A stretch of 64,000 bases of DNA from Eubacteriales bacterium (GTDB lineage: Bacteria > Bacillota > Clostridia > Lachnospirales > Lachnospiraceae). The stretch covers positions 17,884 through 81,883 of the forward strand of contig JAUNGM010000020.1 in NCBI GenBank assembly GCA_030524545.1, given 5' to 3'. The translations under genes and the position numbers were made by a program. Of the stretch, positions 1-64,000 are shown piece by piece (within the stretch, counting starts at the first letter, position 1; every line of letters starts with the position of its first letter). The notes beneath the pieces were generated by a model, which was not told the origin of the DNA, did no database searches, and saw nothing but the letters and a program-made list of their open reading frames with translations.

Positions 1-829
1 AACATGCACCATCGCAATGATGGGTTCTTTTGGGCCTGTGGTAGCTCTGTCCAGTTTGTCTAATAACCTGAACCAGACATTGGCAAGCGGAGAGAGAGTC
101 CTTTCCCTGCTTGAGGAAGAACCGCTTGTGAGAGAGATTGAAGAAGACGGAACCTGTATCTGGAACGGTGCGGACAATTTTACGGGAGCGGAGGTTTCTC
201 ATGTAAAATTTGCTTATGAGGAGGAAGTGATTCTGGATGATTATTCTCTCCGGATGGAGCCCGGAAGGGTCATTGGAATTCACGGTGCAAGCGGTTCCGG
301 AAAATCTACGATATTGAAGCTTCTGATGAGGTTCTGGGATGCAGATCATGGTTCGGTAGATGTGTCCGGCGAAAATGTACGGCGAATTCCCACAAAGCGT
401 CTTCGCGATAGTGAGTCCTTTGTTACGCAGGAAACACATCTGTTCCACGATTCCATAGCCAATAATATTGCTGTGGGCAAACCCGGTGCATCAAGTGAAG
501 AGATTATGGAGGCTGCCAAAAAAGCATCCATTCACGATTTTATCATGACCTTGACGAAAGGGTATGATTCGGAAGTCGGGGAACTGGGAGATACTTTATC
601 CGGCGGAGAGCGGCAGAGGATCGGAATTGCCAGAGCGTTTTTGCATGATGCACCCTTCCTTCTTATGGATGAACCTACCAGCAACCTGGATTCTTTAAAC
701 GAGGGAATCATCCTGAAGTCCCTGAAGGAATCCTGTAAGGAAAAGACGGTGGTATTGGTGTCTCATAGAAAATCTACCATGAATGTGGCGGATGAAGTAT
801 TTGAAATGAAGCAGGCCAGATTGTCATAA
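1..829 (+). CDS. ABC transporter ATP-binding/permease protein, C-terminal NBD portion (5' end lies outside the window; CydC/CydD-like exporter type)
   Basis: The reading frame is open from the window edge. Walker A GASGSGKST, ABC signature LSGGERQR, Walker B FLLMDEPTS and H-loop VSHR are present. Confidence 0.9.
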   Translation, partial: TCTIAMMGSFGPVVALSSLSNNLNQTLASGERVLSLLEEEPLVREIEEDGTCIWNGADNFTGAEVSHVKFAYEEEVILDDYSLRMEPGRVIGIHGASGSGKSTILKLLMRFWDADHGSVDVSGENVRRIPTKRLRDSESFVTQETHLFHDSIANNIAVGKPGASSEEIMEAAKKASIHDFIMTLTKGYDSEVGELGDTLSGGERQRIGIARAFLHDAPFLLMDEPTSNLDSLNEGIILKSLKESCKEKTVVLVSHRKSTMNVADEVFEMKQARLS

Positions 830-836
830 AACGGTT

Positions 837-872
837 GTGTTACTGTTTATGCCTTCGGCAGATCAGTAACAC
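837..872. repeat. 9-bp-stem hairpin (GTGTTACTG / CAGTAACAC) with a GCCTTCGGC loop; reverse-orientation member of the recurring GAAGG..AACAGTAAC motif family. Possible terminator or stabiliser after the ABC gene.
   Basis: Perfect inverted repeat read directly. Its reverse complement aligns at about 26/36 with 5012-5047. Confidence 0.5.
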
Positions 873-998
873 TGTTGTATCAAATGGTTGTATCAAATTT
901 TTATCAAAAGAGATTAATCTGTTGTACGAGGCATAACGAATATGATAAAATACCCTTGGTAAATCTAGTAAATTTTGCAAGAGAGAAAGGGGAAAAGG

Positions 999-2249
999 AT
1001 GGAAAAAAGGATTATTCAGGTGGAAGAGAGAGTTCCGATGAAACTGATGATTCCGCTAAGTATTCAGCATCTGTTTGCCATGTTCGGAGCTTCGGTTCTG
1101 GTGCCGTTTATTTTTGGCATTAATCCGGCCATTGTATTATTTATGAATGGGTGCGGAACACTGCTGTTTATCTGCATTACAAAGGGGAAGGCTCCGGCAT
1201 ACCTGGGCTCAAGCTTTGCGTTTCTTGCACCTGCGGGAGTGGTAATCGCCAAGTATGGGTTTGAGTATGCGCAGGGAGGTTTTGTCGTAGTCGGCATCTG
1301 CGGCTGTATCCTGGCAGGAATTATTTATAAATTCGGTACGGACTGGATTGATATTGTGCTTCCTCCTGCTGCAATGGGGCCGGTAGTTGCTCTGATCGGT
1401 CTTGAGCTTGCAGGTTCCGCTGCATCTACGGCGGGACTTACAGGGGTTGAAACAGTGGATACAAAGAATCTGATTGTATTTTTGGTAACGCTGGGAGTGG
1501 CTGTCTTCGGGCAGGTATTATTCCGCGGATTTCTCTCAGTAATTCCGATTCTGGTCGCGATCATTGCAGGTTATATTGCTGCAGCATGCTGCGGAATGCT
1601 GGATTTCGGGGAAGTAGCAGAGGCATCCTGGTTTGCCGTTCCGGCTTTTCATCTTGCAAAATTCAAGATGGAAGCGGTTCTGACGATCCTTCCGGTAATC
1701 CTCGTTATTACTTCTGAGCATATCGGGCATCAGATCGTCACAAGCAAGATTGTGGGAAAAGATCTGCTTAAGGATCCGGGGCTTCACCGCTCTATTTTTG
1801 CAGATAATTTTTCTACTGCAATCTCCGGTATGATCGGTTCTGTACCTACCACGACTTACGGAGAAAATATCGGAGTTATGGCGATTACAGGCGTGTACAG
1901 TGTGTGGGTGATCGGCGGGGCAGCAGTGCTCTCTATCCTGATTTCTTTCTGCGGAAAGTTTTCCACTCTGATCAGTACGATCCCTGGACCGGTAATCGGG
2001 GGAATCTCGATTCTGCTGTATGGAATGATCGGTACGTCAGGCCTTCGGATCCTGGTAGATAACAGGGTGGACTACGGAAAGTCCAGAAATCTGATTCTGA
2101 CCTCCGTTATTTTTGTAATCGGACTTTCCGGTATTGCAGTAAGTTTAGGTGATGTACAGCTGACCGGTATGGTGCTTGCCTGTGTGGTTGGTATGGCGTT
2201 GAGCCTGATCTTCTATGTATTGGATAAGTTTCATTTAACTAATGATTAG
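999..2249 (+). CDS. uraA: Uracil permease (NCS2 nucleobase:cation symporter)
   Basis: IQHLFAMFGASVLVP and the overall 12-TM pattern are typical of UraA/PyrP. The ATG at 999 is preceded by a purine-rich RBS (GAAAGGGGAAAAGG); the TTG at 975 in the ORF track is less likely. Confidence 0.85.
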   Translation: MEKRIIQVEERVPMKLMIPLSIQHLFAMFGASVLVPFIFGINPAIVLFMNGCGTLLFICITKGKAPAYLGSSFAFLAPAGVVIAKYGFEYAQGGFVVVGICGCILAGIIYKFGTDWIDIVLPPAAMGPVVALIGLELAGSAASTAGLTGVETVDTKNLIVFLVTLGVAVFGQVLFRGFLSVIPILVAIIAGYIAAACCGMLDFGEVAEASWFAVPAFHLAKFKMEAVLTILPVILVITSEHIGHQIVTSKIVGKDLLKDPGLHRSIFADNFSTAISGMIGSVPTTTYGENIGVMAITGVYSVWVIGGAAVLSILISFCGKFSTLISTIPGPVIGGISILLYGMIGTSGLRILVDNRVDYGKSRNLILTSVIFVIGLSGIAVSLGDVQLTGMVLACVVGMALSLIFYVLDKFHLTND

Positions 2250-2428
2250 ATGAATGATGCATCCATAGTTACGGTTTACCCCCAAGCCTTGCACCGGATG
2301 CAAGGCTATGGACTGGTAAGGTGAAATTGCCATAAGCCTGACGTTAAAATTTTAGAGGAATATATTTACACATAAAAACGATAAAGGTATAATAAACATA
2401 AAAGATCAAAATACATTAGGAGGAAACA

Positions 2429-2944
2429 ATGATGTTAGATAAAAAAGTAGTGGAACTGTTAAACCAGCAGGTAAATAAAGAATTTTATTCTGCATATTTA
2501 TACCTGGACTTTTCCAATTTCTATTATGACCAGGGATTAGACGGATTCGGAAACTGGTATAAGATTCAGGCACAGGAAGAAAGAGACCATGCAATGCTGT
2601 TTATCCAGTATCTGCAGAATAACGGCGAAAAGGTAGAATTAGAAGCAATTGAAAAACCAGGCGTTGCTCTGGAAAGCGCTAAGGCTGTTCTTGCAGAAGG
2701 CCTGAAGCACGAGCAGTATGTTACAAGCCTGATACATAACATCTATGATGCTGCATATACTGTAAAGGATTTCCGTACCATGCAGTTCCTTGACTGGTTT
2801 GTGAAGGAACAGGGTGAGGAAGAGACAAATGCAGATAATCTTGTAAAGAAATTTGAGTTGTTCGGTGATGATCCTAAGAGCCTTTACATGCTTGACAACG
2901 AGCTGGCTGCAAGAGTATATTCCGCACCGTCTCTGGTATTATAA
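2429..2944 (+). CDS. ftnA: Non-heme ferritin
   Basis: Ferritin-like diiron motifs (NKEFYSAYLYL, QAQEERDHAM, EQGEEE). AGGAGG RBS lies 5-8 nt upstream of the tandem ATGs. Confidence 0.9.
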   Translation: MMLDKKVVELLNQQVNKEFYSAYLYLDFSNFYYDQGLDGFGNWYKIQAQEERDHAMLFIQYLQNNGEKVELEAIEKPGVALESAKAVLAEGLKHEQYVTSLIHNIYDAAYTVKDFRTMQFLDWFVKEQGEEETNADNLVKKFELFGDDPKSLYMLDNELAARVYSAPSLVL

Positions 2945-2946
2945 TC

Positions 2947-3135
2947 ATGAACCGGGATAAAGTCATCTGTCCCTGCTACCACGTCACAAAGGGTGATGTG
3001 GCGGATGCTGTGAAGAATGGGGCAGTCTCCTTTAAAGACGTAAAAAAGGCCACAAAGGCAGGGAAGGGCTGCGGCAAGTGTAAGAAAAAGGTGAAGAAGC
3101 TGACGAAGAAGCTTCTGGCTAAGGGAAAAGAATAG
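2947..3135 (+). CDS. BFD-like [2Fe-2S]-binding domain protein with a lysine-rich tail
   Basis: Four Cys in a CxC...CxxC arrangement (ICPCYHVTKGD...GKGCGKCKKK). Starts 2 nt after the ferritin stop. Confidence 0.8.
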   Translation: MNRDKVICPCYHVTKGDVADAVKNGAVSFKDVKKATKAGKGCGKCKKKVKKLTKKLLAKGKE

Positions 3136-3157
3136 AGATATTATATTTTTTAGTTAA

Positions 3158-3191
3158 GGGAATCTGTGCGGGTGCGGCAGGTTCCCTTTTT
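3158..3191 (+). terminator. Rho-independent terminator after the ferritin/Bfd pair
   Basis: GGGAATCTG ... CAGGTTCCC stem (one G-U pair) followed by TTTTT. Confidence 0.8.
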
Positions 3192-3373
3192 ACCTGAAGA
3201 AAGCAAATTCATTTACCCATTCCCATAAGTAAGGTTACAATGACCGTACATTGTGAAAATTATTTACTGAATTTAACAATTTGAACACAATTTTCCCACA
3301 AAGTAAACACAAATTCCCAATATACTTTAAACCAACAAAAAGATAAATAAAGAATCCAGGGAGGGATTTGATT

Positions 3374-4826
3374 ATGATGAATAAAGATGAACGGAATGAG
3401 AAAATGAAGAAAGCTGTTAAAAAGGGTGCAAGTATCAGTTTATGTGCAGTGCTGGCGGGAGGACTGGCAGCAGGAGCTTTTCAGGGAGTGAATACTTTGA
3501 CAGGATGGAATCAGCCGACACAGGTGGAAGCGGCTGTCCAAAGGGATGATGGAGTGACTCTTTTGAAAACAAAGACAGAATCCAAAGATTCAGAAGAAGA
3601 ATCCGGTTCTTCCGTAAAAGGCGGGCTTGATGTTTCGGATATTGTAGAGGAGGCAATGCCTTCTGTTATCCATTACAACAAAATCCCTGCAGGAAGTACA
3701 GAACTATTTCGGATTATTCCAGTATGGAAACGGGCGTGGATATGCTCCGCAGTATCAGGAAGTGCAAGGAAGCGGCTCAGGTATTATTATTGGAAAGAAT
3801 GATAATTCCCTTTTGATTGCAACGAATTATCATGTAATTGAAGATGCCGAAACGGTTTCTGTTTCCTTTATAGATGGAAATTCTTACGAAGCAACAGTGA
3901 ATGGTTACGATGAAGATCGTGACCTGGCAGTCGTTTCTGTAAGCCTTGATGACATTTCTGATGACACATTGGATGAAATCTCTGTTGCAGCGATTGGCAG
4001 TTCTGATGATCTGCAGGTTGGCGAGCAGGTAGTGGCTATTGGTAATGCACTTGGATATGGACAGTCTGTAACTACCGGTATCGTAAGTGCTAAGAACCGC
4101 AGACTGGATGGGTCAGTGCAGGATTTTGATTCGGACAATGCAGATGAGGCTGACGGCGTAAACCTGATTCAGACAGATGCTGCAATTAATCCTGGTAACA
4201 GCGGCGGTGCCCTTCTTAATATGGATGGCGAAGTGGTTGGTATCAACTCAGCAAAATTGGCATCCACAGAAGTAGAGGGTATGGGATATGCCATTGCCAT
4301 CTCTGATGTAGCTGATGTGCTGGAGAATCTGATGAATGAAACTCCAAGAGAAAAGGTAGAGGATGGAAATCATGGCGTTCTTGGTATTACAGGAACATCT
4401 GTCAGTGATGAAGCAGTTCAGGTATATGGTATGCCTGCCGGTGTTTATGTAACAGAGATAACGGAAGACAGCGGAGCAGATGAGGCGGGAATTAAGAAGA
4501 ATACCATTATCACAGAGTTTAACGGTAAAAGAGTAAAAGATATCCAGACTCTCGTAGATCTTCTTGAATACTATGAGCCTGGCGAAGAAGTGGAGCTTAC
4601 TGTGGAAGTGATAGATGGTGACGGCTATAAGGAAAAAACAGTTACAGTGACACTGAGCGAAAATACCAATAAGGATGAAGATAAAGAGGATCAGGAAGAT
4701 AAGAAAAACAATGAGAAAGAGGATCAGTCCGAGGAGAGCGAAGGCAATTTATATGAGGACTGGGAGAACAGCGAAGAGGAAAAAGAACAGATTCCTGATA
4801 TCAGAGAATTTTTTGGACAGTGGTAA
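3374..4826 (+). pseudogene. htrA: HtrA/DegP-family serine protease (S1C, one PDZ domain) interrupted by a 1-nt frameshift near 3666-3668
   Basis: N-terminal anchor ORF (frame 2) and catalytic ORF (frame 0) overlap. Removing one base at about 3668 gives a continuous ...EEAMPSVSITTKSLQEVQNYFGLFQYGNGRGYAPQYQEVQGSGSGIIIG.... His (NYHVIED), Asp (DLAVV) and Ser (GNSGGAL) all lie in the downstream frame. Confidence 0.85.
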
Positions 4827-4990
4827 ACAGCAGACAGAAGAAGGAATATAAAGCTGCAAAAGATAGAAAAATAATAGAATAAAATGATGGAAAAAGAAGT
4901 CAACGGGATATGGAACTCCATAGGTCAGGCCTGAAAGCTTAACTTATGGAACGAAAGTTCATACATCCGCTGGCTTCTTCTTATTTGTTC

Positions 4991-5045
4991 GATCAGTAAC
5001 TACAGAGGTCTTCTGTTACTTTTATGCCGAAGGAGTGAACAGTAG
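4991..5045. repeat. Copy of the GTAAC / GAAGG..GAACAGTA hairpin motif family
   Basis: AGTAAC(4995-5000)/GTTACT(5015-5020) stem, followed by TGCCGAAGGAGTGAACAGTAG. Aligns with the reverse complement of 837-872 and with 43877-43903. Confidence 0.5.
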
Positions 5046-5105
5046 TCTTTCGTTATTTCAGAATATGCATCTGTAATCTGGAATATTGAAAGAAGCATAT
5101 ATCTC

Positions 5106-5114
5106 TGCTATACT
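5106..5114 (+). promoter_or_regulatory. Extended -10 promoter element (TGcTATACT) for the nucleoside hydrolase operon
   Basis: Sequence read directly. No convincing -35 element. Confidence 0.4.
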
Positions 5115-5121
5115 AAAAAGG

Positions 5122-5206
5122 CTGGTACATCGTTTTGCAGATAACATATGATTCGTTTATTATACAGGATATAAGACAGAATATTGTCCGCAAAACGATG
5201 TACCGG
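5122..5206 (+). promoter_or_regulatory. 5'-leader long-range helix (15 perfect bp, 17 bp with a G-U pair) enclosing a 51-nt AT-rich loop
   Basis: GGTACATCGTTTTGC (5124-5138) is the exact reverse complement of GCAAAACGATGTACC (5190-5204). It begins a few nt downstream of the putative -10. Confidence 0.6.
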
Positions 5207-5232
5207 ATAAATTAGACAATGAGGAAAAGTAT

Positions 5233-6210
5233 ATGGAAAAAAGAAAAATCATCATAGACTGTGATCCCGGTGTGGATGACGCGATTGCGCTGGCCTTCGC
5301 GGCTGCGCATCAGGAGGAATTTGAGCTTCTGGCGGTCACTGCTGTAAGCGGGAACCAGTCTATTGAAAAAGTGGCGCAGAATGCATTAAATCTGGCGGAA
5401 TTCTATGGTCTTGATGTACCTGTTGCAAGAGGCATGGATGCTCCTCTGGTCAAAGAACCATTATATGCTGCCAAAACTCATGGGGAAAACGGAATTGGCC
5501 AATGTGCTATTCCGGCAGCCGCCAAAACGATGATGAAAGAACATGCCGTTTTGTATCTGAACAGACTTTTAAAAGAGCTTCCGGAAGGAAAAAAGGCAAC
5601 CTTGATAGCAACGGGCCCGCTGACAAACATTGCCATGCTCCTGAGACTTTTTCCTGAGGTAAAAGATAAAATTCTGGAAATCGTCTTTATGGGCGGTGCT
5701 GCTATGGGCGGAAATGTTACGCCGTCTGCGGAATTTAATATGTATGTGGATCCGGATGCTGCGAGAATCGTGTTTAAGTCAGGAATTCCCCTTGTAATGT
5801 GCGGTCTGGATGCCACGTTAAAATGCACACTTAAAAGAAATCAGATTATCAAGCTTTGTCAGTCAGGAAATCCTGCAGCGAAAGTCTGCGGAGATATGGC
5901 AGGATACACTCTGGAAAATACATCCGCAAAATACAGGGGAGAGGTTAGCATTCATGACGTGGTTCCGTTGATGTACCTGCTTCACCCTGAGATATTTACC
6001 ATCAAGAGAACCATTCTGGACGTAGACTGTTCCGAAGGGCCGGCACGGGGAACCACATTGTGTGATTTCCGCTGGTGGGAACATGATGAAGAGGAATTGA
6101 CATCTTTTGTACTTCTGGACGCGGACGGCAGCAGGTTCCAGGAGTATCTGATCACTGCACTTTATGAGCTTGGAGAATCCATGAGAGGCAGAACAGAAGG
6201 GATACAGTAA
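5233..6210 (+). CDS. Inosine-uridine preferring nucleoside hydrolase family protein
   Basis: N-terminal DCDPGVDDAIAL aspartate cluster typical of the IUNH family; 325 aa. Confidence 0.9.
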   Translation: MEKRKIIIDCDPGVDDAIALAFAAAHQEEFELLAVTAVSGNQSIEKVAQNALNLAEFYGLDVPVARGMDAPLVKEPLYAAKTHGENGIGQCAIPAAAKTMMKEHAVLYLNRLLKELPEGKKATLIATGPLTNIAMLLRLFPEVKDKILEIVFMGGAAMGGNVTPSAEFNMYVDPDAARIVFKSGIPLVMCGLDATLKCTLKRNQIIKLCQSGNPAAKVCGDMAGYTLENTSAKYRGEVSIHDVVPLMYLLHPEIFTIKRTILDVDCSEGPARGTTLCDFRWWEHDEEELTSFVLLDADGSRFQEYLITALYELGESMRGRTEGIQ

Positions 6211-7169
6211 TGAATTATATTGTTTTTGATCTGGAGTGGAATCAAAGTCCGGGTGGAAAGAAAAATTCCAACAGCCATCTTCCCTTTGAAATCATTGAAA
6301 TAGGTGCCGTGAAGCTGAATGAACAGTTTGAAACAGTCGACAGTTTTCAGAGATTGATCAAGCCCCAGGTTTATAATTGGATTCATGACAGCATTCATGA
6401 AGTTATTCATGTAAACTACAAAGATCTGGTGAAGGGAACTCCTTTTCCCGAGGCAGCGAGGGAGTTTCTGGAGTGGTGCGGGCCGGAGTACTGTTTTTTT
6501 ACATGGGGAAATCAGGATGTGATGGAACTGCAGCGTAATCTGAAATATTATAAAATGCTGCAGCTGTTTCCCGGACCGGTGACGTATTATGATGTGCAGA
6601 AGATTTTTGGTATTCGTTATGAGGACAGGAAGTCAAGAAGAGCATTGGAATATGCAATTGATTATCTCAAAATTGAAAAAGACCATGGATTTCACAGAGC
6701 GCTTGCAGATGCTTATTATACCGGAGAGGTATTGAAGACAATTAATGAAGAGTATATTTTTCCAAACTCGTCCATAGATGTGTACCAGAATCCAAAGAGC
6801 AGAAAAGAGGAAATCCATATTTCCTATCCTACTTATGATAAGTATGTTTCCAGGGAATTCCTTGATAAGGAAAAGATTATGAAGGACAGGGAAGTGAACA
6901 GTACCCGATGTCCTGTTTGTCATCTTCCTGCAAAGCGAAAAATCCGGTGGTTTATGAATAATTCCAAAATGTATGAAAGTATTTCACTTTGCCAGGAACA
7001 CGGTTATGTAAAGGGAAAAATTAAAATACGGCGTACGGAAGAAAACAGGTTTTATGTGATTAAGACCTTAAGGACTGTAACAATAGAAGAAGCGGAGGAA
7101 CTCCGCGAAAAAAGGGAATCCCTCCGCCGTAAAAGGCAGATGAAGAAACGGCTAATTAAGCAGGTCTGA
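6210..7169 (+). CDS. DEDD-type 3'-5' exonuclease (KapD/ERI-1-like) with a C-terminal Cys/His-containing extension
   Basis: ExoI motif IVFDLEWN, EIIEIGAV, HRALADAYY. Start overlaps the upstream stop (TAATG). Confidence 0.8.
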   Translation: MNYIVFDLEWNQSPGGKKNSNSHLPFEIIEIGAVKLNEQFETVDSFQRLIKPQVYNWIHDSIHEVIHVNYKDLVKGTPFPEAAREFLEWCGPEYCFFTWGNQDVMELQRNLKYYKMLQLFPGPVTYYDVQKIFGIRYEDRKSRRALEYAIDYLKIEKDHGFHRALADAYYTGEVLKTINEEYIFPNSSIDVYQNPKSRKEEIHISYPTYDKYVSREFLDKEKIMKDREVNSTRCPVCHLPAKRKIRWFMNNSKMYESISLCQEHGYVKGKIKIRRTEENRFYVIKTLRTVTIEEAEELREKRESLRRKRQMKKRLIKQV

Positions 7170-8453
7170 CAGGATATTTCGTTCGTATTGGATGCTCCAT
7201 CCAACTGCATGATCCTGATAATAATATCGTGTTCTAAGCCTTAAGGGTCCTGCGGCATCATGCAGCAGGGCCTGTTTTGTTGTAAGAGTGGATACGTCGG
7301 TTCCGGTGGGAACGGAAACGTAAACATTGCGCATATAATGGAATGGGAATGTGTTGCCGCCATCCTTGAGAATATATTTTTCACTGGGAAGTGTTTTTAA
7401 CGGAACAGGTTCTTTATCTACCTTCATTTTTACCCGTTCAAAATTGTTAAATCCATAATCCAGTAGCGCAGCGGTATCGGACCAGGCACCATTGACAGAG
7501 TTCAGAACCACGACAAGAAGAATTGTGCTCCCCCTTTTGGCATATGTGACCAGGGTACTTCCGGCAGCATCCGTGTATCCCGTTTTACCGCCTACAACGC
7601 CGTCATAAGCATAATCTCTGCCTGCCATCATCTTATGATGATTCAAAAGATAACGAGTTTCCGGCTGTTTATTGGTTGGCGGAATTTCGTACAAATCTTT
7701 TGTTACAAATTTACGGAACAGAGGATTAAACCATGCAGTTTTGGCAATCTTGGCCATATCGCTGGCAGTAGTGTAATGGGTTTCGTCCGGAAGTCCGTTG
7801 GGATTGTTAAAGTGGGTTTTGGTACAGCCGATCTGTCTGGCACGTTCATTCATCAATTCTACAAATTTCTTGGAGGATCCGCTGACTTCCTCCCCGATAG
7901 CAATGGACATTTCATTAGCGGACTCCAGCATGACGGCCATCAGAGCCTGAGTAACCGTAAATTCTTCCCCTGTTTCTGCATAGATGCTGGAGCTTCCGGG
8001 TTCAATGCCGTAAGCGGCAGCTTCGGAAACGACCATTTTGGCACTTAAATCCAGGTTCTCACAGCCGAGTAAAGTAGTCATGATCTTGGTAATGCTGGCC
8101 GGATATTGCTTTTTGCCGGCGTTTTTGGAGTAGAGAACTGCTTCTGTGTAGACATCCATCACAATGGCGGATTCCGCTTCAATCTGTGGACCTTTAGGCC
8201 AGCCTTCTATGGAATCAGTGGATGCCTCCTGGGTGTAGTATTCTGTGTGTGGATTTGGGGTAGGTGTGGGATTGGCGGCAGCTTCCGTGCTGTCACCGCT
8301 CTCTGCTGCATAAATAAATGCAGGCTGGTTCAGAAGCAGAATTCCCAGAAGAAGGCAGCCTGCGGCCAGCCGTAAATAATACCTTTTCAGCCATACCATT
8401 GTTGGCGCAGCAGGTGCGCCGGACAGGAGGTAATTTTTTTTCTTTCTTATCAT
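7152..8453 (-). CDS. D-alanyl-D-alanine carboxypeptidase (serine-type, PBP5/DacB-like)
   Basis: SxxK (SITKIM), SxN (SANE) and KTG (GGKTGYT) motifs. Start chosen at MIRKKK (8453); the upstream in-frame ATG at 8471 and TTG at 8513 have poorer RBS context. The start is uncertain. Confidence 0.8.
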   Translation of the reverse strand: MIRKKKNYLLSGAPAAPTMVWLKRYYLRLAAGCLLLGILLLNQPAFIYAAESGDSTEAAANPTPTPNPHTEYYTQEASTDSIEGWPKGPQIEAESAIVMDVYTEAVLYSKNAGKKQYPASITKIMTTLLGCENLDLSAKMVVSEAAAYGIEPGSSSIYAETGEEFTVTQALMAVMLESANEMSIAIGEEVSGSSKKFVELMNERARQIGCTKTHFNNPNGLPDETHYTTASDMAKIAKTAWFNPLFRKFVTKDLYEIPPTNKQPETRYLLNHHKMMAGRDYAYDGVVGGKTGYTDAAGSTLVTYAKRGSTILLVVVLNSVNGAWSDTAALLDYGFNNFERVKMKVDKEPVPLKTLPSEKYILKDGGNTFPFHYMRNVYVSVPTGTDVSTLTTKQALLHDAAGPLRLRTRYYYQDHAVGWSIQYERNILSDLLN

Positions 8454-8696
8454 TATCAAACAACCCTTCATTTTTATTGATTTCAATTTACGCTCCCGCG
8501 AAGGGAGCAACAATCAGCGGCAGCAGCCCGGTAGAAAGCAGCTGTCTTCCTGCGAGACGACAGTGCATGGAGCAGATAAAAAATGAATCATGTGATTCCG
8601 CATTGCTGCTTACTCATAAAGACATTATATATGAATAAAAAATCGTATACAAGGATATATTTTACAGGAGGTTGTCCTAAAATATGTAAAAAACAC

Positions 8697-8726
8697 TTGA
8701 CATATGGATTTTCCAGCCCTTATAAT
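8697..8726 (+). promoter_or_regulatory. Sigma-A-type promoter of the ileS leader (TTGACA, 18-nt spacer, TATAAT)
   Basis: Consensus hexamers read directly at 8697-8702 and 8721-8726. Confidence 0.65.
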
Positions 8727-8732
8727 AAATCA

Positions 8733-9032
8733 GCACACGAAAAATATGTAAAGACTTTGATGGAGACAGTAAGCTGTTTAAAAAGCTGCAGAGAGCCGGG
8801 GACGGTGGAATCCCGGTGCGAGTATATTCAGCGGAAGATCACTCCGGAGTTTCTTTTCCGAAAGGCACCGCAGGGGTTTGCCGGTAACATCGGTGCAAAT
8901 AGGAATAGACGGTATTTCCACCGTTAGAGGGAACATGTATCGGCATAAGTATGCGCAAAATGCCCGTACAGTGTAACAGGTGGTGCGAATGTGACAGTTA
9001 CTTTCGTCCTTTTACAGGACGGAAGTTTTTTT
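8733..9032 (+). promoter_or_regulatory. T-box riboswitch leader, isoleucine specifier (AUC at 8838-8840)
   Basis: Stem I elements (GCAGAGAG, GGTGGAATCC). Specifier-loop context GAAG-AUC-A. T-box-like AGGTGGTGCGAA at about 8978-8990, followed by a terminator hairpin. Located upstream of ileS. Confidence 0.85.
9001..9032 (+). terminator. T-box terminator hairpin with a U-run
   Basis: CTTTCGTCC / GGACGGAAG 9-bp stem, 7-nt loop, then TTTTTTT. Confidence 0.85.
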
Positions 9033-9036
9033 GTTT

Positions 9037-9283
9037 TAGAACAGCAGTGCACAAATATATAAAGCCAGACCGGAGCAAACTCGCTTGCGGAGGGATGGAT
9101 TTGTATATTTGTATAGGGCGGTACGCCCTCAAGCGAGATGAAGCGAAGCGGAATTGAGCTTGTACACTGCGTAAGTTTTAGACAACTTAGAACAGCAGTG
9201 CACAAATATATAAAAGCAGCCTGGAGCAAGCTTGCTTGCGCACAAATATACAAAGCCAGGCCGGAGCAGATTTGCCTGCGTAA
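9037..9283 (+). repeat. Three copies of a 43-53-nt direct repeat (core GCACAAATATAyAAAGCCAGrCCGGAGCA...GCyTGCG) plus internal hairpins
   Basis: Units at 9037-9089, 9188-9240 and 9241-9283. CTGCGTAAG also occurs twice (9167, 9275). Hairpin AGGGCG-GTA-CGCCCT at 9114-9128. Confidence 0.75.
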
Positions 9284-9328
9284 GCCTGTTTTTCTGTAAA
9301 AATATGAATAATTCAGGAGGGAAATGCA

Positions 9329-12300
9329 GTGTACCAGAAAGTAGACACGAATCTGAATTTCGTTGACCGCGAAAAAAAAGTCGAAGAATTCTGGAAAGAA
9401 AACCACATCTTCGAGAAGAGCATGGATTCACGCAAAGAAGGCGAAACCTATACCTTCTATGACGGACCGCCGACAGCCAACGGAAAACCCCATATCGGCC
9501 ATGTACTGACCCGTGTTATCAAAGATATGATTCCGAGATACCGTACCATGAAAGGCAATATGGTGCCGCGTAAAGCAGGATGGGATACCCACGGCCTTCC
9601 GGTAGAACTGGAAGTAGAAAAGAAGCTGGGCCTTGACGGCAAGGAACAGATTGAAGAATATGGAATGGAACCGTTCATTCAGCAGTGTAAGGAAAGCGTC
9701 TGGAAATATAAGGGAATGTGGGAGGATTTCTCCTCAACCGTAGGTTTCTGGGCAGATATGGAACATCCGTATGTTACCTATGAGGATGACTATATTGAAT
9801 CCGAATGGTGGGCATTAAAGGAAATCTGGAACAAGAAGCTTCTGTACAAGGGCTTCAAGATCGTGCCTTACTGTCCGCGCTGCGGAACTCCGCTTTCCGC
9901 CCAGGAGGTTTCCCAGGGTTACAAAACAGTAAAAGAGCGTTCCGCGATCGTCCGCTTTAAAGTAATCGGCGAGGATGCATATTTTCTTGCATGGACCACA
10001 ACCCCGTGGACACTTCCGTCCAACGTGGCACTTTGTGTAAACCCGGATGAAACCTACTGCAAAGTAAAGGCTGCTGACGGATATACCTATTATATGGCAG
10101 AAGCCCTTCTTGACAAGGTTCTTGGCAAGCTTGCACAGGAAGATGCCCCGGCATATGAAGTTCTGGAAACTTATAAAGGAACCGATCTGGAATATAAAGA
10201 ATATGAGCCGCTGTTTGCATGCACCGGAGAGGCTGCTGCAAAACAGAGAAAGAAAGGCCATTTCGTAACCTGCGACAATTATGTTACCATGAGCGACGGT
10301 ACCGGTATTGTTCATATCGCACCTGCATTCGGTGAAGATGACAGCCGTGTAGGCCGTGAATACAATCTGCCGTTTGTACAGTTCGTAGACGGACAGGGGA
10401 ATATGACTGCAGAAACACCGTACGCAGGCGTATTTGTAAAGAAAGCAGACCCGATGGTTCTGGTTGACCTGGATAAAGAGGGCAAGCTTTTTGACGCACC
10501 GAAATTTGAACATGATTATCCGCACTGCTGGAGATGCGATACTCCGCTGATCTACTATGCACGGGAATCCTGGTTCATTAAGATGACTGCTGTAAAAGAA
10601 GACCTGATCCGCAACAACAACACGATCAACTGGATTCCGGAAAGCATCGGCAAGGGCCGTTTCGGAGACTGGCTGGAGAACGTCCAGGACTGGGGCATCA
10701 GCCGTAACCGTTACTGGGGTACTCCGCTGAACATCTGGGAATGTGAATGCGGATGCATGCATTCCATCGGAAGCCGTCAGGAGCTGTTCGAGATGAGCGG
10801 CAATGAAAAGGCGAAGACCGTAGAGCTTCACCGTCCGTATATTGATGAGATCACCATCAAATGTCCGGAATGCGGCAAGGATATGCACCGTGTACCGGAA
10901 GTTATCGACTGCTGGTTTGACTCCGGGGCTATGCCTTTTGCACAGCATCATTATCCATTTGAAAATAAAGATTTATTTGAAAAGCAGTTCCCTGCAGACT
11001 TCATCTCCGAGGCTGTAGACCAGACAAGAGGATGGTTCTACTCCCTGTTGGCAGAGTCCACTCTGCTCTTTAACAAAGCTCCGTACAAGAACGTCATCGT
11101 TCTGGGACATGTGCAGGATGAAAACGGCCAGAAGATGAGCAAGTCCAAGGGAAATGCCGTAGATCCGTTTGAAGCACTGGAAAAATACGGTGCTGATGCG
11201 ATCCGCTGGTATTTCTACATCAACAGTGCTCCGTGGCTGCCAAATCGCTTCCATGGCAAGGCTGTTGTGGAAGGACAGCGCAAATTTATGAGTACATTGT
11301 GGAATACTTACGCGTTTTTTGTGCTTTATGCCAATATTGACAACTTTGACGCAACAAAATATACTTTAGACTATGACAAACTTCCGGTTATGGACAAATG
11401 GCTTCTCAGCAAGCTGAATTCCGTAGTGAAGGCTGTGGATGACAACCTTGCCAACTACCGCATTCCGGAAAGTGCAAGAGCACTTCAGGAATTTGTAGAT
11501 GAAATGAGCAACTGGTATGTCAGAAGAAGCCGTGAGCGTTTCTGGGCCAAAGGAATGGAGCAGGATAAGATCAATGCGTATATGACACTGTATACCGCAC
11601 TGGTTACCATCGCCAAGGCAGCAGCTCCGATGATCCCGTTCATGACAGAGGATATCTACCAGAATCTTGTAAGAAGCATTGATAAAGCTGCTCCTGAGAG
11701 CATCCATCTCTGCGACTTCCCTGAAGTAAAGGAAGAATGGATCAACAAGGAGCTGGAAGCTGACATGGAAGAACTTTTGAAGATCGTTGTTCTCGGACGT
11801 GCAGCCAGAAATACGGCCAACATTAAGAACCGCCAGCCGATCGGAACCATGTTTGTCAAAGCTGATAAGGAAATGGACAGCTTCTTTACCGATATCATTG
11901 CAGACGAGCTGAATGTAAAAGAAGTGAAATTTGCAAATGATGTGGAATCCTTTATTTCCTACAGCTTTAAGCCGCAGCTTCGGACAGTGGGACCGAAATA
12001 CGGCAAATTGCTGGGCGGCATCCGTCAGGCCCTTACAGACATTGACGGAAGCAAGGCTATGCAGGAACTGAAATCCGCGGGTGTCCTTACCCTGGATATA
12101 AATGGCAATAAAGTGGAGCTGTCTGAGGAAGATCTGCTGATCGAGACCGCACAGACAGAAGGCTATGTAACTGAGACGGAAGGAGAAGTTTCCGTTGTCC
12201 TGGATACGAACCTGACTCCGGAACTGATCGAAGAGGGCTTTGTCCGCGAGATCATCAGCAAAGTGCAGACCATGAGAAAAGAGGCCGGCTTTGAAGTGAT

Positions 12301-12481
12301 GGATAAGATCAGTATTTATGTAAAAGACAACGACAAGATCATGGAAATCATGAAAGCACATCAGGATGAAATCATGAAAGATGTCCTCGCAGAAAACGTT
12401 GTGCTTGGAGAAGCAGACGGCTATGTAAAAGAATGGAACATCAACAAAGAGAAAGTAACTCTTGGTGTAACCAGATTATAG
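9329..12481 (+). CDS. ileS: Isoleucine--tRNA ligase (long, type-2-like form, 1050 aa)
   Basis: HIGH (PHIGH) and KMSKS motifs, Zn-finger CxxC pairs. GTG start 7 nt after the AGGAGGG RBS. Confidence 0.97.
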   Translation: MYQKVDTNLNFVDREKKVEEFWKENHIFEKSMDSRKEGETYTFYDGPPTANGKPHIGHVLTRVIKDMIPRYRTMKGNMVPRKAGWDTHGLPVELEVEKKLGLDGKEQIEEYGMEPFIQQCKESVWKYKGMWEDFSSTVGFWADMEHPYVTYEDDYIESEWWALKEIWNKKLLYKGFKIVPYCPRCGTPLSAQEVSQGYKTVKERSAIVRFKVIGEDAYFLAWTTTPWTLPSNVALCVNPDETYCKVKAADGYTYYMAEALLDKVLGKLAQEDAPAYEVLETYKGTDLEYKEYEPLFACTGEAAAKQRKKGHFVTCDNYVTMSDGTGIVHIAPAFGEDDSRVGREYNLPFVQFVDGQGNMTAETPYAGVFVKKADPMVLVDLDKEGKLFDAPKFEHDYPHCWRCDTPLIYYARESWFIKMTAVKEDLIRNNNTINWIPESIGKGRFGDWLENVQDWGISRNRYWGTPLNIWECECGCMHSIGSRQELFEMSGNEKAKTVELHRPYIDEITIKCPECGKDMHRVPEVIDCWFDSGAMPFAQHHYPFENKDLFEKQFPADFISEAVDQTRGWFYSLLAESTLLFNKAPYKNVIVLGHVQDENGQKMSKSKGNAVDPFEALEKYGADAIRWYFYINSAPWLPNRFHGKAVVEGQRKFMSTLWNTYAFFVLYANIDNFDATKYTLDYDKLPVMDKWLLSKLNSVVKAVDDNLANYRIPESARALQEFVDEMSNWYVRRSRERFWAKGMEQDKINAYMTLYTALVTIAKAAAPMIPFMTEDIYQNLVRSIDKAAPESIHLCDFPEVKEEWINKELEADMEELLKIVVLGRAARNTANIKNRQPIGTMFVKADKEMDSFFTDIIADELNVKEVKFANDVESFISYSFKPQLRTVGPKYGKLLGGIRQALTDIDGSKAMQELKSAGVLTLDINGNKVELSEEDLLIETAQTEGYVTETEGEVSVVLDTNLTPELIEEGFVREIISKVQTMRKEAGFEVMDKISIYVKDNDKIMEIMKAHQDEIMKDVLAENVVLGEADGYVKEWNINKEKVTLGVTRL

Positions 12482-12492
12482 GAGGTTAAGGA

Positions 12493-14949
12493 ATGATTGA
12501 CAAGCAGTTTAAGAAAGAAGCTTTTAAAGAGAGCGTAAAAGAAAATGTAAAATTTCTTTACCGCAAAACTTTAGAAGAAGCAACACAGCAGCAGCTTTTC
12601 CAGGCTGTCAGCTATACAGTAAAGGATGTTATCATTGATAACTGGCTGGAAACACAGAAAGCATACGAAAAACAGGATCCGAAGATTGTTTACTATATGT
12701 CCATGGAGTTCCTGATGGGACGTGCTCTGGGCAACAACCTGATCAATCTGACAGCATATAATGAAGTAAAAGAAGCTCTGGAAGAACTGGGACTGGATCT
12801 GAACGTACTTGAGGATCAGGAACCGGATCCTGCACTGGGCAACGGCGGTCTCGGACGTCTGGCAGCCTGCTTCCTGGATTCCCTGGCTACACTGAACTAC
12901 TGTGCATATGGCTGCGGTATCCGTTACCGTTACGGTATGTTTAAACAGAAAATTCAGGACGGTTTCCAGCTTGAAGTACCGGACAACTGGCTGAAAGAGG
13001 GATATCCGTTCGAACTGCGCCGTCCGGAATACGCAAAAGAGGTTCACTTCGGCGGACATGTAAGAGTAGAATATGACCCGGTTAAGGGAGAGAATAAATT
13101 TATCCACGAGGGATATCAGGCAGTCAAGGCAATTCCGTATGATATGCCGATCGTTGGATATAACAACAAGATCGTTAATACCCTGCGTATCTGGGATGCA
13201 GAGCCGATCGTAGACTTCGGTCTGGATTCCTTTGACAAGGGTGATTACAAAAAGGCCGTTGAGCAGGAAAACCTTGCACGCAACATCGTAGAGGTACTTT
13301 ACCCGAACGATAACCACTATGCAGGTAAAGAGCTGCGTCTGAAACAGCAGTATTTCTTCGTATCTGCCAGCCTTCAGGCAGCCATTGCAAAATATAAGAA
13401 AGCACACAGCGATATCCATAAGCTTCATGAAAAAGTTGTATTCCAGATGAACGATACTCATCCGACCGTTGCAGTTGCAGAGCTGATGCGTATCCTTATG
13501 GATGAAGAAGGACTTGGATGGGATGAGGCATGGGCTATCACAACCAAGAGCGTTGCTTACACCAACCACACCATCATGTCCGAGGCACTGGAAAAATGGC
13601 CGATCGAGCTGTTCTCCAGACTGCTTCCGCGTGTTTACCAGATCATCGAAGAGATCAACCGCCGTTTCATCATTGAAGTACAGGCAAAATATCCTGGAAA
13701 CTATGAGAAGATCAAGAATATGGCAATCATCTATGACGGCCAGGTGAAGATGGCAAACCTTGCAATTGTTGCAGGCTACTCTGTAAACGGTGTTGCACAG
13801 CTTCATACGGAAATCCTGAAGAAAGAAACTCTGAGAGACTTCTATGAGATGATGCCGGAGAAATTCAACAATAAGACAAATGGTATCACCCAGAGACGTT
13901 TCCTTGCTCACGGAAATCAGCTTCTTTCCGACTGGATCACCGACCATATCGGTGCAGAATGGGTAACAGACCTGCCGCAGCTTAAGAAACTGGCTATTTA
14001 TGCAGATGACGAAAAAGCACAGCAGGAATTCATGAATATCAAATACCAGAACAAGGTCCGCCTTGCAAAATACATTCTGGAGCATAACGGCGTAGAAGTA
14101 AATCCGCGTTCCATCTTTGATGTTCAGGTTAAGAGACTTCATGAGTACAAACGTCAGCTTCTGAACATCCTGCATGTAATCTACCTGTATGACCAGATCA
14201 AGCTGCATCCGGAGATGGATTTCTATCCAAGAACCTTTATCTTCGGTGCAAAAGCATCCGCAGGTTATGAGCGTGCGAAGAAGATCATCAAACTGATCAA
14301 CTCCGTAGCAGATGTTGTAAATAACGATGCTACCATCAACGGCAAGCTGAAGGTCGTATTTATCGAAAACTACCGTGTATCCAACGCAGAGATGATCTTT
14401 GCAGCAGCAGATGTTTCCGAGCAGATCTCTACTGCAAGTAAAGAGGCTTCCGGTACAGGTAACATGAAGTTCATGCTGAACGGAGCTCCGACCCTTGGAA
14501 CTATGGACGGTGCAAACGTAGAGATCGTAGAAGAGGTTGGTGCAGAAAATGCATTTATCTTCGGTCTCAGCTCTGATGAGGTTATCAACTACGAAACTCA
14601 CGGCGGATACGATCCAAACGTGATCTACAATACAGACAGCGATATCCGTCAGGTACTGATGGAACTGATCAACGGAACCTTCTCTCATGATACGGAGCTG
14701 TTCCGTGACCTGTATGAGTCCCTTCTGACCAACCATTACAGCGACAGACCGGACCAGTACTTCATTCTTGCTGACTTCCGCTCCTATGCAGAAGCGCAGA
14801 AACGTGTAGAGGAAGCTTACCGCGATGAGAAGAGATGGGCGAAGATGGCCATCCTGAACACTGCATGCAGCGGCAAGTTCTCTTCCGACAGAACCATTCA
14901 GGAATATGTAGATGATATCTGGCATCTGGATAAGGTTTTTGTAAAATAA
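12493..14949 (+). CDS. glgP: Glycogen/maltodextrin phosphorylase (GT35)
   Basis: PLP-lysine motif EASGTGNMKFMLNGA; 818 aa. The GGAGG RBS overlaps the ileS stop codon. Confidence 0.95.
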   Translation: MIDKQFKKEAFKESVKENVKFLYRKTLEEATQQQLFQAVSYTVKDVIIDNWLETQKAYEKQDPKIVYYMSMEFLMGRALGNNLINLTAYNEVKEALEELGLDLNVLEDQEPDPALGNGGLGRLAACFLDSLATLNYCAYGCGIRYRYGMFKQKIQDGFQLEVPDNWLKEGYPFELRRPEYAKEVHFGGHVRVEYDPVKGENKFIHEGYQAVKAIPYDMPIVGYNNKIVNTLRIWDAEPIVDFGLDSFDKGDYKKAVEQENLARNIVEVLYPNDNHYAGKELRLKQQYFFVSASLQAAIAKYKKAHSDIHKLHEKVVFQMNDTHPTVAVAELMRILMDEEGLGWDEAWAITTKSVAYTNHTIMSEALEKWPIELFSRLLPRVYQIIEEINRRFIIEVQAKYPGNYEKIKNMAIIYDGQVKMANLAIVAGYSVNGVAQLHTEILKKETLRDFYEMMPEKFNNKTNGITQRRFLAHGNQLLSDWITDHIGAEWVTDLPQLKKLAIYADDEKAQQEFMNIKYQNKVRLAKYILEHNGVEVNPRSIFDVQVKRLHEYKRQLLNILHVIYLYDQIKLHPEMDFYPRTFIFGAKASAGYERAKKIIKLINSVADVVNNDATINGKLKVVFIENYRVSNAEMIFAAADVSEQISTASKEASGTGNMKFMLNGAPTLGTMDGANVEIVEEVGAENAFIFGLSSDEVINYETHGGYDPNVIYNTDSDIRQVLMELINGTFSHDTELFRDLYESLLTNHYSDRPDQYFILADFRSYAEAQKRVEEAYRDEKRWAKMAILNTACSGKFSSDRTIQEYVDDIWHLDKVFVK

Positions 14950-14975
14950 GCATCCGGATTTAAAAATTTATAACA

Positions 14976-15016
14976 CAGGAGACTAAACTGGTATACAGGG
15001 AGGTCTCCTGTTTTTA
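14976..15016 (+). terminator. Rho-independent terminator after glgP
   Basis: CAGGAGAC ... GTCTCCTG stem followed by TTTTT. Confidence 0.85.
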
Positions 15017-15253
15017 TATAAAAAATTCTTTGGAATTCCCTGTATAGGAATACAGATTGAACTGAATTTTCTATCCCGGAGTTTTGAAATTTCCATGTTC
15101 ATACATTTTTTTATTTTGTATAATTTGTACACATACGATGAAAAGTGCCGGGTCATGCTATAAATATAGAAATTCCGGCTCTTGTAAGCAGGGAAACAGG
15201 ATGTTTTAAGATGGACGCTTGCTGCGTATAACGTAAAACGGAGGATTGAGACT

Positions 15254-18058
15254 ATGAAAATTAATCATTTAAAAGTAAACCATCTGGTGAATCCGATGGG
15301 ATTTGATCTGACTGAGCCGACGATTTCTTATGTAGTGGAAGAAACGAACGGAAAACGCCAGACAAAGGCACAGGTTCTGGCAGCAAAGGATGAAGCATTT
15401 CAGAACATCATTTATGATTCCGGTGAAAAAGAGGACATCGTGAGCACTGCTTTTGTCCTGCCGATTGATATGGAGCCGGAGACAAGGTATTACTGGAAGG
15501 TAAGGGTATGGGCTGACAACGGAGAGAGTGCGGAAAGTGAAGCTGCATGGTTTGAGACAGGCAAAGGAGGCGAGTGGAAGGCAGACTGGATCACCCCGTC
15601 CCTTCCAAAGGATGTACAGGCTGTTCTGATGAAAAACGTTTCTGTTTCAAAGCCCGTAAAAAAAGCCCGGATGTATATGGTAGGGCTTGGCGTTTATGAG
15701 CTTTATCTGAATGGGCAGAAGCAGGGAGAAGAGGTGCTGCTTCCGGGACTTTGTGATTTTGATACCTGGATTCCGTATCAGACCTATGAGATGGAGCTTC
15801 AGAAAGGGGAAAATCTTATTGAAGTTGCTCTGGGAGACGGCTGGTACAAAGGCTGGTACGGCCTCAGACAGACTTCCGAAAATTACGGAGACCGTCTGGC
15901 TGCTATTGCAGAGCTTCATATTACTTATGAAGACGGCACAACAGAGACTATCTGTACGGATACTTCCTGGAAGGCACGTAGGAGCCGGGTCGTATACAGC
16001 GGTATCTATCCGGGTGAAGTGTACGATACCACGCTGGATACCAGCAAAGTATTTACTGTGGAAGCCATAGATCTGGATAAAAAGAAGCTGAGTCCGAGAC
16101 TGAGTCCTGCAATTACCATTCATGAGAGAATAAAACCGATTGAAGTGATTCATACTCCTGCAGGCGAAACGGTTCTGGATATGGGACAGAACATGGTGGG
16201 CTGGCTGAGCTTCCGCTGCAAAGCACCGGAAGGAACAAAGTTATTTTTCCAGTTCGGCGAGATTTTGCAGGATGATAATTTCTATAATGAAAATCTCCGT
16301 ACAGCCAAGGCGGAGTTTACTTATATATCCGACGGAACGGAACGCTGGGTAAGGCAGCACTTTACATTCTACGGATTCCGTTTTGTAAAAGTGGTCGGCT
16401 GGGAAGGCGAGCCGGATCCGGAGGATTTCAGAGGTCTCGTCATTCATTCGGAGATGGAGGAGCTGGGTCATATTGAGACTTCCGATCCGTTGGTAAATCA
16501 GTTGATCCATAATGCAAAATGGGGACAAAAGGGGAATTTCCTGGATGTTCCGACTGACTGTCCGCAGAGGGATGAGCGCTATGGCTGGACCGGTGATGCA
16601 CAGATTTTCAGCGGAACTGCCTGCTTTAATATGGATACTTATGCATTCTATACAAAATTCGGCAAGGATGTTTATGCAGAACAGTTAAAGCTGAACGGCA
16701 GTGTGCCGGACGTTGTTCCTGTAGCAAATTATCCCGGAGATGCTTCGACTGCATGGGGAGATGCTGCCACCATCATTCCGTGGAATGTATATCTGCATTA
16801 TGGTGACAAAGGAATCCTCAGCCGCCAGTACGCCAGTATGAAGGCCTGGGTTGATTATATGAGACGCGAGGATGAAAAGTACGGCAATAAATATCTGTGG
16901 CAGAGCGGCTTCCACTATGCAGACTGGCTGGCTTTGGACGGAAATGTAGAAGGCGGCGTCTATGGTGCAACGGATCCGTTCCTGATCAGCTCCGGATATT
17001 ACTATTACTCCACAAATATTGTGGCCAAGACGGCAAAGATCCTTGGAAAAGAGGAGGATGCGGCTTACTATAAAGAGCTTGCGGAGAAGATTTATGATGC
17101 ATTTATAAAGGAATATTTCACGCCGAACGGACGTCTGTGCGTGAATACCATGACTGCGCATGTAGTGGTTCTTTATATGGGACTGACTCCTGACTTTGCC
17201 TATGAGAAGACCTGTGCCGGACTTCTGGAGATCCTGAAGAAGAATAAGTATCATCTGAATACCGGATTTGTAGGTACACCGTATCTGTGCCCGGTTCTTT
17301 CCGAAAACGGAATGAACGACATAGCTTACCGTCTGCTGATGGAAAAGGGCTTTCCGGGATGGCTGTATGAGGTTCTGATGGGAGCAACTACCGTCTGGGA
17401 GCGCTGGAACTCTGTGATGCCGGACGGCAAGATCAGCGGAACGGGAATGAATTCCCTGAACCATTATTCCTATGGTTCTATTGTGGAATGGATGTACCGC
17501 TACATGCTGGGAATCCAGCCATGCGAAGAAGCAGCAGGCTTTAAGAAATTCAGAATTGCCCCTGTGCCGAACTATCAGATTCAGTGGGCAAAGGCTTCCC
17601 TGCGCTCTGCAGCAGGCAGAATCTTTAGTGCCTGGGCGATTGAAGGGAAAAATCTGAAGCTGGAAGTGACGGTACCTTTTGATGCACAGGCAGTGATCGT
17701 CCTTCCTGATGCGGAAATACAGGCAATTGCTGCTCAGACAAAAGGAAAAGACGGCATTCTGTCTGTGGTACAGGCAGGTAAGAATGTAGAGGTCACTGCG
17801 GCTGCAGGTACATATATATTCTGTTATGAGCCAACAGTTCCGTGCCGCAGGATTTATTCCATTGATTCTCCGATGGAAGAGCTGATGGCTTATGAAGGTA
17901 CGAAGAAGGTGCTGGATGCTGAATACTTTACGTTTGTGAAAAATCTTCCGTTCTATGATGAACTGTATACGCTGCAGGAACTGATGAACGGGCCGTTTAC
18001 CAATGTGCCTTATGAACAGCAGGAAAAGATTGACAGGCTGCTTCGGGCGGTTGAATAG
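15254..18058 (+). CDS. Alpha-L-rhamnosidase (GH78)
   Basis: DCPQRDERYGWTGDAQ motif, 934-aa multi-domain architecture typical of GH78. Confidence 0.9.
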   Translation: MKINHLKVNHLVNPMGFDLTEPTISYVVEETNGKRQTKAQVLAAKDEAFQNIIYDSGEKEDIVSTAFVLPIDMEPETRYYWKVRVWADNGESAESEAAWFETGKGGEWKADWITPSLPKDVQAVLMKNVSVSKPVKKARMYMVGLGVYELYLNGQKQGEEVLLPGLCDFDTWIPYQTYEMELQKGENLIEVALGDGWYKGWYGLRQTSENYGDRLAAIAELHITYEDGTTETICTDTSWKARRSRVVYSGIYPGEVYDTTLDTSKVFTVEAIDLDKKKLSPRLSPAITIHERIKPIEVIHTPAGETVLDMGQNMVGWLSFRCKAPEGTKLFFQFGEILQDDNFYNENLRTAKAEFTYISDGTERWVRQHFTFYGFRFVKVVGWEGEPDPEDFRGLVIHSEMEELGHIETSDPLVNQLIHNAKWGQKGNFLDVPTDCPQRDERYGWTGDAQIFSGTACFNMDTYAFYTKFGKDVYAEQLKLNGSVPDVVPVANYPGDASTAWGDAATIIPWNVYLHYGDKGILSRQYASMKAWVDYMRREDEKYGNKYLWQSGFHYADWLALDGNVEGGVYGATDPFLISSGYYYYSTNIVAKTAKILGKEEDAAYYKELAEKIYDAFIKEYFTPNGRLCVNTMTAHVVVLYMGLTPDFAYEKTCAGLLEILKKNKYHLNTGFVGTPYLCPVLSENGMNDIAYRLLMEKGFPGWLYEVLMGATTVWERWNSVMPDGKISGTGMNSLNHYSYGSIVEWMYRYMLGIQPCEEAAGFKKFRIAPVPNYQIQWAKASLRSAAGRIFSAWAIEGKNLKLEVTVPFDAQAVIVLPDAEIQAIAAQTKGKDGILSVVQAGKNVEVTAAAGTYIFCYEPTVPCRRIYSIDSPMEELMAYEGTKKVLDAEYFTFVKNLPFYDELYTLQELMNGPFTNVPYEQQEKIDRLLRAVE

Positions 18059-18120
18059 TAAATAAAAAAGACTGCAAAAGAACACGATTGCTTTTGCGGT
18101 TGTAATGAGGGATGGTGGCA

Positions 18121-19626
18121 ATGGGACTGATCGGAAATATTTACAGAGTTGTCGTGGCGGATGACGAACCCATGGCAGTAAGGGGAATCTGCCGTATCAT
18201 AGAGACGCACAGCCCGGAATTTGAAGTAGTGGGTACGGCTGAAAACGGGCAGGAGGCCCTGGAAATTATTGAGAAGACTTTACCGGACCTGGTTCTGACA
18301 GATATCGCTATGCCCCTGATGAATGGACTGGAGCTGGTACGCCAGGCCAGTACAAAGGTACCGGATCTGTGCTTTGTGATCATAAGCGGGTATCAGGATT
18401 TTGAATATGTAAGGGATGCGATACGAAACGGAGTCCTGGATTATCTGACAAAGCCCATTGTTCCATCCCAGATGCTGCCTACCATGAAAAATGTGGAGGA
18501 GAAGCTTCGGAGATTTTATTATAGCAGAAGAAATGGAATTCTTCGGAAAATCTGTATGGGAGAAACCGTTACGCAGGGGGAGGTTTGTAAATTCTTTCCC
18601 CATAAAGAATTTTACGCGGCTCTCCTGCGGGAAAACGGGCTGCCAAGAAGATACTCTCCCGGCAGGGAAACGGAGCTGTACGGAACGATTGATGAAACGT
18701 ATTCCGTATATGGACGGGATAACATGGAAGAATTATTTTTAATTCCCAAGGAAATGCTGGGCGGACAGTCTCTCATTGATTATATGATAAAGGTAGAACT
18801 GCGTCAGAAAACAGAGGGATCCTATACAACGCTTTTATACTATGGAAACGCTTTTTCCGTATCGGAGATATCAGGAAAAATCAGGGATATGTACTTCTGG
18901 CTGAATACGCTGAGTACGGTGGGATTTTCCCAGGCAGTTGACCTGGACAAAAAGCAGCTTCTTTCCAAAAGGCTTCCGACACCGGATACTACGGAGCTTT
19001 CCGGCCTGCTGCAGGAGCTGGAGCAGTATGCCAAGATGGGGCGGTACGACCAGCTTCAGAAGTGCATTGCAAAGGCATTTGCGCAGTGGGAGCAGGAGAG
19101 ACGGCCTCAGCTCTGGCTGGAGCATTCCTCTAGGCGGATCCTGAATTTTATCCGGATGCAGACAGGAGATGAGGAATCACTGATCGAGAGCGAGTATCAG
19201 CTTGAAGATATTTTTTATTACGCCACCAGTATGGAAATGCTGTGGAATAACCTTCAGTCCATTCTTTTCCGGTTCGGAGAGAGGGAAAAGGAGAAACCCA
19301 AGGTGGACTCACCGGAATTTTTCGGGAATATCGAAAAATATTTAAAGGAACATCTGTCAGAGCCCTTATCCCTGCAGGAACTGTCGGAGTTGTTTGCGAT
19401 TTCACAGGCTTATATGAGCAAGCTGTTCCGCAAATATACCGGACAGACCTATAATCAGTATCTGACAGGAATCCGTATGGAGCGGGCCAAGCAGCTTATG
19501 AAGGAAAACAGTGAGCTGTTTGTAAAGGACATTGCAGAGATGGTCGGATACCGCGACCAGTTTTATTTCAGCCGGATTTTTCACTCTTACACGGGAAAAT
19601 GCCCGGCAGATTACCTGAATCAATAG
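18121..19626 (+). CDS. Response regulator with AraC-type HTH output (YesN-like)
   Basis: Receiver domain (VVVADDEP, LVLTDIAMP). C-terminal AraC HTH (FSRIFHSYTGKCPADY). Start at 18121 has better RBS spacing than 18112. Confidence 0.9.
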   Translation: MGLIGNIYRVVVADDEPMAVRGICRIIETHSPEFEVVGTAENGQEALEIIEKTLPDLVLTDIAMPLMNGLELVRQASTKVPDLCFVIISGYQDFEYVRDAIRNGVLDYLTKPIVPSQMLPTMKNVEEKLRRFYYSRRNGILRKICMGETVTQGEVCKFFPHKEFYAALLRENGLPRRYSPGRETELYGTIDETYSVYGRDNMEELFLIPKEMLGGQSLIDYMIKVELRQKTEGSYTTLLYYGNAFSVSEISGKIRDMYFWLNTLSTVGFSQAVDLDKKQLLSKRLPTPDTTELSGLLQELEQYAKMGRYDQLQKCIAKAFAQWEQERRPQLWLEHSSRRILNFIRMQTGDEESLIESEYQLEDIFYYATSMEMLWNNLQSILFRFGEREKEKPKVDSPEFFGNIEKYLKEHLSEPLSLQELSELFAISQAYMSKLFRKYTGQTYNQYLTGIRMERAKQLMKENSELFVKDIAEMVGYRDQFYFSRIFHSYTGKCPADYLNQ

Positions 19627-19739
19627 TTTCAGATTTTCAATAGTTTTGTTTTGAATCCTCCATGTACTTTTCATTTTTCAGCAGGTAAGATATAAGTACT
19701 TAAAGCTACGAAAAAGTGAAAAGTAAAAGGAGGATTTTT

Positions 19740-21029
19740 ATGAAGAAAAAAGCTTTATCAATGGTTCTCGCCGCTGCATTGGCAGTAGGTATGATTCCGG
19801 CTACGGTTGTTATGGCAGAAGAGGAAAAACCGTATGAGGGTGTTACACTGAATGTCTGGGCCGGCAACGCAGAGTACAATGAAGGAACGATCGCTGTTAT
19901 GGAAGCAGCTACCGAGAAACTGGGTATGGAGTTCCAGGTAGAAGTAAACCCGGGCGGTACGGAAGGAGATAACATTCTTAAGACAAGAATTGCATCTGCT
20001 GACCTTCCTGATCTGATGGCCTACAATTCCGGATCTAAATTGTATGACCTGAATCCGTCCCGTGCATTTCTGGATATTTCCGACTGGGACATCGTTGAAA
20101 AGTTTGATGATGCGTTCCTGAGCTCCGTTACGATCGACGGTGCAATATACGGTGCTCCGCAGTCTTCCACACAGGCAGGAGCAGTTATCTATTATAAACC
20201 GGATTATGAAGAATTAGGACTGGAAGTTCCGCATACATGGGACGAATTTGTTGCAAACTGCCAGGCACTTGCAGACGCAGGCAAGACCCCTGTTTATTTT
20301 ACAGGCGGCGAAACCTGGGCAACACAGGTTCTGTTCCTGGGCGATTACTATAATATCGCAGCAAAGAATCCAACCTTCGCAGATGATTATACAAACGGAA
20401 CCGCAAAATATGCAAGTGTTCCTGAGGCAACCAGAAGCTGGACAAAATATGAAGATCTGGTAGATTTCCTGAACGCTGACAAATCTGCAGCAACAGTTGT
20501 AGACGGAAACTTTGCACTTGCTACCGGCGAAGCAACTCACTGGTTCATTCTGACCCAGCAGCTTCCGCTGATCATTGCAGAGGCAGAAAACCCGGATGAT
20601 ATCGGCGTATTCGGTGTTCCCGGAGATGATGCGGACAACCACGGACTTACCGTATGGGAGCCAATGAGCTGGTATGTAAGCAAAGACAGTGAGAATGTTG
20701 ATGCTGTAAAAGCATTCCTGGATTTCTATTATACGGAAGAAGCACTGGATCTGTACTTTGGAACCTATGGCGCAAACGGACCTTCCTGTATCAAGGGTTA
20801 TGAGCTTCCGGAGTCTGTATGCAGTGCGGTACGTGTAGACATGCAGAAATACTTTGATGACGGAAAAACAGTTCCGGCTCTTGAGTACCAGTCTCCGATC
20901 AAAGGAACTACCTGTGAGCAGATGACCACTGCTGTGGGCCTTGGCCAGATGTCCGGTGAGGAAGCAGCCGCTGCTTATGATGACGACTGCAAGAAATCCG
21001 CAGTTCAGCTGGGCTACGATTGGGAATAA
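19740..21029 (+). CDS. Sugar ABC transporter substrate-binding protein (family 1 SBP)
   Basis: Signal peptide MKKKALSMVLAAALAVGM, SBP_bac_1-like length. AAAGGAGG RBS. Confidence 0.9.
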   Translation: MKKKALSMVLAAALAVGMIPATVVMAEEEKPYEGVTLNVWAGNAEYNEGTIAVMEAATEKLGMEFQVEVNPGGTEGDNILKTRIASADLPDLMAYNSGSKLYDLNPSRAFLDISDWDIVEKFDDAFLSSVTIDGAIYGAPQSSTQAGAVIYYKPDYEELGLEVPHTWDEFVANCQALADAGKTPVYFTGGETWATQVLFLGDYYNIAAKNPTFADDYTNGTAKYASVPEATRSWTKYEDLVDFLNADKSAATVVDGNFALATGEATHWFILTQQLPLIIAEAENPDDIGVFGVPGDDADNHGLTVWEPMSWYVSKDSENVDAVKAFLDFYYTEEALDLYFGTYGANGPSCIKGYELPESVCSAVRVDMQKYFDDGKTVPALEYQSPIKGTTCEQMTTAVGLGQMSGEEAAAAYDDDCKKSAVQLGYDWE

Positions 21030-21082
21030 TGTTCTGATGAGATAGAGAATCCAAGCATTCGATATCTAAAGAAGGAATAATG

Positions 21083-21117
21083 TGGCCGCCTGGAAATGAC
21101 AGGCGGCCAATCTTTTA
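21083..21117 (+). terminator. Intra-operon hairpin (possible attenuator) between the SBP and permease genes
   Basis: TGGCCGCCT / AGGCGGCCA 9-bp stem followed by ATCTTTTA. Confidence 0.5.
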
Positions 21118-21131
21118 TAGGAGGTTCGATT

Positions 21132-22004
21132 ATGAAAACCAAAAAGGAACAAAGCTTATATCCCCTCTGGTTTCTTTTTCCGTCCCTGATTATCTTCGGT
21201 ATCTTTTTCCTGTGGCCGATAATATCTTCCCTGTATTACAGCCTGACTGTATGGAATTTTGATACGGCGAAATTCTGCGGACTTGATAACTACAAGCTCT
21301 TCTTTTCTGAGAAAGCCATGAGCTCTTCAGTAATACATACTCTGATTTATGCATTTGGAACCAGTGGTTTAAAGGTAATTCTTGCATTCTTTATCGCCAT
21401 TTTTCTGACCAGTAAGATTAAAACAAAGAACTTTATCCGCTCAGCGGTTTTCTTCCCGAATCTGGTTTCCATGATGGCGGTGGGCCTTACTTTTTCTTAT
21501 ATGATGCATCCCACAAAGGGACTTTTAAATGTGGTAATTCAGGCTTTAGGGGGAACTCCCATTGATTTCCTGGGCAACCCAAGTCTTGCTCTTTTCAGTA
21601 TTATCATGACGGATGTATGGAAAGGTCTTTCCATTTCTGTAGTTATCTATATTGCAGGAATCCAGTCCATTGACAAGACATATTATGAAGCGGCATCTAT
21701 TGACGGTGCGACCGGATGGCAGCAGTTAAAACATATAACACTTCCGCTGGTAGCTCCTTCTCAGAACTCGATCATTATTCTTTCCCTGATCGGCGGACTT
21801 CGTTCCTTCGACCTGATCTGGTCAATGACAGGAGGCGGCCCGGGCTTTGCAACAGATGTTCTGGCATCCGTTATTTACAAACAGTATGCAGCCGGCTTCT
21901 ATGGGCTTTCTACCGCAGGCAACGTAGTGATGCTGATCGTAATTTCGGCGATTGCGTTCCCGCTGCAGCATTTCCTGAATAAGAGAGAGGAGGCTATTCA
22001 ATAA
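21132..22004 (+). CDS. Carbohydrate ABC transporter permease (MalF/UgpA-like)
   Basis: Six-TM permease carrying the EAA-loop region (EAASIDGATGWQQLKHITLP). Confidence 0.9.
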   Translation: MKTKKEQSLYPLWFLFPSLIIFGIFFLWPIISSLYYSLTVWNFDTAKFCGLDNYKLFFSEKAMSSSVIHTLIYAFGTSGLKVILAFFIAIFLTSKIKTKNFIRSAVFFPNLVSMMAVGLTFSYMMHPTKGLLNVVIQALGGTPIDFLGNPSLALFSIIMTDVWKGLSISVVIYIAGIQSIDKTYYEAASIDGATGWQQLKHITLPLVAPSQNSIIILSLIGGLRSFDLIWSMTGGGPGFATDVLASVIYKQYAAGFYGLSTAGNVVMLIVISAIAFPLQHFLNKREEAIQ

Positions 22005-22834
22005 TGAAAAAACAAAAAAGACTCCTTCTCCTTGGAGATATCCTTGGAGTTGCCGTGACAGTTATTATTTTCCTGATCCCGTTCTATTTTATGTTTGTAC
22101 AGTCAATCAAATCAAAGGCTGAGGCAAACAGGCTGTCTATCAGCTGGCCGAGTGAAATTCATTTTGAGAACTATCTTGAGGTTTTCAGCCATGCAAATTA
22201 TCAGTTGGTGACAGCATTTAAAAACAGCGGAATCCTGACCCTCTTTACAGTACTCGGGCTTCTGCTGACTGCAGCAATGGCAGGTTATGTCATTCAGAGA
22301 AGACATGATAAGATTGTAGGCGGCATCCAGGCAGTGATCATGCTGGGCCTTATGATTCCTGCGGCAATCCTTCCGACCATTCATATGCTGCAGAGTATGC
22401 ATATTTATAAGACCATGTTCTCTATGGTCATGATCGAGATTGCATTGCAGACACCGTTTGCAGTTATGCTGTACCGCGGGTATATGGCTTCCATTCCGGT
22501 GGAACTGGAGGAAGCAGCCAGAATTGACGGATGCAACAGATGGCAGATTTTCCAGAAGATCATCTTTCCGCTGCTGAAACCGATCCAGGCTACATTGATC
22601 ATTTTGGTCGGTGTGCAGACATTTAACGATTTTACCAATCCTCTGTATTTCCTGCCCGGCTCCGAAAATACAACTGTTCAGCTTACGCTGTATAATTATA
22701 AGGGACAGCTTGCCAGCAGCTACAACCTGCTGTTTGCCGATATCATTGCGATCACGATTCCAATGCTGATCCTCTTCCTGATTTTCAATAAGAGAATCGT
22801 TGACGGTATGGTTGCAGGTTCTGTAAAAGGATGA
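22004..22834 (+). CDS. Carbohydrate ABC transporter permease (MalG/UgpE-like)
   Basis: EAA loop EEAARIDGCNRWQIFQKIIFP. Start overlaps the upstream stop. Confidence 0.9.
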   Translation: MKKQKRLLLLGDILGVAVTVIIFLIPFYFMFVQSIKSKAEANRLSISWPSEIHFENYLEVFSHANYQLVTAFKNSGILTLFTVLGLLLTAAMAGYVIQRRHDKIVGGIQAVIMLGLMIPAAILPTIHMLQSMHIYKTMFSMVMIEIALQTPFAVMLYRGYMASIPVELEEAARIDGCNRWQIFQKIIFPLLKPIQATLIILVGVQTFNDFTNPLYFLPGSENTTVQLTLYNYKGQLASSYNLLFADIIAITIPMLILFLIFNKRIVDGMVAGSVKG

Positions 22835-22912
22835 TGACAAACAGGGAATAGATTAGTATTATATTTATAGGGCACGGAGGATGGATAAGAAAAGATAGGA
22901 GAGACATATACC

Positions 22913-24709
22913 ATGAAATTTCGCAGTAGGATGATTCTTGCATATGCGACGGTAGCACTTCTGGTCAGCCTGGTACTTGGAATCGTTGTGGGCCAGAACA
23001 GCCTTCGCTATGAAACAAACAGCCAGAAAAACAATCTGCTGATTTCAGCAAAATCTTATGTCACTCAGATGGATGAAACGCTGGGAAGAATGGATGCGAT
23101 CATGCAGTATATCCTTTCGGATGCTGCTATGCTTGAAAGTATCACACTGCTGGCGAGTGCTCCGGAAGAAAATACGCCCATCCTGTATGTCCGAAATGCA
23201 GAATCAGCAATTCGTGTAGGGATATCTACATCATATATTATGAAAAATTCATACAGAACGGTGTTCTTTAATGAGGATTCATTTCTGGCCAGCAGTGTCA
23301 TATATACGCCGGATGCAGCCAAGTATGTGCCGAATCAGAGACTGAATTATGATTTCCGCCTGGAGGATATCCCTTATCTGGAGGAGGTCAGTGCAGCTCA
23401 GGGAAAATCCGTGATCGTGCCTGCACATATGGATCCATGGGGAGAAAACGGCAGTGTTTCCGTGTTTTCCCTGGCAAAGGAGCTGCGGGGAGAAGGAATG
23501 GGATTTCTGGAGGTTGAGAACCGTATGGACAGTCTTGAGCTTCTAGAAAAATCAGATCCGGATATACATTTTTTATTGATCGTAAACGGAGGCGACCTTC
23601 TTTATGCCAGTGATGAAAGCTACTTAAAAGAGCTGAAGGATAGTGACCGCAAGATGCTGAAAAACCTTCAGGAAGGAACTGTTCTCACAGAAAACGGGGA
23701 CATTTATGCAAAGGCTTCCTCAAAAGACTTTGATCTGACTGTGCTGGCTTATAAGCAGAGAAGCTTTCTGGAAGGGGGAAGACGGAGGATTTTCCTTCTG
23801 GCTTTTTTGGCGGCAATGGTGGTATTTGGGGTCAGCCTGGTCTTCATCATTTTCTGGTCAAGCATCCTGACCATACCGATGAAGCGTCTGCAGGAAGTGG
23901 TAGAAAATACAAATATCGAAAACCTGCAGGATCACCAGCGCCTGGAAGAAGCCGGAGGCCCGGATGAGTTTCAGGAACTGATCCATTCCTTCCAGACAAT
24001 GACAGCACGTCTGAATACCGCGCTGCAGAACGAAAAGAGAGCGGCAATGCTGCAGCTTCAGGCACAGTTTGATACATTGCAGACCCAGGTGAATCCGCAT
24101 TTTATTTATAATGTTTTGAATATCATCTCTTCCCATGCAGTGATGGACAATGATGAGGTGATCTGTGAGATGTGCGGATCTCTCGGAAATATGCTCCGTT
24201 ATTCCACGAATAATAAAGAGCGTTATGCACCTGTGGAAAAGGAACTGGAATATCTCAACAGTTATTTCTATCTTTTGAAGGCACGTTATGAGAACCGTCT
24301 GGAGGTCAGTATCGACATCGACAAACGGATCGGAAAGCAGATCATTCCGAAAATGACCCTGCAGCAGTTGGTGGAAAACTGTGTGAAGCATGGATTTCAT
24401 GATACGGATGGCTGCATGCATATTTCGGTGACAGGCAAGGTACTGGATGATCGGTGGATTATCCGGATTCAGGATAATGGCTCCGGTATCCCTCAGCAGA
24501 CTCTCAGCAAAATATGGGAAAATCTTTCGGAAGTCAGGGAAGAGATCCTGGAACGGTCAATGCCTGTGGAGATGGAAATCGGAGGAATGGGAATTGCCAA
24601 TACTTATGCCAGATGTCTGCTGCTGTATCATGAGGATTTTATCTTTGAGATGGAGAATGTATCTGACGGCCAGGGATTTGTGGTGACGGTCGGCCAGAAA
24701 AGAATGTGA
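22913..24709 (+). CDS. Sensor histidine kinase (YesM-like; HAMP, His_kinase, HATPase)
   Basis: QVNPHFIYNVLN phospho-acceptor region, N-box and G-box (QDNGSGI), two TM segments flanking a sensor domain. Confidence 0.9.
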   Translation: MKFRSRMILAYATVALLVSLVLGIVVGQNSLRYETNSQKNNLLISAKSYVTQMDETLGRMDAIMQYILSDAAMLESITLLASAPEENTPILYVRNAESAIRVGISTSYIMKNSYRTVFFNEDSFLASSVIYTPDAAKYVPNQRLNYDFRLEDIPYLEEVSAAQGKSVIVPAHMDPWGENGSVSVFSLAKELRGEGMGFLEVENRMDSLELLEKSDPDIHFLLIVNGGDLLYASDESYLKELKDSDRKMLKNLQEGTVLTENGDIYAKASSKDFDLTVLAYKQRSFLEGGRRRIFLLAFLAAMVVFGVSLVFIIFWSSILTIPMKRLQEVVENTNIENLQDHQRLEEAGGPDEFQELIHSFQTMTARLNTALQNEKRAAMLQLQAQFDTLQTQVNPHFIYNVLNIISSHAVMDNDEVICEMCGSLGNMLRYSTNNKERYAPVEKELEYLNSYFYLLKARYENRLEVSIDIDKRIGKQIIPKMTLQQLVENCVKHGFHDTDGCMHISVTGKVLDDRWIIRIQDNGSGIPQQTLSKIWENLSEVREEILERSMPVEMEIGGMGIANTYARCLLLYHEDFIFEMENVSDGQGFVVTVGQKRM

Positions 24710-24829
24710 GATACTCAAAACAGAAAGGGCTTCCTGTAGGATTGGCCGGGCATTCACAATATGTGGATGTTCCGGCCTTTATATTATAGGCCTTTAAATT
24801 ATAGAAGGGGATTTATAAAAAAACTGTGG

Positions 24830-24855
24830 TATCTTATATTAAGATATGGTAAAAT
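24830..24855 (+). promoter_or_regulatory. Palindrome TATCTTA-tat-TAAGATA abutting an extended -10 (TGgTAAAAT), upstream of the Na/Pi transporter gene
   Basis: Read directly. The function (operator overlapping the promoter) is inferred. Confidence 0.35.
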
Positions 24856-24935
24856 TTATGTTAAATGCGGGTTAAATACCTCCGTGTTGTGAGATAAAAC
24901 TACAAAAGAGAAATGGTAAGGTTGAGCAGACGGCT

Positions 24936-26732
24936 ATGAATATTTTTAATGTGATTTCTATTTTGGGCGGCCTGTCTATGTTCCTCTTTGGGATGCGTAT
25001 GATGGGAGATGGATTGAAGGAAAGTTCCTCAGGAACCTTAAAGAAAGCGATGGAAAAACTTACCAGCACCCCTGTGAAGGCTTTTGTCATGGGATTGGTA
25101 ATGACTGCGCTTATTCAATCTTCAACAGCAACAATTGTTATTACGGCAGGACTTGTAGGAGCGGGAATCATACCCCTTAGTCAGTCCCTGGGAATTATTA
25201 TCGGAGCAAACGTTGGTACAACAGTTACCGGACAGATTATCAGGCTTTTGGATATCAATTCGTCAGGTGCTTCCTTTTTGCAGTTTTTAAAGCCATCGAC
25301 GCTGGCACCGCTTGCAATGATCATTGGTATTGTGCTGATCATGGGAAAGAGTTTCAGAGGATCTGAGAAAGTAGGGCGGATCATTATCGGCTTTGGTATT
25401 TTATTTTCAGGGCTTCTGAATATGACAGATGCTGTAAGCGGCCTGACAGAAAGCGGTATCATTGAGCGGCTGTTTTCCAATCTGGGACAGAATCCTCTGA
25501 TCGGCTATCTGGTCGGGGCAGGCGTGGCGTTTGTTTTGCAGAGTTCCTCTGCTACCATTGGTATTTTGCAGGCTTTTTCCACTTCGGGACAGCTTACGTT
25601 TGGTTCTATCTATGCTGTGCTGGTGGGAATCTATCTTGGTGACTGCGTAACAACTGCGATTGTCTGCAACATAGGGGCAAAACCTGATGCAAAAAGAGTC
25701 GGTGTTGTGAATATCCTGTTTAATTTGAGTGAGTCGGTCGTGGTTCTGACAGTTGTAACGTTCATTCATAAACTGGGGCTGCTGGATGGCATATGGAACA
25801 GTACGATTGATTCCGGCGGCATTGCGAATACGAATACGATTTTTAATCTGGCATGTGCGATTTTGCTGTTTCCGGCGCTGAAGTGTTACGAAAAACTCAG
25901 TCTCAAAATCGTGAAGGACGAATCTTCCGCTGCCGGCAAATATGATGAGATGCTGGACGCACTGAATCCGGTATTTGCCGGCACACCGGCTCTGGCACTT
26001 GCCCGTTGTTATGACGTGCTTCTGGTAATGTACGGAATGGCCCGAACCAATATTGACCGTGCATTTAATCTGGTTACGGAATATGATGAACAGATTGCAG
26101 CACAAATTATAGAAGATGAAAATTATATTGACATGATGGCAGACAGGGTTAGTAATTATCTGATTCAGATTTCTTCCCGAATCACTTCACCTATGCATAT
26201 AGAGATCATGAACCATTACTATTCGGGAATTACAGAATTTGAGCGTCTGGGAGATCATGCGGTAAATATTGCAGAGATCGCGGAGGATCTTAATAAAAAT
26301 GATACTGCTTTTTCTAAAGCTGCATTATCGGAGCTGAATGTACTGCAGGAATTGATTGACAGGATTCTGGATTATACACATGATGCATTTGAAAAAAGAG
26401 ATTTATCTGCAGCACGCCATATTGAGCCTCTGGAAGAAGTGGTAGATGATATGGTCGGTGTGCTCAATGACAATCATATGGATCGAATTCGGGAAGGAAC
26501 CTGCGGGGTATATGCCGGAACAGAGTTTTTAAATCTGCTTTCCGAGATAGAGCGTATTTCTGATATCTGCTCTAATGTGGGCGTGGCAACGGTAGCAAGG
26601 GTGCAGCCGGAGATTAAGCATCAGGTACATGATTATGTTTCCATGCTTCATTCCGGACGAGACGAAGGCTTCAACCGTGAATATCAGGAGGCACACGAAC
26701 GGTATTTCAGATTATTAAAGAATCATACATAA
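24936..26732 (+). CDS. Na/Pi cotransporter family protein with a C-terminal PhoU-like domain
   Basis: N-terminal LGGLSMFLFGMRMMGDGL and a duplicated NptA repeat. C-terminal PhoU-like helices. 598 aa. Confidence 0.88.
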   Translation: MNIFNVISILGGLSMFLFGMRMMGDGLKESSSGTLKKAMEKLTSTPVKAFVMGLVMTALIQSSTATIVITAGLVGAGIIPLSQSLGIIIGANVGTTVTGQIIRLLDINSSGASFLQFLKPSTLAPLAMIIGIVLIMGKSFRGSEKVGRIIIGFGILFSGLLNMTDAVSGLTESGIIERLFSNLGQNPLIGYLVGAGVAFVLQSSSATIGILQAFSTSGQLTFGSIYAVLVGIYLGDCVTTAIVCNIGAKPDAKRVGVVNILFNLSESVVVLTVVTFIHKLGLLDGIWNSTIDSGGIANTNTIFNLACAILLFPALKCYEKLSLKIVKDESSAAGKYDEMLDALNPVFAGTPALALARCYDVLLVMYGMARTNIDRAFNLVTEYDEQIAAQIIEDENYIDMMADRVSNYLIQISSRITSPMHIEIMNHYYSGITEFERLGDHAVNIAEIAEDLNKNDTAFSKAALSELNVLQELIDRILDYTHDAFEKRDLSAARHIEPLEEVVDDMVGVLNDNHMDRIREGTCGVYAGTEFLNLLSEIERISDICSNVGVATVARVQPEIKHQVHDYVSMLHSGRDEGFNREYQEAHERYFRLLKNHT

Positions 26733-26751
26733 AATAGGGAGATTTGCCGGG

Positions 26752-26793
26752 GCTGCTGTACTTTAATGAAAATTATAGTGCGGCAGCTTTTTT
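26752..26793 (+). terminator. Rho-independent terminator after the Na/Pi gene
   Basis: GCTGCTGTAC / GTGCGGCAGC stem (two G-U pairs) followed by TTTTTT. Confidence 0.6.
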
Positions 26794-26930
26794 CTGTGCG
26801 TATTTCGCATCATTTTGTGTTAAAGATGCGAATTTTTGGTGCTGTAAATCAGAAAAAGAGAGATGCGAGGGAATAATAGATTCATACAGTTCATAGCCTG
26901 TATAAATAGAACTTTGAACGGATGAAATAA

Positions 26931-27536
26931 ATGACATATTTATGGAGCGGAATGATTTTGATCGGAATAGTATACGGTGCTCTGACAGGGAACCTGAAGG
27001 AAGTGACGGAGGCAGCGGTTTCTTCTTCAAAGGAAGCGGTGAATCTGTGTATTGCAATGGCGGGAATCACAGCTTTGTGGACGGGAATTATGAAAATAGC
27101 AGAAAATGCAGGGCTGGTGGGGCAGCTTTCCAAAGGCCTCCGGCCGCTTCTGCGGCTTTTGTTTCCCAGGCTGCCTGTGGAGTCCGGAGCGTGCAGATAT
27201 ATCTCCCTGAATTTTTTGTCGAATTTCCTGGGGTTGGGATGGGCGGCGACGCCGGCAGGGCTGAAGGCTATGGAAAAATTAAGTGAATTGAATAAGGAGA
27301 ATTGCAAAAAATACGGAAGTTCGCCGTCGGCGGCAAGTAATGAGATGTGTACGTTTTTGATCTTGAATATCTCGTCACTGCAGTTGATTCCGGTAAATAT
27401 TATTGCTTACAGGAGCCAGTATGGGAGCGTGAATCCTGCGGCAATCGTGGGCCCGGGGATTTTGGCGACGGCGGTAAGTACGGGGGTGGCGGTTATCTTT
27501 TGTAAGGTGATGGATCGAAGAAGGCGGAGAGTGTGA
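26931..27536 (+). CDS. spmA: Spore maturation protein A (nucleoside-recognition/Gate domain)
   Basis: About 200-aa membrane protein with the characteristic MTYLWSGMILIG...ALWTGIMKIAE N-terminus. An spmB homolog lies downstream. Confidence 0.85.
   Translation: MTYLWSGMILIGIVYGALTGNLKEVTEAAVSSSKEAVNLCIAMAGITALWTGIMKIAENAGLVGQLSKGLRPLLRLLFPRLPVESGACRYISLNFLSNFLGLGWAATPAGLKAMEKLSELNKENCKKYGSSPSAASNEMCTFLILNISSLQLIPVNIIAYRSQYGSVNPAAIVGPGILATAVSTGVAVIFCKVMDRRRRRV
27428..27468 (+). repeat. Left copy of a 41-bp imperfect direct repeat (inside the spmA 3' coding region)
   Basis: 33/41 identical to 29388-29428 by hand alignment. Confidence 0.75.
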
Positions 27537-27551
27537 GTGCTCTCCGCTTTT
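27524..27551 (+). terminator. Terminator hairpin overlapping the spmA stop codon
   Basis: GCGGAGAG / CTCTCCGC 8-bp stem, 8-nt loop, TTTT. Confidence 0.7.
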
Positions 27552-27615
27552 GAGTTATTTCTAGTGCAAACAATTAAAAATTTTTAAGGAAATGGGTATC
27601 ATTTTACAAGATATA

Positions 27616-27624
27616 TGCTATAAT
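27616..27624 (+). promoter_or_regulatory. Extended -10 promoter element (TGcTATAAT) of the islet operon
   Basis: Read directly. The AAGGGAGG RBS follows at 27634-27641. Confidence 0.5.
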
Positions 27625-27649
27625 GATAATGAAAAGGGAGGTGCTTAGT

Positions 27650-28006
27650 ATGCTGTATATTGGTAAAGCGATGCAGGATAGAATGAATATATTAGGCTTA
27701 ACTGCAGATGAAGTGGCAGAAAAGGCCTTTGTGGAAAAAGAAACTATTGATGCAATTATACAGAACAAAATTGCGCTGGAAGAAATTGATGAATTTGATA
27801 TGTCTTTAATTTGCAGTATTTTACACTGTAAACCAGAATATTTTGCGGATGCAAATATGAAAGAAAAAGATTTGTTGATGGCATCTATGAATAGAGGTTT
27901 AGATAATAAAAAATCAATGGAAGTAAAAGCGAGGATTCAAGATTTTATGACTGATTTTGCTTTTATAAAGGATATTTTATTAGAGATGGGAGAGGTATAC
28001 TCATGA
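27650..28006 (+). CDS. Small XRE-like helix-turn-helix protein (118 aa), putative repressor/antitoxin
   Basis: N-terminal IGKAMQDRMNILGLTADEVAEKAFVEKETIDAIIQNK resembles the HTH_3/XRE pattern. ATG at 27650 lies 8 nt after GGAGG. The stop overlaps the next start (ATGA). Confidence 0.65.
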   Translation: MLYIGKAMQDRMNILGLTADEVAEKAFVEKETIDAIIQNKIALEEIDEFDMSLICSILHCKPEYFADANMKEKDLLMASMNRGLDNKKSMEVKARIQDFMTDFAFIKDILLEMGEVYS

Positions 28007-28761
28007 CATGTAATGTTATAGAGGCTGTAAATAAGGCCAGGGATGTCTTTGGGATAAAAGATTTCCCTGGCAATTTTTTTGCATTGCTTGAAAAACAAAA
28101 CTATACGGAAAAATATAGATTATTACTATTTAAAGAGGATATAGATAAATTATCAGGATTTATTGGGTATGGTGATAATGAAATATGCGTTATATGCATA
28201 AATTATCAAAGACCAATAGGGCATCAAAATTTTACACTTGCGCATGAACTGGGACATTGGTTTATGCATAAAGGGCAGAACATTTCAGATGATGATAAAA
28301 CATGTTCATATTCTACTGAAAAAATAGAACAGGAAGCCAATGATTTTGCGGCGGAATTGCTTTATCCGGAGAGACTTTTTAAGGAGGATTTTTCTGACAT
28401 AATTGGAAAAGATTTATTGCGGCCTGATTCAAGAAAAGCATTGGCAATTTATATTGATAAGCTATGCCATAAGTATTGTCTCAGTTTTGATATGGTATTC
28501 AGAAAAATACTATACAAAAACAGGCAAATAAAACAGTATAGTATAGTAAAAAGAGAAATAGAAAAAGCACTTGGATGTAAAATATCCGAATATTTTGAAA
28601 AGGATTTTTATGTGCCTAATGAAGAGCTGCCAGAATACCAACAGTTGAGGACACCTTATATTGACTTGGAAAAAAAGGTTGATAGGTTAGTAGCATTGGG
28701 GAAGATCGGTGAAGCCACAGCCGAAGCCATAAAATATAGAAACGGAATACAAATTAATTAA
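28003..28761 (+). CDS. ImmA/IrrE-family (COG2856, Peptidase_M78) zinc metallopeptidase
   Basis: HEXXH = HELGH (res. 81-85), followed by the conserved EQEANDFAAELLYP segment. 252 aa. Confidence 0.85.
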   Translation: MTCNVIEAVNKARDVFGIKDFPGNFFALLEKQNYTEKYRLLLFKEDIDKLSGFIGYGDNEICVICINYQRPIGHQNFTLAHELGHWFMHKGQNISDDDKTCSYSTEKIEQEANDFAAELLYPERLFKEDFSDIIGKDLLRPDSRKALAIYIDKLCHKYCLSFDMVFRKILYKNRQIKQYSIVKREIEKALGCKISEYFEKDFYVPNEELPEYQQLRTPYIDLEKKVDRLVALGKIGEATAEAIKYRNGIQIN

Positions 28762-29345
28762 TGTATTATCTTGTAGATACAAATATATTTCTTCATGTTA
28801 TTGGTTCTAATATATATGGTGTGGCTGATTTATGCAAAAAGAACAATAACGATATTACAATTACACAGACAATCTTAAATGAATTAGATCCGGGCTATTA
28901 CAGGGAAAATGAAGATGCTTCTAGTAAAGAAGTATATACATCGGTAAACAATTTGGTATTAGGAACGTGGGGGATTAAAGCTATCCAGATAATTCGCCTA
29001 AGCGATATTGAAGGGGCAAAAGAAGAGCTAAAAAAGATTAGAGAAAGATTCTATGGCTGGATGCGGAATCCCCAATATTTACAAAAATTAATACAAGAGG
29101 GAAAAATTTCTAGAGATGATATAAAGAAGCCCAGTTTCAGAAACAAAGATTTGGGTGAGTGTGAATTATTGGCAATTGCAAAAGCAGCTGTGGGTCAATA
29201 CTGGATTGTTACAAATGATAGGGGAAGGGTTTTTCAGCATCCGGATCAAAATATATTTGATACATATGCGAATGATCCAAATGTTACTATTATTACGGGT
29301 AACGAATGGCTTAAAATAATTGGTTTTAATGAAGAAAATGAATAA
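28761..29345 (+). CDS. PIN-like domain nuclease (DUF4411-like), putative toxin/effector
   Basis: MYYLVDTNIF (D6), ILNELD (E41/D43), DLGECELLAIA (D130/E133), IVTNDRG (D153): an acidic tetrad pattern of PIN domains. Start overlaps the upstream stop (TAATG). Confidence 0.6.
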   Translation: MYYLVDTNIFLHVIGSNIYGVADLCKKNNNDITITQTILNELDPGYYRENEDASSKEVYTSVNNLVLGTWGIKAIQIIRLSDIEGAKEELKKIRERFYGWMRNPQYLQKLIQEGKISRDDIKKPSFRNKDLGECELLAIAKAAVGQYWIVTNDRGRVFQHPDQNIFDTYANDPNVTIITGNEWLKIIGFNEENE

Positions 29346-29387
29346 TAAAAGAAATACTTTTAGTCCTAACTTGACACCAGCTAACTT

Positions 29388-29428
29388 CGTGAATCCCACG
29401 GCGATCGTCGGGACGGGGATTCTGGCAA
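29388..29428 (+). repeat. Right copy of the 41-bp direct repeat; a ghost spmA 3' fragment (reads VNPTAIVGTGILAKKFEEGVVF*)
   Basis: Aligns with 27428-27468. Differences are mostly at third codon positions. Confidence 0.75.
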
Positions 29429-29515
29429 AAAAGTTTGAAGAGGGCGTTGTGTTCTAATGTTATTCTAATGTTGCTAAGCTAATATAGACTCATAATAAAC
29501 TGGAGGAATATCAAT

Positions 29516-30103
29516 ATGAGAAGAATGAATTTAGTGAAAAAAAGTATATTGGCAGCAGGTATGATGGGAATTCTGATAATATTGGGAGCCGGGACGGTAT
29601 TTGCTGCAGTTGATGCGCAGGAGGCAGAAGAGATTGCCCTTGCGGATGCTGATATCAAGGCAGATCAGGCAGACCGCCTGAGAACAGAAGCAGAGAGGGA
29701 AGATGGAGAGAATGTTTACGAAGTAACATTTACTGTGGATGGCGTTGAATATAAATACCTGATCAGGGAAGAAGACGGAACGATTCTGGAGTGGGAAATG
29801 GATGGCAGAGACATCGGAGATGCGGCAGCGGAAAAGAGCCTGAAGGACAGCTCAAAAGAGTCATCGGATGCTGACAAAGATTCAGCAGAGAATACGGATA
29901 CGGTGATCGGCCTGGAACGTGCTAAGGAGATTGCTCTTTCAGACGCAGGTCTGGATTTGGCTGATGTGAGTTTTTCCAAGATTAAGTTTGGAAAAGAGGA
30001 CAGGGAAGTGGTTTATGAAGTAGAGTTTTATCAGGCTCGGGATGAGTTTGAGTATATAATTGAAGCCTACAGCGGAGAGATACTCAAGATGGAAAGGGAT
30101 TAG
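29516..30103 (+). CDS. PepSY-domain protein (two PepSY repeats), N-terminal signal/anchor
   Basis: Two copies of the ..A..IAL.DAG......F.K...........YEVEF pattern. Signal-like N-terminus. Confidence 0.75.
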   Translation: MRRMNLVKKSILAAGMMGILIILGAGTVFAAVDAQEAEEIALADADIKADQADRLRTEAEREDGENVYEVTFTVDGVEYKYLIREEDGTILEWEMDGRDIGDAAAEKSLKDSSKESSDADKDSAENTDTVIGLERAKEIALSDAGLDLADVSFSKIKFGKEDREVVYEVEFYQARDEFEYIIEAYSGEILKMERD

Positions 30104-30194
30104 TATACAGCCGGTTTGGCTTCAGTTTTACGTATAAACAGAACAGGGCCTGTCATAAGGTATTATGAGGATGCTTCCGGGAGGGAGTATGGAG

Positions 30195-30716
30195 ATGATT
30201 ACGTATCTTTCCAATCTCATAATACCTTTTTTGTTATTTTATGTGATTGGTTACGGGCTTCTGGCAAAAAGGGATATTTACAGCGACTTTCTGGATGGGG
30301 CAAAGGACGGGCTGAAAACTGTGGCGGGGATTTGTCCTACACTGGTCGGTTTGATGACGGCAGTGGGGATTCTGCGTGCTTCCGGTTTTCTGGAATTTCT
30401 CGGGGGAATTCTTGGAAAGGTAACCGGATATATAGGGCTGCCTCCGGATCTGGTGCCGCTGACACTGGTCAGGATGTTTTCTTCCAGTGCAGCGACAGGA
30501 CTTTTGCTGGATATTTTTAAGGAATTCGGAACGGATTCACCGACGGGGCTGATGGCCGGAATTGTGATGAGTGCTACAGAGAGTGTGTTTTACTGTATGA
30601 GCGTTTATTATGGGTCAGTGAAAATCAGAAAGACCAGATACACTTTGCCGGGGGCAATCATTTCAACGGCAGCGGGAGTAGCAGCGGCGGTGTGGATTGT
30701 AAACTGTCTGATGTAA
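30195..30716 (+). CDS. spmB: Spore maturation protein B
   Basis: MITYLSNLIIPFLLFYVIGYG... Gate-domain membrane protein. ATG at 30195 lies 7 nt after GGGAGGGAG. Confidence 0.85.
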   Translation: MITYLSNLIIPFLLFYVIGYGLLAKRDIYSDFLDGAKDGLKTVAGICPTLVGLMTAVGILRASGFLEFLGGILGKVTGYIGLPPDLVPLTLVRMFSSSAATGLLLDIFKEFGTDSPTGLMAGIVMSATESVFYCMSVYYGSVKIRKTRYTLPGAIISTAAGVAAAVWIVNCLM

Positions 30717-30846
30717 AGCAGAAAAAAAGGACATTTCCTATTATACACTGCTGTAAGGCAGGAGGAAATGTCCTGGAAAGAGTACCGAATACGATTCCGG
30801 GATATCCGGGTTTGTCTTATGTTTTCAGGTTATGCTCATCTGGCAG

Positions 30847-31587
30847 TCAGATAAGCTCCTTGTTTTTGATAAGCATTTCTTTAATTATGTTTTGTGTATA
30901 AGCACCAAGATGCTTTTTGTCTTCTTTATCCAGTTCATCCGGGTAGATTGGTTTACCATATTCTACAATGACATGGCATGGCTTGATGGTGGGAAAATGA
31001 GCTTCCCAGATCTGCGCCGTATTGCTCATGGCAATGGGGATGATGGGACATTTGGCCCTGGTGGCGATTTTGAAGCTGCCGTCGTGAAAAGGAAGCATGT
31101 CCGTTTCATCTTCATTTTTGTTCCTGGTGCCTTCCGGAAAGATACAGATGGAAATACCGGATTTCACTTTTTCTACAGCAGTGAGGATGGTCTGCAGGCC
31201 CTGCTTGATATCGCTTCTGTCAAGGAAAAGACAGTGGAGATATTTCATCCAGTTGGACAGAAGGGGGAATTTTTCCATTTCCTTTTTGGCAACATAGCCT
31301 GTCCGGATAGGGCAGCGGCTGTAGGTCAGGAGGATGTCAAAGTAGCTCCTGTGATTGCCGATATAGAGAACAGGAGTATCTTTGGGGACGTTTTCTTCTC
31401 CAATGACTGTTACTTTAACACCGGTGAGCCACAGGATAAAACGGAAAACAGCCTGGATGATTCGAAGTGAGCTGATTTCTTTTTTCAGAGGGTCAAATTT
31501 TCCGATGATCCATTCCACGATCAGAAGGGGAATAGATAAGATCAGATAACCGATAACGGCAATACATACTAAAATAAATCGTATCAT
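30847..31587 (-). CDS. plsC: 1-acyl-sn-glycerol-3-phosphate acyltransferase
   Basis: HX4D motif (NHRSYFD) and FPEGTR. Start at MIRFIL (31587), because a consensus promoter lies inside the longer ORF. Confidence 0.85.
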   Translation of the reverse strand: MIRFILVCIAVIGYLILSIPLLIVEWIIGKFDPLKKEISSLRIIQAVFRFILWLTGVKVTVIGEENVPKDTPVLYIGNHRSYFDILLTYSRCPIRTGYVAKKEMEKFPLLSNWMKYLHCLFLDRSDIKQGLQTILTAVEKVKSGISICIFPEGTRNKNEDETDMLPFHDGSFKIATRAKCPIIPIAMSNTAQIWEAHFPTIKPCHVIVEYGKPIYPDELDKEDKKHLGAYTQNIIKEMLIKNKELI

Positions 31588-31624
31588 AACAAATTCCTTT
31601 CGGGTATGTAAATTTCTTCCTTTC

Positions 31625-31653
31625 ATTATACGGAATTTTTGAAATAGTTGCAA
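31625..31653 (-). promoter_or_regulatory. Sigma-A-type promoter for plsC (TTGCAA, 17-nt spacer, TATAAT on the minus strand)
   Basis: Hexamers at 31648-31653 and 31625-31630 (complement). Confidence 0.6.
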
Positions 31654-31709
31654 TAAATCTTTTTCATCCTACATAGAATAATTACTAAGGAACAGATAGG
31701 GGTGGCATT

Positions 31710-32117
31710 ATGAAGCAGATCGTCTCCCTGTTTTGCCTGGCTGCCTGTATGGTGTTGGTGCTTTGCGGATGCCGGATCATCCGCGTGGAAGAGGAGGAAC
31801 GCAAACCGCTGGAATATACGGTGATTAATCAGCAGGAAATGCCTGCAGAAGTCGAGTCCCTGATTGAGGAAAAAAAGACAAAGGAGTTCCAGATGACGTA
31901 TCAAAGCGGAAAGGAAATGTATCTGATCAAAGGTTACGGGCAGCAGATGAGCGGAGGATACAGTATTTCTGTGGAGGAATTGTCTGAATCCTCCAATGGT
32001 ATTTTTTTTAAAACCCGGCTGATTGGTCCTGAAGATGACAGCCTTGGAGGAGAGCCGTCCTATCCGTATATTGTGGTCAGGATGGCATACAGGGATGAAC
32101 CGGTATTGTTTGAGTAA
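31710..32117 (+). CDS. Lipoprotein, PrcB_C-like (tentative)
   Basis: Lipobox LVLCGC. The GYGQQMSGGYSISVEEL segment resembles the PrcB C-terminal domain. Family assignment is from memory only. Confidence 0.55.
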   Translation: MKQIVSLFCLAACMVLVLCGCRIIRVEEEERKPLEYTVINQQEMPAEVESLIEEKKTKEFQMTYQSGKEMYLIKGYGQQMSGGYSISVEELSESSNGIFFKTRLIGPEDDSLGGEPSYPYIVVRMAYRDEPVLFE

Positions 32118-32137
32118 AAAGAAAAGGAGAATGCAGG

Positions 32138-33694
32138 ATGGAGTTAAAACGGGAAGATATTCAGATGCTTCGTGTGAAGAGCAGGGCGACCAGTCAGGTA
32201 ACTTTTGACATGGATTACAATGTGCCGGATGCAAAGCCGGATATTGGAAGGATGATTCAGAGCAAAGGAGACGTATCAATGGATGAGGTGCGTCTGAATG
32301 AAGGTCATGCTTTTCTGAAAGGCAGCCTGAATGTGGATTTGCTGTATGTGGGGGATGAGGAGAAAAAAGTCTACAGTCTTTCTGCAAAATTACCTCTGGA
32401 GGAAACCCTGAACCTGGAAGGTATCGCCAGCGGCGATAAACTGTGCCTGAAGTGGGAAATTGAAGATTTAAGCGTACATCTGATTCATTCCAGAAAAATA
32501 AACATTAAAGCAATCGTGACTTTCTATGCTGTTGTGGATGAGCTTACGGGAATCCGCCTGCCTGTCGCGCTGGAAGAAGAAGGAATCTCCGTGCAGAAAA
32601 AGCAGATGCGCCTTTTGAGCCTGGCTGTACATAAAAAGGATACACTGCGCCTGAAGGAGGAAATTTCACTGGCATCCAATAAACCGAATATCGCGGAGCT
32701 TTTGTGGTATCATATTGAGGTGCGGGGACTGGATCTGCGGCCGGAGGACAATGCGGTAAAGGCTAAAGGCGAGCTTGCCGTATTTGTTCTTTATGCAGGA
32801 GATGACGAGGGAAATCCGCTGCAGTGGCTGGAATATTCCCTGCCATTTTCCGGGGAAGTGGAATGCAGCGGCTGCGCAGGTGAGATGATCCCGAATATGG
32901 AAGCAGCCGTGATCAATCAGGGAATTGAGGTGAAGCCTGATGAGGACGGGGAAGAGAGGGTGCTTTTGGCAGATGTGGTTCTGGAAGTGGATATGAAGCT
33001 GTATGAGGAAGAAGAACACGAAGTGATCATGGATGTATATACGCCTTTGAAGGAGTGTATTCCTCATGGACGGCCGGAGGTTTTGGAAGGTCTTCTGGTA
33101 CGAAATTTTTCCAAATGCAGGCTGGCAGACAGGATTGAGGTAAAGGAGAATCAGGGTAAAATCCTTCAAATTTGCCATAGTCAGGGGAAAGTAAAGATTG
33201 ATAAGACCCGGATTGTGGAGAACGGTATCCAGGCAGAGGGAATTGTCCACATGAAAATCCTCTACAGTGTGGGAAATGATGATATGCCCTTCTATTCCAT
33301 GGAAGCCATGATCCCCTTTACGCATGTGGTGGAAGCGCGGGGAATCACGCCGGAGTGCGAGTATTTTCTGAAAACGGATCTGGAACAGCTATCCACGACC
33401 ATGGTGGACAGCAATGAGATTGAAGTAAAGGCAGCAGTCAGCCTGAATGTACTTGTGATGCGGCAGGAGGAGGCGGTGATCATTGACCGTGTGGAGGAAA
33501 AACCGCTGGATATGGAGAAAATCAGGAGTATGCCCGGCATTACGGTTTATATGGTAAAGCCGGAGGATACTTTGTGGGATATTGCAAAGAGATTTTATAC
33601 AACTGTAGAGGAAATTTGTTCACTCAATGAATTGGAAGAGGAAAAGGTCAGCCCCTGCCAGCCGCTTTTACTTGTGAAAAAAGTGGAGAGCTGA
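32138..33694 (+). CDS. DUF3794 (SPOCS)-repeat protein with a C-terminal LysM domain
   Basis: C-terminal YMVKPEDTLWDIAKRFYTTVEEICSLNEL is LysM-like. The N-terminal repeated beta-rich modules are typical of sporulation-associated DUF3794 proteins. Confidence 0.7.
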   Translation: MELKREDIQMLRVKSRATSQVTFDMDYNVPDAKPDIGRMIQSKGDVSMDEVRLNEGHAFLKGSLNVDLLYVGDEEKKVYSLSAKLPLEETLNLEGIASGDKLCLKWEIEDLSVHLIHSRKINIKAIVTFYAVVDELTGIRLPVALEEEGISVQKKQMRLLSLAVHKKDTLRLKEEISLASNKPNIAELLWYHIEVRGLDLRPEDNAVKAKGELAVFVLYAGDDEGNPLQWLEYSLPFSGEVECSGCAGEMIPNMEAAVINQGIEVKPDEDGEERVLLADVVLEVDMKLYEEEEHEVIMDVYTPLKECIPHGRPEVLEGLLVRNFSKCRLADRIEVKENQGKILQICHSQGKVKIDKTRIVENGIQAEGIVHMKILYSVGNDDMPFYSMEAMIPFTHVVEARGITPECEYFLKTDLEQLSTTMVDSNEIEVKAAVSLNVLVMRQEEAVIIDRVEEKPLDMEKIRSMPGITVYMVKPEDTLWDIAKRFYTTVEEICSLNELEEEKVSPCQPLLLVKKVES

Positions 33695-33840
33695 AACAAT
33701 TTTTCTGTGCATATTGAAATTTGACAAAAAATCATATAAAATACGAAATAAGGAATACTGTATACAAAGTACAAAAGATGGTTGCTGTTCATCCGGTGAT
33801 CAGCAATACGCTTCATAAGAATACAATATCGGAGGAATTT

Positions 33841-34722
33841 ATGAGATTACGTGCATTTGCTAAGATAAATCTGGGCCTTGATATTTTGGGAAAGAGAGAC
33901 GACGGGTATCATGAGGTACGCATGATCATGCAGACCATTCAGATGTATGATGTGCTGGAGATACAGAGAAGTAAATCACCGGGGATTTCCCTTGTTACGA
34001 ATCTTCCGTATGTTCCGTCTGATGAGCGCAACCTTGTTTATAAGGCAGCCAAGCTCCTGATGGATGAATTTCATGTGGAGGAAGGGCTGTCTATGAGACT
34101 GGACAAGTCCATTCCTGTGGCAGCAGGTATGGCGGGGGGCAGTTCGGATGCAGCGGCAGCTTTTGTGGGTGTGAACCGGCTGTTTGGCCTGGGTTTAAGC
34201 GAGCAGGAGCTGATGAATCGGGCCGTAAAGGTTGGCGCGGATGTGCCATACTGTATCATGCGCGGAACGGCGCTTGCAGAGGGAATCGGGGAGAAGCTGA
34301 CGTGGATCCCGCAGGTGCCCAGGTGTTTTGTGCTTGTGGGTAAGCCGGGCGTGAATGTTTCCACAAAAATGGCTTACGAGACCCTGAAACTGAAAAGTAT
34401 TACCTGTCACCCTGATATTGACGGTATGATTGAGAATATCAAGAATGGAGACCTGTATGGAATGGTTTCCAAAATGGGGAATGTTTTTGAACCGGGCATT
34501 ATCGGAAGGTATCCGGTGATTCAGGAAATTAAGAATCTCATGGAAGCCAATGGAGCGCTGAAGGCGATGATGAGCGGAAGCGGCCCTACGGTTTTCGGTA
34601 TATTTGACGATGCGGATAAAATGGCTGCCGCTGCGGCTGTGCTTCGGGAAAGCCATCTGGCTAAGACGGTTTTTGCCACGGAAGTATACAATCGAAACGG
34701 AGGTTTTACGAATGACAAGTGA
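33841..34722 (+). CDS. ispE: 4-diphosphocytidyl-2-C-methyl-D-erythritol kinase
   Basis: KINLGLDILGKRDDGYHEV and GHMP-kinase motif PVAAGMAGGSSDAAA. GGAGG RBS before the ATG at 33841. Confidence 0.92.
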   Translation: MRLRAFAKINLGLDILGKRDDGYHEVRMIMQTIQMYDVLEIQRSKSPGISLVTNLPYVPSDERNLVYKAAKLLMDEFHVEEGLSMRLDKSIPVAAGMAGGSSDAAAAFVGVNRLFGLGLSEQELMNRAVKVGADVPYCIMRGTALAEGIGEKLTWIPQVPRCFVLVGKPGVNVSTKMAYETLKLKSITCHPDIDGMIENIKNGDLYGMVSKMGNVFEPGIIGRYPVIQEIKNLMEANGALKAMMSGSGPTVFGIFDDADKMAAAAAVLRESHLAKTVFATEVYNRNGGFTNDK

Positions 34723-35401
34723 TTTTACAGTGAATATGGATCAGTATCTGCCTTTGCGGGATGTTGTATTTAATACGCTGCGTCAGGCGATTTTGAAAGG
34801 AGAGCTGAAGCCGGGGGAGCGGCTGATGGAGATCGCTCTGGCGGACAGGCTGGGAGTGAGCAGGACTCCCATACGAGAAGCACTCCGCAAGCTGGAATTG
34901 GAGGGCCTGGTGGTTATGATTCCCCGCAGGGGCGCCCAGGTGGCAGATATCACGGAGAAGGATCTGAATGATGTGCTGGAGGTCCGTATCGCACTGGAAA
35001 ATCTTGCCATTGAAAAGGCGTGTAAGCGGATGACAGACGAGCAGATAGAACAGCTTCTGGCTGCCGCTAAAGAATTCGAAAAAACTACAACGGAAGGGAA
35101 TCTTGTCCATCTGGCGGAAGCGGATGTAGCATTTCATGATGTGATATACAGGGCAGCGGATAATGTGACGCTGAATCAGGTGCAGAATAATCTGAGAGAG
35201 CAGATTTATCGTTACAGAGTGGAGTATCTCAAGGATGAAGAGATGAGAAATCAACTGGTGAAGGAGCATGAGATGCTTTATGAGGCGATGAAAGAAAGGG
35301 ATGTGAAGAAAGCACAGGAGATTTCGTTTCGGCATATTGAGAATCAGAGGAGGGGGATTATCCGGTCGATACAGGAGGATAATTCTTCTGAGAAGAAATA
35401 A
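34712..35401 (+). CDS. GntR-family transcriptional regulator (FadR/FCD subfamily)
   Basis: LADRLGVSRTPIREALRKLELEGLV winged HTH plus an FCD-like C-terminal domain. Overlaps the ispE end by 11 nt. Confidence 0.9.
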   Translation: MTSDFTVNMDQYLPLRDVVFNTLRQAILKGELKPGERLMEIALADRLGVSRTPIREALRKLELEGLVVMIPRRGAQVADITEKDLNDVLEVRIALENLAIEKACKRMTDEQIEQLLAAAKEFEKTTTEGNLVHLAEADVAFHDVIYRAADNVTLNQVQNNLREQIYRYRVEYLKDEEMRNQLVKEHEMLYEAMKERDVKKAQEISFRHIENQRRGIIRSIQEDNSSEKK

Positions 35402-35542
35402 AATAGAAGATTTTGGAGATAATAGGAGGGACGTTGATGCGTCTCTCTTTTTTTGTTGTGTGAAAAGGCAGGATGCCGGGAGCAGCAGCCTTGTGTGCAG
35501 GGATGGCCGGCTGTCGGCGGACTATTTTGCAGGAGGGATATT

Positions 35543-37033
35543 ATGATGGAAGACAGTGTAGGGATTTCTAAGGCTTTGAGGGAGAATGAGGAGTATGTGA
35601 GGAAACGGTGCGAAGGATGTGCGGACATTTTGATCCGGCCGATGAAGCTGGGGGATGAAAAGAAAGTGGACTGCCTGATGGTTTATATTGAGGTGGCGGT
35701 TTCAAATATGATGCTGGATGATTCGGCAATCGGGAAGATGGTGAATCATTTCTGGGAGGTCTCTCCTGAGCAGATTCAGGAATTTGTAAAAAATAACAGC
35801 CTGGGAATTGCAGATGTGAAAAAGCTGGAAAATATGGAAGAAGTTTTTTCAGCGCTGCTGGCGGGGAATGCAGTTTTCTTTATGGATGGATATGACCGGG
35901 CGATGAAAATCTCCAGCAAGGGATATCCGGGGATGGGAGTGTCCGAGGCGGAGACGGAAAAGGTCATCCGAGGTTCCAGAGAGGGCTTTACGGATTCTGT
36001 AAAGACAAATTCGGCACTGGTACGAAAACGTTTAAGGGATACAAGGTTGAAGGTGGAGGAACGTCAGCTTGGAATCAGGACCAATACGACAATGCAGATG
36101 CTTTATATGGAGGATCTGGTAAGAGAAGAGCTTTTGGAGGATATCAGAGAGAGAATGGATACTTATGAGATTGATGGGATTCTGGACAGCGGAATGCTGG
36201 AGCAGCTTACGGAGGATAACTGGTATTCCCCCTTTCCGCAGTATCAGAGTACGGAGCGGCCGGACAGGGCTGCTCAGGAGATTCTGAATGGGAAGATTAT
36301 TCTGCTTTGCGATAATTCGCCCTCGGCGTTAATCCTGCCGAGTTCCTTTCAGGGATTTATGGAGAGCAGTGAGGACTGGAACCAGAGGTTTGAAATGGCA
36401 TCGTTCCTGCGGGTGCTGCGGTATGTGGCCCTGGCCTGTGCAACATTGTTTCCGGGAGTTTATCTGGCTGTAATACGGTTTCACACACAGATTTTGCCGA
36501 CAAATCTGCTGTTGTCCTTTGCAGAGGCCAGGGAGGGTGTGCCCTTTTCCAGTGTGGCGGAGCTGGTGTTTCTGGAACTGGCTTTTGAACTGATCCGGGA
36601 AGCGGGGGTACGGGTGCCAGGGGCGCTTGGAAATGCAATCGGGATTGTCGGAGGGCTGATCGTGGGCGACGCTGCGGTGAGTGCCAATCTGGTAAGCCCA
36701 ATCGTTGTAATGATCGTGGCGCTGACAGCCCTTGGGTCTATGACTATTCCCAATGAGGAGTTTGCTTCGGCATTCCGGCTGGTAAAATATGTGTTTCTGT
36801 TTCTGGGAGGTTATCTGGGGATTTTTGGGATTGTATTGGGAATTTATGTGGTCATTGCCCATTTGGCAGGGCTTTTGAGTTTTGGGATGCCATATTTGAT
36901 GCCATTTGTAAAAAAAGAGCCGATGAAGGGCGTCGGAGATGGGATTTTGCGGATGCCGTTTCGGAAAAGAAGGCAGAGACCGCTGTATGCAAAGCGAGAT
37001 GAGAGCCTGCGTTTGAAAAGAAGGGAGGGGTGA
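35543..37033 (+). CDS. Spore germination protein, GerA family A subunit
   Basis: GerA-family pattern (ADILIRPM..., C-terminal TM cluster). AGGAGGG RBS. Confidence 0.85.
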   Translation: MMEDSVGISKALRENEEYVRKRCEGCADILIRPMKLGDEKKVDCLMVYIEVAVSNMMLDDSAIGKMVNHFWEVSPEQIQEFVKNNSLGIADVKKLENMEEVFSALLAGNAVFFMDGYDRAMKISSKGYPGMGVSEAETEKVIRGSREGFTDSVKTNSALVRKRLRDTRLKVEERQLGIRTNTTMQMLYMEDLVREELLEDIRERMDTYEIDGILDSGMLEQLTEDNWYSPFPQYQSTERPDRAAQEILNGKIILLCDNSPSALILPSSFQGFMESSEDWNQRFEMASFLRVLRYVALACATLFPGVYLAVIRFHTQILPTNLLLSFAEAREGVPFSSVAELVFLELAFELIREAGVRVPGALGNAIGIVGGLIVGDAAVSANLVSPIVVMIVALTALGSMTIPNEEFASAFRLVKYVFLFLGGYLGIFGIVLGIYVVIAHLAGLLSFGMPYLMPFVKKEPMKGVGDGILRMPFRKRRQRPLYAKRDESLRLKRREG

Positions 37034-37037
37034 GAAG

Positions 37038-38705
37038 ATGAAGTTTGCGGAAAATAACAGAATTTCCCACAGGCAGTTTTACCGTCAGATGGTGCTGGCG
37101 TTTTTGGCTCCTTTTTTATTGTGTTTGTTTGGGAGGGACAGAATTCTCGGGCCGGCCGGAATTGCGGGGACGGTTGCGGGAATGATCCTGCTTTTGTTTT
37201 ATGTGATTTTTCTGATTCGGCTGGAGCCATACTATTCGGATCTGAATAAGTCTGCAGGAGGATTCTGGAGCCGTATCTTTGGTGGCTTTTTTGTGATTTA
37301 TGTGCTTCTTACAGCAGCGTATCTGCTGGAGGTTTTGGAAAGAATTGTTCCTATGAGTCTCTTAACAGGAGTGTCCGGACGCGTGATTTCTTTTTGTGCA
37401 GTTCTTGTATGTGCGTTTGGAACGCATAAAGGGATGCAGAGACGGGGAAGGATGGCGGAGGTTTCCGGCGGTTTGCTGCTGGGAGGAATTGTATTGATGA
37501 TGCTTCTCTGCCTTGGGCAGAGCAGGATTTCTTATCTGGAAGAGATGTCCGGAGCGTGGAATTTCAGCGGAGAGGATTTTGTAAAGAGTACGTATGGAAT
37601 ATTATGTGCGTTCTCCGGAATCGGGCTCATACCGTTTGTGTTGGGAAATGTGCAGAAGCAGGGAAGTGCATGGAAACCGGCGGCACTTGGGATATTGACT
37701 TTAAGCGGAGTTATTTTGGGAATGCTCTTTTTGTTTCCGGCAGTCTTTGGATGGAAAAGGCTTCAGATGGAGAAATTTCCGGTGCTTCCGCTGCTGGCGG
37801 GGGCAGATCTTCCGGGAAATGTACTGGCGCGGTTTGATGTGCTGTGGATGGGATTTTTACTGTACAGCCTTCTGTTTGCCATAGGGAGCCTGTTTCATTA
37901 CGGGCACCAGATCATCCGGCTGTCACATTTGGGGACAGGAAGATACTGGATGGCAGTTATCGTTTATCTGCTTTCCATTCTTGAGTTTGACGGTATCGGG
38001 ATTGAAGATTATTACGGCGTTTACCTGGGGTATTTTTTTGTACCGGGACTATTGATTCTGCAAATTTTTCTGATGCTGCGGGGAAAAGGACGAAGAAAGA
38101 AAAAGGCGGCAGCAGCGGCTGCTCTCTCTGTAATGCTTTTCCTGTCCGGATGCGCCGGCGTAGAGCCGGAAAAAAGAATGTACCCCTTGGCACTTGGAGC
38201 GGATACGACAGATGAGGGTTTTGTACTCACGTATGGAATGCCGGATCTTCCACAGGCTACCGGACAGGATAAGCAGGAGGAAGAAGGCAGTGTTTCGGCT
38301 CTTACAATTACAGGAGCGGATTTTGGGCAAATTGAAGCGTCCTATAACCGATCCCAGGAAAAATATCTGGATATGGGCCATTTGCAGGTACTGATCCTGG
38401 GAAACCGTATAGCAGGAGACGGAAATTGGACTGTGCTTTTGGACTATCTGGAACAGGAACCGTTTGTAGGTGAAAATGTCTATGTATTCCGAACGGAAAA
38501 CCCGAAAGAAATCCTGGAGTGGAAAAACGGAAAAGGAACTTCTATTGGAGAATATCTGACCGGACTGATGGAGAATCGTATGTCCGGTCAGCAAAAACAG
38601 GGTGTGACACTGCGTGAAGTTTATCATCAGCGATATCATAGCGGCGAAATGCCGCAGCTTCCGGAAATACGGATAAATGGAACGGAGATCGAGGTTTATT
38701 TATAG
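37038..38705 (+). CDS. Fused germinant-receptor B subunit (permease) and N-terminal half of a Ger(x)C lipoprotein
   Basis: About 345-aa polytopic GerAB-like region. It is followed in frame by RKKKAAAAAALSVMLFLSGC (lipobox) and about 190 aa resembling the GerAC N-domain. The GerAC C-terminal domain is absent. Confidence 0.7.
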   Translation: MKFAENNRISHRQFYRQMVLAFLAPFLLCLFGRDRILGPAGIAGTVAGMILLLFYVIFLIRLEPYYSDLNKSAGGFWSRIFGGFFVIYVLLTAAYLLEVLERIVPMSLLTGVSGRVISFCAVLVCAFGTHKGMQRRGRMAEVSGGLLLGGIVLMMLLCLGQSRISYLEEMSGAWNFSGEDFVKSTYGILCAFSGIGLIPFVLGNVQKQGSAWKPAALGILTLSGVILGMLFLFPAVFGWKRLQMEKFPVLPLLAGADLPGNVLARFDVLWMGFLLYSLLFAIGSLFHYGHQIIRLSHLGTGRYWMAVIVYLLSILEFDGIGIEDYYGVYLGYFFVPGLLILQIFLMLRGKGRRKKKAAAAAALSVMLFLSGCAGVEPEKRMYPLALGADTTDEGFVLTYGMPDLPQATGQDKQEEEGSVSALTITGADFGQIEASYNRSQEKYLDMGHLQVLILGNRIAGDGNWTVLLDYLEQEPFVGENVYVFRTENPKEILEWKNGKGTSIGEYLTGLMENRMSGQQKQGVTLREVYHQRYHSGEMPQLPEIRINGTEIEVYL

Positions 38706-38752
38706 CAGGAAACATGAATAAAGGACAGGAATAAGGCAATACTCTTGATAGC

Positions 38753-38820
38753 AAAAGGGATGGCTTTAAGTGGGGAATGTTGGCTCATTTGAAAAGCCGG
38801 CTGCCGCGTCATCCCTTTTA
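38753..38820 (+). terminator. Structured hairpin with a U-tract after the ger genes
   Basis: AAAGGGATG / CATCCCTTT outer stem enclosing a GGCTTT/AAAGCC stem, followed by TTTT. Confidence 0.45.
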
Positions 38821-38843
38821 AACAAAACAATCAGGAGGCGCCA

Positions 38844-39095
38844 ATGACCTATTTAAGAAATAAAAAAAATCGTGTGCTTTTATCCATATTAGCAGCAATT
38901 GCAGCCACTCTCTTAACATTGTCTGTTCCTCATACCCAAAAGAAACCGGACGTTCTTGCCTGGTGGGGAACCATTTATCCTGAATTTTGTTTTTCCGGAG
39001 CGGAAGATTTATCGGATAAGGAACTATACGGAAACCCGAAAGAGCTGCCGCGGGTAAAGATTTCCTTCTGGCTTGCGAAAGCCCTGAATTGGTGA
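38844..39095 (+). CDS. Small membrane-anchored hypothetical protein (83 aa)
   Basis: AGGAGG RBS 5 nt upstream. One N-terminal TM segment. No recognised family. Confidence 0.5.
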   Translation: MTYLRNKKNRVLLSILAAIAATLLTLSVPHTQKKPDVLAWWGTIYPEFCFSGAEDLSDKELYGNPKELPRVKISFWLAKALNW

Positions 39096-39136
39096 TAGAA
39101 TAGGAAAAAACAATTGTAAGAGATGGAGAAAATTCA

Positions 39137-39958
39137 ATGAAAATAGACAGAGATGCCCCCATAGGCGTGTTTGACTCCGGTATCGGAGGCCTTACGGTTG
39201 CCAGGGAAATCATGAGAAATCTCCCGTCAGAAAAAATAGTATATTTTGGCGACACGGCAAGGGTACCCTACGGAAGCAAATCAAAAGAAACGATTATCCG
39301 CTATTCCCGCCAGATTATCCGTTTTCTCCGGGAGCAGCAAGTGAAAGCGATTGTGATTGCATGCAATACGGCAAGTGCCTTTGCTTTGGATGAAGTACGT
39401 CATGAACTGGATATTCCTGTGCTGGGGGTAATTGAATCAGGTGCAATTGTTGCTGCGCAGGAAACCAGGAATAAGAGGGTCGGTGTGATCGGAACGATAG
39501 GAACGGTCGGAAGCGGGATTCACGAGGCGCATTTGCGGAAGCTGGATCCGGAGATCACAGTTATCGGCAAAGCCTGCCCTTTGTTTGTTCCCCTGGTGGA
39601 GGAAGGATGGCTGCATGATCCTGTAACGTTTGAGGTGGCCAGAAGATATCTCAGAGAATTACAGGAACGGGAAATTGACACATTGATTTTAGGCTGTACG
39701 CATTATCCGTTAATTCGTTCTACCATTGGTGAAGTGATGGGGGAGGGAGTGCGGCTGGTCAACCCGGCTTATGAGACTGCATTGGAGCTGAAGAGCCTGC
39801 TTACGAAGGAAGAGCTTTTAGGTACGGGCAAAGAGCAGGAGGAGTTTCCATACCGGTTCTATGTGAGCGACCTGGCAGATAAATTTAAAAGTTTTGCGAA
39901 TTCCATCCTGCCGTATGATGTGGAAATGACACAGAAGATAGACATTGAAAAATACTGA
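39137..39958 (+). CDS. murI: Glutamate racemase
   Basis: DSGIGGLTV, IACNTAS and LGCTHYP motifs. Confidence 0.95.
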   Translation: MKIDRDAPIGVFDSGIGGLTVAREIMRNLPSEKIVYFGDTARVPYGSKSKETIIRYSRQIIRFLREQQVKAIVIACNTASAFALDEVRHELDIPVLGVIESGAIVAAQETRNKRVGVIGTIGTVGSGIHEAHLRKLDPEITVIGKACPLFVPLVEEGWLHDPVTFEVARRYLRELQEREIDTLILGCTHYPLIRSTIGEVMGEGVRLVNPAYETALELKSLLTKEELLGTGKEQEEFPYRFYVSDLADKFKSFANSILPYDVEMTQKIDIEKY

Positions 39959-40034
39959 TGGGAAGTATCGACAGGTAATATGGATACTGGAGAATATAAA
40001 AATTTTTGAATATGAACTTTGGAGGGAAATGCGT

Positions 40035-40481
40035 ATGGATAAGGATGTACTGATTCATGTGCGCGGTCTTCAGATGATGGATACGGAGGAAGGCCAGGAG
40101 CCTATAGAAATCGTTGTTCCGGGACAGTATTATTTCCGTAACGGAAGCCATTATCTTCGTTATGAAGAGATTATAGATGAATCATCCGTGCCTACCGTAA
40201 ATTACATAAAAATGTCCCCGCAGGGAGTAGAAGTCAGGAAAAAGGGCCTCGTGAATGTGCATATGGTCTTTGAGCAGGGTAAGAAGAATATGACTTATTA
40301 TACTACTCCATTCGGCACGATTCAGATGGGAATTGCCACTACAGGCCTGGAATTAAATGAGAATAATGACAGCATTAATATGACTGTGGATTATGCCCTG
40401 GATATGAATGAAGAGCATGTGGCAGACTGTTACCTTACTATTCAGGCGCAGACAAAGGACTCGGGAATGGCAGTCCTGTAA
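40035..40481 (+). CDS. DUF1934 (YwiB-like) beta-barrel protein
   Basis: Size and pattern are typical of DUF1934. ATG at 40035 lies 8 nt after GGAGGG. Confidence 0.7.
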   Translation: MDKDVLIHVRGLQMMDTEEGQEPIEIVVPGQYYFRNGSHYLRYEEIIDESSVPTVNYIKMSPQGVEVRKKGLVNVHMVFEQGKKNMTYYTTPFGTIQMGIATTGLELNENNDSINMTVDYALDMNEEHVADCYLTIQAQTKDSGMAVL

Positions 40482-40503
40482 AAAGTTTTATACGGAATAG
40501 ATA

Positions 40504-40555
40504 AAAAAGGGGCGGCCCCGGGAGATTTAAAATCTTCCGGGGCCGATTGATTTTT
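40504..40555. terminator. Bidirectional terminator between the DUF1934 (+) and cotH (-) genes
   Basis: CGGCCCCGG / CCGGGGCCG 9-bp stem flanked by an A-run (5' side) and a T-rich tract (3' side). Confidence 0.75.
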
Positions 40556-40603
40556 ATGAATGAGAATTGTCCGGCGGAACAGTTTTATTCAAAGCATTTT
40601 TTT

Positions 40604-42241
40604 CTAAGATCTTTGATGGCCCATATTACCCATACTGCCCATGGAGGAAATGGAGAGGTCATCCGCATTTATGAGGGAAGAAGAGTCTTTCTCCTGTTCT
40701 TCTGAGGTAGAAGGGACAGAACCGTCTAACTGCCCGGCGATGCTTTCGGCACGAAGAAGACAAAACTCTTTCAGTGTGGAAATACCTGTCTGAAATTCCT
40801 CATAGGTACAGAATTTTGTGGGGTCTTTTTCTACGTAAGGCGCAATCATTTCAGAAACGGAATCAATCAGTTCTTCCAGATATCCGCTGTCAAAATACTG
40901 AGAAATAAATGTCTCAAAATATTCATGATAAAGTTCCGTATATTCCTCATTATTAAAAATCCATGCCAGCATGGGGCGCGATTCGATAGTTCCGCCGGAT
41001 ACGGGAGTATCGATGGGATAATTGACCAGGGCAGTGGCATCCGTTTCGTTTTGGAAACCGCCGAAAGCGAGGTTGTAATCCCATGGAATCATGGATAGCT
41101 GCCCGTTCTCTTCGTAAAGGTAGTAATTGTGAATCATGGAGCCTGTGTAGCTGTCAAAATTGCAGACAAAGTTATGGATCACAAAGTAACGGATCACCGA
41201 TTCTATGTCTACGGTGGTTTCCAGGTTTCTATTTTCATTCAGAGATTTCAGGGAAGCAATAAGACGCTCCTTGTCTTCATCGGTAATGTCTGTCTTGGCA
41301 TTGTCAAAGACGTTTGTATAGCTATCGTATTCATCATCCGAATAAATCAGGGAAACATCATCGCTGCCCATGGCCATGCCGCCCGAACCGAAATTTCCGC
41401 CGTGCTGCCGCATACCGCCCGGACGGGAATTGCCGTTCTGCTGCGGAACATCGTCCGGGCTGAAATTGCCGTTCTGCTGCGGAGTATCATCAGGTTTAAA
41501 ATTGCCGTTCTGCTGAGGAATATCGTCCGGGCTGAAATTGCCATTCTGATGTGACAAATCCTTGTCAGAAGATGAAAAATCGTCCATGTCAAAGCCGTTT
41601 CCGTTGCCGCGGCCGCCGCCCATGCTCATGCTGTCCGGCTTATAAAGTTCTCCGTAATCATTTCCGTAATTCCGCTGAAGGAAGCTTTCCTCCACACCCT
41701 CCACTGCCAGATAAAGTCCCCAGTCTTCCCCATTGACAGTGATATAGACAAAGCTGCACAGAGGTGCACTCGCACCGAAGGTGCCCATCATCCGGTAACA
41801 CAGGAAATCTTTCATATAAGTATTGTCCTGAATGATATTATTCAGGCTGAGCTTATCCAGTCCATGATAGGTTTTCGAATTGTCGTAATGATCAAATTCG
41901 ATTTTGAAGCTGTACCGGTCATTGCCGTAGGCTGCCACGGAGCTTAAAGAGGTATTTCCCTTGGCGCGGATGCCAACGTCTTTGAAGGCCTCGTTGTCAA
42001 TGACAACAGAACAGTTTACATACTCCTCATTCTCACAGGAATCCAGAAAGCTGTCCCAGTCATCCATGACAATATTCAGAGTATGTACGGCAGAAGAATC
42101 AAACAGTGTTTGCTCATAAGTAAAGGAGGTACTGACTGCCTCGATTCCGATTTGTTTTCCATTGGCGAACAGGCATGTAAGAAGCAGAATCAATGCAAGG
42201 ACGATACAGCAGATTTTGTCAATATGTTTACTTGTAGACAT
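40604..42241 (-). CDS. CotH kinase family protein with an N-terminal anchor and an internal QQNGNFxPDDxP repeat insert
   Basis: CotH-like conserved blocks (LSLNNIIQDNTYMKDFL, YKPD, WDYNLAFG). 545 aa. Confidence 0.85.
   Translation of the reverse strand: MSTSKHIDKICCIVLALILLLTCLFANGKQIGIEAVSTSFTYEQTLFDSSAVHTLNIVMDDWDSFLDSCENEEYVNCSVVIDNEAFKDVGIRAKGNTSLSSVAAYGNDRYSFKIEFDHYDNSKTYHGLDKLSLNNIIQDNTYMKDFLCYRMMGTFGASAPLCSFVYITVNGEDWGLYLAVEGVEESFLQRNYGNDYGELYKPDSMSMGGGRGNGNGFDMDDFSSSDKDLSHQNGNFSPDDIPQQNGNFKPDDTPQQNGNFSPDDVPQQNGNSRPGGMRQHGGNFGSGGMAMGSDDVSLIYSDDEYDSYTNVFDNAKTDITDEDKERLIASLKSLNENRNLETTVDIESVIRYFVIHNFVCNFDSYTGSMIHNYYLYEENGQLSMIPWDYNLAFGGFQNETDATALVNYPIDTPVSGGTIESRPMLAWIFNNEEYTELYHEYFETFISQYFDSGYLEELIDSVSEMIAPYVEKDPTKFCTYEEFQTGISTLKEFCLLRAESIAGQLDGSVPSTSEEQEKDSSSLINADDLSISSMGSMGNMGHQRS
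41429..41552 (-). repeat. 36-bp coding tandem repeat, about 3.4 copies (12-aa unit PQQNGNF[S/K]PDD[I/T/V])
   Basis: Units at 41429-41464, 41465-41500 and 41501-41536, a partial unit to about 41552, and a degenerate copy from about 41391. Confidence 0.9.
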
Positions 42242-42276
42242 GATGTATAGTTCTCCATTTGATATTTCAGTTCGAC

Positions 42277-42948
42277 TCAGCCCATATATTCTCCGTTGTA
42301 ACTTACCAATATGGCACTGCTCACGCCTTCCATATCGGCAAGCGTATTGATAAAGTCCGTATTATCTTCTTTCATCCGGATTTCCAGATTCAGCTCTATG
42401 GAACCCTTCTGAGCGGTTTTACTTTTTACGGTGCAGCGTTTCACCTGGCTTTTCAGGAAATGGATGGCGTTTTGTTCGCTTTCATGATCCGCGCAGCCAA
42501 TGACGACAATATATGGATTCAGGTAAGGTTTTCGGTTGACGAAGATCAGAAGGATGATTCCGATAAAAACACTTCCTGCAACTGCAAGTATGAGCATGCC
42601 GGATGCAAGGATAATTCCCGCGGCAATGGCCCAGAACAGAAAAGCAAGATCCAGCGGTTCTTTGATGGCAGTACGGAAGCGGACGATGGAAAGAGCACCT
42701 ACCATACCGAGAGATAGAACGACATTAGATGTTACTGCCAGAATCAGTATGGAAGTAATCATAGTAAGGGCAATGAGAGTGACGCCAAAGCTGGATGAGT
42801 ACATCACCCCGGAGAAGGTTTTTTTATAGACAAAAAAGATAAACATACCAATGCCAAATGCCAGCACCATGGTCAGGAACATATCGAGAATGCTGATGCT
42901 GTTCATTGTTTCCAGAAAGCTTGATTTAAAAATATCATTAAAAGTCAT
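42277..42948 (-). CDS. DUF4956-domain membrane protein
   Basis: N-terminal TM bundle with the SIVRFRTAIKEP motif. Canonical neighbour of VTC-domain genes. Confidence 0.8.
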   Translation of the reverse strand: MTFNDIFKSSFLETMNSISILDMFLTMVLAFGIGMFIFFVYKKTFSGVMYSSSFGVTLIALTMITSILILAVTSNVVLSLGMVGALSIVRFRTAIKEPLDLAFLFWAIAAGIILASGMLILAVAGSVFIGIILLIFVNRKPYLNPYIVVIGCADHESEQNAIHFLKSQVKRCTVKSKTAQKGSIELNLEIRMKEDNTDFINTLADMEGVSSAILVSYNGEYMG

Positions 42949-42991
42949 GATCGTGTCTCCTTAGTTTTTTGTAATGTGCAGTGAAACGGGG

Positions 42992-43672
42992 CTAAAAAAG
43001 AATCCTGCAGGCCGCATATTTGGAAAAAGCGCCTGGGCGTCTCCCGTGAAGCTGTACGGCATCCTGAATGACAGAGGGAAGAAACGCATCCCATTTCACT
43101 TCCAGAATGATGGGGGAACCGCAGACAGGAACCGTGATGCAGCCGGTGTTTAGAAAATCAGTGCAGTACAGTCCGGTACGGATGTTATAGTCCAGAGTTA
43201 CGCGCACATTCCCGGGCGGATATACAAAAGGTTCTCTTGTGTAATCGACGATGGTTTTTGGCTTCAGTCCCTGATTGTTCATTTTGCAGTATAACTCGTA
43301 AATGAGAGGGCGGCTGCTGTCCTTCATCCATTCCAGATCACTGCTGACGATTGCCTGGGCTTCTTCGCGGGTTAAGGATGCGGTCTGTTTATTGCAAAGT
43401 CCGCCTGCCTTACTTTTCTTTTCCAGATGGATGAGGGACGTATCATTGTTGTAATAACGTATACGGAATTTTTAACGCCGGCTTACCCCGTCCAGCTTTT
43501 CCCGGAGTGCTTTATCTGCCGGATTATCGAAATAAAGACTTCGGATTTCGTATCTGCCATCTATGGTATGGCTGTCCGGCCGGGCAACTGCCAGCATTCT
43601 CTGACGGATCGCCATCATGTCGGACGTATTGATCTCGTGTTTCCACTCATGTCGAAAGTCCATTTTTTTCAC
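42992..43672 (-). pseudogene. VTC-domain (polyphosphate polymerase-like) gene interrupted by one in-frame TAA at 43472-43474 (complement)
   Basis: Reads ...REKLDGVSRR*KFRIRYYNNDTSLIHLEKK... in a single frame, with no other stop down to 42992. Confidence 0.8.
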
Positions 43673-43751
43673 CTCCTTATGGTGAGGATATTTGGATAAA
43701 GATTTGAAATGGATTTTACAGGAAGAACCTTAAATGAAGTTAAAATAGGAA

Positions 43752-43911
43752 CCATAATGTAACTATTCAGCAGGTAGTATCCCGCGAGGTGTTTTCATGC
43801 ATTTATGCATGAAAATCCCGAGACATACAAGCCAAAATTCCTTCACCGAAGGTGATCTCTAATGAATTTTGGCTCGTAACTGTGAAGGTACTGAACAGTT
43901 ACACCATAATG
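43752..43911. mobile_element. MITE-like element of about 146 bp: 13-bp terminal inverted repeats flanked by the direct repeat CCATAATG
   Basis: TGTAACTATTCAG (43758-43770) versus CTGAACAGTTACA (43891-43903), 12/13 complementary. CCATAATG at 43752-43759 and 43904-43911. Several perfect internal hairpins. Confidence 0.5.
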
Positions 43912-43936
43912 AGAAAAAGAGAGATATGGCAGCATG

Positions 43937-43970
43937 AAAAAAACGCTGCAGAAGTCAACAACTGCAGCGG
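43937..43970 (-). terminator. Rho-independent terminator of the 43981-44436 gene
   Basis: CGCTGCAG / CTGCAGCG stem. On the minus strand it is followed by TTTTTTT. Confidence 0.75.
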
Positions 43971-43980
43971 TTCATGAAAA

Positions 43981-44436
43981 TTATTTTTTATCTTTATTTT
44001 TTTTGAAGATACGTTTGAAGAAGCCCTGTTTCTGTTCCGGAGCTTCCAGCTTGCCACGGATGCCGCGAACTCCTACGATATAAAGTCCGCTGACTTCTGC
44101 CTTGATTTCTTTCTTTACGGGAATCAGGTCAAAGACCTTTTCGTCAGCAATCAAGATACTGATCTTGGGGCCGACTTTAGCTTTGACAATGGGAAGCTTG
44201 GAGCGGCGCATGAGCTTCGGGGTCTGATCGATGACCATCTGAGGAAGGCCGGATTCCTTCAGCGGAAGCCGCTTCTTATCAATGACCAGCATGGAAACGG
44301 TCTGTTTGGTAGCTTCAATCTGTGCCTGCTGTTCTTCCTGCTTTTTCTGAGCTTTCTTGCCGAAGAAGTATAGAGCAATCAATACTCCGATCAGAACTAC
44401 CAGAATGACAAGAAGGACGATCGTTACTGTACTCAT
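43981..44436 (-). CDS. Hypothetical membrane-anchored protein (151 aa), lysine-rich
   Basis: N-terminal TM helix, good coding length, own terminator. No recognised family. Confidence 0.6.
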   Translation of the reverse strand: MSTVTIVLLVILVVLIGVLIALYFFGKKAQKKQEEQQAQIEATKQTVSMLVIDKKRLPLKESGLPQMVIDQTPKLMRRSKLPIVKAKVGPKISILIADEKVFDLIPVKKEIKAEVSGLYIVGVRGIRGKLEAPEQKQGFFKRIFKKNKDKK

Positions 44437-44719
44437 ATGTATCCTCCTGATATATAATTTAGTAGAATTTTGATGAAACCTGCCATGTCGCGCAGAGCCT
44501 GTTCTGAAAGAACATCATGATGGAGCCGATGCCCGACTGGGTGTATGTTTTGCGTAGTATATTCTACCATTAAATAAAAGAAAAGGCAATTAGTTTGTGA
44601 AGTTTTCATAATCATTTGCATTTAACGGGTGGAAATTTGAATCATTAATAGGTATAATGAAGCTACTATTTTACTGCATGAAAGTGAATAGCAGGATAAA
44701 GAACCGCAGACAGTGAAAG

Positions 44720-44742
44720 CTGTGAAGGCAAGGAACAGATAC
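44720..44742. repeat. Copy of the CTGTGAAGG..GAACAGwTAC motif
   Basis: 19/23 identical to 43880-43902. Confidence 0.5.
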
Positions 44743-44800
44743 GAATAATTATTTCTAATGTGGAGAAAGTAAAATATACAGAATATACCAAGGAGTCAGA

Positions 44801-46456
44801 ATGGAAGATAAAAAGATAAATTCAGAGAATGGGATGCAGGAATTTCCGGATCTGAATGATGATACTCCCATTCCTCTTACGGAAGAAGAGGAGAAGGCAA
44901 TTGAGCTATGGAAAGAGAAGCGCCGCAAGGTTGCAAGGAAGCGCCGCAGGAAGCTGATATGGCATGTGGCATTTACCACAATATTGACAGCGGCCGTGTT
45001 TGTATGCGGTATTTTATATGCGACGGGCAGACTGCCGGAAATCCAAAAGGAGGATGTCAGCCGCCGCCTTACAGGCATATGGGATAAAGTAGTTTCCATG
45101 CTTCCTGAAAAAAGCCCGGAGAGTGAAACGGAAGTTCCGGATGCCGAGGAAAAGCCGGATACTGAGAAAACACCGGATACGGAAGAAAAGACGGATGCTG
45201 AAAAGGCAAAGGAAGAAGAGCTCGCACGGGCAGAGGCTCAGAAACAGAAAGAGGAGCAGGAAGAACAAAAGAAGAGAAACAAAATTCTGAAAAAAGCGGA
45301 AAAGCTTGCTGCACAGTATGATTATGATAAGGCAATTAAAACGATAAAGAGTTATGAAAATTACAGTTCCTATAAGAGTATGCGCAGTGCAATAAAGAGC
45401 TATAAGGAAACAAAAGAGAGCTGTGTAGCCTGGCCGCTGGAGGAAGTGACCCATGTTTTTTACCATACACTGATCAGAGATACGGGCAAAGCCTTTGACG
45501 GCGATTATAAAGAAGGCAATTATAATCAGGTTATGACTACCATTGACGAATTTAACAAGATCACACAGACTATGTATGATAAGGGATATGTCATGGTAAG
45601 CATCTATGATATGGCAACTGTGAATGAGGACGGTTCCATGAGTCCGGGAGAGATTCTTCTTCCGCCCGGTAAAATCCCGTTTATTCTTTCTCAGGATGAC
45701 GTATGTTATTATCACTACATGGACGGCGATGGATTTGCAACAAAGCTCATTGTAGATGAGGATGGAAAGATCCGCAATGAATATGTGGAGGATGACGGAA
45801 GCATTTCTGTCGGGGATTATGATGTGGTGCCGCTGATCGATCGTTTTGTGGAGGAGCATCCTGATTTTTCCTACAGAGGAGCCAAGGGAATTGTTGCCCT
45901 GACAGGCTATGACGGAATATTGGGGTACCGGACAGATATCCAGTATAAGACGAAGGAAGCCCTTCAGGACGACCAGAAGAAATTTCTGGAGGAGCATCCG
46001 GATTTTGACTTTGAGAAGGAACTGGAGCAGGCCAGGGAGGTGGCGGAAGCCCTGAAGGCCGAAGGCTGGACTTTTGCAAGTCATACCTGGGGGCATCAGA
46101 ACGTAGGAGAGATCAGCATGGAGAAGCTGCAGACAGATACACAGAAATTTAAGGAAAATGTAGATCCGCTGATTGGCGGAACGGATATCATCATTTTTGC
46201 CTTTGGTGCGGATCTTTCGCAGATTGATGACTATTCCGGAGAAAAGTTCGAATATCTGAAGAGTTCCGGCTATAATTATTACTGTAACGTGGATTCCAGC
46301 AAATATTTTGTTCAGATCCGTGACAGATATTTCAGGATGGGAAGAAGAAATCTGGATGGTTACAGAATGTATTATAATCCGGAGCTTGTAGAAGATTTGT
46401 TTGACGCTTCAGAAGTCTTTGATAAGAGCAGGCCGACACCTGTACCGCCCATGTAA
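44801..46456 (+). CDS. Polysaccharide deacetylase-like (NodB-fold) protein, TM-anchored, with a K/E-rich linker
   Basis: SQDDV and SHTWGH motifs match NodB motifs 1 and 2. TM segment LIWHVAFTTILTAAVFVCGILYA. Confidence 0.7.
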   Translation: MEDKKINSENGMQEFPDLNDDTPIPLTEEEEKAIELWKEKRRKVARKRRRKLIWHVAFTTILTAAVFVCGILYATGRLPEIQKEDVSRRLTGIWDKVVSMLPEKSPESETEVPDAEEKPDTEKTPDTEEKTDAEKAKEEELARAEAQKQKEEQEEQKKRNKILKKAEKLAAQYDYDKAIKTIKSYENYSSYKSMRSAIKSYKETKESCVAWPLEEVTHVFYHTLIRDTGKAFDGDYKEGNYNQVMTTIDEFNKITQTMYDKGYVMVSIYDMATVNEDGSMSPGEILLPPGKIPFILSQDDVCYYHYMDGDGFATKLIVDEDGKIRNEYVEDDGSISVGDYDVVPLIDRFVEEHPDFSYRGAKGIVALTGYDGILGYRTDIQYKTKEALQDDQKKFLEEHPDFDFEKELEQAREVAEALKAEGWTFASHTWGHQNVGEISMEKLQTDTQKFKENVDPLIGGTDIIIFAFGADLSQIDDYSGEKFEYLKSSGYNYYCNVDSSKYFVQIRDRYFRMGRRNLDGYRMYYNPELVEDLFDASEVFDKSRPTPVPPM

Positions 46457-46541
46457 AGAAAGGGGGTTACGATTCTCCGTTATAGACAGGAGAAATGGCC
46501 GTACAGCCGTCTGCCGGAGAGCAGAAAGGAGAAATTGAATA

Positions 46542-47747
46542 ATGAAAAAAGCTGCTGCGATGCTTACCGCGGCTTTCAGTCTTGTGATACTGGGAGGATG
46601 CGGGCAGATTCCGAAGGAGGACGGGCCGTCTTTTACGGAATACGGGCAGGTTACAGTGACACCAAAGACAGAGCCGGCCTCAGTGTCGGAAGTTACATCA
46701 GAACTGGTGGAGTATCCGCTGGAGCAGATTACGCACATTTTTTTTCATACATTGATTTACGATACCTCGAAGGCTTTTGACGGAGGATACAAAGAAGATA
46801 ATTACAATCAGGTTATGACAACAGTCAGTGAGTTTCATAAAATCATACAGACCTTGTATGAAAAGGGGTATGTAATGGTAAGCCCCCACGATCTGGCAAC
46901 GGTGAATGATGACGGTACCATAAGCCGGGGCAGGATCATGCTGCCGCCGGGCAAAACTCCGTTTGTGCTTTCTCAGGATGATGTCAGCTATTATCATTAT
47001 ATGTCAGGAGACGGATTTGCAGATAAGCTGGTTCTTGACGAAAACGGGGAAGTAAAGTGCCAGTATACGCAGGATGATGGAAGTGTATCCATAGGGAATT
47101 ATGACATGGTTCCCCTGATTGATGCCTTTGTAGAGGAACATCCTGATTTTTCCTACAATGGAAGAAAGGGGGTGCTGGCAATGACAGGCTACGATGGGGT
47201 GCTTGGATACCGGACGGATATTGCCTATAAAACAGGAGAGAATCTTCAGGATGACCAGAAGAAATTTCTGGAGGAACATCCCGATTTTGATTACGAGAAA
47301 GAAGTAGAAGAGGCCAAACGGGTGGCAGATGCCATGAAAGCTTCGGGATGGGAATTTGCAAGCCATACCTGGGGACATAAAAATGCCGCGGAGTCTTCCC
47401 TGGAAGAATTACAGGCAGATAATGAGAAATGGGAAGCCTATGTGGCTCCGATTCTGGGCAGAACGGACATGATCATTTTTGCCTTCGGCGCAGATATCGG
47501 TGACTGGCAGGAATACACCATGGATAATTCCAAGTTTGCATATTACAAAAGCAGGGGTTATAATTACTATTGTAATGTAGATTCCAGCAGATACTGGGTG
47601 CAGATCACAGACCTGTATTTCCGGCAGGGGAGACGAAATCTGGATGGCTACAGGATGTACTATGATTCGGAAATGCTGAGCGATTTATTTGATGTTTCCG
47701 CTGTATGGGATGATTCCAGACCGGTACCTGTAGCGCCGATGAGTTAA
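46542..47747 (+). CDS. Polysaccharide deacetylase-like lipoprotein, paralog of the upstream gene
   Basis: Lipobox VILGGC. Collinear similarity to 44801-46456 across about 350 aa. Confidence 0.7.
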   Translation: MKKAAAMLTAAFSLVILGGCGQIPKEDGPSFTEYGQVTVTPKTEPASVSEVTSELVEYPLEQITHIFFHTLIYDTSKAFDGGYKEDNYNQVMTTVSEFHKIIQTLYEKGYVMVSPHDLATVNDDGTISRGRIMLPPGKTPFVLSQDDVSYYHYMSGDGFADKLVLDENGEVKCQYTQDDGSVSIGNYDMVPLIDAFVEEHPDFSYNGRKGVLAMTGYDGVLGYRTDIAYKTGENLQDDQKKFLEEHPDFDYEKEVEEAKRVADAMKASGWEFASHTWGHKNAAESSLEELQADNEKWEAYVAPILGRTDMIIFAFGADIGDWQEYTMDNSKFAYYKSRGYNYYCNVDSSRYWVQITDLYFRQGRRNLDGYRMYYDSEMLSDLFDVSAVWDDSRPVPVAPMS

Positions 47748-47768
47748 AGGATCAGAAAATGACCGGAA

Positions 47769-47802
47769 CTGTTCAGCAGATATTTATGAAAGCACTGAAC
47801 AG
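47769..47802. repeat. Short hairpin CTGTTCAG / CTGAACAG, sharing its ends with the 43.8-kb MITE-like element
   Basis: AACTGTTCAGCAGATA here versus AACTATTCAGCAGGTA at 43761. Confidence 0.5.
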
Positions 47803-47835
47803 AGAAAATCTATTGATATTTGAAGGGAGCATATT

Positions 47836-49140
47836 ATGAAGAAAAAAGCATTTCTCGCAGTATTGGCAATTTGTGTGGCTTTAAGCACAGGAGCATGCGG
47901 CGGGGATAAAAAAGAAACTGATACAGCAAAAACAGAGACAACTGCTGAAACAGATACAGAGAAGGAGTCCGGGGAAACAGAGACAGAAGAAGAAACAAAA
48001 GAAGAAAAAACGGAAGAAAAGAAATCTTCAGGGGGAACCCGTCTTGTTTCCGTAAAAGATATTGACAAATATATCACCATTGGAGAATATAAAGGCCTTG
48101 CACTGGAAAATACAGTGGATCTGATTTCGGATGAAGATGTGGAAGCACAGGTAGAATACGAGATGCAGAGCAAGGCGGAAGAAGTCACGGATAAAAATGG
48201 CACCGTTCAGACAGGTGACCTGGTTACGATAGACTTTGTGGGAACAAAAGACGGAGAGGCTTTTGACGGAGGAACTGCCAATAATTATGACCTGACAATT
48301 GGAGAAGGCGGAATGATCGATGGTTTTGAGGATGGGATCATCGGAATGAAGAAGGGCGAGACAAAGGAACTGCCGTTGACCTTCCCGGAGGATTATTTCT
48401 CTGAAGAAATGGCAGGCCAGGATGTTGTATTTAAGATTACTCTGCAGAATTTCCGCCGTGTGCCGGAGCTGACAGATGAGTGGACAGCGAAGAATACGGA
48501 CTTTGCCACTGTGGAAGAGTATAAGCAGAACTGCCGTAAAGAGCTTGAGGACAATGCAAAAGAATCCGCTAAATATCAGATGTACAGCAATGCCTGGAAT
48601 ATGGTTCTGGAATCCTCCGAGATCATTGAATTCCCGGAAGAAGAAATCGACAACTGCATTGCGGAGTTTAAAAGACAGATAGAGGTTTATGCAAAACAGG
48701 CAGATATGGAGCTGTCGGATTTTGTCGTAAGCCAGGGATATACGGAAGAAAGCTTCGAGGATGAATGCCGCCAGTATGCGGAGTATAAAGTAAAGCAGAA
48801 CCTGATCGTTCAGGGAATTATGGATGCAGAGGGACTTAGCCTGGACGATAAGGAGTGTCTGGAAATTCAGGATCAGCTTATCGAAATCTATGGTGTGAAA
48901 GACCTTGCAGATCTGATCGACCAGTATGGGCAGGTGAATGTGGATGAATCAATCGGCCTGCTGAGAGTAGAGCAGTTTATTGCTGATCAGGCAGAAGTTA
49001 CAGAACAGGTTGCTGACGGCGATCAGGTTGGGGTGAATGGAGATGCGGAAGATACCTCCGTAGATGAAGGTGCTGAGGATGAAGAAATCCCTGTAGAAGA
49101 GGAAGTTGTGGAAGATCCTGCTGAGGAAGAAGCAGAATAA
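47836..49140 (+). CDS. Trigger-factor-like lipoprotein (FKBP PPIase plus TF C-terminal domain, no ribosome-binding domain)
   Basis: Lipobox LSTGAC. FKBP block GDLVTIDFVGTKDGEAFDGGTANNYDLTIGEGGMIDGFEDGIIGMKKGE. TF-type C-terminal helical domain. Acidic tail. Confidence 0.75.
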   Translation: MKKKAFLAVLAICVALSTGACGGDKKETDTAKTETTAETDTEKESGETETEEETKEEKTEEKKSSGGTRLVSVKDIDKYITIGEYKGLALENTVDLISDEDVEAQVEYEMQSKAEEVTDKNGTVQTGDLVTIDFVGTKDGEAFDGGTANNYDLTIGEGGMIDGFEDGIIGMKKGETKELPLTFPEDYFSEEMAGQDVVFKITLQNFRRVPELTDEWTAKNTDFATVEEYKQNCRKELEDNAKESAKYQMYSNAWNMVLESSEIIEFPEEEIDNCIAEFKRQIEVYAKQADMELSDFVVSQGYTEESFEDECRQYAEYKVKQNLIVQGIMDAEGLSLDDKECLEIQDQLIEIYGVKDLADLIDQYGQVNVDESIGLLRVEQFIADQAEVTEQVADGDQVGVNGDAEDTSVDEGAEDEEIPVEEEVVEDPAEEEAE

Positions 49141-49200
49141 ACGGAAAAAGACGGATGGAGCCGATGAAGACGGGACATCCGAGAAGGGAGCGTATGAGCC

Positions 49201-50304
49201 ATGATAATAAGAAACGGAGCAGTATTTAAAGAGGACGGAACTTTCAGACAGGAAGATCTTTATGTGGAAGGCCATAGGATTGTGGCTTCCGAAGAAGAAG
49301 TAACAGACAGGACAGAGGTGGATGCCAAAGGACTTCTGGTAATTCCGGGACTTGTGGATATCCACAGCCATGGTGCGTTTGGCCATGATTTTTCGGATGC
49401 GGATACGGAGGGACTGAAGACAATCCTGAAGTATGAGAGAAGCTGCGGCATCACGTCCTATTGCCCTACTTCCATGACACTTCCGGGAGAGCAGCTGAAA
49501 GAAATTTTTGCCACGGCAGTTGAGGCTGCAGGTACGGAAGGCGGAGCAGTTATCAGAGGAATCAACATGGAAGGCCCATTTCTGGATGTAAAGAAAAAGG
49601 GAGCACATGTGGAAGGCTATATCCGTAAACCGGATGCGGAGTTTTTCCGGGAGCTGAATGCTGCTTCCGGAAATATGGTGAAGCTGGTAACCCTTGCCCC
49701 GAATACGGAAGGGGCGATGGATTTCATTGATGCGGTCCACGATGAGGTCTGCATTTCTCTGGGACATACGGGAGCTGATTATGAAACTGCATATCAGGCA
49801 ATGAAAAGAGGCGCGCATCATGTGACACATCTTTACAATGCCATGATGCCGCTTGGCCATCGTGACCCGGGGCTTATAGGTGCTGCAAGTGACGATCCCT
49901 TCTGTATGGTGGAGCTGATCAGTGACGGGCTTCATATCCATCCGTCCGTAGTGCGTGCAACCTTCCGCATGTTTGGGAGCGAAAGAGTGGTTCTGATCAG
50001 TGATTCCATGATGGCTACCGGTATGGCGAACGGACAGTATGAGCTGGGCGGACAGGCCGTGACCGTGAAGGACAGAAAGGCAACTCTGGCTGACGGTACC
50101 ATTGCCGGTTCTGCAACGAATCTCTATGACTGCATGTGCAAAGCGATATCCTTCGGTGTGCCTGTCAGCGAAGCCATTTTTGCGGCAACAAGGAATCCCG
50201 CCAGAAGTATCGGTATCTATGACAAAGTCGGGTCTCTTACCCCGGGCAAGGAGGCAGATATCCTTCTTGTAACGCCGGAGATGGAATTAAAAACCGTACT
50301 TTAA
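49201..50304 (+). CDS. nagA: N-acetylglucosamine-6-phosphate deacetylase
   Basis: DIHSHG metal-binding motif, amidohydrolase fold length, HLYNAM. Confidence 0.9.
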   Translation: MIIRNGAVFKEDGTFRQEDLYVEGHRIVASEEEVTDRTEVDAKGLLVIPGLVDIHSHGAFGHDFSDADTEGLKTILKYERSCGITSYCPTSMTLPGEQLKEIFATAVEAAGTEGGAVIRGINMEGPFLDVKKKGAHVEGYIRKPDAEFFRELNAASGNMVKLVTLAPNTEGAMDFIDAVHDEVCISLGHTGADYETAYQAMKRGAHHVTHLYNAMMPLGHRDPGLIGAASDDPFCMVELISDGLHIHPSVVRATFRMFGSERVVLISDSMMATGMANGQYELGGQAVTVKDRKATLADGTIAGSATNLYDCMCKAISFGVPVSEAIFAATRNPARSIGIYDKVGSLTPGKEADILLVTPEMELKTVL

Positions 50305-50522
50305 GATGCACCTGAATCCTGTGGTAATATCATGTGGAAAATATGGCTGAAGTGAACAAAAAGAGCATTGTATTTCCATAATAAATGAGTTATGATAGAA
50401 CTGAAAAACAAAAATATACTGTTTTGGTATAAATTACATCAGGCGTACTTCCAAGGGATGTCTGCGGTGTGCTGCGCCAGATAGTGGGATACCTGATAAG
50501 GTACAATGAGTGGAGATACAGG

Positions 50523-51824
50523 ATGGATAGAAAGGTTTACAAAGAGAGAATGCGCAGGAAGCAGCGCCAGCTTCGTATGCGCAGGTATATGCGCCTTGGC
50601 ACATATGCAGTGGGAATTGTCCTCGTTATGGTTTTTGTGATTCGCGGAGTGATCCTGCCGATCGTACATAGTCTTGGAGGAAACGAACCGAATGAGACAG
50701 TAGAGGTTCAGGCGCAGACCGCAGAAGCAGATCCTAATGCTGCCATACGGCAGCCGCTGAAAGGGCAGGGAGATCTGACGAAGACGTCGGAGTTAACTCC
50801 CGGATGGCACGAGGATGAGAATGGCAGATGGTATCAGAATGCGGATCATACATATTATGCCGGCGGCTTTCAGGAAATTGACGGTGTAACTTATTGTTTC
50901 AGTGATAATGGATATGTGCAGACCGGATGGGTATCCAAAGGAGTTAAGGACTATTATTTTAATGAAGATGGTTCTTACAATCCGGAGAAAAGACGGTCAA
51001 TGATCGCAATGACATTTGATGACGGGCCCGGGCAGTATACGGATACACTTCTGGATATTCTGGAAGAGAACAATGCCCGTGCAACGTTCTTTATGCTTGG
51101 CCAGAATGTAGGATATTATCAGGATACGGTGAAGCGTATGGCAGATATGGGCTGCGAGATCGGCAGCCATTCCTGGGATCATCCGAATCTGTATAATTTG
51201 AGCCTGGAGGATGTTGCCAAGCAGTTTTCAGATACGGATAATGCACTGATTGAAGCCTGCGGACAGGCTGCAACAGTAGCGCGTGCCCCTTATGGAAATG
51301 AGTCAGAGGATATTATTAATACCGTGGGCAAACCATTCTTTATGTGGAGTCTGGATTCTCTTGACTGGTCCTACAAGGATGTAGATCTGGATTATCAGTC
51401 TATTATGGTAGATAACAGCAGCTCACTTTCAGACGGAACGATTATTCTGATGCATGATATTCATGAAGCTTCGGTAGAGGCATGTAAGAGAATCATTCCG
51501 GATCTGATCGCACAGGGATATAAACTTGTAACTGTCAGCGAACTGGCAGAGGCGAAGAATGTGTCACTGCAGTATGCATCCTACAACAATTTCTGGGATA
51601 GTTATCTGGAAGGCCTGCCGGGGTATCAGGGCAGTGATGACAGTGGATTATCCGGTAGCGAAAGTACAGAAGGAGAGGATTCCGGTGACGGGATCAGTGA
51701 TGGAACAGAGGACTCTGGTGACGAGATCAGTGACGGAACAGAGGATTCCGATGAGGATATCTCTGACGGCAGTGATTACGGTGACAGTTTCGAAGACGGG
51801 GCTGAGTACAGTGACGGCGAATAG
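50523..51824 (+). CDS. Peptidoglycan/polysaccharide deacetylase (NodB domain) with an N-terminal anchor, a cell-wall-binding-repeat-like segment and an acidic repeat tail
   Basis: MTFDDGP, HSWDHP and LMHD motifs. A GW/Y-rich repeat sits before the catalytic domain. Confidence 0.85.
   Translation: MDRKVYKERMRRKQRQLRMRRYMRLGTYAVGIVLVMVFVIRGVILPIVHSLGGNEPNETVEVQAQTAEADPNAAIRQPLKGQGDLTKTSELTPGWHEDENGRWYQNADHTYYAGGFQEIDGVTYCFSDNGYVQTGWVSKGVKDYYFNEDGSYNPEKRRSMIAMTFDDGPGQYTDTLLDILEENNARATFFMLGQNVGYYQDTVKRMADMGCEIGSHSWDHPNLYNLSLEDVAKQFSDTDNALIEACGQAATVARAPYGNESEDIINTVGKPFFMWSLDSLDWSYKDVDLDYQSIMVDNSSSLSDGTIILMHDIHEASVEACKRIIPDLIAQGYKLVTVSELAEAKNVSLQYASYNNFWDSYLEGLPGYQGSDDSGLSGSESTEGEDSGDGISDGTEDSGDEISDGTEDSDEDISDGSDYGDSFEDGAEYSDGE
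51675..51773 (+). repeat. 33-bp coding tandem repeat x3 (unit EDSGD[G/E]ISDGT)
   Basis: Units at 51675-51707, 51708-51740 and 51741-51773, read directly. Confidence 0.85.
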
Positions 51825-51858
51825 TTTTAGGTAAGGGAAGCATGGAACGGAGGAAAAT

Positions 51859-53394
51859 ATGAGAAGGAAAAAGAGACATATTTTATGGATGGCGCTTTTC
51901 GCGCTGCTGATCGCACTGCCGGCCATTTCTTTTACAGGAATGTCAAAAGTACAGGCAGCAGCAAAGCTTGCAGAACCATCGTTAAAAGAAGCTACAGCTA
52001 CCAGCAAAGGTGTGCAGATTACATGGGGCAGGGTGTCAGGAGCTTCAGGCTACTATGTATATCGCAAAACAGGAAAGAGCAATTTTCAGAAAATCGGTAC
52101 GATAAAAAACTCCGCCACAGTTACTTATCTTGACAGCAAAGTAAAAAGCGGTACCACCTATCAATACACAGTCAGTGCATATAAAGGCACTGTTAAAAGC
52201 AGCTATAACAAGTCAGGGCTTAAGATAATGTATTTGAGCAGGTCTAAAGTAAGCCTGACAGCGAATGACGGCTCTGTTAAGGTAACGTGGACAGCAGTCG
52301 CCGGGGCTAAGAAATATCTGATCTACAGGAAGCTGACAGGCGGAAAGTATGTCCGGATTGCGTCACTCTCCGGTACAGCCGGGTCTTACACGGATAAAGA
52401 CGCACCGGGAGGCGGGAAGTATAATTATGCAGTGGTTGCCTATAATGGCAGTTACAGGAGTGCAACCGGGGCAAATGTCTGCACATTGCCCAAAAAGCCG
52501 GCGGCCCCGAAGCTTGGCAAGATAACGGCAGTTCAGAACGGGGTGAAGCTGACCTGGAGTCAGTCCGGCAGTCCGAACGGATATTATATATACCGAAAAA
52601 CCGGAAACGGCGCATATTCCAATATTGCAACAATAAAAGGCGGGTCTGTCCGTTCTTATACAGATAAGAAGGTTACTATCGGAAAGAAGTATACTTATAC
52701 TGTTATAGCATATGGAAAGGGCGTAAGGAGCGGATACAATAAAACCGGTATTTCTTATACGGTTCCTTACTCTATTTCAAATACAAAGTCTGCATATACA
52801 ATTGAAGCAGATGTTACCTTAAGCGGAACCGGAACCGGCTGTCATGCAAAATTGGTTGCGTGTACACCGACATCCGCTGTAAGCTTTGGAATACAGTATG
52901 ACAAATGGGCGGTTGCACCATATACCGGCAAGACCATGTTTATGGTTGAAAATGTTTATTCTAATGCAGCAGGAGGACAGCAATATATCAGAACAGGAAC
53001 TGCGGCACGGAATAAGAAATTTCATCTGATGCTTACGGTGAAAAATGATGGTACCTGTAATGTTTTTGTAAACGGATCTAAAGTTGGTAGTGTGAAAAAT
53101 CCTCAGCTTGCGAACCAGACGATCGCTCTTCGTGTGGAAGGGTCTGCAAGAAAGAACGGGGATTCCGTAAAAGCGGTTTTCAGCAATATCAAGCTGAAAG
53201 GCGACGGGGCATACAGCTCATCCAGATTATGGTACACTCATAATTTTGATACCAATGACGGAGTAAAATCAGACACAAGCAAATTCGCAAGTTCTAAATC
53301 AATTACGATTTCCGGAAAGATAAAAGGGCTTACGGCAGCACAGGACTGGGACAATGCATACGAAAAAGTATCAGGAATTATTCAGTTCTTTTAA
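51859..53394 (+). CDS. Secreted protein with three FN3-like repeats and a C-terminal domain of about 200 aa of unknown function
   Basis: Signal peptide. Three modules of about 90 aa (V.L.W..V.GA.GY.[IV]YRK......Y..I......SYTD......G..Y.Y.V.AY). Confidence 0.6.
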   Translation: MRRKKRHILWMALFALLIALPAISFTGMSKVQAAAKLAEPSLKEATATSKGVQITWGRVSGASGYYVYRKTGKSNFQKIGTIKNSATVTYLDSKVKSGTTYQYTVSAYKGTVKSSYNKSGLKIMYLSRSKVSLTANDGSVKVTWTAVAGAKKYLIYRKLTGGKYVRIASLSGTAGSYTDKDAPGGGKYNYAVVAYNGSYRSATGANVCTLPKKPAAPKLGKITAVQNGVKLTWSQSGSPNGYYIYRKTGNGAYSNIATIKGGSVRSYTDKKVTIGKKYTYTVIAYGKGVRSGYNKTGISYTVPYSISNTKSAYTIEADVTLSGTGTGCHAKLVACTPTSAVSFGIQYDKWAVAPYTGKTMFMVENVYSNAAGGQQYIRTGTAARNKKFHLMLTVKNDGTCNVFVNGSKVGSVKNPQLANQTIALRVEGSARKNGDSVKAVFSNIKLKGDGAYSSSRLWYTHNFDTNDGVKSDTSKFASSKSITISGKIKGLTAAQDWDNAYEKVSGIIQFF

Positions 53395-53414
53395 GTAAAT
53401 AATAGTAAAGACGG

Positions 53415-53455
53415 GAAACGGTGTACTGGCAAATGGAAGTACACCGTTTCTTTAT
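53415..53455 (+). terminator. Rho-independent terminator
   Basis: GAAACGGTGTACT / AGTACACCGTTTC 13-bp stem followed by TTTAT. Confidence 0.8.
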
Positions 53456-53584
53456 GAGAAAAGCCAGACTAATAGTGAGCTTTGGTAAAGTTTATAAGCC
53501 TTTTAATTGACGAAAACTGTGCATATTGGTATAATAAAAGAAATATTGAGGCTGAAAGTTGGTCGTATTTGACAACATAAGTTT

Positions 53585-54958
53585 ATGGCAGAACAGGAGG
53601 ACATCGTAGTGGGCAGATGGTTTGAAGAAGCAGTATTTTATCACATGTATCCTATTGGAATGACAGGGGCACCCAGACGGAATGAGCAGACGGAAGTAAC
53701 ACACAGATTTCCGGCGCTGGAGGAATGGCTGCCCCATATTGCATCCCTTGGGTGTACAGCGATTTATATAGGACCTTTATTTGAATCGACTTCACATGGT
53801 TATGACACCAGGGATTATAAGCTGGTGGACAGAAGACTGGGCGATAATGATGATTTTAAGCACTTTGTAAAAGAAGCACATGAACTGGGAATCAAGGTAG
53901 TCGTAGACGGCGTATTTAATCATACGGGCCGCGAATTTTTTGCTTTTCAGGATATTCAGCGCAACAGAGAAAATTCACCTTATTGCTGCTGGTATAAGGG
54001 AATTAATTTTGGCTGGAATTCTCCGTACAATGATGGGTTTGGATATGAGGCATGGAGAAACTGTTTTGAACTGGCCAACCTGAATCTTTGGGAGCCGCAG
54101 GTACGGAATTACCTTTTGGATGTAATAGGGTTCTGGATTGATGAGTTTGACATTGACGGTATCCGTCTGGACTGTGCGGATTGTCTGGAATTTTCCTTTA
54201 TGGAAGATATGCGCAGATTTACCAATGAGAAAAAGGCGGATTTCTGGCTGATGGGAGAGGTTATCCATGGAGACTACAGCCGGTATGTGAAACCGTATAT
54301 GCTGGACAGTGTAACGAATTATGAGCTGCACAAGGGATTGTATTCCGGGCATAATGACCACAATTATTTTGAGATCGCACACACCATCCGCCGGGAGTTT
54401 GACCAGAACGGCGGTATTTACAGAGGAATGAAGCTGTATTCCTTCGTGGACAACCATGATGTGGACAGGATTGCATCCAAGCTGAATGTGCCGGGACATA
54501 TTTATCCGGTTTATACCCTTTTGTTTACTCTTCCGGGGATTCCGTCAATCTACTATGGCTCTGAATGGGGGATTCAGGGACGCAAGGAGGGCGGCAATGA
54601 TGATCCGCTTCGCCCTGCGGTAGACCTGAAGGAGGCATTGAAGGAGGTTCCGGATCCGGAGCTTCTGGAGTGGATTCGGACGCTGGGTAAAATTCATAAA
54701 GATCAGCCTGCACTTGCAAACGGCAGTTATCAGGAGCTGCTTTTAACAAACAGGCAGTATGCTTTTGCCAGGATTTTGGATGGACAGGGTGTCGTTGTGG
54801 CAGTAAATAATGATGATAAAGAGGCGGAACTCCACATCAGAGTGCCTCTTGCGGGCAAGACGTATAAGAGCCTGGTCAATGACGAGGAAGTTCAGGCGCA
54901 GGACGGAATGCTCCATATCAGGCTCTTGCCGAATGAGAGTCAGATTCTTTCTTTTTAA
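53585..54958 (+). CDS. GH13 alpha-amylase-family glycosidase (intracellular)
   Basis: Conserved regions DGVFNH, GIRLDCAD, GEVIH and FVDNHD. Confidence 0.85.
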   Translation: MAEQEDIVVGRWFEEAVFYHMYPIGMTGAPRRNEQTEVTHRFPALEEWLPHIASLGCTAIYIGPLFESTSHGYDTRDYKLVDRRLGDNDDFKHFVKEAHELGIKVVVDGVFNHTGREFFAFQDIQRNRENSPYCCWYKGINFGWNSPYNDGFGYEAWRNCFELANLNLWEPQVRNYLLDVIGFWIDEFDIDGIRLDCADCLEFSFMEDMRRFTNEKKADFWLMGEVIHGDYSRYVKPYMLDSVTNYELHKGLYSGHNDHNYFEIAHTIRREFDQNGGIYRGMKLYSFVDNHDVDRIASKLNVPGHIYPVYTLLFTLPGIPSIYYGSEWGIQGRKEGGNDDPLRPAVDLKEALKEVPDPELLEWIRTLGKIHKDQPALANGSYQELLLTNRQYAFARILDGQGVVVAVNNDDKEAELHIRVPLAGKTYKSLVNDEEVQAQDGMLHIRLLPNESQILSF

Positions 54959-54988
54959 TAATAAGGTATTATAGGGAGGTACGAATCG

Positions 54989-56875
54989 ATGGGAAAGAAG
55001 TTAGAATTTACGGATCTGGACCAATATTTATTTGGTCAGGGTACACATTATGATGTGTACAAAAAGATGGGGGCACATCCAACGACACAGAACCGTAAGA
55101 AAGGTGTTTATTTTGCCGTATGGGCACCTAATGCGCAGTCAGTTTCCGTAATCGGGGAGTTTAACGATTGGGATAAAACTGCCAACCCAATGGAAAAGGC
55201 CGGCCCAATCGGCGTTTTCCAGGTCTTTGTACCAGGTGCAAAGGTGGGGGATTTATACAAATTCTTTATTGTAGGTATGCATGGGGAGGAGCTTTTCAAA
55301 GCGGATCCCTATGGAAATTCCGCAGAACTGCGCCCGGGAACTGCATCCAGAGTTGCGGACATCTCCAGTTATAAATGGAATGATTCCGCATGGATGAAGA
55401 GCCGCCTTGAGTTTGATGAAAATAAAAATGCAATGGCCATTTATGAGGTGCATCCGGGTTCCTGGAAAAAGCATCCCGTAACAGAAGAAGGAGAAACAGG
55501 CTTTTATAATTACCGGGAATTTGCACACGAGCTTGCGAAATATGTAAAAGAAATGGGATATACCCACGTAGAACTGATGGGCATTGCGGAACATCCGTTT
55601 GACGGTTCCTGGGGATATCAGGTAACCGGATATTATGCCCCTACCTCCCGTTACGGAACTCCGGAAGATTTTAAATATATGGTAGATTACCTGCATAAAA
55701 ATAAAATTGGTGTTATTCTGGACTGGGTACCTGCCCATTTCCCGAAAGATGCACACGGTCTTGCCAACTTTGACGGAACGGCTGTTTATGAGCATGAAGA
55801 TCCGAGACAGGGCGAGCATCCGGACTGGGGTACCAAGATTTATAATTATGGAAGACCGGAAGTAAAGAACTTCCTGATTGCAAATGCACTATTCTGGGTG
55901 GAAGAGTGCCATGTAGACGGACTTCGTGTGGATGCGGTTGCTTCCATGCTTTATCTGGACTATGGTAAGAGTGACGGACAGTGGGTTGCTAATAAATACG
56001 GCGATAATAAGAACCTGGAGGCGATTGAGTTCTTCAAGCATCTGAACACGGTTCTTCTTGGCAGAAATCACGGTACTGTGATGATTGCCGAGGAATCTAC
56101 CGCATGGCCGAAGGTCACCGGTAAAGCAGAAGATGACGGGCTTGGCTTCTCCCTGAAGTGGAATATGGGATGGATGAACGACTTCCTGGAATACATGAAG
56201 CTGGATCCGTATTTCCGTAAATACAATCATAATAAGATGACATTTTCCATGGCATATGCATACAGTGAGAAGTATGTGCTGGTGCTTTCCCATGATGAGG
56301 TGGTACATCTGAAATGTTCCATGGTAAATAAGATGCCGGGATATCTGGATGATAAATTTAAGAATCTGAAGACGGCATATACCTTTATGATGTGCCATCC
56401 CGGCAAGAAGCTTCTGTTTATGGGGCAGGAGTTCGGACAGCTTCGCGAGTGGAGTGAGGAGAGAGAGCTCGACTGGTATCTGCTGGGTGAAGACAATCAT
56501 AAAGACCTGCAGAAATTTGTGAAGGGGCTTCTTCATATGTACCGCAAATATCCTGCTCTCTATGCAGTGGATAATACTCCGGACGGCTTTGAATGGATTA
56601 ATGCAGATGACGGGGACAGAAGTATCTTCAGCTTTGTGCGCAAATCGCCTACCAAGAGGAATAATGTTCTGGTGGTATGCAATTTTACTCCTGTGGAGCG
56701 TGCAGATTACCGAGTAGGTGTACCGAAGAAGAAACAGTATAAACTGATCATGAATGAAACAGGAATGCTGGAAAAACCGGTGGTATACAAAGCAGAGAAA
56801 CAGGAATGCGACAACAGGGAATTCTCCTTTGCGTATCCGCTGGCACCATATGGAGTAGGAATTTTCCTGTATTAA
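54989..56875 (+). CDS. glgB: 1,4-alpha-glucan branching enzyme
   Basis: CBM48 plus GH13_9 pattern: DGLRVDAVASM, IAEEST, SHDEVVH. Confidence 0.95.
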   Translation: MGKKLEFTDLDQYLFGQGTHYDVYKKMGAHPTTQNRKKGVYFAVWAPNAQSVSVIGEFNDWDKTANPMEKAGPIGVFQVFVPGAKVGDLYKFFIVGMHGEELFKADPYGNSAELRPGTASRVADISSYKWNDSAWMKSRLEFDENKNAMAIYEVHPGSWKKHPVTEEGETGFYNYREFAHELAKYVKEMGYTHVELMGIAEHPFDGSWGYQVTGYYAPTSRYGTPEDFKYMVDYLHKNKIGVILDWVPAHFPKDAHGLANFDGTAVYEHEDPRQGEHPDWGTKIYNYGRPEVKNFLIANALFWVEECHVDGLRVDAVASMLYLDYGKSDGQWVANKYGDNKNLEAIEFFKHLNTVLLGRNHGTVMIAEESTAWPKVTGKAEDDGLGFSLKWNMGWMNDFLEYMKLDPYFRKYNHNKMTFSMAYAYSEKYVLVLSHDEVVHLKCSMVNKMPGYLDDKFKNLKTAYTFMMCHPGKKLLFMGQEFGQLREWSEERELDWYLLGEDNHKDLQKFVKGLLHMYRKYPALYAVDNTPDGFEWINADDGDRSIFSFVRKSPTKRNNVLVVCNFTPVERADYRVGVPKKKQYKLIMNETGMLEKPVVYKAEKQECDNREFSFAYPLAPYGVGIFLY

Positions 56876-57044
56876 GATTGGGAATCTTCCCCAAGAAAAG
56901 GATTGCAATTTAGAAAAAGATGCGTTATAATGTGCGCGAAAGCAATGAGATATGCCCGTTGGGGCATCCCGGAATTTATGCTCTGCTTATTGCTATTCCG
57001 GATCTGAGATGAATTGCTTGCTGTAAATGGAAAGGGGAATTATT

Positions 57045-57278
57045 ATGAAAGTATCTAACATTAAAGACGTAGAAAAATTTTTTAAAGTAGTAGATAGCTG
57101 CACAGGCAAAGTAGAACTGGTAACAGGAGAAGGAGACAGACTGAACCTGAAATCAAAACTGTCCCAGTATGTATCTTTAGCTAATATTTTCTCCGGCGGA
57201 GAGATTCCGGAACTGGAGATCGTAGCTTATGAGAAGGAAGACATTGATAAACTGATGTACTTCATGATCAACGGCTGA
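57045..57278 (+). CDS. Small hypothetical protein (77 aa)
   Basis: AAAGGGGA RBS 7-8 nt upstream of the ATG at 57045. No recognised family. Confidence 0.5.
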   Translation: MKVSNIKDVEKFFKVVDSCTGKVELVTGEGDRLNLKSKLSQYVSLANIFSGGEIPELEIVAYEKEDIDKLMYFMING

Positions 57279-57354
57279 TTGTAACATAAGAGAGTGGCGG
57301 GGGCGTGACGGATTTGTTGTGATGCAGATCTCATGGCCCCCTGATTTATCTATC

Positions 57355-57480
57355 ATAGAACTGTTACGTTTTACCAATATACGAGGACTGTTCAGCGAAA
57401 ATGAATAAGACAGTACACCAGAGGGGACAGTAACAGAAAAGAATCATAACCAGGGGGCAGTAAGTGCTTCCTGGTCAAAT
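57355..57480 (+). promoter_or_regulatory. Repeat-rich leader upstream of the CobW-type GTPase genes (possible operator array or structured RNA)
   Basis: ACTGTTAC, ACTGTTCA, ACAGTACA, ACAGTAAC and GCAGTAAG half-sites. Tandem units ACCAGAGGGGACAGTAACAG and ACCAGGGGGCAGTAAGTG. CCTGGT at 57470-57475 is complementary to both ACCAG(G) copies. Confidence 0.3.
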
Positions 57481-57503
57481 TGCGTTTGAAAGGAGTCTTA
57501 AAA

Positions 57504-58577
57504 ATGGCAAAAATCGATATTATTTCCGGCTTCCTTGGAGCCGGCAAGACCACATTGATCAAGAAGCTTCTGAAGGAAGCATTTCAGGATGAGCAGGTAG
57601 TTCTGATTGAAAATGAATTTGGAGAAATCGGCATTGACGGAGGTTTCCTGAAAGAAGCGGGAATCGAAATCAGAGAAATGAATTCCGGGTGTATCTGCTG
57701 TTCTCTGGTAGGCGATTTTGGGGCATCACTGAAAGAAGTGATCACCAAATATAATCCGGACAGAATCCTGATCGAGCCATCCGGTGTGGGAAAATTATCA
57801 GATGTAATAAAAGCTGTTCAGGGAGTTCAGGAAGAGACAGGTCTTGTGCTGAATAGCTATACAACAGTGGTAGATGCTAAGAAGTGTAAGATGTATATGC
57901 GCAATTTCGGAGAATTTTTCAATAATCAGGTGGAATATGCCGGAGCAATTATTATGAGCCGGACAGATATTGTAGATGAAAAAAAGGCTATGGAATCTAT
58001 GGCGCTTTTGCGTGGAATTAACGAAAAGGCTGCCATTATTACCACACCGATTGAAAAGCTGGACGGTAAAAAACTGCTGGAAGTCATGGAGCATCCGGTT
58101 TCTCTGGAAAAACAGATGATGGAGGAAGAGGTTTGCCCGGAATGCGGACATGTGCATGACCATGAGCATGAGCATCATCACCATCACGACCATGAGGAGT
58201 GCTGTGATCATGACCATGAGCACGAGCATCATCATCACCACGACCATGATGACCATTGCGGCTGCGGCCATGACCATGACCATCATCATCACCACCATGC
58301 AGATGAAGTATTCACAAGCTGGGGCCGTGAGACTGTGAAGAAGTTTACAAAAGAAGGGTTGGAAGAGATTCTGGAGAAGCTGTCTGATTCAGAGGAATAT
58401 GGAATCATTCTTCGTGCAAAGGGAATGCTTCCGGCCGAGGACGGAACCTGGATCTACTTTGACATGGTTCCGGAAGAAACGGAAATCCGTGAAGGAGCAC
58501 CGGAATATACAGGACGTCTTTGTGTGATCGGCTCCAGGATGGCGGAAGACAAACTGGCAGAATTATTTGGATTATAA
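57504..58577 (+). CDS. CobW/COG0523-family GTPase metallochaperone with a long His/Cys-rich insert
   Basis: P-loop GFLGAGKTT, CxCC motif GCICCS, His-rich block, CobW_C-like end. Confidence 0.85.
   Translation: MAKIDIISGFLGAGKTTLIKKLLKEAFQDEQVVLIENEFGEIGIDGGFLKEAGIEIREMNSGCICCSLVGDFGASLKEVITKYNPDRILIEPSGVGKLSDVIKAVQGVQEETGLVLNSYTTVVDAKKCKMYMRNFGEFFNNQVEYAGAIIMSRTDIVDEKKAMESMALLRGINEKAAIITTPIEKLDGKKLLEVMEHPVSLEKQMMEEEVCPECGHVHDHEHEHHHHHDHEECCDHDHEHEHHHHHDHDDHCGCGHDHDHHHHHHADEVFTSWGRETVKKFTKEGLEEILEKLSDSEEYGIILRAKGMLPAEDGTWIYFDMVPEETEIREGAPEYTGRLCVIGSRMAEDKLAELFGL
58155..58304 (+). repeat. Three imperfect tandem coding units (54-60 bp), each encoding HDHEHEHHHHHDH plus a Cys pair
   Basis: Units start at 58155, 58209 and 58269 (CATGACCATGA...). 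Confidence 0.8.
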
Positions 58578-58595
58578 TCAGGAGGGAATCTAAGA

Positions 58596-59546
58596 ATGGA
58601 CGAAATCCGTGTTCCCATATATTTAATCTCAGGATTTTTAGAAAGCGGCAAAACTTCTTTCCTGAATTTTACCCTGCAGCAGGACTATTTCTGTATTGAA
58701 GGAAAGACTCTGTTGATCCTCTGTGAAGAGGGCGAAGAAGAATATGATATGGAAGCGCTGAAGCTGACCAACACCGTTGTGGAGATTATCGAAAAAGAAG
58801 AGGATCTGACTCCGGAGCGCCTGATGGCAATGGACATCATCCATCAGCCGGAACGAGTGATCATTGAGTACAATGGCATGTGGCTTGTCAGCAAATTTGA
58901 ACAGATGAAGCTGCCGGAAGGCTGGGGCATTGAGCAGGAGATTACCTGTGTGGATGCGAGCACTTTCCAGATGTATATGAATAACATGAAATCTATTTTT
59001 ATGGATATGGCCCGCAATGCTGATATGGTGGTATTCAACCGGTGCAAACAGGATGATCCGCTTCCTGCCTACCGCAGAAGCATTAAAGTTGTCAATCAGA
59101 GGGCAGAAGTTATTTTTGAAGATGAAGAAGGCGAGCTTGACGATATTTTCCAGGATGAGATGCCGTTTGATATCAATGCTCCGGTCATCGAGATTCTGCC
59201 GGAGGATTATGGGATCTGGTTTGTGGATGCCATGGATCATCCGGATACCTATGTGGGGAAAACCGTTCGGTTTAAAGGCCGTGCTCTGAAGCCGAGAGGA
59301 ATGGGAAGCAGGTTCTTTGTTCCCGGGCGCACGGCTATGACCTGTTGTGCAGATGATACCACGTTTCTTGGCTATGTATGCAAAAGCAGTGTTGCTCCGG
59401 CTCTCAGGGAGGGCCAGTGGGTAGAAGTGACTGCAAAGGTTGCTTTTGAAAACCGCATGGAATATCAGGGCGAGGGGATTGTCCTTTATGCAGATCAGGT
59501 AGAGCCATGCGCACCGCTGGAAGAAGAGATGGTTTATTTCAACTAG
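58596..59546 (+). CDS. CobW-like GTP-binding protein paralog lacking the CxCC motif
   Basis: P-loop-like ISGFLESGKTSF. C-terminal CobW_C-like region with CCADD. Confidence 0.7.
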   Translation: MDEIRVPIYLISGFLESGKTSFLNFTLQQDYFCIEGKTLLILCEEGEEEYDMEALKLTNTVVEIIEKEEDLTPERLMAMDIIHQPERVIIEYNGMWLVSKFEQMKLPEGWGIEQEITCVDASTFQMYMNNMKSIFMDMARNADMVVFNRCKQDDPLPAYRRSIKVVNQRAEVIFEDEEGELDDIFQDEMPFDINAPVIEILPEDYGIWFVDAMDHPDTYVGKTVRFKGRALKPRGMGSRFFVPGRTAMTCCADDTTFLGYVCKSSVAPALREGQWVEVTAKVAFENRMEYQGEGIVLYADQVEPCAPLEEEMVYFN

Positions 59547-59612
59547 CCGGACTGCCGGGGAAAGAGAACGTGAGAATCATCTTTATGATACAGAAAAACG
59601 ATGGAGGAATGA

Positions 59613-60206
59613 ATGATGTATTTGATCGTTGGTTTGGGAAATCCGGGCAGACAATATGAAGGAACACGCCACAACATGGGATTTGACACAATCGACTATC
59701 TGATTGAAAAACACCGGATTCCGCAGGGCGGTGTAAAATTTAATGCCATGTACGGCAAAGGAATCATTGGCGGGGAAAGAGTAATTCTCATGAAACCGCT
59801 GTCTTATATGAATTTAAGCGGCGGCCCGGTACGAGAGATGGCAAATTACTTCAAAATCGACCCGGAAACGGAAATGATCGTAGTCTATGATGATATTGAC
59901 CTGGAGCCGGGACAGCTTCGCATCCGCAAGCAGGGAAGTGCGGGCGGACATAACGGAATTAAGGATATCATCCGCCAGCTTGGCACCCAGAAATTTCTGC
60001 GTGTCAAAGTGGGCGTGGGGGCCAAACCCAGGGGCTGGGATCTGGCAGATCATGTATTGAGCCGTTTTGCTGATGGTGAGCGCAGACTTGTGGATGAATC
60101 TATCGGCAGAGCCGGCGACGCAGTGGAAATGATGATTTCCGAAGGAACGGACGCTGCAATGAATGAGTATAACAAAAAGGCAGTTCCGGCATCGGAAAAG
60201 GAATAA
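59613..60206 (+). CDS. pth: Peptidyl-tRNA hydrolase
   Basis: LIVGLGNPG..YEGTRHNMGF, GGHNG. Start is 59613 or 59616. Confidence 0.95.
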   Translation: MMYLIVGLGNPGRQYEGTRHNMGFDTIDYLIEKHRIPQGGVKFNAMYGKGIIGGERVILMKPLSYMNLSGGPVREMANYFKIDPETEMIVVYDDIDLEPGQLRIRKQGSAGGHNGIKDIIRQLGTQKFLRVKVGVGAKPRGWDLADHVLSRFADGERRLVDESIGRAGDAVEMMISEGTDAAMNEYNKKAVPASEKE

Positions 60207-60215
60207 GAGGTTTTT

Positions 60216-63200
60216 ATGGAAGCTTTTTTGCAGCCTCTGCAGAATCTTGCAGAGATGGAACAGATATGGAAATGCAGTAAAGAAAATCATGGAATTCTCG
60301 AGATAACCGGATGTATGGAGTCCCAGAAAGCTCATCTGATGTATGGGCTTTCCGGGCTCTTTCCCTGTAAGCTGATTTTGGCCGAGGATGAACGCAGAGC
60401 AAAGGAACTCTACGAGGATTACCGTTTTTATAACAAAAATGTATATTTTTATCCTGCAAAAGACCTGCTTTTTTTCCAGGCGGATATTCACGGAAATCTG
60501 ATCATACGCCAGAGAATGCAGGTGATCCGCGCACTTCTGGAGCAGGAGGAGCTGACGGTTGTTACAAGTGTGGACGGCTGCATGGATTATCTGATGCCTT
60601 TGGAAAAAATCAGGCAAAGCCTTCTCCATTATAAAAGCGACAGTGAGATGGATCTGGACGCGCTGAAATCATCTCTGGTGAGGATGGGATACGAACGTGT
60701 CGGGCAGGTAGAAATGCCGGGGCAGTTTTCTGTGCGGGGCGGAATCATTGATATTTATCCTCTTACGGAGGAAAATCCTCTGCGGATTGAGCTATGGGGA
60801 GATGAAATTGATTCTATCCGGAGTTTTGACGCACAGAGCCAGCGTTCTCTGGAAAATCTGGAAGAGATTACGATTTATCCGGCTATAGAGCAGACCGGTG
60901 ACAGAGATATGGTGACTTTTCTGGATTATTTTCCCAAAAAGCGCTGTGTGGTTTTTCTGGATGAGATGAACCGTCTGTCAGCGAATGCACAGAGTGTGGA
61001 GGAAGAACTGCTCCAGAGCCGTCGAAACCGTGAGGAAAAGGGAATTCAGAATTTGCCTGAACTGTGGCTTTGCGGCTTTGAAGAGCTCTGCAGGAATCTG
61101 AACAAAAGAAACTGTATTGCATTAAGCGCCCTGGAGCAGAAAAAAGAGAACTGGAGGATTACGGAAAAATTCAGCCTTACTGTAAAGTCCATCAGTTCTT
61201 ATAACAGCAGTTTTGAACTTCTGGTAAAGGATCTTCAGAAATATAAGAAGCAGGGCTTTCAGATCGCGCTGCTTTCCGGTTCCCGAACAAGGGCGGAGCG
61301 TTTGGCCAGGGATCTGCAGGAGGAAGGGCTGAATGCGTTTTACAGTCAGAACTATGACCGTATCATCCAGCCGGGAGAGATCATGGTGGTCTACGGACAC
61401 GCCAAAAAAGGGTTTGAGTATCCTCTTGTAAAATTTGCAGTTATTACGGAAACGGATATCTTCGGGCAGGAGCAGAAACCCAGGCGGAAAAAGAAAAATT
61501 ATACCGGGCAGCGGATCCAGGATTTTTCCGAGCTGTCCATCGGGGATTTTGTGGTTCATGAAAAGCATGGCCTCGGAATTTACAGAGGTATCGAAAAAGT
61601 AGAAGTTGATAAGATTATCAAGGATTATATTAAAATTGAGTACAGGGAAGGAAGCAACCTGTATATTCTGGCAACACAGCTGGATGCTTTACAGAAATAC
61701 GCAGGAGGCGAGACTGCCAAAGCCCCGAAGCTGAACAAGCTGGGCGGACAGGAATGGATCAGAACCAAGACGCGGGTAAAGGGAGCTGTACAGAACATTG
61801 CGAAAGAACTGGTGGAGCTTTATGCAGTCCGCCAGGAAAAGGAAGGCTATGTCTGCGGTCCGGATTCGGTATGGCAGAGAGAGTTTGAAGAAATGTTTCC
61901 TTACGAGGAGACGGAGGATCAGCTTGCAGCTATTGAAGACACCAAGCGGGATATGGAAAGTACAAAGATCATGGACCGGCTGGTATGCGGAGATGTAGGC
62001 TACGGAAAGACGGAGGTGGCACTTCGGGCTGCTTTTAAAGCGGTGCAGGAGAGCAGGCAGGTGGTCTATCTGGTTCCCACAACGATTCTTGCCCAGCAGC
62101 ATTACAATACCTTTGTCCAGAGAATGAAGGAATTTCCGGTAAGGGTAGATTTGCTGTGCCGCTTCCGCACACCTGCCCAGCAGAAAAAGACCATTGAGGA
62201 TCTGAAAAAAGGCCTGGTGGATGTGGTGATCGGTACCCACAGGGTGCTTTCCAAGGATGTGCAGTTTAAGAATCTGGGTCTCTTGATCATTGATGAGGAA
62301 CAGCGCTTCGGAGTGACCCATAAAGAGAAAATCAAGCAAATGAAGAAGGACATTGATGTGCTGACCCTGACTGCCACGCCAATTCCGCGGACCCTTCATA
62401 TGAGTATGATCGGAATACGTGATATGAGCGTGCTGGAGGAGCCTCCAATGGACCGTGTGCCGATTCAGACATATGTGATGGAGTATGATGAAGAGACGGT
62501 GCGTGAGGCTATTAACAGGGAACTGCGCAGAGGCGGGCAGGTTTATTATGTCTATAACCGTGTGAACGATATTGCGGAGGTGGCCCTTCGGATATCGAAG
62601 CTTGTGCCGGATGCCAGGGTGGATTTTGCCCATGGTCAGATGAGTGAGCGGGAGCTGGAAAACGTGATGTATGGATTTATCAATGGGGAGATTGATGTGC
62701 TGGTTTCCACGACCATTATTGAGACCGGACTGGACATTTCCAATGTAAATACGATGATCATCCATGATTCGGACAGATACGGCCTTTCTCAGCTTTACCA
62801 GCTTCGTGGGCGCATCGGGCGTTCCAACAGGACGGCGTATGCGTTCCTGATGTACAGACGGAATATGATGCTGAAAGAGACTGCGGAAAAAAGGCTTTCT
62901 GCAATCCGCGAATATACGGATCTGGGCAGTGGGTTTAAGATTGCCATGCGTGACCTGGAACTGCGCGGCGCAGGGAACCTTCTTGGGGCTGAGCAGCATG
63001 GGCACATGAACGCAGTAGGCTATGACCTGTACTGCAAAATGCTCAATGAAGCCGTGAAGGAAGCAAAAGGAATCCGCACGATGGAGGACTTTGAGACAAC
63101 AATTGACCTGAATATGGATGCCTTTATTCCGGACAGTTATATCAGCAATGAGTTCCAGAAGCTGGATGTTTATAAGAGAATTGCAGCAATTGAGTCACAG

Positions 63201-63533
63201 CAGGACTATGATGACATGCTGGAGGAACTGCTGGACCGTTTCGGAGAACTGCCAAAAGCCGTGCTGAATCTTCTTGCGATTGCAAAACTGAAGGCGCTGG
63301 CGCATCGGGCATATGTGACGGAAATCAAGCAGCTTGGAAAGGATATGCGTATTACGCTCTATGAAAAAGCCGGGCTGAACCCTGCCGGTATTCCGGAACT
63401 GGTGCAGAAATACAGGCGTGGGCTTCAGTTTAAAATGGAGCAGGAACCAAAGTTTTTCTTTACGCCGGAAGGCGGGGTGATCGAGGCGTTGACAGGATTT
63501 GCAGAAGAACTGGCAAAGCTGGTGGAAGAGTAG
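60216..63533 (+). CDS. mfd: Transcription-repair coupling factor
   Basis: UvrB-homology N-domain, RNAP-interacting domain, SF2 helicase motifs ([16 protein letters not shown]), TRG motif region. 1105 aa. Confidence 0.97.
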
Positions 63534-63739
63534 GGTACCGGACGGCAGTGTTCGAATCCCGCCTTTCGTACCTCACGCATGACTGAGTGGTTATGAAAGT
63601 TGTGTGAAAAATTGTTGTTTTTTGCAAATTGCCTTGCCCTTGGGACGAAAAAAGATTATACTCATAATTATAGTGATTTGTCCGAAGGACAAATCATGTC
63701 CGTTTAGATAGAATGTAAGTGCAGTATCAGGAGGAAAAG

Positions 63740-64000
63740 ATGAAAGAGTTAGCAAAGAAAACAGCCGTGGCAGCTCTTGCAGGAGTTATGGCAGCAGGAA
63801 TGCTTACAGGCTGCGGAGAGAAGGAATTAGACGGTACCAAGACCGTTGCAACTGTAGATGGAACAGAGATTCCCCTTGGTGTAGTGAGCCTTATGGCGCG
63901 CCAGCAGCAGGCTTATACGGAGGCTATGTACGCCAGCTTTATGGGCGGAAGCACGGGAAATATCTGGGATACGGAGGCAGATTCCGAATCCGGTGAAACG
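63740..64000 (+). CDS. PrsA/SurA-like foldase lipoprotein, N-terminal part (continues beyond the window)
   Basis: AGGAGG RBS, lipobox MLTGC, VATVDGTEIPLG segment. The frame is open to the window end. Not in the supplied ORF track because it is truncated. Confidence 0.65.
   Translation, partial: MKELAKKTAVAALAGVMAAGMLTGCGEKELDGTKTVATVDGTEIPLGVVSLMARQQQAYTEAMYASFMGGSTGNIWDTEADSESGET

Follow-up and report, generated by a model that had tools for sequence, protein, structure and literature searches.

Three-component systems of an Xre regulator, a COG2856 peptidase, and a PIN nuclease were predicted in 2009 (PMC2701414, Makarova) and 2017 (PMC5499597, Matelska). For this Xre+COG2856/DUF955+PIN class, stand-alone HTH components were mentioned and one cluster, PIN_26, was described as Firmicutes specific (PMC2701414; PMC5499597). 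Fused versions have been characterized. In Mycobacterium tuberculosis VapBC52 (Rv2515c/Rv2514c; Singh et al., NAR 2026), the peptidase is switched on by single-stranded DNA (ssDNA) and removes the HTH, which releases the PIN tRNase; protection against phage was observed only when the toxin was overexpressed by itself and not with the full pair (PMC13273310). RosmerTA, formed by RmrT and RmrA, acts in phage defense, and its validated toxins are of other kinds, e.g., membrane depolarizing (10.1101/2022.05.11.491447; PMC10440598); the ImmA node has also been associated with PIN-like domains (PMC10440598). In CapH/CapP and DdrO/IrrE, HTH repressor and M78 peptidase are two distinct polypeptides, the cut falls between the HTH and the C-terminal dimerization helix, and CapP cleaves CapH upon ssDNA binding (10.64898/2026.05.16.725639). 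An XRE repressor is likewise cleaved by an M78 peptidase in ImmR/ImmA of ICEBs1 and in phage repressor/anti-repressor pairs, which are carried on mobile DNA, and the three-gene defense system PD-lambda-2 includes an Xre-peptidase protein (Vassallo 2022, PMC9519451).

Here, we describe a Lachnospiraceae cassette that is a split, three-protein version of this known protease-triggered toxin-antitoxin/anti-phage class and not a new kind of system. A first, sequence-only reading of the DNA could name no characterized system with exactly such a trio; given the predictions and fused systems cited above, this overstated its novelty. The class predicted by Makarova and Matelska has the identical domain trio and the same logic, in which activation of the PIN toxin follows from proteolysis of the Xre repressor/antitoxin; these classes are in silico, and ORF3 may belong to one of their unnamed clusters (PIN_14, PIN_20, and PIN_26).

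Three coupled genes behind one conserved promoter

The cassette lies at positions 27552 to 29387 of the window, i.e., the whole 64,000-nucleotide stretch of DNA analyzed here. A sequence check bore out three coupled same-strand ORFs (Table 1), joined by an ATGA overlap at 28003-28006 (ORF1/ORF2) and a TAATG overlap at 28759-28763 (ORF2/ORF3). The extended -10 element and the strong ribosome-binding site proposed in the sequence-only reading are also present. Of 23 upstream regions taken from relatives, distant ones included, 18 show the layout GT(A/G)TCA-N17-TATAAT with TGn, and an (A/G)GGAGG ribosome-binding site is kept in all relatives. The -35 and -10 hexamers form an imperfect inverted repeat (TATCA/TGATA), which may be the operator of ORF1; it is treated only as a candidate because its right arm is the -10 box and the spacing varies among lineages. 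An alternative ORF1 start at 27623 was unsupported, with relatives all beginning at M(L/Q)YIG, which matches 27650.

The GC content of the cassette is 0.322, approximately 5 standard deviations below the window mean of 0.452 (sd, 0.026; same-size windows), making it the lowest-GC stretch in the whole window. The low GC reported earlier thus stood, but the flanks, put at 55 to 62%, are really at 0.48 to 0.50 in the adjacent spmA and spmB. Directly upstream, a terminator scan placed a terminator-like hairpin that closes the spore-maturation gene spmA. No Rfam structured RNA family and no tRNA were found in the window.

Table 1. Features of the cassette and its borders (positions in the window)
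Feature	Positions	Strand	Description
Copy of spmA 3' end with terminator hairpin (27520-27551)	27331..27551	+	Completes the spmA frame; GC 0.50; identity to lineage L022 starts at 27331
Cassette promoter	27596..27624	+	-35-like GTATCA (27596-27601), 17-nt spacer, extended -10 TGcTATAAT (27616-27624)
Ribosome-binding site AAGGGAGGTG	27634..27643	+	6 nt 5' of the ORF1 ATG
ORF1	27650..28006	+	118 aa; divergent XRE-type HTH; predicted repressor/antitoxin and protease substrate
ORF2	28003..28761	+	252 aa; ImmA/IrrE/CapP-type M78 zinc peptidase (H81-E82-x-x-H85, E111)
ORF3	28761..29345	+	194 aa; PIN-fold nuclease with helical insertion at ~residues 86-127; predicted toxin/effector
Displaced original spmA 3' end	29388..29457	+	Decayed remnant; reads ..NPTAIVGTGILAKKFEEGVVF-stop

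ORF1 has the predicted fold of an XRE-type DNA-binding protein

ORF1 is organized in an HTH (approximately residues 1 to 72), an invariant linker motif, DLL..(S/A)MNRG.D (residues 74 to 85), and a long C-terminal helix (residues 87 to 117), and its dN/dS is 0.10 to 0.27. The XRE-type HTH seen by eye was recovered by fold but not by profile. No Pfam HTH family matched ORF1 (E≤0.1), HTH_26 was sub-threshold in 11 of 31 relatives (best E, 0.0014), and sequence links to solved HTH proteins were marginal only. The AF2 model (pLDDT, 89.5), however, had SinR, 434 Cro, P22 c2, the CapH N-terminal domain (7t5u), DdrO, and ImmR as its top Foldseek matches. Against the DNA-binding domains of SinR, P22 c2, 434 Cro, CapH, and ImmR, target TM scores of 0.8 to 0.9 were obtained with a probability of 1.0, and superpositions on XRE domains gave an rmsd of 1.0 to 1.3 Å over approximately 63 residues. 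By fold alone, ORF1 is predicted to adopt the five-helix XRE architecture. The FR cleavage motif of CapH and VapB52 is absent from ORF1, and the invariant MNRG of the linker stands in its place.

The M78 peptidase ORF2 ends in a family-specific region

ORF2 matched Pfam Peptidase_M78 (PF06114; E, 9.3e-17; 61.4 bits; cut-off, 22) and carries the HELGH and EQEAN motifs, as expected from its earlier assignment to COG2856/Peptidase_M78. Residues H81, E82, H85, E109, and E111 are invariant in 7 lineages, and the gene has a dN/dS of 0.09 to 0.12. Among the PADLOC models, ORF2 matched capP (4e-24), RmrA (9e-16, the best of 15 RmrA models), and, weakly, PD-Lambda-2_B (1e-5); the nearest solved sequences were CapP (7t5t) and IrrE.

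The match to the capP model covers residues 9 to 131 of ORF2 and positions 9 to 123 of 242, and ends there. The approximately 110 residues that follow the peptidase domain are family specific: with the C-terminal 118 residues as the query, fragments of the same family and no other architectures were retrieved. Judged by its length, this part appears too short for the C-terminal HTH+GAF module with which CapP and IrrE bind ssDNA, and the residues found there in ORF2 are unrelated to it, although they might form a very compact sensor. Since only approximately 110 residues follow the peptidase and the capP match stops at 123 of 242, the trigger of ORF2 may differ from the ssDNA of CapP and IrrE. 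The zinc ligands of ORF2 are separated by an acidic loop with a cysteine, DDDKTC101. This cysteine, a possible switch of the CapP/VapB52 kind, has a counterpart between the zinc ligands of VapB52 (C229); it occurs in the window and in five other lineages (L022, L006, L007, L023, and L035) but is missing from most others.

ORF1 and ORF2 map collinearly to positions 6 to 103 and 133 to 251, respectively, of the fused HTH-peptidase phage family phrog_2439 (367 positions), and ORF2 aligns to positions 130 to 307 of 384 of the RmrA antitoxin model; together, they look like a split RmrA/VapB52-type protein.

ORF3 belongs to a very small family with a predicted PIN fold

ORF3 could be linked to solved structures by fold comparison only, with no link found by sequence. 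Foldseek searches of the PDB with its AF2 model (pLDDT, 89.3) returned the VapC toxins 3zvk, 5ecw, and 6ifc at the top, followed by Nmd4, SMG6, and HARP (probability, ~1.0; E, 3e-4). D6, which lies in the N-terminal MYYLVDTN, and E41, D130, E133, E135, and D153 are invariant in 29 homologues. In the model, D6 follows strand 1, E41 lies within helix 2, D130 opens the helix behind strand 3, and D153 follows strand 4, an arrangement that fits the PIN pattern. ORF3 is therefore predicted to have a VapC-like PIN fold with a complete acidic tetrad, in agreement with the PIN-like layout first noted for it.

In Pfam, ORF3 falls below the PIN cut-offs (PIN_4, 18.1 bits versus 21.9; PIN_12, 17.7 versus 32), and PIN_4, PIN_12, and PIN_3 are sub-threshold in 19 to 21 of the 29 relatives. 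The likeness to DUF4411 suggested in the sequence-only reading was not upheld: PF14367 matched (E≤0.1) neither ORF3 nor any of 29 family members or 10 distant relatives, and ORF3 lies, by Pfam, outside both DUF4411 and COG2405. No PADLOC toxin model, RmrT included, matched ORF3 (E≤0.1). The family is very small, with 73 clusters at 50% identity among 1.84 billion proteins, and has no Pfam model.

The cassette is a split relative of described systems

The likeness to VapBC52 is one of the parts list only: an XRE-type HTH, an IrrE/CapP-like zinc peptidase, and a PIN toxin, with the antitoxin gene 5' of the toxin gene. VapB52 is one self-cutting 415-aa protein; in the cassette, HTH and peptidase reside on separate proteins of 118 and 252 aa, so that the cut would have to be made in trans. 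At approximately 150 aa, VapC52, a DUF4411 PIN protein, is shorter than ORF3 (194 aa) and its helical insertion sets ORF3 apart; VapB52 has an FR cleavage motif instead of the MNRG linker, and the hosts are Actinobacteria and not Lachnospiraceae.

With RosmerTA, the cassette shares an M78/ImmA peptidase partner beside the toxin, a mobile way of life, and the matches of ORF2 to 15 RmrA models. RosmerTA has two genes, however, and RmrA is a single HTH-peptidase fusion, whereas the cassette HTH is separate and the RmrA match begins only at model position ~130. Since ORF1 and ORF3 match no PADLOC model, standard tools would not call the locus RosmerTA; more generally, only one of its three proteins reaches the threshold of a curated model, and current defense and toxin-antitoxin finders would therefore miss it. 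New models drawn up from the present alignments would fill a small gap for gut Lachnospiraceae.

CapH/CapP also keep repressor and peptidase apart, but they control a separate multigene immune operon, whereas the cargo here is one PIN nuclease in the same operon. ImmR/ImmA-type pairs run the excision/transfer or lytic genes of a complete element, in contrast to the cassette, which has no integrase, excisionase, phage, or conjugation genes. In PD-lambda-2, the fusion itself is toxic and is accompanied by a HigB-like toxin and a P4 antitoxin-like protein, with no PIN protein. The cassette does not overturn current understanding; it offers a natural split version of the RosmerTA/VapBC52 HTH-peptidase antitoxins, in which the licensing step (binding partners, cut site, and signal) should be easier to dissect because substrate, protease, and nuclease are separate proteins.

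The trio is rare, patchy, and decays in a toxin-like pattern

The family is rare and patchy, with 22 loci across 185,579 species genomes, and the trio was found almost only in Lachnospiraceae. All 23 distinct loci in which ORF3 is intact show the order ORF1>ORF2>ORF3, down to approximately 55% identity, which answers the earlier question of whether the three genes co-occur. The start-stop overlap of ORF2 and ORF3 is kept in every lineage examined, and the dN/dS values of all three genes (0.09 to 0.31) indicate purifying selection. Two loci (L037 and L038) have lesions in ORF3 only, three others (L030, L041, and L043) have lost ORF2 and ORF3 together while keeping ORF1, and no locus was found with an intact ORF3 beside a broken ORF1 or ORF2. 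This toxin-like pattern of decay rests on five loci, some of them in MAGs, where frameshifts may be assembly errors. As in type II toxin-antitoxin systems, the genes are adjacent and coupled, and in these loci the intact putative toxin never occurs without its partners.

Proposed working and alternative explanations

Taken together, the cassette is probably a toxin-antitoxin-like module of three proteins, self-contained and horizontally mobile, that belongs to the Xre+COG2856/M78 peptidase+PIN class and works by protease licensing. What was computed here is domain identity and conservation, and every step of the mechanism is drawn from characterized relatives. ORF1 would dimerize through its C-terminal helix, bind the cassette promoter, and keep the operon low, and it may also help to keep the ORF3 nuclease inactive. 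ORF2 would be a latent zinc peptidase whose family-specific C-terminal part may contact the nuclease. A danger signal would activate ORF2; the behavior of CapP, IrrE, and VapB52 makes ssDNA, arising through DNA damage or phage replication, the most likely one. ORF2 would then cleave ORF1 in the invariant linker, around SMNRG (residues 79 to 83). Loss of ORF1 would de-repress the operon and/or free ORF3, a VapC-like enzyme that would cut RNA, probably tRNA or rRNA, and the growth of the stressed or infected cell would stop. By the same logic, the module would be addictive, aiding its persistence while it moves between genomes. In favor of this working are the domain identities, the constant gene order, the toxin-like decay, the conserved promoter with its inverted repeat, the defense-type or mobile surroundings of part of the loci, and the precedents cited above. 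Against it stand the MNRG in place of FR in ORF1, the short C-terminal part of ORF2, the restricted occurrence of the loop cysteine, the absence of toxin-model matches for ORF3, the many housekeeping contexts, and the phage results with the full VapBC52 pair. The protease-licensing mechanism put forward in the sequence-only reading, which is the one demonstrated for VapBC52, is plausible, though not new in principle; the computational checks named in that reading came out in its favor, the likeness to DUF4411 excepted.

The same molecular device might instead have a purely selfish role, as an addiction module that stabilizes itself and neighboring DNA with no anti-phage benefit, a possibility to which we give some weight while holding it unlikely. 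The contexts of the trio are unrelated (defense islands, a prophage edge, a mobilizable element, and housekeeping loci), and a defense role is not implied by context alone because many loci lie among housekeeping genes. Rarity, patchiness, recent lateral movement, and the lack of a PADLOC system call for the cassette also fit a selfish role. Against it, fused relatives defend against phages (PMC10440598; 10.1101/2022.05.11.491447), and some loci lie in clear defense neighborhoods, at the prophage edge, or in the mobilizable element. Defense genes, whose proximity had been named earlier as a point to check, adjoin the trio in a sizeable minority of loci; such neighbors include a 943-aa AAA_15/AAA_21 protein with SUKH immunity genes, BrxC/BrxD, a WYL regulator, and matches to DpdF, SduA, and PDC models.

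Another explanation, slightly less likely, is a pure transcriptional switch of the CapH/CapP type, in which ORF3 is an inducible effector and there is no protein antitoxin, no toxin-antitoxin complex, and no addiction. CapP provides both the best profile model and the best structure for ORF2, the ORF1 fold matches the CapH N-terminal domain, and one conserved promoter with an inverted repeat serves all three genes. Nevertheless, regulators and effector share one operon, so that de-repression would raise repressor and protease too, the invariant ORF2/ORF3 overlap suggests coupled synthesis, ORF2 seems too short for a GAF domain, and no locus keeps ORF3 without ORF1 and ORF2. The switch, improbable as we judge it, would depart from the licensed toxin-antitoxin module in the neutralization step alone.

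It is considerably less probable that a prophage or integrative element decayed and left its ImmR/ImmA-type immunity switch behind as a relic, the PIN gene being a passenger. M78+HTH pairs are a typical feature of temperate phages and ICEs (PMC2701414), ORF2 matches the phage families phrog_2439 and phrog_87, one relative (L014) has a phage lysis module on one side and an integrase on the other, and a duplicated target-gene end flanks the cassette, as with integrated elements. However, no relatives of ORF3 were found among 2.9 million IMG/VR contigs, 50,697 GenBank phages, and 72,556 plasmids (PLSDB). No phage, integrase, or conjugation gene lies within approximately 8 kb of the cassette in the window; its neighbors there are an ABC transporter, a histidine kinase, a Na/Pi transporter, SpmA, a PepSY protein, SpmB, an acyltransferase, SipL, a GHMP kinase, and GerA. 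The three genes are co-directional behind one promoter and not in a divergent repressor/cro arrangement, and the intact trio, under purifying selection, moves as a unit of 1.7 to 2.2 kb. The integrase-free module of the sequence-only reading is confirmed over this distance, and, with such housekeeping/sporulation neighbors and no relatives in these phage and plasmid collections, the cassette is not the ordinary prophage immunity region that it had named as an alternative.

Finally, it is least probable that the peptidase is the toxic component, ORF1 its antitoxin (the "Xre-COG2856" family), and the PIN protein an accessory: COG2856 is listed as a predicted toxin paired with Xre (PMC2701414), and the Xre-peptidase fusion of PD-lambda-2 is toxic alone and rescued by another component (PMC9519451), but RmrA, an HTH-peptidase, acts as an antitoxin and is not deletable (10.1101/2022.05.11.491447), VapB52 neutralizes a PIN toxin (PMC13273310), the PIN tetrad of ORF3 is complete, invariant, and under purifying selection, and decayed loci never lose ORF2 while ORF3 is intact.

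The cassette appears to have moved between genome backgrounds

Near-identical copies of the cassette occur in unalignable genome backgrounds. The cassette and its copy in lineage L022 are 94% identical from position 27331 on; neither the remainder of spmA nor the DNA upstream of it can be aligned. Together with the low GC, this provides evidence that the cassette was horizontally acquired and has recently moved laterally, in line with the foreign, self-contained unit first described. An empty spmA site was sought: exact look-ups of the PepSY and SpmB proteins gave one contig, identical to the window, and none was found by a metagenome DNA pattern scan or a PepSY-based metagenome scan.

As a more specific and tentative proposal, the cassette might be a recombinase-free, homology-targeted mobile unit that carries a target-gene 3' end and terminator (here restoring spmA), loops out, and reintegrates by homologous recombination, delivering a three-polypeptide "trans" protease-licensed PIN toxin that answers a signal different from the ssDNA that CapP and IrrE sense through GAF; as a whole, this is possible but unlikely. 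The apparent recombinase-free spread of a 1.7- to 2.2-kb defense-type cassette that replaces a target-gene end is a tidy case for how small immune modules move among gut commensals.

The 186-nt repeat of L018 had no Rfam match. In the window, the remnant at 29388..29457 forms an imperfect direct repeat with 27428-27466 (39 nt, 82% identity, spacing of 1960 nt), and longer equivalents were seen in L022 (147 nt) and L007 (225 nt, 92%). No recombinase is encoded in the cassette; even so, a duplicate 3' end of the upstream gene moves along with it, and direct repeats flank it in two lineages.

The cassette behind spmA and its conservation

The three-gene cassette behind spmA is a real feature, and its earlier interpretation, as a foreign AT-rich module in which a peptidase licenses a toxin, was essentially correct. 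The three coupled plus-strand genes proposed by the sequence-only reading were found in the sequence at the coordinates listed below, with an ATGA overlap between ORF1 and ORF2 and a TAATG overlap between ORF2 and ORF3. Also present ahead of ORF1 were the cassette's own extended -10, as had been claimed, and a strong RBS, AAGGGAGGTG, located 6 nt upstream of the ATG. With a GC content of 0.322, positions 27552-29387 are the GC minimum across the whole 64 kb (window mean of 0.452, sd 0.026, in equal-sized windows). The AT-richness noted earlier therefore stands, but the 55-62% given for the flanks was too high, spmA and spmB lying at 0.48-0.50. Up to about 8 kb on either side, all neighbors are ordinary housekeeping or sporulation genes, encoding an ABC sugar transporter, a histidine kinase, a Na/Pi transporter, SpmA, a PepSY protein, SpmB, an acyltransferase, SipL, a GHMP kinase, and GerA.

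Coordinates of the cassette, its flanking repeats, and related features
Feature	Locus	Positions	Remarks
Terminator-like hairpin	window	27520-27551	end of spmA; terminator scan
Cassette promoter, -35-like	window	27596-27601	GTATCA; 17-nt spacer
Cassette promoter, extended -10	window	27616-27624	TGcTATAAT
ORF1	window	27650-28006	+ strand; 118 aa
ORF2	window	28003-28761	+ strand; 252 aa
ORF2 loop DDDKTC	window	28288-28305	residues 96-101
ORF3	window	28761-29345	+ strand; 194 aa
Upstream spmA 3'-end copy	window	27331-27551	travels with cassette, keeping spmA intact
	L022	8570-8790
	L007	6522-6746
Downstream spmA-end copy	window	29388-29457	displaced, decaying original
	L022	10620-10762
	L007	8710-8934
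Unit bounded by 186-nt repeat	L017	6509-8738
	L018	6509-8738
Second 186-nt repeat copy	L018	8707-8892
Decayed loci, ORF2 and ORF3 deleted together	L030	2204-3119	ORF1 intact
	L041	9357-10351	ORF1 intact
	L043	194-1080	ORF1 intact
Decayed loci, lesions in ORF3 only	L037	9859-10513
	L038	6979-7527
460-aa neighbor gene	L001 group	10892-12274
532-aa neighbor ORF	L022	10915-12513
71-aa ORF	L007	8716-8931	in downstream spmA copy

A set of 43 related loci, drawn from metagenomes and 185,579 species genomes, was compared; the species genomes contributed only 22 loci, nearly all from Lachnospiraceae. Wherever the ORF3 homologue was intact, the adjacency and order of ORF1-ORF2-ORF3 were kept. This held for 23/23 distinct loci, the most divergent at about 55% identity, in favor of the sequence-only reading. 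The overlap of the ORF2 stop with the ORF3 start was retained in every lineage inspected, and dN/dS values of 0.09 to 0.31 across the three genes indicate purifying selection on all of them. Five of the 43 loci were decayed, and none of these five retained ORF3 without ORF1 and ORF2, a pattern that, in few loci (n = 5) and some of them on MAG contigs, is expected if ORF3 is harmful by itself.

The cassette promoter is conserved among relatives, and its two hexamers form an imperfect inverted repeat (TATCA/TGATA). We also compared the regions 5' of L001, L010, L014, L017, L023, L027 to L029, L031, L033, and L036 with window positions 27552-27649. In most relatives, a leader of about 60 to 70 nt separates the promoter from the RBS; it is absent from the window and from L022, a locus of a Eubacterium sp. 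MAG. A TGACA within the leader is conserved, and an additional TATA(A/C)T-like box there is possibly a second promoter or an operator.

Fold and family assignment of the three proteins

ORF1 had no Pfam HTH match, and the HTH_26 matches of its relatives were all below threshold. As seen in its AlphaFold model (pLDDT of 89.5, 31-sequence alignment), the protein has a five-helix XRE fold followed by a linker and one long helix. Foldseek matched this model to SinR, 434 Cro, P22 c2, and the controller protein C.BclI and paired it with M78-peptidase substrates, namely, the CapH N-terminal domain, DdrO, and ImmR. The XRE-type HTH proposed earlier is thus confirmed at the fold level. The linker, which joins the HTH to the C-terminal helix, contains an invariant DLL..(S/A)MNRG.D motif.

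ORF2 is a Peptidase_M78 (ImmA/IrrE) protein, as had been read from its sequence; the Pfam match (9e-17) is far over the cutoff, and HELGH is followed downstream by the EQEAN glutamates. Its top matches among defense models were capP (4e-24) and 15 models of RmrA, the antitoxin of RosmerTA, and the closest solved structures by sequence were CapP (7t5t) and IrrE. Between HExxH and the third zinc ligand lies a DDDKTC loop resembling the "cysteine switch loop" of CapP and VapB52, whose cysteine (C101) is restricted to the window clade, L023, and L035. On phrog_2439, a phage family of fused HTH-peptidases, ORF1 and ORF2 align next to each other, and the alignment of ORF2 to RmrA covers the portion after the RmrA HTH. 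Therefore, judged from these alignments, ORF1 and ORF2 look like a split form of the fused HTH-peptidase antitoxins.

PIN-model matches of ORF3 were below threshold, consistently so in 19 to 21 of 29 relatives. Nevertheless, the ORF3 model (pLDDT of 89.3) matched VapC toxins first and other PIN RNases next, and residues D6, E41, D130, and D153, sited at the PIN acidic positions, are invariant, in agreement with the PIN-like nuclease claimed earlier. The suggested likeness to DUF4411 did not hold, since no family member matched PF14367. The family is small and isolated, with 231 clusters at 90% identity, all unnamed, among 5.8 billion proteins, and a profile search recovered only 73 clusters among 1.84 billion representatives. 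Sequence and model together suggest that ORF3 is a PIN protein of an orphan family with a helical insertion.

Relation to known systems and a working model

A three-component system of Xre, COG2856, and PIN/RelE proteins was predicted by Makarova et al. (2009) (PMC2701414). Matelska et al. (2017) described several clusters of PIN-like proteins that are co-transcribed with HTH and DUF955 proteins (PMC5499597); stand-alone HTH components were among these, and one cluster was confined to Firmicutes. RosmerTA, a validated defense system, pairs variable toxins with an antitoxin of the HTH-peptidase type (10.1101/2022.05.11.491447; PMC10440598). [quoted passage not shown] CapH/CapP is the closest case with repressor and peptidase as separate proteins. 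The trio shares the overall logic of these systems but comprises three separate polypeptides, in contrast to VapBC52 and RosmerTA; its PIN protein comes from the orphan family, the FR motif of VapBC52 is absent, and it is almost confined to Lachnospiraceae. The GAF domain of CapP and IrrE is also absent, and ORF2 is probably too short for their HTH+GAF ssDNA sensor. PADLOC models would not call the locus. The principle is a long-standing prediction that was recently demonstrated for fused proteins, and here it is split into three proteins. The trio is an interesting but unsurprising representative of the protease-licensed toxin modules.

The analysis shows which parts are present, that they are conserved, and that they decay in a toxin-like pattern; from the characterized relatives we infer a working model. 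ORF1 would repress the conserved promoter, as its inverted-repeat hexamers might allow, and ORF2 would be a latent peptidase. Upon a danger signal, which may differ from the ssDNA sensed by CapP and IrrE, ORF2 would cleave ORF1 at the invariant linker, a place equivalent to that cleaved in CapH and DdrO, with the cut predicted near M80-N81-R82. The PIN nuclease would then be induced and/or released to cleave RNA. By analogy with the C-terminal domain of VapB52, ORF3 could be neutralized by the ORF1 helix or, as the invariant coupling of ORF2 to ORF3 hints, by the family-specific C terminus of ORF2. Biologically, the module might act against phages or be no more than addictive.

Genomic contexts and mobility

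The contexts of the cassette were mutually unrelated across loci. In one setting, a WYL regulator lay on one side of it and a RecQ-like helicase on the other, with StiP/ATP-grasp conflict genes nearby. It was also observed within a polysaccharide gene cluster; beside SUKH/Imm immunity genes and a 943-aa AAA_15/AAA_21 protein; flanked by a phage lysis module and by an integrase; and in a mobilizable element that carries relaxase and primase genes, as well as close to BrxC/BrxD and ParE. Among 120 neighbors of 16 further loci, there were strong matches to DpdF, SduA (Shedu), PsyrT, and several PDC candidates, together with three integrases and many transporters and two-component systems. No relative of the cassette was found in IMG/VR, GenBank phages, or PLSDB plasmids. 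The trio is therefore not a phage immunity region; it behaves as a small mobile module, often but not always in defense-type neighborhoods.

The L001 group has a neighboring 460-aa gene with Pfam AAA-ATPase_like and PDDEXK_9 domains, and the 532-aa neighbor in L022 is putatively of the same protein class; the two contexts are otherwise unrelated. PDDEXK_9 matched 2 of the 120 pooled neighbor proteins.

Window positions 27331-29381 and L022 are 94% identical, whereas the surrounding DNA is unalignable and the N-terminal parts of SpmA have diverged (about 61% identity across the entire protein). Since the shared unit starts inside spmA, the cassette carries its own copy of the last ~70 codons and the terminator. 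A second, decayed copy of the spmA end lies 3' of ORF3 and spans 39 nt of the window (29388-29426). Its counterpart in L022 is 147 nt long, and that in L007, another locus of the window clade, is 225 nt long with 92% identity. The duplicated spmA 3' end flanks the cassette in three different genome backgrounds. Positions 29346-29515, which separate the ORF3 stop from PepSY (29516-30103) and the spmB gene after it, contained no terminator-like site. As the spmA terminator is supplied by the cassette and none follows ORF3, expression of PepSY and spmB may have come to rely on read-through that starts at the cassette promoter.

In the L017/L018 lineage, a 2,230-bp unit comprising a 186-nt repeat, the promoter, and the trio occurs both at a chromosomal site and in a mobilizable element, with 99.9% identity between the two copies. 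It is bounded by direct copies of the 186-nt sequence, which is unrelated to spmA, folds stably in a terminator-like manner (z of -4.2; hairpin plus T-run), and, in L018, has no Rfam match. Flanking repeats were absent at 18 other loci checked, and an uninserted spmA site was not found by PepSY/SpmB protein look-ups or by metagenome scans based on DNA patterns and PepSY. A looped-out circle integrating by homologous recombination would account for the repeats and for the recurrence of spmA as the target. The cassette contains no recombinase gene; a recombinase acting in trans may move it, or it may be the relic of a larger element. This apparent integrase-free, target-restoring mobility is the aspect most deserving of follow-up.

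In L007, the downstream spmA copy has its own RBS-like AAAGGGGGTG and ATG, and its 71-aa ORF corresponds to the SpmA C terminus alone. Just 5' of this ORF, a TTGACT lies inside a TAACTTGAC motif, the window counterpart of which is TAACTTGACA, at the right end of the cassette (29366-29375).
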